Position numbers and translations under genes: made by a program. This document shows, in pieces, positions 1 to 64,000 of a stretch of DNA of 64,000 nt (the first letter of the stretch is position 1; every line of letters begins with the position of its first letter). The notes below the pieces were generated by a model, which searched no databases, was not told the origin of the DNA, and saw nothing but the letters and a program-made list of their open reading frames with translations. The stretch is from Octopus vulgaris (taxonomy: Eukaryota): contig OX597817.1 of the NCBI GenBank assembly GCA_951406725.2, forward strand, positions 160,828,001 to 160,892,000. The letters run 5' to 3'.

Positions 1-300
1 AGTCAGATTTGGCAGTGTTTCTACGGCTGGATGCCCTTCCTAATGCCAACCACTCCGTGAGTGTAGTGGGTGCTTTTTACGTGCCACCTGCACAGGTGCC
101 AGACAGAGCTGGCAAACGGCCACGAACGGATGGTGTTTTTTCATGCCACTGGCACGGGGCCAGGCGAGGCTGGCAACGGACACGAACGGATGGTGCTTTT
201 ACGTGCTACCGGCACGGGGGCCAGGCGAGGCTGGCAACAGACACGAGCGGATGGTGCTTTTACGTGCTACCAGCACGGGGGCCAGGCGAGGCTGGCAAGT
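1..300 (-). repeat. SINE family C (Meta-domain-like) with about 60-bp internal tandem repeat (about 4 copies)
   Basis: ggatgcccttcctaatgccaaccact core; repeated ggcacgggggccaggcgaggctggcaac..cggatggtg unit. Confidence 0.75.
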
Positions 301-1656
301 TTTTATTAAAGGTAGGATTGCAGTTTAATGTCAGTATCTATCAGTGACTTTGCTGATTAATGATAATTTTTACAGTGGATCCATTTTCATTCCAACTAGG
401 TAACCATTCAATTTACAAAGAACCCAGTGTAAATTATCCTTTCTTGCCCAATTAATATTCACAGTTACTTCTTCATCAGATTATTTTGGACCATTAATTC
501 TAATATTAATGATAGGCTTTATAGAGTGTAGTAGTTTTGACCTGCAGGATTCGCTGAAAGTAGCCCAGTCTACTACAACTAAGGTAGTAGTTCTTATGTG
601 CAAGACATGACCTAGAAGAATATGGTGGTCCACAGTTACTAGTTTTGCTTCTACTTGCTGTTTGCTAAATGTCCTTTGATGAGAGTCCTTGATTGCTGTA
701 TAAAATAATTCTGTATTAAATCCTACTTTTATCACAGATTCAAGAGCAATTATTCATTCTGGTTACACCATTACAGCAAAGCTACTTATGTCTGAGATGG
801 ACACTTTAGATAAAGTTGTTTTCATTTTTGTCTGAGCTCATTCCATTAATGAAAAAAAAAACTTTTTATAAACTCTGCTTCTGGGCCATTTTTAATCATT
901 TGAGAATTTACATAAAGAATCAAGAGTATTGAACCTTAGCAGAAAAATCATTCTCTGATTCTCTTTGCTTTGGTTTTAGGTCCAAATTTTGACGTATCTA
1001 AGATAATTCTTTGTTCAGGCTTTATTTTCCCTTCACCACTCCAACTTTTTTTTATTGAAAAATCTCAATTTGTTCTATGATATAGTACATCTGTTTTTTT
1101 TTTTTTTTGTTTGCATTGATGCTTCTTAATGCAAAGAATTTCAGTTTAAACTAGTTGAGGCTGCTAGACTTAAGTCATCTACAACCAGTTTTGCGTTAAC
1201 ACTGTAATAGCCATACCTCTGCTTCATGAGCATTATAAAAAGTTAAGTATTTTTTTTTTTATTCCACCTTGGTGTTATTAACTGATTATTAGAGTAGTAA
1301 GTCATTTTGTGTTTCACTATCATCATTATCATTTTTCTCTCCATTTTTGCATACTTGCACAGTGTTTTGCCACATTTCTTTGTCATCTTCTGAGAGATCA
1401 GCTTTTACCATTTCTGCTTACAGTGTGGTGTTATGTGGGGAGAGCCCTACAGCATAATGTTGAGTTCTGCAAAGTGTTGAGGTTAGAGAGTTCTCCATTG
1501 TTTAGTGGAGAGTTCTACAATGAAAATGTTATGGTTCGAGATTTTTGAAGTGTGTTGCTGTGATATTGTAGTTCAAGGGTTCTAAAGAGAAAATATCACA
1601 ATAAAAAAAATATTAAATTTTACATTTTTTTCTTTTTTTCTCAGAGAGGAAACAAA

Positions 1657-32507
<30,851 letters not shown>

Positions 32508-33757
32508 CGATGCAAGTGAGCAAAAGTAATGTTCTGTAGAGCAAGTCGCTAGCATTCATCTGCTGAAAGACAAATCTAAGAAGTTCTTCATTTCATTTAC
32601 ATCTCAGACATATCGCACAATATCAAACAAATTCCTGATGTTTTCATTAAAGCTCTTCAGTTTAAAACTACAGACCTAATTTCTATTGTTCTCTTCATTA
32701 TTTGTTGATCTATTCCAGGCATGAGCGACCATTTCCAAGAAGTGGGCTGCATGAGACTTTACTCATCATCAGGTGGGCCACAATACTAAAAAAATGTTTA
32801 AGGTAATTTTTCAATAGGTATGCCATTCAGAAACTGTTGTGGACCTTTTGCTCATGACCGATCTTATTCTATCAGCTTGTTTTTTCTTTTATGTTTTTTA
32901 AGAATTATTCAAGATCTCAAACTGAGCAGATTTAATTACATGTTCCTTCTGGAGTAGATTCCCCTACTTTAAGATACACACACCATCTAGCATTTAGTTA
33001 AGGGATTAAAGAAGAGTTTAGCTAGTATAAGTTTGGGTATGTGTCGAAACATGCCCATCACTAAGGGGAGCACTTGGCAGCACTGCCCCCTCACTATTCA
33101 ATGATGCACCCTCAGGTTTAATAAATACAGTTTACAAAAACCTTCCTGCAATACAAATTAGGGCCACCAAGAATATTCTGAGGCACCCCCAGGTATCAGA
33201 GTCTGGTGACTAGCCTGCTTCGGTTTTGTCAAACTTACAATAACTGAAGATTTGAGTATATTATCTGAATTAGATTCTATACTCTTTTCTCTCTCCCTCA
33301 GATACATATGTACACACACACACACACACACTCTCTCTCTCTCTCTCTCGAACATTTGCTCCTTACATAAACTGTTTGTGTAACTCACAACATTTTGATT
33401 TAAACCATTGTAGCTTGCTTTACATTTTCATTACATATATTTCTTACTAATATGCCTCAATGCACACACACTTCAAACAATATTTTAAGTATAAATTATT
33501 CTTCCAGTCTTTATTAAACTGGAAGACAGTATCAGAGCTCTGAGATTTCTTGGTGCAAGTTTTGTGTTTCAATTCTTTATTCTTACTGCTGAACTTGAAG
33601 CTTTGTCTTCCATTTTGCATTCATTTTTTTTTATCTTTCTCTCTATGGAGTGGGTTTTATTGTTATAAAGGGGCACAATAAGCTGAGAAACTGTTTAAGA
33701 TAGCATTAAGTTTCAAATCTTGTGTTGAAGTGTTATCTGCTATGAAGATTATGTGTC

Positions 33758-33793
<36 letters not shown>

Positions 33794-34672
33794 TGTGTAT
33801 ATGTGTATACACACGTGTGTGTGTGTATGTATATATACATACACATAATTTTATGTCAAGATAAAATAGGTACCTGCTGAGTGCTGGGGTCAATGTAATC
33901 AACTAGATTCATTCCCCAAAACTTCAGGCCTTGTGTTTATGCTGGGCAAAATGCTCTGACATTTCGTCTATTTTTACACTTTGAGTTTATATTCCACTGA
34001 GGTTGACTTTGCCTTTCATCCCTTTTCGGGTCAATAAAATAAGTACCAGTTAAGCACTGGGATTAATGTAAGTGATTTATCCCCTCTCCATAATTTCTGG
34101 CCTTCTGCCAAAATTTGAAATTATTATTATTATTATTTTGCTGAGGTCGACTTTACCTTTCATCCTTTTCAGGGTTGATAAATTAAGTACCCAAAATTTT
34201 AGGCCTTGCACCTAAAAATAGAAAGGATTATTATTATTATTATTATTCAAGCTGGCAGAATCATTAGCACACCGGGCAAAATGCTTAACAGTATTTTGCC
34301 CATTGCTACATTCTGAGTTGAAATTCTGCCGAGGTTGACTTTGCCTTTCATCTTTTCGGAGTCGGTGAAATTAGTACCAGTTACAAATTGGGGTCGATGT
34401 AATCGTTTGCCCCCTCCTCCAGAATTTCAGGTCTTGTGCCTATAGTAGAAAGGATTGTTATTATTATTACTACTTAAGCTGGCAGAATCATTAGCACATT
34501 GGGCAAAATGCTTTTACCCATCGCTACGTTCCAAGTTGAAATTCCACCAAGGTTGACTTAGCCTTTCATCCTTTCAAGGTCGGTGAAATAAGTACCAGTT
34601 ACGCACTGGGGTCGATATAATCGACTTATCCCCTCCCCCAAAACTTCAGGCCTTGTGTCTACAGTAGAAAAG

Positions 34673-34716
<44 letters not shown>

Positions 34717-35779
34717 CATCAAAGTAGCAAGCTTTCTTCTGTCTTTATAATCTGGGTTCAAATTCAGCCAAGGTTGTCTTTGCTTTCATCCTTTCAGGGG
34801 TTGATAAAATAAGCATCAGTTAAGCACTGGGGCTGAGTTAATCAACTGGCCCATGCTCCCAAAATTTCAGGCTTTGTACCTATAGTAGCAAGGATTATTA
34901 TGAAGGCAATGAGCTGGCAGACTCATTAGCATGTTGGACAAAAATGTTTAGCAGCATTTCTTTCAGTTATGCTCTGAGTTCAAATCCCACCAGGGTCAAT
35001 TTTTGCCTTTTATCCTTTTTAGGGCTGATAAAATAAGTACCTGTTGACTACTGAGGTCAATATAAATGACTAACCCCCTCGCCTAAAATTGCTGGCCTTG
35101 TGCCAAAATTTGAAACCATTATTATTATTTTTTGTTTGTTTTTTTTGTGGTGATTGTTATGCAAGGTGATGGGTTGGCAGAATTATTTGAGCATCAGACA
35201 AATGCTTTTCAATGGTATTGACCAGCTTTTCTCTTCTCAAAACTTTTGGCCTTGTGCCTAAATTAGAAAATCATTATCGTTGTACAAGATGGTGGATTGG
35301 CAAAAATCATTAGACCATCAGACTACAAATTCTTTGCAGTATTTGTTTTGGCTCTTCATATTCTAAGTTCAAATCCCACCGAATCATTTCTACCTTTGGG
35401 GGATTTCAATACAATAAAGTACCAGTCATGTACTTGAGTCAATGATATCGACTAACTCCCTTGCTCCTTAAGGTTTCAGGCCTTGTGCCTGCGCTAGTGT
35501 TATTGTGCAACTGTTACTTCAATTTTTTTTCTGTCTTTATTACTTCAGTTTTCCCCCATTCCTCCTTCCCTTTTTTCCATTATTTGGTCAGTTTGTCTTA
35601 GAAATCCACCATTCATCATCAAAATTGGAAGGCTCTCCGCTTATGGAAAAGTCTGTGCTTTATGTTAAGACTCTGCTCTACTTTATCAATTTACAACTAA
35701 ATAAAAAAAAAAAAATTTAATTTTTGTATAATTTTGATTATATGAAATAAATTTTAAAATATATACAATAGTTGTTGTA

Positions 35780-35819
<40 letters not shown>

Positions 35820-36034
35820 GTGAGGGTGGTGAAGCTGGCAGAAATGTTTACATGCTGGGCAAAATGCTTAGTGGTATTTTAGCCATCTTTATGTTCTGAG
35901 TTCAAATTCTGCCTGGATCAACTTTCAGGGTCAAATATATAAGTACCAGTTGAGTACTGAGGTCGATGTAATCGACTAGCCCTTCACCACCACCACCTCT
36001 CTCAAACTTACTGGACTTCTGCCAAAATTTGAAT

Positions 36035-36074
<40 letters not shown>

Positions 36075-36100
36075 AGGCAGTGAGCTGGCAGAATTGTTAA

Positions 36101-36322
36101 CCCTTTTGTTACTGTATTTCTTTTGAGATACTCTTGTGTTTCTTTCAATTATGTTAAATATAACAAAAAAAATTAGTAAAATAACTTAGTTATCATTCAG
36201 CTAGTGTTAGAACCATAAATTATGACTAAGGTTTGGTGGAAGATTTTAATTCAAAACTTATGAAAACAAGACATTTGTACTCAGAGCCAGAGCCGGTTTC
36301 AGCCAGGTTGGTAACAAATGGG
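36101..36322. mobile_element. piggyBac-like MITE inserted in a family B SINE
   Basis: TTAA|CCCttttgttac ... gtaacaaatGGG|TTAA. Confidence 0.8.
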
Positions 36323-36732
36323 TTAATGTGCTGGACGAAATGCTTAGCAGTATTTCAACTGTTGCTCCGTTCTGAGTTCAAATTTGCCTTTCATCCTTTC
36401 AGGGTTGATTAAAGAAGTACCAGTTATGCACTGGGGTCAATGTAATCGACTAGCCTCCTCCCCCCAAATTTCAAACCTTGTGGCTATAACAGAAAGGATT
36501 ATCATTATTATTATTATTATTGTTGTTGTCTTGGTAATAGTTTGGCAGAATCATTAGTGGGTTGGGAAAAAATGCTTTGCAGACTTTCTTTTGAGCTCAA
36601 ATTGTACTGAGGTCAACTTTGCTTTTGTTTCTCTGGGGCCAATAAAATAAAATCCTAGTCAACTAGTGATGTCATTGGTATTGACTAATCCTTGTACCTA
36701 AATCTGAATCAACAAATATTTACTACTACTAC

Positions 36733-36765
<33 letters not shown>

Positions 36766-36912
36766 GGTAACAAGACTGACCATCCTCCTTCCCCTAAATT
36801 TCAGACCTTGTTCCTTTTGTAGAGAGGATAATTATTAAGGTGGTGAGCTGGCAGAATCTTTAGCATACCAGGTGAAATGCTTAGTAATATTTCGTCTGTC
36901 TTTACATTCTGA

Positions 36913-37421
36913 TACAGTTCTGTATTTGAGAGATGAGGAATTATTTACATTATTTACATTTGACAGATATTTGTCCTCAACTTGTTTGTTGTTAACACAT
37001 TTCGGCTGAAATACCCTCCTGCCTTCATCAGGTGTCTTGGGGAAATTTCGAACCTGGGTTCTCATTTCTAAGGTATTTTTCAATATGTTGTTGTTATTAA
37101 TTATTATTATTATTATTCGGGTGACAGCCTGGCATCAAACTCAGAATCTTGGGGTTAGTAGCCTGTGCTCTTAACCACTATGCCCATGGGCATATGGCAT
37201 AGTGGTTAAGAGCCTGGGCTACTAACCCCAAGATTCCAAGCGGTGACCTGAATAATAATAATAATAATAATAACATTGAAAAATACCTTAGGAATGAGAA
37301 CCCAGGTTCCAAATTTCCCCGAGACACCTGATGAAGGCGGGAGAGTATATCAGTTGAAACGTTGTGTTAACAACAATCAAGATGAGGACAAATATCCATC
37401 AAATGTAAATAATAGAAATAA
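36913..37421. mobile_element. Palindromic element: two head-to-head units of tRNA-like head + (AAT)n + hammerhead ribozyme; 12-bp TSD
   Basis: Arms are reverse complements about a centre near 37185; TSD tttacattctga at 36901-36912 and 37422-37433; interrupts a family B SINE. Confidence 0.85.
37322..37368 (+). ncRNA. Minimal type I hammerhead ribozyme motif
   Basis: AGACAC-CUGAUGA-a-stemII-GAAA-CGUU-GUGUU; stem I GACAC/GUGUU; palindromic AACGUU helix III; stem II partly decayed in this copy. Confidence 0.7.
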
Positions 37422-39714
37422 TTTACATTCTGAGTTCAAATTCCCTGGAGCTTGACTGCCTTTTATCCTTTTTGGGTCAGTAAAATAAGTACCAGTTGAG
37501 CACTGGGGTCAATGTAATCAATGTATCCCTTCCCTTGAATTACTGACCTTATGCCAAAATTCACAATCATTGATATTATTATTATTATTATTGAAGTGAC
37601 AAACTGGCAGAATTGTTAGCATGCCAGACAAAATGCTTTTGTGGTATTTCACCCATCTTTACATTCTGAGTTCAAATATCTCTGAATTCATCCCAAATTC
37701 AAATTCATCCTTTTGGGATCGATGAAATAAATACCAGTCAAACACTAGAACTGATGTAATCAACTAGCCTTCATCTCTTGTAGAAAGGATTATTATTATT
37801 AATGAAGTGGTGAACTGGCAGAATTATTAGCATGCTGAGCAAAATGCTTAGTGACATTTTATCCATCTTTATGTCCTGAGTTCAAATTCCACTGAGGTCA
37901 ATTTTGCCTTTTATCTTTTGGGGGCTCGATAAATTAAGTACCAGTCAAGTACTGGGGTCAATGTAATCGATTATCCCTCTCCCCCAAAATTCAGGCCTTG
38001 TCCCTATAATAGAAAGAACTATTATTATTATTGTCAGAATGGTGGATAGGCTGAATCATTGGGGCATTAGAAAATTGCTTTGCAGTATTCCTTCTGGCTC
38101 TTTACATTCTGAGTTCAAATCCTATCAAGGACAGTTTTGCCTCTCTTCCCACCAAGGTCAATAAAACAAAGTACCAGTTAAGTCCCTGTCTTCATGGCAT
38201 CCGCTGGCCCTTTTCTTTCAAAATTACTGACCTTGTGCCTAAATGCGAAATGATTATTATTGCCAGAATCGGTAGTGCATTGAAAAAATGTTTCGTGGTA
38301 TTTGTTCTGGTTCTTTAGGCTCCGATTTCAAATCCCACCAAGGTTAACTATGCCTCTCATCTGTTTGGGGTCAATAAAGTACTTGTCAAGTGTGTGTGGT
38401 GGTGGTGTTGGTGGTGGGCCAGTTCTTACTCTTTCCTTTCAAAACATCAGGACTTGTGTCTTAAGCAGAAATAATGTTATTATTGCCAGCTGGATTACAG
38501 AACCCTGTAAAATATTGGTTCCTTTTGATTAGGTACCAAAACAGATGGGACCATTTTAAAAAATTATGGAAGAAAAATAAATTCCACTAAGTTGATTTAC
38601 CATGAGAAGTGAGTGATTTAATGTTTTGGACAGTTGTCCTTCTTCAGAGAAAATTTAAAAAACCTTAATATCTTGTGAGGAGAGGGGCTTGGAAGAGCTA
38701 GTGTGTGTAGTGATGGAGGAGTAGTCAAAGCTTGTATCAAGAGCAAGGTCAGTTGAAACGAGGGAGATAGAGCAGACTAGGTCAAGTAAGATAGATGACT
38801 ATGAAAGAAGCGATTGGCAAAAGGCAACACTTTTGGTATGACTGAGGCTGGTAGTGGATCTCTTCTGTTCGTTGTACATTGCTACCAGTGTAACAAAAGG
38901 TTCTCCTCTACCTTTTCTGATCTTTTCACCAACACTTTATATCACTCACCCCGTATCTGATCCATATACTTCAGGACCCATTCTTCTGCCACTACCAACA
39001 CCTCTTCACCTATCTGGTCGCCTATGTACAAATGGCTACATTGGGCCAATCAATTGTGCTTAGAACAGTCTACCTTCATTCTCTTCTCCTAAACTACCTG
39101 CTATTTACTCTATTTCACTCTGTCCACCACCATACTCTTGCCCTTCCCTCTTCCTGGCTGTCTATCATTGCCTTATCTCATTCAGCCTTCTCGGTCACGT
39201 TGCCTTGAACATACACACCTATCTCAGAAAACCTATCGTTCGGTCCCGTGTCAGAAATCCTTTGCATCTCAATCATTCATGCTAGAAATAGTTGCTGAAC
39301 AAGCAGGCGTGGAGTTGTGAGGCCATATCGAGGACATGATTGCCGCTCTAGCCATAGTCTCACGAAAAAATTATTCTGAACATTTTGTAAAGTGTGAAGT
39401 TGTGAGGACTGTTTAGTCTTTTCGAGGACGTGACATCTCTCGAATACCACGAAAAAAATAAAGCATCCAAACGCACTCAGTAAAGAGGTTGATTTTAGGG
39501 CATCCAGTCGTAGAAACCAAACCGGGTGGGTTGAGGTCCCCGACATATCTAGGTGAGATTACGTACTAACACCGACCATGACGACACGTCTAACCTATGC
39601 CAGTATGGAAAGTGGATGTTTGGTCATGATGCTCACGCAAGCAAGAAGAGAGATGGAATGAGGTCAGAACACGTGAATGTGACGAGGTTGGGTATATCTG
39701 AGGGCCAGGGAAGT

Positions 39715-40095
39715 ACTACTCTTTTACTTGTTTCAGTCATTTGACTGTGGCCCTGCTGGAGCACCGCCTTTAGTCGAGCAAATCGACACTAGGACTTATT
39801 CTTTGTAAGCCTAGTACTTATTCTATCAGTCTCTTTTGCCGAACCGCTAAATTACGGGAACATAAACACACCAGCAATGTTGGTGGGGGGGGGGGGGCGA
39901 ACACACACACAAACACATATATATACATATACACGACGGGCTTTTTTCAGTTTCCCTCTACCAAATCAACTCACAAGGCTTTGGTCGGCCCGAGGCTATA
40001 CAAGAAGACACTAGCCCAAGGTGCCACGCAGTGGGACTGAACTCGGAAACATGTGGCTGGTAAGCAAGCTACTTACCACACAGCCACTCCTGCGT
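39715..40095 (-). mobile_element. SINE family A
   Basis: Reverse complement of the family A consensus. Confidence 0.85.
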
Positions 40096-41018
40096 GTAGT
40101 TAAAAGATCGAGATTTTTTTTTTCTTTTTCAATCCTTTTAGAAGGGTGGAAATATAAGCTGGAGAAAATTATGAGGGTTATGGCGTCGGATAATGGAAAG
40201 CGGAGGTTTTTAAAGATGGTATGCTGAAGCAGCCCAGTGGCAGATGGAATTAATTCGAACTACGAAAGGATGGATGCAGTACAAAAAATGAAAGTGTGTC
40301 TAATGAAATTTGTTCAGTGGAAGGAAATGCCGATATGTTTTGCGTAACTGTGTCTGAGAGAAAAAAATGAAACATTTGCTTGTACTTTAAAAGGAAGTCA
40401 AGGTCATTATTGGAGAGATGGTGCCATCAGAGTAAATGTGCAAAGAAGAAAAATCGCAAGACTGAGAGCCTGAGCTTTTGTAGCATAGCTATTTAGAGTA
40501 CGTGAAGATGTCACTGTAGACAGAGATATCTAGAATATTTATGGATGTGTTAGAAAAGGTGGACATAAATTCCAGATTAAAGTGAAAATTATTGATGAAA
40601 ATACGAAAAGTAAAAGTTGTTCTAAAGTTAGTGATGTGGTACCAACGCAGTCGTCTGCGTAACGGCTGTATAATAGCGGGATCAGTCAAGTAATACGAGT
40701 GAAAGAGTGGAATTTAGTGAGGTTAAAAACAAATTAGCATAATTGAGGCATATCTTAGTACTTATTGATACCCCATTCAGCTGTTATAAATCAGCGGAGA
40801 AGGAGAAGTATTTTGAAGTAGAGATAAGTTCAGTAAGGTGGGAAAGTTCAGAAGTGATAAATTTTAATGTTGTACAGCGGTCATAAAAAGTATTTAAGCC
40901 TGAAAGGCCATTGCCATAGTAACTGTCAGGGAAACAGTCCGAAATCACATAATTATGTATCCTGTTTTGAAGGAAAACTGAATGTCTCGAAAGAACTCCT
41001 TACTTTAAATGCACATCT

Positions 41019-41249
41019 TATTTCTTTATTGCACACAAGGGGCTAAATATAGAGGGGACAAACAAGGACAGACAAACGGATTAAGTCGATTATATCGATC
41101 CCAGTGCATAACTGGTACTTATTTAATCGAGCCCGAAAGGATGAAAGGCAAAGTCGACCTCGGCGGAATTTGAACTCAGAACGTAGCGGCAGATGAAATA
41201 CTGCTAAGCATTTCGCCCGGCTTGCTAACGCTTCTGCCAGCTCGCTGCC
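41019..41249 (-). mobile_element. SINE family B with about 15-bp TSD
   Basis: TSD tttaaat(g/a)cacatct on both flanks. Confidence 0.88.
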
Positions 41250-41968
41250 TTTAAATACACATCTGGGACACGTCTGTAGTACGTGTGAATGGAAAGAGAC
41301 GAAGACCCCCTAAGATCGAACGCCTTCGAAACTATTGGCCTTGGGACAAAATGTGAAGCGAGGAAAATCAAGACATTTACACGTTTAAGTGTTGATCAGA
41401 ACATCGAAAATCTGTTGATTCAGATGATGAATGTGCAATGGGCGAGCACAATGTTGCAGAGAGAGAGAGGGGGGAAGGAAAGTAGACAGCAGGAATGTCT
41501 GGTGTCACGACTCAGACTGAGTGATCGGGTGTACACGGAGAGAACGGTTGAACGGATGTAATCGTCTTGCCCCCGCCTTCGAAACTATTGGCCTTGGGAC
41601 AAAATGTGAAGCGTCTGTCTGTGATGTACCATCTTAGTTTGGGCAATAAAATACATCACAACCGAGCCTTTTCTTCCAAGGTCAACCAGTAATCACTGGT
41701 GACAGGATACACACATAGCAACTCACTTGACCGATTGTCCAGTACTCTGTTGACACAGCTATCCACGGCTCTTGTCAGTAATAGCAGGTAATTAGGTACG
41801 TTGGTCATTTAATGGCAGAATTTTCAAAGAAACAGAGTGAGAGTTGAGAAAGATTGCAGCTACTATTATCTGCTCAGTAGAACAATCCGGACATTGGGTT
41901 ACTGTCGTATTCATTGTTTTCAATAATAAAGGAAACAGGCAGATCATATACATGTTTTATCTTTTATT

Positions 41969-42260
41969 TATTGGGTTGTCCGGAAAGTTCGTGTCGATTT
42001 TTAAAGGAAAGGAAAAGGTCAATAAATACTTGCCATTACATTTTTAATCAACCAAATATGAACCATTTGGTTACACAATGCGTCTCCATCTTTCCTTTTA
42101 CTTGAAAATACCCTCTTCCCAGAATTGAGGTGGTTTCATGGCAAAGAATTTTATGTCATCCAAGGAATTGAAATTTTTGAAATTGAAATATGGAGGGTGG
42201 GGCAACACATCCCAGCCGAGTTGCAACAATTTTTGTCTGGTTCCCAAAGCATCAAGTCGG
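41969..42260 (-). mobile_element. Mariner deletion fragment (same family as 51453-52018)
   Basis: TIR ttgggttgtccggaaagttcgtg and reverse-complement transposase 3' end. Confidence 0.75.
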
Positions 42261-42541
42261 ACGAAGTTGCTCATCTTACACGATGAATTTTCAAATATTT
42301 TCCGTCAACCAAATTGACTCACAAGGTATTGATTGGCCCAGAGTTATAGTAGACGATACTTTTCCAAGATGCTACGCTGTGGAACTGAACTCCAAAGCAC
42401 GTGGTTGTGACGCGTGCTTCTTAACCACATAACAGTAATATGTAAATAATATAAAGAAATATTTTTTTAAATATTGTGACTATATCAAGGAATTTTTCGT
42501 GTGTGAGTATGTAGATAGATAGATAGATAGATAGATAGATA

Positions 42542-43056
42542 CCGTAAATTCTCGAGTATAGTCCGCTCTTGAGTATAATACGCAGGGGATTTTTAGGGGG
42601 CTGTACCTCTGAAAAACTTAAACCTTGTGTATAATACGCACCCCTTCTCTAACTTGAGTCAAGGAGGTCTGTATAACGTCCTTGGTTTGTAAAAATGTAT
42701 ACGGTAACGTCCTTTATTATTATTATATATATATAACATAATGCAAACGTGTAGCTTTTTTGTGCATTTTGTTTGCATAAAATAAAGAAATAACAGTAAT
42801 AACGTTTAATAAATATTGCTTACTGCAAGTTATGGATGATTCTTTTATAACTTCATTGCTTTCAGGCTTAGCTTAAGGTATTTTCGCGCCCGACATCACA
42901 AAATGCGTCTGAATAGAAATTGCCGGACAGCAAATAGAGACTCGGACATTGCTTAGAAAATAATTTTTCCTTTTTAACCTCGTATATAGTACGCACTAGG
43001 GATTTTGACCTTTAAATTTTGGGGAAAAAATGCGGATTATACTCGAGGATTTACGA
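42542..43056. mobile_element. Tc2/pogo-like MITE inserted in (GATA)n
   Basis: TA|ccgtaaattctcgagtatagtccgc / gcggattatactcgaggatttacga|TA. Confidence 0.8.
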
Positions 43057-43199
43057 TAGATAGATAGACAGAAAGGCAGACAGACGGATGGACAGACAGA
43101 CAGAAAGGCAGACAGACGGATGGACAGACAAACAGATAGACGGACGGATGGGTGGCTGGATTGACTGACAGACAGAAAAACAGATAGAAATAGTTCAGG

Positions 43200-43205
43200 T
43201 TTAAT
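43200..43205 (-). terminator. Candidate polyadenylation signal ATTAAA of the metallopeptidase gene
   Basis: Variant hexamer just 3' of the stop codon, before a microsatellite tract. Confidence 0.35.
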
Positions 43206-43222
43206 TGCCGTAAAATTTACAG

Positions 43223-43370
43223 TTAATCAACACATATTTTCAGTCCCATAGCCATGTTTGGTCTTCCGTTTGTGTAAGCGTAAACCAAGGTTTCGTAGAG
43301 TGCTGGATCATGTCTCTTGAGGTATTCCCGTGAACTTCTCTCATTAGGACACACTCTGTTGGTACCACAC
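43223..43370 (-). CDS. Metallopeptidase last exon (CGTNRVCP...[12 protein letters not shown]...ICVD*)
   Basis: atcag acceptor, TAA stop, ATTAAA about 18 nt downstream. Confidence 0.88.
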
Positions 43371-46300
43371 CTGATAAACAGAGAAGATAGAGTTTTTAAC
43401 AGACCAAGGAAGATTTCAGTTGTCGTCATCGCCGTCATTCATTGTCGTCGACATCATCGTCGTTGCCGCCACCGCCGCAGGTAGACACGTAAAAAGACGG
43501 ACGGTCGGACAGATAGGCTGAGAAATGGATAGACAGACAGACAGACAGACAGACAGATAGATAGATAGATAGATAGATAGATATCTTTATTGGCCACACA
43601 GGGCTAAACACAGAAGGGACAAAATACAAAGTAGAGCTTTTCTTTTTGGGAAGAAGAGAAGGGGAAAAAAAAGAAAAAACGGGAGCGAATTCCGATCAAA
43701 AGGGATCGTGAAAAAAAAAGTGGGGCCGATCAATTGGAATCGTGTAGATAGATAGATAGATAGATAGATTTATAATAACAGAGATGGATAGCTATACTTG
43801 TATGTAAGTAGGCTAGGTGGGTAAGGCTTTAAACTTCATCCTGTATTTGGCCCTGGATGCGAAGGTTCCAGAGTTTTGAGGAATGTGGAACACCTCTTAG
43901 TCATTATTGGTTCCAGTTCTACTCTGACCCGGAATTGTATCACCAGCCAGGATCCCAGCTATAATTAGCATGTCACATAACTGCTTCAGGAAGCTGGTCG
44001 CTCACAAATATACCATGGGACACAGGGGCAGAGGATGTCCTTCAACTCTTTAGAAGCTCTTCTAAGAGAAATTAACTCCACACAAATCCGGCAATCTAAT
44101 AACTAATTCGTGGGACTTGTTGCACCAGACCAATACAAGTTTGAAGGGCGAGCGAATGGGGATAGCTCTGCACAAAACATATTCACAATAACATTCACTG
44201 TATAACTCGTTCAGTAAACCAAGACGTGGGTACCGGCACCATTACACTTTCTCCAGTGGCGATAAGGAAAACGACGACGTGGATGGTTACAGAATACTTC
44301 TGGAAGTATTCAACTTTCACTCTGCACTCAGGCGACCATATGGTGATGGTCGTTCTCCACAAATCTGGAGCAGATATAGATTTTGTAATGTGACGGAGTA
44401 GACCTCTTTAGGTGCAGTACTGCTCTCCTCAATTCAAGGACAGTTAACTGAAAAGTGACCCGAAACAAAACCAGCTAGGCCGCCATCCTTGGCAAGTCAT
44501 CCAATAGCGTGGTTGAAGAAAAAGGAAGTACACTATTCAGCTGTCTCGCTGAAATCTCATTTGTTGAAGTAATGAAACAATCTTGCAGGAAAGTAACAAA
44601 CTATACGGCAAGCTAAATAATTAACTTGGTGATTTCATTTGAAACTGCCATGTAAATTTATGGACTAGTAGGGACAGACACATGTCCGTCTCTAAAAGGG
44701 TGCACTGGGCGACACTGAGCCTTCCTCACTATTCAATGGTGCACCCTCAGAGTCAGAAAATACAGTTTACGAAAATCTTCCCGCAATACGTTTCTTGAAG
44801 CCTCGCTTACTTTTCTCCTTATACCAGGACCAAAAATAATTATTATATAATAATAAACCAGACAAACCAAAGAGACTGGTCAAAACTTCTCCAAGGAAAC
44901 AGAGGAAGAAGTGATACCGAATGAAAGAAGAAAAAACAAAAACGAAAAACGTCAACACACACACACAATAGACTTGATGTAATGATTTGGGATGGAGAAG
45001 AGAAACTGTGTACAGATGTGGAAATGAGCTGTCCAGAGGGAGAAGCGGATAATTAGACAGACACAGAGAAAGACAAGCAAATTTAAACAGCGAGTGACGT
45101 AAAACAAGAGACAAGCAGACAGATTTTCAGAACCATTTGTTACTTACATATTCATACCGCCTGTTACGTCCGTCCTTTTGGAATCTAAGAAAAAAGCTTC
45201 TGTTGCCTCTGCAAAGTATTCATGGGCATTCGCCATAGCATAAGTACCGAGTTTCCACAGTTGTCTATTATAGGCATTTCTGTAAGCAGCCCCAATCTGT
45301 ACGGAATAAAATATGTTGAATTAGAAATTAGGCTACTAAAAATAACAAAATGTCTTCTATATTTATGTATAAAGAGGACAGAGGTAACCGGAATGTTTCT
45401 GTCTAGAATACTGTATGTGGCAGTGAGCTTCCTGCAGATCTAGCTTTGGAATGTGTTGTGTGGACGCCCCCAGACGATGAAGTAGGCTACCCTAATACGT
45501 AGATATAGAGGGAGAAGTCTAGACGTCAGAGTTGAGTAGAGGTCATCCGAACGTGCGATATAACAGTGGCGACGAGGATTTCGTAGCACACACAGCCACT
45601 GTGTATTATTGTGATATAACAGAATGCAAGGACGCTTTCCGCCAATTTTAAGCTCAGGCACTTTCGTTATATACACGTAGCTATCATTTCCCATTTTGAT
45701 CTTCTTTGTGACACCATCACATTCGACAGGGAGTTGCACAAATTGTTGGTGATGGAAAAGCGTTGTTGCAATCATTGTGAGTACCGTAAATACTGCCGTA
45801 CCTTTTCTGTACTCAATTTCTTGTTTCCGGTGAATCGGGGGAGATCACTTCATGCACTCTCTTTCATAAGTGGACAACTGTGTAGTGATATATATATAAT
45901 CAAAATAAGTAACAGGATGTCTAGTATTAGTGCAATACGACCGTTTCAAGCGGCTCCATTTAATTGAACAATGCAAGCATTACATCGATATAACTACAGT
46001 GCCATCTTCAGTTGCAAAAAATATGGATTTTCGACAGACAAGACATATTAAATATAATTTTTCTCAAATATTTTATCAGAGCTAGAGGATGAAAGAATTT
46101 CATGTTGTCACTATTGCAGCAAGAATAAGCTAAAAGAAGAGAAACTACAATTTTGGAGTGACATGGAATGGAACACAGTGAAGGTCATAGGATTCTGATT
46201 CAGTTCTAATTTTTTTTATCTACCTTCTTATTACCAACAAAAGATCTAAGGATAGTAGACTGCTTTATTGAGAATTTGAAGTGTACAGTATTATGGATTC

Positions 46301-48244
46301 ATACTATACACTTCGGATGGTATACCCACTCTATTGACAGCTATACAAGTGCATCTTTTCCCTGACTTATGAACCGTTAGACGACTTACTTACGTGTGTA
46401 TACAATATATATATATACATATAGTATAGTGTCACTGCGGCTTATGGAAACGCAGACAGGCCAGGAGAGGGAATATCGAACTAACCGAAACGTCCGTGAT
46501 AGTGACAACGATTGAAGACGGTGACAATCATAAAGATTATGCGAATGCTATGTAACTGAAATTCTTTACCTTATTTTTCCACATTTGCGGCACATATTTA
46601 TGAACAAGATGTCCGAATTCATGGTTCAAAATGCTTTCTGAATGACCGTATGGATCACCTGGAGAACACATGACATTTTCAGCAAGAACACAAGCCCTGG
46701 TGTTGGTCAGCCCAGCGATGGACTGCCATTTCCGACCGTCAAAGGTACACGTGACTGAACATTTACCCGAACATCTGTCTATAAAAACAAGGATAAAATA
46801 ATGAACAATGGAAAATGAAAAAGCATTATCGAACGCATAGACAACAAAAGTGTCTTAATATAAGAAATTTACTATGGTTTAATTGTTAGTTTAAGTTTAT
46901 TAAATGGAATAAGTTTGTCTGCCGTAAGAAGAATGGAATTGTAATGGTTCTTTGTTAGAGGAGAGGTATTGTTCTTGGTCAGATCTACCGGTCAAGGCAG
47001 AGTATGCATCTGCAAATGTATGCCGAGATTTGAACAGGATTTTTTTAAAGACAATATCAATTACCCAAGCGACAACACAGCTGACTTCATGATTTCGTTC
47101 ACTAAGCTACATTACTTTATGGAGTGCATTTTAAAATTTACTGTACGTATTTTAATATGATTTTATGTGCTTTTAACGGTTTTCTAGTGATTTTACGATT
47201 CTAATATTTGAGGCGGACAGACGTAAAGTCGGGTAAAATGACTTAACTTGATTTCTATTTTTCCATAAATTATTTTTGAAAGCCGACGTATAATCGAGAA
47301 CGACTTAAATGGAAACGACTTAAGCCAAGGTATGCCAGTGTATATATAATTCTATATTTAAGAGATGAGGAATTATGTACATTATTTACATTTGACGGGT
47401 ATTTGTCCTCATCTTGTTTGTTGTTAACACAATGTTTCGACTGATATACCCTCCAGCCTTCATCAGATGTCTTGGAGAAATTTCTAACCTGGATTCTCAT
47501 TCCTAAGGTATTTTTCGATGCTATTATTATTATTGAGTGAGAGAGCAGCGCATGCCATCAAAGTGACCCTGGGATAAAATATACGAAGCCCAGTATACCC
47601 ATCATGACTACCCGTCTGATAAGGGTATACCAGGCACATGCATCACAACCATATATGCGCAACATGGTGAACTCATATCAAGATAAACAGCGCATGACCT
47701 TGCAGGTGGGGCCCAGTTAGAATTTTCTTCTGGTCGAGTAGCCCATCCCACTCAAAAGGTCCCTGAATAAAGATTGTTTAAGGATATTGAACGAAACATC
47801 CATGTTTCCAAAGGTGAATTATCCAAACTTCTAATAATTCCTTTCACCACACGGCTATGATGCTCCCCCACTACTTCAGCTCGTGATCAGAGATGCACAT
47901 ATCATCAGCCACTAAGGGACATGCTCAACTGGTTTAGGTCAAACAACTGACAAGCAAATCTGTGGTATTGAGCAGAATATTTGCTGTAGCCCATCTTTTA
48001 TACCAAGACAAAACAATGTACATGATAATACTTCCAAACAGTTATATTATTATTATTATTATTATTGTTGTTGTTGTTGTTGTTGTTGCTGTTGCTATTA
48101 ATTATTATCTTCGGGTTAGTAGCCCACGCTCTTAACCACTTCGTCATATGCCATATGCCCAGGGGCATATGGCATATGACGTAGTAGTTAAGAGCACGGG
48201 CTACTAATCCCAAGATTCCGAGTTCAACTCTAGGCAGTGACCTG

Positions 48245-48312
<68 letters not shown>

Positions 48313-48749
48313 CAACAACAACACCGAAAAATACCTTAGGAATGAGATGCCAGGTTCGAAATTTCCCCAAGATACCTGATGAAGGCTGGAGGGTATATCA
48401 GCCGAAATGTTGCGTTAACAACTACTTCTTCTACTTGAAGAAGAATCTCCCAGATAATGTGTAATCTTTCGAGTGAACTTTCGTTATTTTTCCCTCTATA
48501 CCGACGTGTAATATTTTCGAGTATACATTATCTGGGAGACTCTTCTTAAAGTAGAAGAAATAGCTAAATTCTTGGGCTGCTATTTCTAAAAGTTCGGTGT
48601 GTGGTAAAGCAATTTTTTGCTGAACCCTATTATATAAAATAATGTTTAAATTTACCGTTAAATGGTCCTTTTACATACTGAACACTGCTTGGTAAAATTA
48701 TTAATTACTAATTAATTAATTAATTTTACCCATATTATTATTATTGACA

Positions 48750-48780
<31 letters not shown>

Positions 48781-48822
48781 CATACATACATACATACATA
48801 CATACATACATACATACATACA

Positions 48823-48854
<32 letters not shown>

Positions 48855-48855
48855 C

Positions 48856-48904
<49 letters not shown>

Positions 48905-50727
48905 TACATATATATATATCAATTATACAGGTTTCCGTACTACTTCCATCTACCAAATTCATACACAAAGCATTGGTCGGCCCGGAACAATACTACAAGA
49001 CACTTGTCCAAGGTACTGTGGAGTGGGACTGAGCCCGAAACCAAATGGTTGTGAAACGAACTTGTGAAATACGTAGCCATATCTGAATGATTATTTGGAA
49101 TTGTGGTCTAAAAATAAACTGGTATTGGCTGCTTTGTAAAAAGAACAACAGGGATAAACAAGAAAGCGTTTTAAAACGCCGACTGGTTAACTGTCACAAA
49201 CCATTGCATTCATTATTTGGCATAACAAAAGTGGATTAATAAATCAATATTAAGTTTACGCAAAGAAGCAGGGTTTTTTAAAAAAAAAAATTGCTGAGCT
49301 CAGAGGTGAATAAATATTGGTTTCAAATTTTGGCACAAGACCAGCAAGTTCGATTTCATCGATCAGTGGTACTTATTTTATCGACCCCGAAAAGATGAGA
49401 AGCAAAGTCGACCTCGGTGGTATTTAAACACATAATGTAAAGACGGACGAAATGTCGCTAAGCATTTTGTCTGGCGTGCTAACAATTCTTCCAGGTCACC
49501 ACTTTACAGGGGTGAATAAAAATTGATCAGTTTATGGAAAATATTTTCACCCTTTGTAATTAGAGCGTGGAAGGCTCATTATAGCCAGTCAAAGCACACA
49601 GAGAAATTATTTATTTAATTGTTTATCATTTGATGCCAGTAACGAGGTCGCGGGTAATACGACGTGCATTTTGACGCCAAAAACAATAAAGTGAGGTTAA
49701 CAGCTCCTGTGTGTTCTCAGATAAATTCACTTGCCAGACAAGTAGAACTCTATGAAATTTTCACCTTTTACTCTTTTACTCTTTTACTTGTTTCAGTCAT
49801 TTGACTGCGGCCATGCTGGAGCACCGCCTTTAGTCGAGCAAATCGACCCCCAGGACTTTATTCTTTGTAAGCCTAGTACTTATTCTATCGGTCTCTTTTG
49901 CCGAACCGCTAAGTGACGGGGACGTAAGCACACCAGCATCGGTTGTCAAGCGATGTTGGGGGGGGGGGGACAAACACAGACACACAAACACACACGCATA
50001 TATATACATATATACGACGGGCTTCTTTCAGTTTCCGTCTACCAAATCCACTCACAAGGCTTTGGTCGGCCCGAGGCTATAGTAGAAGACACTTGCCCAA
50101 GGTGCCACGCAGTGGGACTGAACCCGGAACCATGTGGTTGGTAAGCAACTACTTACCACACAGCCACTCCTGCAAACATAAATTACTTGGTTGCAGTGAC
50201 CAGGTTGCAGACAGTGCGACGAAAATCTTGACACCAAATAAATAAATGCTTAAATGAAATCAGCAAATTCTGTTTGTTCTCAGATCAAATTACTTGCTAA
50301 ACAAGGGTCACTCTGAAATGTTCACCCTTTATAAAACTTAAACATAATGGTAAATATACAAACTGTAGCATTCTGGATAATCTGCAAGATTAGAATTTTC
50401 GGGGAAAATAGTTGGTCCTTCAGCAGGACTAAAGAGGCCGACACCGAGTGATCTGGTTAAACCCATGAAGACTTCATTTGGTGAATACTTGATCATATGA
50501 GCAACAATATGAGCCGCCTGTAAAGATAGAATCATAGTTTGGTAAGGTTTTGAGAAATTGTATTATTCAATGTAGCAAGGCAGGTCGAGACATTTGAAGA
50601 CATCATAATAACAAGCAAAGTGTATGCTTTACTTCAACAGAGCTAGCAAGGATAGGACGTTTCTATGTGGTTGTTTGACCATCTAGAAATAGCAACCAAG
50701 TTCCTTCAAATCGAATCATAAATTTTT

Positions 50728-50776
<49 letters not shown>

Positions 50777-52768
50777 GAAGAAGAAGAAGAAGAAGAAGAA
50801 GAAGAAGAAGAAGAAGAAGAAGACGACTCAGTTTTGCCAATGTAATTTCAAAACGTTCTATATACAAAAAAAAAAGAGGATGGTCATGGCTGGAATACCT
50901 TTGATCATAGGTCTTTTCAATCAGAGCTAACCTGAGAGTAAACAATTACTAAAACCTTTCTCTTAATATGCATGATATTGAACCTAAGCTCTTTGCTATG
51001 ATCTGTACTAAATACCTTTAGATGTACAAAGAGTTACAATGAACTCTCTATCTCGTGGCCTATAGTAGCGAGCCTCCTGCTATGAATAACATTACGATTC
51101 CATTGTTGCTGTAACCCATGCCTAAGAGCTTCTCGCTTTGACTTCTAGTCTCAACTCGTAGTCATGACTTTTAAACCGTGGCACTTGCGACTAACTAGCA
51201 TTCGATGTTTCGTCCTAAATAAGCTTTGCAATTGATTTTCCTATCTTATAAACTTCAGTACCAGACCAAATGACCGGTTAGCTTGGGATCAGAAGTGGCA
51301 CAGATTTCTGGATTTTCCGGTTTCTGGAGACAGTTAAAATGTAAAATAAACTATGAGCAAAGAGCTAAATTGTTATTATAGTTGCAAATTAATACACCCC
51401 TAAAGCCGGGTCTATTTGATATCGATTAATCCACTTAAAATATATCATACTATTGGGTTGTCCGGAAAGTTCGTGCCGATTTATAGTAGCTTACCTTTCG
51501 ACTTATTTTAGAACATGGTTGAGTCCATAAAATAGGATTTGACTACACCTCCATTTAGAGCACAGTTTATGCTTTCTTTTCGTGGAAGAAGGGTTATGTT
51601 CCTATAACCTGTGTTAATTCTGTAACCCTTTAAAATGGAAGATAAGAAGGTTCATTTTCGGCACTTGATGCTTTGGGAACCAGACGGAAATTGCAGCAGC
51701 TCGGCTGGGATGTGTTACTCCACCCTCCATATTCACCAGATATTGCTACTTCGGATTTCCACTTATTCAGGTCTCTGCAGAATAGTCTAAATGGTAAACA
51801 TTTCAATTCCTTGGATGACGTAAAAAGATACCTTGATGAATTCTTTGCCATGAAACCACCTCAATTCTGGGAAGATGGTATTTTCAAGTTAAAGGAAAGA
51901 TGGAGATGCATTGTGCAACAAAATGGTTCATATTTGGTTGATTAAAAATGTAATGGCAAGTATTTATTGACCTTTTTCTTTACTTTAAAAATCGGCACTA
52001 AATTTCCGGACAACCCAATATATATTGGTGCTACTTTAGCGTGCGGCCTACTGCCATATCCTGTCTACTCTGTGAAATTACGTTTTAGCGTGCGATCTGC
52101 CTTTTCTTACCTTCTTAACCTGAGATAATTTAAAATTAAATTTAACCATTACAATGCTGTTAAAGGATTTCTATAGACGTATAATTTTTACAGAGGAAAC
52201 AGCAGTTGCATTTTTACAAGAAAACAATCTTCTGGATACATCACAAGAAGCAAACCCTTGTCATCAATGTGGTAGCGTCATGCAAGAAAAAACGAAAACG
52301 TGACAGGAGCACAGGCTATTGAGAGATCATAGTTGGATTCCAAAACACCTATTTTAAAGAAAATGAGAGGCGTTAATAGTGAACTTTTTCAGTCACACTT
52401 TGATCGCTTTTGCTGGAAAGTTTTGAGAAGAGATGCAGCAGATTTGTTTGCGGCATTCCAAAATGATGTACAAAGTGTGTATCGTTAATTAAGATTTAAG
52501 TGTAAGCTATTAATAAATCGAACAGTTGTATACGGCCAACTTAACGTGACAGTCCCATAAAGGGAATCACACCACCGCTATTTAGCCCTAGGAAGCATCA
52601 ACGCTTCCTGTCGGCCTTGACATATTTCCTGTGTCCTTATGGTTACAAATGGGAGACAAGCACCCCCATCCAGCTAAGCCTGCATCCAGAGACATGTTTC
52701 TGAGTATTTGCTCGTCATCAGTCTGGAGTAGCATGGCCTGCTAGCTGAAGATACCTGTCTAGACTGTA

Positions 52769-52802
<34 letters not shown>

Positions 52803-52848
52803 TACAAAGTCTAGACAGGTATTTTCAGCTAGCGGCCATGCTACTCCA

Positions 52849-52879
<31 letters not shown>

Positions 52880-55349
52880 CGGAAGGTTTGGTGATGATGT
52901 ACAGGTATTATATATTAGAAAAATTGAGGACTGATCATGGTTCGTATTTGTAGATATTTATTTATATATTACAGTTGACATATATATCATATTCGGATTT
53001 CGGATTAGCGCTTGTAGTGAAAAGCCCACTAGAATATCGTAATCCGAAATCCGAATGATATGATATGATATATATGTAAAAAATGTAATATATATATCTA
53101 CAAATATGAACCAGATCTATTTCAAGATATATTATATATATTATATTATATATATATATTGCGGTGGTGTGATCTTTATGGGATTTATTGACAGTATACA
53201 ATGCTCTATCGTTCTGTATATCTTGAGATATTTAGAAATTTAATATTTCTATTATTAATAAATCATTATTCAACAATATTCAATTTGTTTTTATCATCCT
53301 GTAGTATTATGTTCTTATAGCGGAGGTAGATCGCACGCTAAGGTGTAAAAGGGTAAAAAAGGTAGACCGCACGCTTAAAGTAATTTCACAACGTAAACAG
53401 AATACTGAAGTAGACCGCACGCTAAAGTAGCACCATATTGTTTATGGGATGAGAAGTAAATGAAGAAAAGTTAAGAACATGACTTTATCTCACAGATACA
53501 AGTACAAATTTATATGCTTTTAAAGCAGAGTAGGTAAATCTTTATCAGTCCACATAAAAATAAAAAAAAGAAGAAAGTTATTTCTAACATTCTGTAAGCA
53601 AATTAACCAACTTCAAAAACATGGTCTGTTTACTTAATACAATGTACATCATTTGCACTTATCGCTCAACTAGCAGTATCGCCCGGCGTTGCTCGGGTTT
53701 GTAAGGGAAATAACTATAAAGCATTTTTAGAGAGTTATAGCCAAAAAATAGCAAAAAAATGGAAAAAAATGATGGTAAATTTTTTTTTTAGATAAAAAAG
53801 GTGGAGTTGCGTCCCCTAGACAGTTTGCGGTTTGTGTTTCTGATTCTCGACCCCATGTCGAATTTATCGATTTTTTTCAGAACTGGGAGAACTTTTCAAA
53901 ATTTTCGCTGCGTTAGTTTTGAATTATGACATTGGGCTATGTGTGTGTCAAGTTTCATCAGAATCGGTTGAAAGCCGTGGTCAGGGTGAGGGTACAAGCA
54001 AACAGACACACAGAAACACGCACAGACAAACTGCCGTTTATATAGAGAGAGATATTCTCGGATGTCTGGAAATTTCAGATTTCTAGAAGCTGAATAAGAG
54101 CTCCGTCACGAACTCTTCTTTATAACTGACATTAGAGGTTCTAAATCTACGTTATGACTTAAAGCAAGAATGTCAATAGCGGGGGGGGGGGCTATTTTAA
54201 AGGAGTTTTTTGTGGAGTCTGGGAGCAGTAAACGGAAGGGTCGCCCCAAGCGGCACACACTAGAGCTATGTGGGAGGAGTGGTGGGGACCTCGAAGTTTC
54301 CCACCAATGGGGGGGTTGTCTCGTGGGTCTTTTTTTCTTTTCCAGGTTATTTTGCATGCTTTCAACGAATGTGACATCAAAATTACGCGTAAACGGCTCC
54401 TTTTTTCAGAAAAGTAAAGATTTGGCTGCTATTTCTAGCATGCCCTGCTGCCACATAGCGACTATTTGCGTTCACACCGAAATATTTACCAACTTTTTAC
54501 CTTCCATTAATTTTTTCCACTTTATGGCAGTCAAAATATGTATGCGTATACATATGTGTGTGTTCGTGCGCGTGTGCGAGCGCGTTTGTGTTTGCCAACA
54601 ACTACCGCTTGACAACCGGTGTTGGTTTATTTACATCTCTGTAATTTAGCGGTTCGCCAAGAGGAAGCTTCACAGAAAAAAATTAATTACTGTGGTCGAT
54701 TCGCTGGAGTACATAAAAAAGAAAGAAAAAGCCTTCCATGCATGGCCGCAGTATAACGACTGAAACAAATACAAAATGAATTGATTAATAAAAAGAAATT
54801 AACGGAAAACATGCGTGCAACAGAGTCGTTACAAGGCAAAACATCTTTCTCGCGTCCGGTGTCACCGAGAAGCGTTACCATGGCAGCGTTAAAGGCGTCG
54901 TCTGCAGATCATATAACAAATACCTACCTTTCGCATGGCTTCTGCTTTGACAGTGGACGTTGCAGTAATGGTGATGCTGGGCTGTGAAGGTCTGTAAGTG
55001 TGCGAATTCCCATCGTGAGTCACATAAATGTGGCGGAAGGACATGCGCTGTCCGATGTAAGATACACTGCACAGAGATTGAAATTGAAATATAGAGGAAC
55101 GTAATGCAACCATGTGCGTATTTGTTGCGTGTGCATGTGCGTGCACGTGTGCACACACACAAATACATACATACACAAACACACACATACATACATAGAC
55201 ACGCGCACACACACATATATATAGTACTTATATATGGCACACACGTATACATGCATATACACAAACGCATGCATGTGTGGTGTGTGTGTGTGTGTGTGAT
55301 TCTGTGTATGTGTTTGTATGTGTGTGATTCTGTGTATGTGTTTGTGTGG

Positions 55350-55388
<39 letters not shown>

Positions 55389-56537
55389 TAGGTGAATGAA
55401 TTATCCTAGCATGGAAAATTCGTTTAACCGATACCTGGGTAGCAAATTCACGTCAGAAAACACGGTTGAAGCGACCTGTATAGGGTAGAAACTCCGGGTT
55501 CTTGTGTGGAAATTTGTGTGTTTTTTATATATGAATAAATGAAAGAATGGAGTCGAACGAAGATGTTAACAAAATTCCTTTACTCTCGACACATGTTTCG
55601 AAGACAGCATACTTTTATTCCGAAGGAATAAAGGGTGCATTATGCAATCTTCTCCCCAGGAAAGATAAGGAGCCTCTCTCAGCCACAAGACGAACAAAAA
55701 ATTTTGGTGATTTCCTACATAGTGACCACAGTGATAATGAGTGTTTTTTCAAAAAAATCCGTTATAAGCATTGACGTCAAAAATGGGTAGAAGGAGGAAG
55801 TAGTAAAAATAGGTAGGGGACAATATGTATGCTGTATGTATGGGAAAATCCAACACAAGTGTTTTTTTTTTTATATTTGCATGGCAATTACACTACTGAA
55901 TGCAATAAATGGGTGAGGGTAAAAAGTTCAACCAAATCCACTCACAAGGCTTTGGTCGGCCCGAAGCTATAGTAGAAGACACTTGCCCAAGGTGCCACGC
56001 AGTGGGGCTGAACCCGGAACCATGTGGTTGGTAAGCAAGCTACTTACCACACAGCCACTCCTACGCCTATTAATGTTTATATGTTAAATGCATCTCTTGG
56101 ATTAATTGGGATATATCAGCAAGGACGCAACCCGAAGTCAATATCAGATACCAAGGTCACTTTACTGAAGGTGAGAAAACATCCAGCTTGCACCTTAACA
56201 AAACCAGTTCCTGGACCAGCTTTCATACTCCAAAGTCAACTAATGGATTTCTTTACAACCTCATTTGAAATTATACGACTAGATTGACATATAACTAATC
56301 CTGTAACGAAATTGATGAATGAACTGCGAGGTAAAACCTTTGTACGCTTCAGTTCTATAAATATTGATAAGATCTATAAATATAATTAACTCTCTTTTTA
56401 TACTGTATGGAAACTGTATTTGTATGTTTTGTGTGCTGTATGTATTTGTAAGTAGCAGTTGTAATAGTTCAAAGCACCTCACCTGGGTTGTACATAGGTA
56501 ATATTGATTAGTGGCGGCGGAGCGATTGCTTGAACAC
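43223..56537 (-). CDS. Putative secreted zinc metallopeptidase (HEFGH; lethal factor/PPEP-1/MtfA-like), spliced, 5'-incomplete, at least 284 aa
   Basis: complement(join(56537-56483,55066-54928,50517-50364,46778-46570,45296-45148,43370-43223)). All introns are GT-AG, all five junctions are phase-compatible, and there are no internal stops. Motifs [59 protein letters not shown]. Start exon not found. Confidence 0.88.
45148..45296 (-). CDS. Metallopeptidase exon (IGAAYRNAY...[19 protein letters not shown]...GGMN)
   Basis: tacag acceptor, GTAAGT donor, candidate third zinc ligand Glu. Confidence 0.9.
46570..46778 (-). CDS. Metallopeptidase exon with HExxH ([17 protein letters not shown]...[11 protein letters not shown]...KNK)
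   Basis: ttttatag acceptor, AAG|GTAAAG donor, HEFGH; absent from the ORF track. Confidence 0.9.
47345..48422. mobile_element. Second copy of the tRNA-head/hammerhead palindromic element, interrupted by an about 500-bp insertion (47534-48040)
   Basis: Same arms as 36913-37421; hammerhead motifs at about 47426-47472 (-) and 48370-48416 (+). Confidence 0.82.
48370..48416 (+). ncRNA. Minimal hammerhead ribozyme motif
   Basis: CUGAUGA-a-GGCUG-loop-CAGCC-GAAA with perfect 5-bp stem II. Confidence 0.68.
48423..48563. repeat. Short foldback/MITE
   Basis: ttcttctacttgaagaagaatctcccagataatgt / acattatctgggagactcttcttaaagtagaagaa. Confidence 0.7.
48750..48920. repeat. (TA)n/(TACA)n microsatellite
   Basis: Seen directly. 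Confidence 0.95.
49770..50172 (-). mobile_element. SINE family A, young copy
   Basis: CpG-rich near-consensus copy. Confidence 0.87.
50364..50517 (-). CDS. Metallopeptidase exon ([10 protein letters not shown]...[17 protein letters not shown])
   Basis: ttacag acceptor, GTTTGT donor. Confidence 0.87.
50729..50825. repeat. (CAT)n(GAA)n compound microsatellite
   Basis: Seen directly. Confidence 0.95.
51453..52018 (+). mobile_element. Internally deleted mariner transposon
   Basis: About 30-bp TIRs, TA TSD, N-terminus [13 protein letters not shown] fused to C-terminus [21 protein letters not shown] (YSPDLAP motif). Confidence 0.92.
52027..53434 (+). mobile_element. Internally deleted Merlin/IS1016(ISXO2)-like DNA transposon with nested palindromes
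   Basis: TIR GGTGCTACTTTAGCGTGCGG with subterminal repeats; remnants [16 protein letters not shown] and [19 protein letters not shown]; atatt on both flanks. Confidence 0.72.
52685..52727 (-). ncRNA. Minimal type I hammerhead ribozyme motif with GUC cleavage triplet
   Basis: UCCAGA-CUGAUGA-cGAG-caaaua-CUCa-GAAA-CAUG-UC-UCUGGA; perfect 6-bp stem I; palindromic ACAUGU helix III. Confidence 0.75.
53670..54052 (-). mobile_element. Non-autonomous Helitron-like element
   Basis: 5' TC, 3' hairpin cccgagcaacgccggg then CTAG, inserted between A and T, no TSD. Confidence 0.78.
54928..55066 (-). CDS. Metallopeptidase exon ([10 protein letters not shown]...[14 protein letters not shown])
   Basis: tgcag acceptor, AAG|GTAGGT donor. 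Confidence 0.85.
56483..56537 (-). CDS. Metallopeptidase exon ([18 protein letters not shown])
   Basis: T-rich gttacag acceptor, CAG|GTGAGG donor, phases fit the next exon. Confidence 0.72.
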
Positions 56538-56612
56538 CTGTAACAAAAAAAAAGTCACGTAGAAATATTTAGGTAACAACTATCACACGTACATAAAACT
56601 TTTATTTATATA

Positions 56613-56643
<31 letters not shown>

Positions 56644-57299
56644 ACTAACACATATACATACAATGCACGTATATTCGCGCGCGCGTGTGTGTGTTATAAA
56701 TAAAGTTAGATAATGTCAGTTTATGGGATTACTCTGGGGTTCACGTCCATAAAGCACTTAGCTTTACGGCCTATCGTCAAATTCCAAACCTGTTAGCTTA
56801 TGGCATCTCTAGCGAGTGGCCTTTCTAGTGGGCGGCCTCTCTAGAAAATGGAGGAAGAAAGGATTCCACTACTCAATGTCAACAACATTGGCTATCGATC
56901 GTAAGTGACCCTGTCATCTTGTGGGTTCCAACAGGCAAGCAGGAATTTCTTGAAATGCAAACACGGTCCTAAGACTTCCGTTCTGAGTTAAGGATGTTCT
57001 CCTGGTCTATGAAGTCCTTTAGTATCCTCGCCCGTTCCGCTATGCACAGTTTTCAAAGCTTGGTCCTGTTTATATAGGGGCCTGGATTTTTTAAAGATTC
57101 TTCGTGATATCGTGTGCAGAATCCCGTCCTCTTTCGACTATCATACATGACTGGCTAGTGACGTAACGTATCTTCTTTCGGTATCCCGAAGGAGGATCTG
57201 TGGTTGGAAAGGTGTTGCTTGAATGTGTTACCTGAGCAACCGAAATATCTCCTTGCTCGGAGTTTAAAACAACTGTTGCGTTGTAATAAATTTGGAAAG

Positions 57300-57700
57300 T
57301 TTACTAGTTGAAATTATGATGGTATAAATGAGTCAACAGTAGAGATTGGCAGTATAAATAGTAGAGACTTAAGGTTAGAAACTTCGAGGAAAATAAAGAA
57401 TTATTCTGTCAGGTAAATGGTCAGCAGATCTATTAAAGTTTTGAGTACGGGGCTCTTTTTGGCTATGCATAACTCGCAGCATTTTGTAGAATGGTTTGTA
57501 ATTCTCTCGAGTATCTTTCAGTTGAGGACGAATGCAGTATCACGTTCTTTCAAATTCCATACGTAATTGGAGAGTGCTGTTGCATTACTTTTTTCTGGAT
57601 TTCTGAAGGGAGAAGTATAGATTAAGTATCGTTGTTTAAATTTACATTAAATTACAATTCAAATATATTGATAATGTTCAAACAAAAGCTGAGTTTGTAA
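57300..57700 (-). mobile_element. Penelope-like GIY-YIG endonuclease fragment, decayed
   Basis: FKQRY..FRNPEKSNATALSNYVWNLKE..KILE..CELCI pattern. Confidence 0.65.
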
Positions 57701-57780
57701 TCGCCTGATGATTATCTAGCGTGTTTGTGTGTGTATGCATGCACGTAAATGTGTGTAGCGATGAATAAGTATGTGTGTAC

Positions 57781-57844
<64 letters not shown>

Positions 57845-57944
57845 TCACACATTCATATGTGTGTGTATCCGTTTGTGTGTATATATATATATATATGCGT
57901 GTATGTATATGGGTGTGTGTCTGCGTGTGTGTATGTACGTATAC

Positions 57945-58330
57945 ATCTATTATATAAAATCCGTTCTGTCTGTCTGTATGTGTGTCTTCTAGGATCTCGG
58001 GCATCCTCCATCCGATTGCACTCAAATTTGATATATAGATACCGATGGTATCAGGGCATGTATAAGTATTGAAAAAATTACAAAATTCGATTCCAGATGA
58101 GAATGCGATCGATAAAGCCGTGGGAACGTGCATTTGTAAAATCGTTTTTCTTGGAATAAAAAAAAAGTCTATCTTTATTTCTTCTTTTGCTGGTGTCTCA
58201 AATTTAGGTTAAATCAGTGTTTCTCAAAGGAGAGGCATATGGGACGGTCGGACAAGTTGTTTTGAGAAAATTTGGTTTAAATGTTTGACAACTCAGCACC
58301 GTCCATTGGACTGGGGGCGTTTTGCTCGTA
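57945..58330 (+). mobile_element. Non-autonomous Helitron-like element, diverged
   Basis: a|tctattatataaaatccgttctgtctgtc start, GC-rich subterminal segment then ctcgt. Confidence 0.5.
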
Positions 58331-58390
58331 AACGTACATAAATGAATATATATGTTTGCATGTATTTATAAATGATATATGTATATATAT

Positions 58391-58758
58391 AGGCGCAGGA
58401 GTGGCTGTGTGGTAAGTAGCTTGTTTACCAACCATATGGTTCCGGGTTCAGTCCCACTGCGTGGCACCTTGGGCAAGTGTCTTCTACTATAGCTTCGGGC
58501 CGACCAAAGCCTTGTGAGTGGATTTGGTAGACGGAAGCTGAAAGAAGCCCGTCGTATATATGTATATATATATATGTGTGCTTGTATGTTTGTGCGTCTT
58601 TGTCCCATCCAACATCGCTTGAGAAGCGATGCTGGTGTGTTTACGTCCGCGTCACTTAGCGGTTCGGCAAAAGAGACCGATAGAATAAGTAGGCGGTGCT
58701 CCGGCATGGCCGCAGTCAAATGACTGAAACAAGTAAAAGAGTAAAAGAGTAAAAGAGT
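58391..58758 (+). mobile_element. SINE family A with internal deletion
   Basis: Family A consensus lacking about 45 nt before ggcggtgctcc. Confidence 0.85.
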
Positions 58759-59238
58759 ATATGACTTTAGGTGGTTATGTTTAATTATATTGATATAAGA
58801 AAGTATGTTCATGTGTGAGAATGTAAAAAGTGTTCGTATGTATATATTTGCTGTTGAATAAATTCAAATGTATGCTTACTACTATGTGTATAGGCGTATA
58901 TATGTGTACACAAAAGAGTGTATGAATGTATCTGAGTGTATATATGTATGTGTATTTGCGTGTGTGTGTGTGTGTATGCCCATGTGTCCGCGCGTATGTG
59001 TGTATGTGTGTGTATGCTCGTGTAGTATAGATACATATATATCATTACATATGATCGTATGTAAATGTTATTTCCAGTTATGTCTACATAGTAATGAACG
59101 AAGATCCTGGGAAACCTGAAAAACAGTATGCATTGCTACGTATTACAGTCATACATAATTAGGTAATACATACACACTCACACACACATATACATACATG
59201 TGTGTGTGTGGGGGTGTAGGTGCTCATACATGTATGCG

Positions 59239-59269
<31 letters not shown>

Positions 59270-59626
59270 GTGCATTTATGTATGTATATACTCACACATG
59301 CACGCATGCGCATATATATATGATTAAAAACTAAAAACAGATACTGACACAGAAGAGGGTGTATGTATGTACACTTATACAAGGACTCATAACATAACTG
59401 ATAGTTTCAATATGCATACACACACACACACACACACACACACTGAATCTTCCCTACCAAACATATGTGCATTTACACACGGTGACATACCTGTTTATAC
59501 TGTTGATATATATATGAAATTTGTAATTGCTAATTCAGCACAGAAGATAATGGCTCAGAATGAGAAGCGGAACTATTTACCAGAGATAACAATGAAATAC
59601 TTTGCAAAGCAGATTAAGACTTAGTT

Positions 59627-59627
<1 letters not shown>

Positions 59628-59712
<85 letters not shown>

Positions 59713-59713
59713 G

Positions 59714-59749
<36 letters not shown>

Positions 59750-59899
59750 CACGCACGCACGCACGCACGCACACACAAGCACGCACGCACACACACACAC
59801 ACACATGCACACACACACACACGCACGCACGCGCGCACACACACACACACATACACACACACACACGCACGCACGCGCGCACGCGCGCGCACACACACA

Positions 59900-59955
<56 letters not shown>
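59628..59955. repeat. Compound (CA)n/(CACG)n microsatellite
   Basis: Seen directly; source of the spurious HT/VC ORFs. Confidence 0.97.
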
Positions 59956-59956
<1 letters not shown>

Positions 59957-59965
59957 CACTCATGA

Positions 59966-60841
59966 AGTGGGTGTTTCAAATAATTTGATATCATTTCGCA
60001 ATCTAATAACTTCGCCAGTTCTTGTTCAAATGACTTCGAATTTTAACAGCATATGTAGAAACAGTTCAAAATTTTATGTGTAATGTTTGATATGTTTACC
60101 TTTTCAGGTAAAGAAATGGCATTCACTGGAGGAGAAAATGCGTTTTGTGTGTTGGAGTATGCTCGAATACAGTCGAACAAGACTGTGCATGAGAGAGTTC
60201 TCTAAAGAGTTACCAATGGCAATGCAGATTTGGACATGGCACAAAAAATTTAAAGAGGAAGGCTGTCTATGCAGGGCAAAAGGATCTGGACGACCACTAA
60301 CATCGGAACAGACGGTCGAGCGGGTTTGCCAAAAACTCTTGCGAAGCCCCAAGAAGTCCATAAGAAGAACAAGTCTGGAAACCCAGATTCCTCCAACTAG
60401 TTTCGCACGTCCTGAGGATACGCTTGCTAATGAAACCCTACAAGCTGCAGCTCGTTCAGGCCAAAACGGCAGATGACAAGCGAAAGTGCAAGCATGGGGC
60501 TATGTGAAGGGCCTGTTTTATACCCCAACCTCCCATTCCTGCAAACCTAGAGGAGCTCGAGCAAAGAATCGCTACCGCAGTGGAGACTGTTACCTAAGAC
60601 ATGCTGCAGCGTGTTTGGGAGGAGCTGGACAACCGAATTCACGTGTGCCGTGTCTCAGGCGGTGCTCATATTGAATATTTGTGAAATCGTTCGTGGAATC
60701 CACATACCTTTGAATTTCTCATTCAAATTTGGAGGAATAAATCTTATGTTGCTCAACATTAAGCCTGTTTGGTTTCATTTGCTTTGACTTTGTAGTTTTT
60801 GTGATATTTACATCCCAAATGATATCAAATTTTTTGAAACC

Positions 60842-60846
<5 letters not shown>
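59966..60846 (+). mobile_element. Internally deleted Tc1/mariner element (DUF4817-type HTH)
   Basis: WHKKFKEEG..KGSGRP..RSPKKSIRR, WGYVKG, MLQRVWEELDNRIHVCRVSGGAHIEYL; TIR gtttcaaataatttgatatcatt / aatgatatcaaattttttgaaac. Confidence 0.88.
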
Positions 60847-60879
<33 letters not shown>

Positions 60880-61152
60880 AAAGGAACAAAGGTTCAGGAA
60901 GACCGGTTTCCCTGATTTTATGGATGAGATGCTGGTCTGTTTCAGGATTACTCATTTTTGTGATCTGAGTGAACTGGAACAACGTGAAATGAAGGCTCTA
61001 GTAAACCAGTCTGGCGGCCGCAGAAGTTGAAGTTCTAACTCGTAAATTAGTGCTGATTATAAGAAACCCCGGACTATCAGTCTCAGGAAAGTAGGTGCTA
61101 TACCTACACACATATATATATATATAGGTATATATGGTTATAGGTTAGTGTG

Positions 61153-61187
<35 letters not shown>

Positions 61188-61559
61188 ATTTGTGTACAGA
61201 TATATCATGCATACGTTTTAAAGTACACATGTTTAGCCTTATGTGTCCTATAGTGTCTCGATTTGAGCTCTGAGTACGTTCATAAAATGTTTAGGTTTAA
61301 ACTGAAGGGCGCTATTCGGGATCATTACGCTGCATAAAGATGCAATGTAAAGATACAAGCTGAACAGATTATTTGCAACAGTCATGCGAACACAAATGTA
61401 TGTGAAAGACATCGTCAATCGACCACTAAATCCAGAGACTCACTGTTTCACCTACTAAGCATTTAATAAGTTTAGATAAGCCCAAATGTGATGTTAGAAA
61501 CCACGTCTATTAAAATCCAATGTCATTATGAAATAATGAAATAAGTTAAATTATTCAGC

Positions 61560-61619
61560 TTTAACCACGGGTACTTTAACCACGGGTACTTTAACCACGG
61601 GTACTTTAACCACGGGTAC
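61560..61619. repeat. 15-bp tandem repeat ctttaaccacgggta x4
   Basis: Four perfect copies. Confidence 0.95.
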
Positions 61620-61750
61620 TAGCAAACCAGTCTGGTGGCCGCAGAAGTTGAAGTTCTAACTCGTAAATTAGTGCGGATTATAAGAAGCCGGACTATCAGT
61701 CTCAGGAAAGTAGGTGCTATACCTTCACACACACACACACACACACAAGT

Positions 61751-61808
<58 letters not shown>

Positions 61809-62010
61809 TCTGAGATGAGTGTGCAGGTTGTGGTTCTTCCATGCACATTGGTTTCTTTTCGAAGAAAACAACTAATTCGTCTGCGTTTACGACAGAAAAC
61901 CTTGTCATGAAGCTCATGGTACTGTGTTTATCATCTCCAGAACAATCCTGTTTACCTTGTTGCTGTGTTCCTAATATCAGTAATTCTCAATATACTGGTT
62001 CGTGATTTCT

Positions 62011-62243
62011 TATTTCTTTATTGCCCACAAGGGGCTAAACACAGAGGGGACAAACAAGGACAGACAAAGGGATTAAGTCGATTACAACGACCCCACAGCG
62101 TAACTGGTACTTATTTAATCGACCCCCGAAAGGATGAAAGGCTAAGTCGACCTCGTCGGAATTTGAACTCAGAACGTAAAGACGGACAAAATACGATAAG
62201 CATTTCGCCCGGCGCGCTAACGTTTCTGCCAGCTCGCTGCCTT
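62011..62243 (-). mobile_element. SINE family B with about 15-bp TSD
   Basis: TSD ctggt(t/c)cgtgatttct on both flanks. Confidence 0.88.
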
Positions 62244-63239
62244 CTGGTCCGTGATTTCTGCAATCTTAGTAGAGCTATTAATGAAGAATTCGGAAAGAAG
62301 AATTCTGTCTGTTGCCAATTTCTCTACGGTAAGATTATCAGATTCATTTTAGATGCGCGGTTATGACAACTTTTGTAACTGTGAAATACATAAAGTCTTA
62401 CATTAAGATTTCATTTCATCCTCCAAATTTTAAGCATTGATATTTTGCATTCTTCCTTCATTGGCCTGATCAATAACGTCATTGATGACCGTTGATACTA
62501 TTTCTTAATCAAATTCCAAGAAATCATTGCATGCTTCTGACCATAGCTTTTTCCAAACTTTATTCATGCAGTTATAATGTACTTCGTCCCGAAATGATTT
62601 GATATTAACCATGCACTTTTATGGTAGTTTTTCAAAAAAAAAAATTCCTGATATATTGTTTATTCTTGGTCCTCCGCTTCTTCAACAAGTTCTTTGAGAG
62701 TAAAATGAAGTTAGCAGGTCTTTATACTAAAAATTACACCCTCGGTTGCAGTCAGGATGTGATTTTTGGTGACAAGTAAACTACTTCGATTGTAATGCCG
62801 ACATGATGACTGTCTAGATTCTGGGGTAACCTGTTATATATGCCAGACAAGTTTTTGATTCTTAAATCATAAATAGAGGATGTTCGCATTGTCCTCGCTC
62901 TTCTGAATAATGAACTAGCATCGGTTTCAGCTTAAATTTCTTGAAGTATTACTGCCAAGTAGCAGTTTTAAACAGCTTTTAACTCAGAAGTGTTTTTCCG
63001 TCTCGAGGGATGAACGCGCAGGTTGGCACGCTTTTCCAGAAAAAAACTTGTTTAATCTAGATCGAATATTACTTAGGGAGAGTAGCTGCTACACTCGATG
63101 ATACTCTAAAGAATATGAGGAAATTTCTTGGTTGCCTGAGTGTCAACACATGCAACCGCATAAGACACGCCGATAGTTTGAATGTCATGTAATCGATTGA
63201 ATCTACGAAACCAACCTCAGCTAGCTGTGGATGCTCTTC

Positions 63240-63535
63240 AATTATAATAATAATATAATATAATAATAATGAAATTATTGTATACAGTGCTCAGGTGCAC
63301 CACAACTTGTCAAAAAGTGCGTATAAAGTATATGCAGTAATGTACGAATGTCTGGAAAGCGAACAGTGTATGAGTCAGATACATGCTTGCATCTGTATGG
63401 AGGGGAGAAAATCAGGTGTAGTGTTGGTGAATCTCAGGAAGCATGGAAGTTTTGAAGGATGCAGTGCTCCGACAACTAACAACTGATGCCGGCAGTCTGT
63501 TCCATGCTTCAGCAACTCTTAGCGTGAAAAAAAAA
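63240..63535 (-). mobile_element. CR1/L2-type LINE 3' end
   Basis: FFTLRVAEAWNRLPASVVSCRSTASFKT followed by 3' UTR and (ATT)n tail. Confidence 0.72.
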
Positions 63536-64000
63536 ATCTTTTCTATATTTTTTTCTGTTAAGTATCTAAAGTTGCTCCTTATATATTTTCCTACTATAAT
63601 AAATTGGCGTAAAGAAATTGTTGTACATCGTCATCGGCGCATACAACTAGCATATTTTTACCGTTTCCGCAAAATTTACTCTTTGAACAAGTCATCTTTT
63701 TTTCGCTGATAACCAGGTCGTCATAGAAAGAGTCATCTTAAGGTAAATGTTGTAAGTGCTGATGCACTGGAGCCAATGTGACCCATTGAATCCACGAGTC
63801 CCTTGGAGAGGGCATGTGAGAAAACAGTTTAACAATTTACCAGTCATAATGTCCGGCCCCATGAGCATCTAAAGATGGCCCTCATTATGGCAGAAATTAC
63901 TAATTTGTCCCTATTTTCTATGATGGTTTTCGTCGTAGATGTGCTCAAGTTTAAACACCCACATACGTCCGTTGCTCGTTATCTTCTGTTCACCTCAACA

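Follow-up and report, generated by a model that had tools for sequence, protein, structure and literature searches.

The 509 bp palindrome at positions 36913–37421 of the 64,000 nt stretch of Octopus vulgaris DNA that was analysed (the window) consists of two inverted arms that are 81% identical over 508 nt. It is bounded on the left by a 12 bp sequence (36901–36912) that is repeated exactly, on the same strand, on the right (37422–37433), and target site duplications (TSDs) in the family are mostly 11–13 bp long. The insertion splits a plus-strand SINE-like repeat with approximate limits 36836–37574 (repeat families D13–D15); other copies of this host repeat in the window (family D13) hold the 12-mer once. 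An earlier reading of this DNA from its letters alone (the sequence-only reading) had proposed that the palindrome went into another SINE as a single unit, and this is borne out, as are the length, the 12 bp TSD and the one-sided tail when the arms are aligned. The start of the right TSD (37422–37429) resembles the element sequence just past the tail-less end (6/7), which is a possible priming microhomology.

Both arms read outwards from a 10 nt self-complementary element (37182–37191), which is common to them, forms the 5′ end of the unit and lies at the centre of the palindrome. On the right arm (plus strand) there is a tRNA-like head (37188–37250) with an intact A box (37195–37205) and a deleted B box, an (AAT)n tract (37251–37274), the ATG that opens the element's reading frame (37294–37296), a minimal type I hammerhead (37323–37368) with a predicted cut after 37363, and a 3′ end of the tail-less class (37369–37421). 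The left arm (minus strand) has the same arrangement: a head (37118–37185) with a short deletion in the A box (37175–37185) and a changed B box (37131–37142), an (AAT)n tract (37087–37117), the ATG (37063–37065), a damaged hammerhead (36994–37036) and a tail extension (36913–36940) that is homologous to the ORF codons following the pseudo-LTR in full-length copies. The tail is found on the left arm only and measures 28 nt here and 34 nt in the family. The head and hammerhead features listed in the sequence-only reading hold for the family but not for this copy, in which boxes and hammerheads are damaged.

The other two of the window's four arms are supplied by a second inverted pair of the same family at about 47350–48422, which has a foreign insertion of approximately 510 bp in its left (AAT)n tract. 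This ~510 bp element (window 47535–48046) has inserted repeatedly in the (AAT)n tract of the family (also in loci L004, L010, L183, L189, L258 and L262). Other breaks in the tract hold sequence resembling the 3′ part of what we take to be a Dong/R4-type LINE.

The 34 nt hammerhead core has 1690 exact matches in the genome and its reversed control has none, so the palindrome family is not a product of chance. Thirty 20 kb stretches at round coordinates (600 kb) contained 8–9 insertions, which extrapolates to approximately 40,000 insertions per genome (2.8 Gb; interval about 16,000–74,000 for 8 events). Sequencing runs of five organisms contain 0.44–0.63 of the words of a long copy, and one contig of organism D joins the end of the ORF to the head. 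A single-protein scan of metagenome contigs and an alignment scan of viral contigs gave no matches. PLE-type ORFs occur in bacterial MAG records (L472–L476), probably as eukaryotic contamination.

The unit is part of an autonomous Penelope-like element (PLE). One of the first 30 loci, L005, has an endonuclease-like frame just upstream of the head, and 29 of the 30 loci anchored on the endonuclease (one of the 30 being the query) run into the head and/or the hammerhead; the autonomous PLEs sharing the unit, for which the sequence-only reading had proposed a search, were thereby found. A reverse transcriptase (RT) lies upstream of the endonuclease-like region: RVT_1 scores above the cut-off in two copies, and in L036 the RT is present in three in-frame pieces. 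Compared with PLE-like proteins, among them a full-length one of 847 aa, the ORF shows 51–69% identity. Pfam gives no direct GIY-YIG match to the endonuclease region of the family; the thumb-to-endonuclease region aligns to a GIY-YIG-positive PLE of the same genome (E 4e-11, the GIY-YIG match of that PLE being itself weak), and the pattern Y..C..C..Y.GET..R..EH..DH is visible in the C-terminal region. The linker between RT and endonuclease has no Zn finger; where the L066 element has a cysteine-bearing linker, the alignment shows a gap of 34 aa. Absence of this finger separates Penelope/Poseidon from Neptune/Nematis (10.1101/2021.04.23.441226), and the cysteine-free linker points to the Penelope/Poseidon type. 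L066 itself (G000:C1:90010001-90020000) holds two inverted copies of another PLE family with frames of 584 and 753 aa, an RVT_1 match and weak GIY-YIG matches, and looks young.

At the other end of the ORF, copies anchored on the ORF start have the same tail and hammerhead in front, and two of these 30 loci (L256 and L267) also have the head, at which the copies begin. In L282 a 219 aa frame links the (AAT)n tract to the ORF, with no stop across the ATG, hammerhead and tail in between. Full-length homologues, compared as proteins (about 54% identity), start with the peptide TPD(D/E)G...(P/S)KR(C/R)V, and the hammerhead core encodes the same peptide. The order head, (AAT)n, ATG, hammerhead, tail is found both before and after the ORF with the RT and the putative GIY-YIG-type endonuclease, in a structure pieced together from separate loci rather than read from a single intact full-length copy. 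Over the region they share, the majority base is identical in long and short copies except at two repeat-count positions; the two kinds are similarly diverged (about 4% at non-CpG and 20% at CpG sites) and no diagnostic column separates them. Eight internally deleted copies (L285, L289, L290, L293, L296, L298, L299 and L300) consist of a pseudo-LTR, 200–460 nt of ORF start and another pseudo-LTR. In two of them the junction is a short microhomology with the 3′ strand of the hammerhead, and L285 joins directly at the head start.

We examined 158 insertions, taken from 113 hammerhead-anchored loci, 27 head-anchored loci, the sample and the window, after removal of duplicates (6 among the hammerhead-anchored and 3 among the head-anchored loci). 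There are 88 simple head-to-head pairs, 62 single arms (some of them halves of interrupted pairs) and 8 insertions with a tandem (head-to-tail) pair. Among the 71 pairs with both outer ends intact, exactly one tail is present in 64, none in 5 and two in 2. A TSD was found in 44 of these 71 pairs (mode 12 bp) compared with 4 of 346 mismatched flank pairs. The 3′ ends fall into two classes, 34 nt apart, both in reads and in the genome. Most pairs are asymmetric. Both arms reach the head in only 10 of the 88 pairs and one arm does so in 42; a near-perfect palindrome is therefore a minority outcome, and the palindrome is not a fixed element. The arms of a pair share 24 derived changes, in comparison with 7.6 for random pairings (maximum 16 in 500). 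This small excess fits a common template or later conversion.

A DNA MITE was considered and rejected, as in the sequence-only reading: the outer ends are unequal, the centre is variable and the TSDs are 11–13 bp, as opposed to fixed terminal inverted repeats and a 2–4 bp target. A retrozyme was also rejected, with a tandem pair in 8 of the 158 insertions and 5 of 215 arm starts near the hammerhead cut. The combination of an inverted pair, a single 34 nt tail, an 11–13 bp TSD and a minimal hammerhead is a set of known PLE traits. Mobilisation of the Penelope type, which the sequence-only reading had inferred, is supported. Taken together, the data make it nearly certain that two pseudo-LTRs of an abundant autonomous PLE, set back to back and since decayed, form the palindrome at 36913–37421, and the palindrome and its double hammerhead are ordinary products of PLE integration.

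The signature matches those described for other PLEs; here and below, the comparisons draw on excerpts of the papers cited. It corresponds to that of Pen2a_Av of Adineta (PMC3846280) and to the general PLE scheme, and also to the behaviour of PAc, which primes at two internal sites and cleaves both strands (PMC11167929). With Poseidon_Ac of the green anole (PMC11167929), Pen2a_Av (PMC3846280) and D. virilis Penelope (PMC2377424), the octopus family shares a single ORF with an RT and a putative C-terminal endonuclease, a pseudo-LTR that contains the ORF start and the hammerhead and is expected to contain the promoter, an inverted 5′-truncated partner with a short TSD, and an optional 31–34 bp tail from two internal priming sites. 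Unlike those elements as described there, most octopus insertions are solo pseudo-LTR pairs.

By analogy with the biochemistry of anole PAc (PMC11167929), the PLE protein would nick both target strands about 12 bp apart, and each nick would prime reverse transcription, at two sites within the RNA that are 34 nt from one another, giving one tailed and one tail-less arm. These sites also occur approximately 240–275 nt from the 5′ end of the RNA, and priming there would give short copies that run off at the transcription start; a separate SINE RNA would not be needed for them. RNAs started from 3′ or solo pseudo-LTRs would yield the same short product. The two cDNAs would then join by microhomology. 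In the window palindrome both cDNAs would have reached the 5′ end and met at the 10 nt self-complementary element.

The minimal PLE hammerhead of metazoa is described as having a 5 bp helix I, an extra base between positions 9 and 10.1, G10.1-C11.1 and a palindromic, loopless 15.2–16.2, with low cleavage in vitro (Cervera and de la Pena 2014, PMC4209133). The family majority motif has the core, helices I and II, the extra base at 9/10.1 and the palindromic 15.2–16.2. It does not differ from the published motif in the features given there, being known here from sequence, and the assignment to the minimal type I class made earlier is upheld. Fully intact hammerheads are present in 12 of 89 non-anchor copies and in none of the four window arms. 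The right hammerhead keeps its core, but stem II has one mismatch and two wobbles (−3.1 kcal/mol compared with −12.2 in a near-master copy); in the left one C15.2, the cleavage triplet and the 3′ strand of stem I are lost or disrupted.

Rfam calls no hammerhead, and ARAGORN no tRNA, in the window or in near-master copies, so that neither the Infernal-type nor the tRNA-gene check proposed in the sequence-only reading returned a call. A motif descriptor and alignment to host tRNAs were used in their place for the hammerhead and the head, respectively. Applied to 40 related PLEs with post-ORF sequence, the descriptor gave 13 sense matches, no antisense matches and none in 20 shuffles. Core and stems had been expected to be better conserved than the flanks; within the family core mismatches are 30/910 (3.3%) and flank mismatches 292/6884 (4.2%), with no compensatory pairs in the stems. 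The expectation thus fails within the family, as it should for neutrally decaying copies, which make this comparison uninformative. The motif is supported across families by the matches in 13 of 40 relatives rather than by conservation within this one.

Each arm does hold the motif, so that a hammerhead on both strands stands as an observation, but it is a by-product of inverted integration and both motifs are damaged. Pairs of hammerheads on opposite strands, 100–700 bp apart, have been reported in Schistosoma (PMC4209133, in part). A cis hammerhead dimer within the palindrome can be set aside: the motifs are on opposite strands, and in read-through RNA of either strand the core is predicted to pair with the other arm in a long hairpin. 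Arms seldom start at the predicted cut: 5 of 215 starts come within a few bases of it, and the hammerhead does not set the ends of most insertions. Read ends at the cut site, another proposed check, show no pile-up in three fragmented RNA libraries, a type of library that reveals such ends unreliably. Cleavage by the hammerhead is predicted to be weak, or to need a dimer or the help of protein.

A second, unrelated hammerhead family is present in the window at 52600–52852. The motif is of canonical type I and lies on the minus strand, with its core at about 52696–52721, a 6 bp stem I, a 2 nt palindromic loop III in two variants and a GUC triplet. Its unit is approximately 330 nt, appears tandem or circularly permuted in a retrozyme-like manner and has at least 40 copies in the genome at 91–95%. 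In the window it also forms a small palindrome around (AT)n.

The head is related to tRNA. Aligned to 30 host tRNA loci, it is closest to Arg(TCG) (46/73, z 8.7), with Ala and Thr close behind, which supports the earlier description of it as tRNA-like. In the majority head a consensus A box is followed 34 nt further on by a consensus B box; the cloverleaf no longer pairs. With a tRNA profile, 22 of 30 copies of the family and none of 40 related PLEs score. Mismatch among copies is 7.2% in the A box, 2.5% in the B box and 6.0% elsewhere in the head; the two boxes are thus no better kept than their surroundings within the head, and neutral decay predicts the same either way.

Most arms that reach the head stop at its edge. 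Seventy-eight of the 87 arms that reach model position 327 stop within 313–327 and 9 extend further, giving a stop rate of about 6% per nt in this interval compared with 0.1–1.4% in the bins from 328 to 447. In this count arms at locus edges were dropped, and starts at 290–312 without the upstream motif were reassigned to 314 as palindromic overrun. The 5′ starts are spread over 313–323 and are blurred by microhomology at inverted junctions. A bump of arm starts at 388–402 coincides with the (AAT)n tract, where insertions account for it at least in part. Consistent with the edge, 22 of 30 head-anchored loci start at the head, 4 upstream and 4 downstream, and exact 21-mer matches, uncorrected for mutability, number 4006 within the head as opposed to 1029 just upstream. 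The same start is seen in single, in tandem and in ORF-bearing copies (L019, L021, L124, L256 and L267). RNase P processing was rejected as the source of the edge: the acceptor stem, by inspection, does not pair. From the pile-up of 5′ ends we conclude that the RNA very probably starts at the head.

The pile-up lies 13–14 nt before the consensus A box and the consensus B box is 34 nt beyond, a geometry known from type-2 RNA polymerase III (Pol III) promoters. The start site would be set by the A and B boxes. Our main reading, to which we give a probability of roughly 60%, is that the RNA of the element begins at a promoter of tRNA origin and that Pol III is probably the enzyme reading it. Bidirectional transcription, which had been suggested for this locus, is unlikely for this copy because both of its promoters are damaged.

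Runs of T were counted as a further line of evidence. The 2669 nt majority sequence (depth at least 25) contains no run of four or more T but 31 such runs of A. Shuffling of 791 codons gives an expectation of 3.1 T runs (P 0.025); G runs are likewise absent (expected 1.1, P 0.30), and under first- and second-order Markov nulls the absence of T runs arises in 6.6% and 25.5% of cases, respectively. Four natural open frames of the family hold 2 T runs (expected 7.7) and twelve frames of other retroelements in the same loci hold 43 (expected 36.4); this comparison leaves out one non-coding repeat and two own-family frames that include other DNA (4 vs 2.6 and 4 vs 3.3). Across 83 related PLEs there are 692 T runs where 597 are expected, with single copies of the relatives being set against the majority sequence of the family. 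Four of these relatives lack T runs altogether, the expectation being at most 1.7 in each, and counts almost as low as that of the octopus family occur in two others (1 vs 3.1 and 1 vs 4.8). The lack of T runs is suggestive only.

Three raw RNA runs of organism B gave 9992, 7541 and 6845 reads on one long copy, equal in both directions, with 66–71% running on into unrelated sequence and no pile-up of starts or ends. These reads fit read-through of many copies and say nothing about the promoter.

The strongest competing explanation, which we consider possible although clearly less probable than a Pol III start, keeps the same PLE but takes the head to be the relic of a captured tRNA or SINE at whose edge Pol II happens to start, the lack of T runs being due to chance or strand bias. 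A Pol II start within such a relic would yield the same pile-up. This would agree with the internal, TATA-less, LINE-like promoter at the corresponding place in the pseudo-LTR of D. virilis Penelope (PMC2377424, in part) and with the TATA/Inr-like motifs of Adineta pLTRs (PMC3846280, in part), with the look of the head and (AAT)n as a simple SINE, with the loss of cloverleaf pairing and with the weakening of the T-run signal under the Markov nulls. Against it, the spacing of the pile-up, A box and B box is that of a type-2 Pol III promoter, and no free head-only family was seen among the 30 head-anchored loci; in the 7 of these loci that have no hammerhead match within 1.5 kb downstream, the break is at or just after the (AAT)n tract.

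The model favoured in the sequence-only reading was that of a SINE/retrozyme hybrid, non-autonomous but independent in having a master of its own, which a PLE would mobilise in trans and whose 3′ end would be borrowed from that PLE. Short copies are about 4- to 10-fold more numerous than ORF-linked ones, the excess of changes shared by paired arms would allow several source loci, and transcription and copying in trans would be possible for short copies whose boxes are intact. The unit is nevertheless not a separate SINE, because the head, (AAT)n tract, hammerhead and tail all lie in the pseudo-LTR of the autonomous element, the whole unit standing at both of its ends. In addition, short and long copies are similarly diverged with no diagnostic column between them, tandem pairs are rare, and arm starts seldom fall near the hammerhead cut, unlike in retrozyme circles. 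As a statement about origin the hybrid is largely refuted, and we consider it improbable.

Fold-back of the cDNA, or a pause of the RT, at the 10 nt self-complementary element of a longer RNA is very improbable as the source of the pile-up: the window palindrome is centred on that element, and self-priming at palindromic junctions has been proposed for Adineta PLEs (PMC3846280, in part), but copies that are single, tandem or ORF-bearing begin at the head too, most pairs are asymmetric, and a 4 bp stem with a 2 nt loop is weak.

The tRNA-like A/B-box head at the start of a PLE pseudo-LTR is the unusual part of the family, and we have found no description of one. The PLE papers compared give, in the parts consulted, LINE-type or TATA/Inr Pol II motifs, and in the literature covered, mostly outside subscription journals, no tRNA-derived promoter is described in a PLE pseudo-LTR. 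Likewise, no hammerhead family is described there in octopus or another cephalopod, Repbase and Dfam entries lying outside this comparison. Two papers on octopus repeats (PMC13282606 and PMC8967140) list Penelope and SINE classes and name no ribozymes in the main text seen.

The nearest parallel is with the TRIMp3 elements Cassandra, Helenus and Ajax, non-autonomous LTR elements of 0.3–1.3 kb (Kojima 2024, PMC10886601). Both have a promoter derived from a small RNA in the terminal repeat, a Pol III promoter in TRIMp3 and a putative one in the octopus family, with the boxes kept and the RNA structure lost. The octopus family differs in being a PLE and in having the head in a protein-coding element; the autonomous partners of TRIMp3 are expected to use Pol II (PMC10886601, in part). 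tRNA-derived SINEs (PMC5786205) also have a tRNA head, internal A and B boxes and short, high-copy insertions; unlike theirs, as described in that source, the octopus 3′ part is not borrowed from a LINE, and head and tail belong to one autonomous PLE. An independent SINE2 lineage would have a head that its autonomous partner lacks; in the octopus family the ORF-bearing element has the head at each of its ends. Animal non-LTR retrozymes (PMC7229834; 10.64898/2026.07.22.740005) are likewise short type I hammerhead repeats related to PLE pseudo-LTRs. In the accounts given there, they form head-to-tail arrays that give circular RNA, in contrast with the octopus family, where inverted pairs and single arms predominate, the 3′ ends are fixed and the 5′ end is probably set by the head and not by the ribozyme.

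tRNA-like 5′ ends have reportedly been noted in Ingi/Vingi LINEs as well.

The point of interest is a tRNA-type promoter at the start of an autonomous PLE. In retroelements, Pol III promoters are described for non-coding passengers such as SINEs and TRIMp3, and autonomous partners are expected to need Pol II (PMC10886601, in the text available). With their sharp edge at the 5′ side and two fixed positions at the 3′ side, the octopus insertions are a genomic read-out of the twin internal priming seen with PAc in vitro. Should the head drive the full-length RNA, translation would have to proceed from a Pol III transcript. In the fullest form of this idea, which we hold to be doubtful, the whole autonomous PLE of approximately 2.9 kb would be transcribed by Pol III from the captured tRNA promoter, with terminators purged and translation independent of a cap, and would shed tens of thousands of SINE-like copies of its 5′ end; the hammerhead may perhaps help cap-free translation (cf. 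PMC13725137). If the head drives transcription, one element would be both its own LINE-equivalent and its own SINE, and this would provide a route for the birth of PLE-dependent SINEs.
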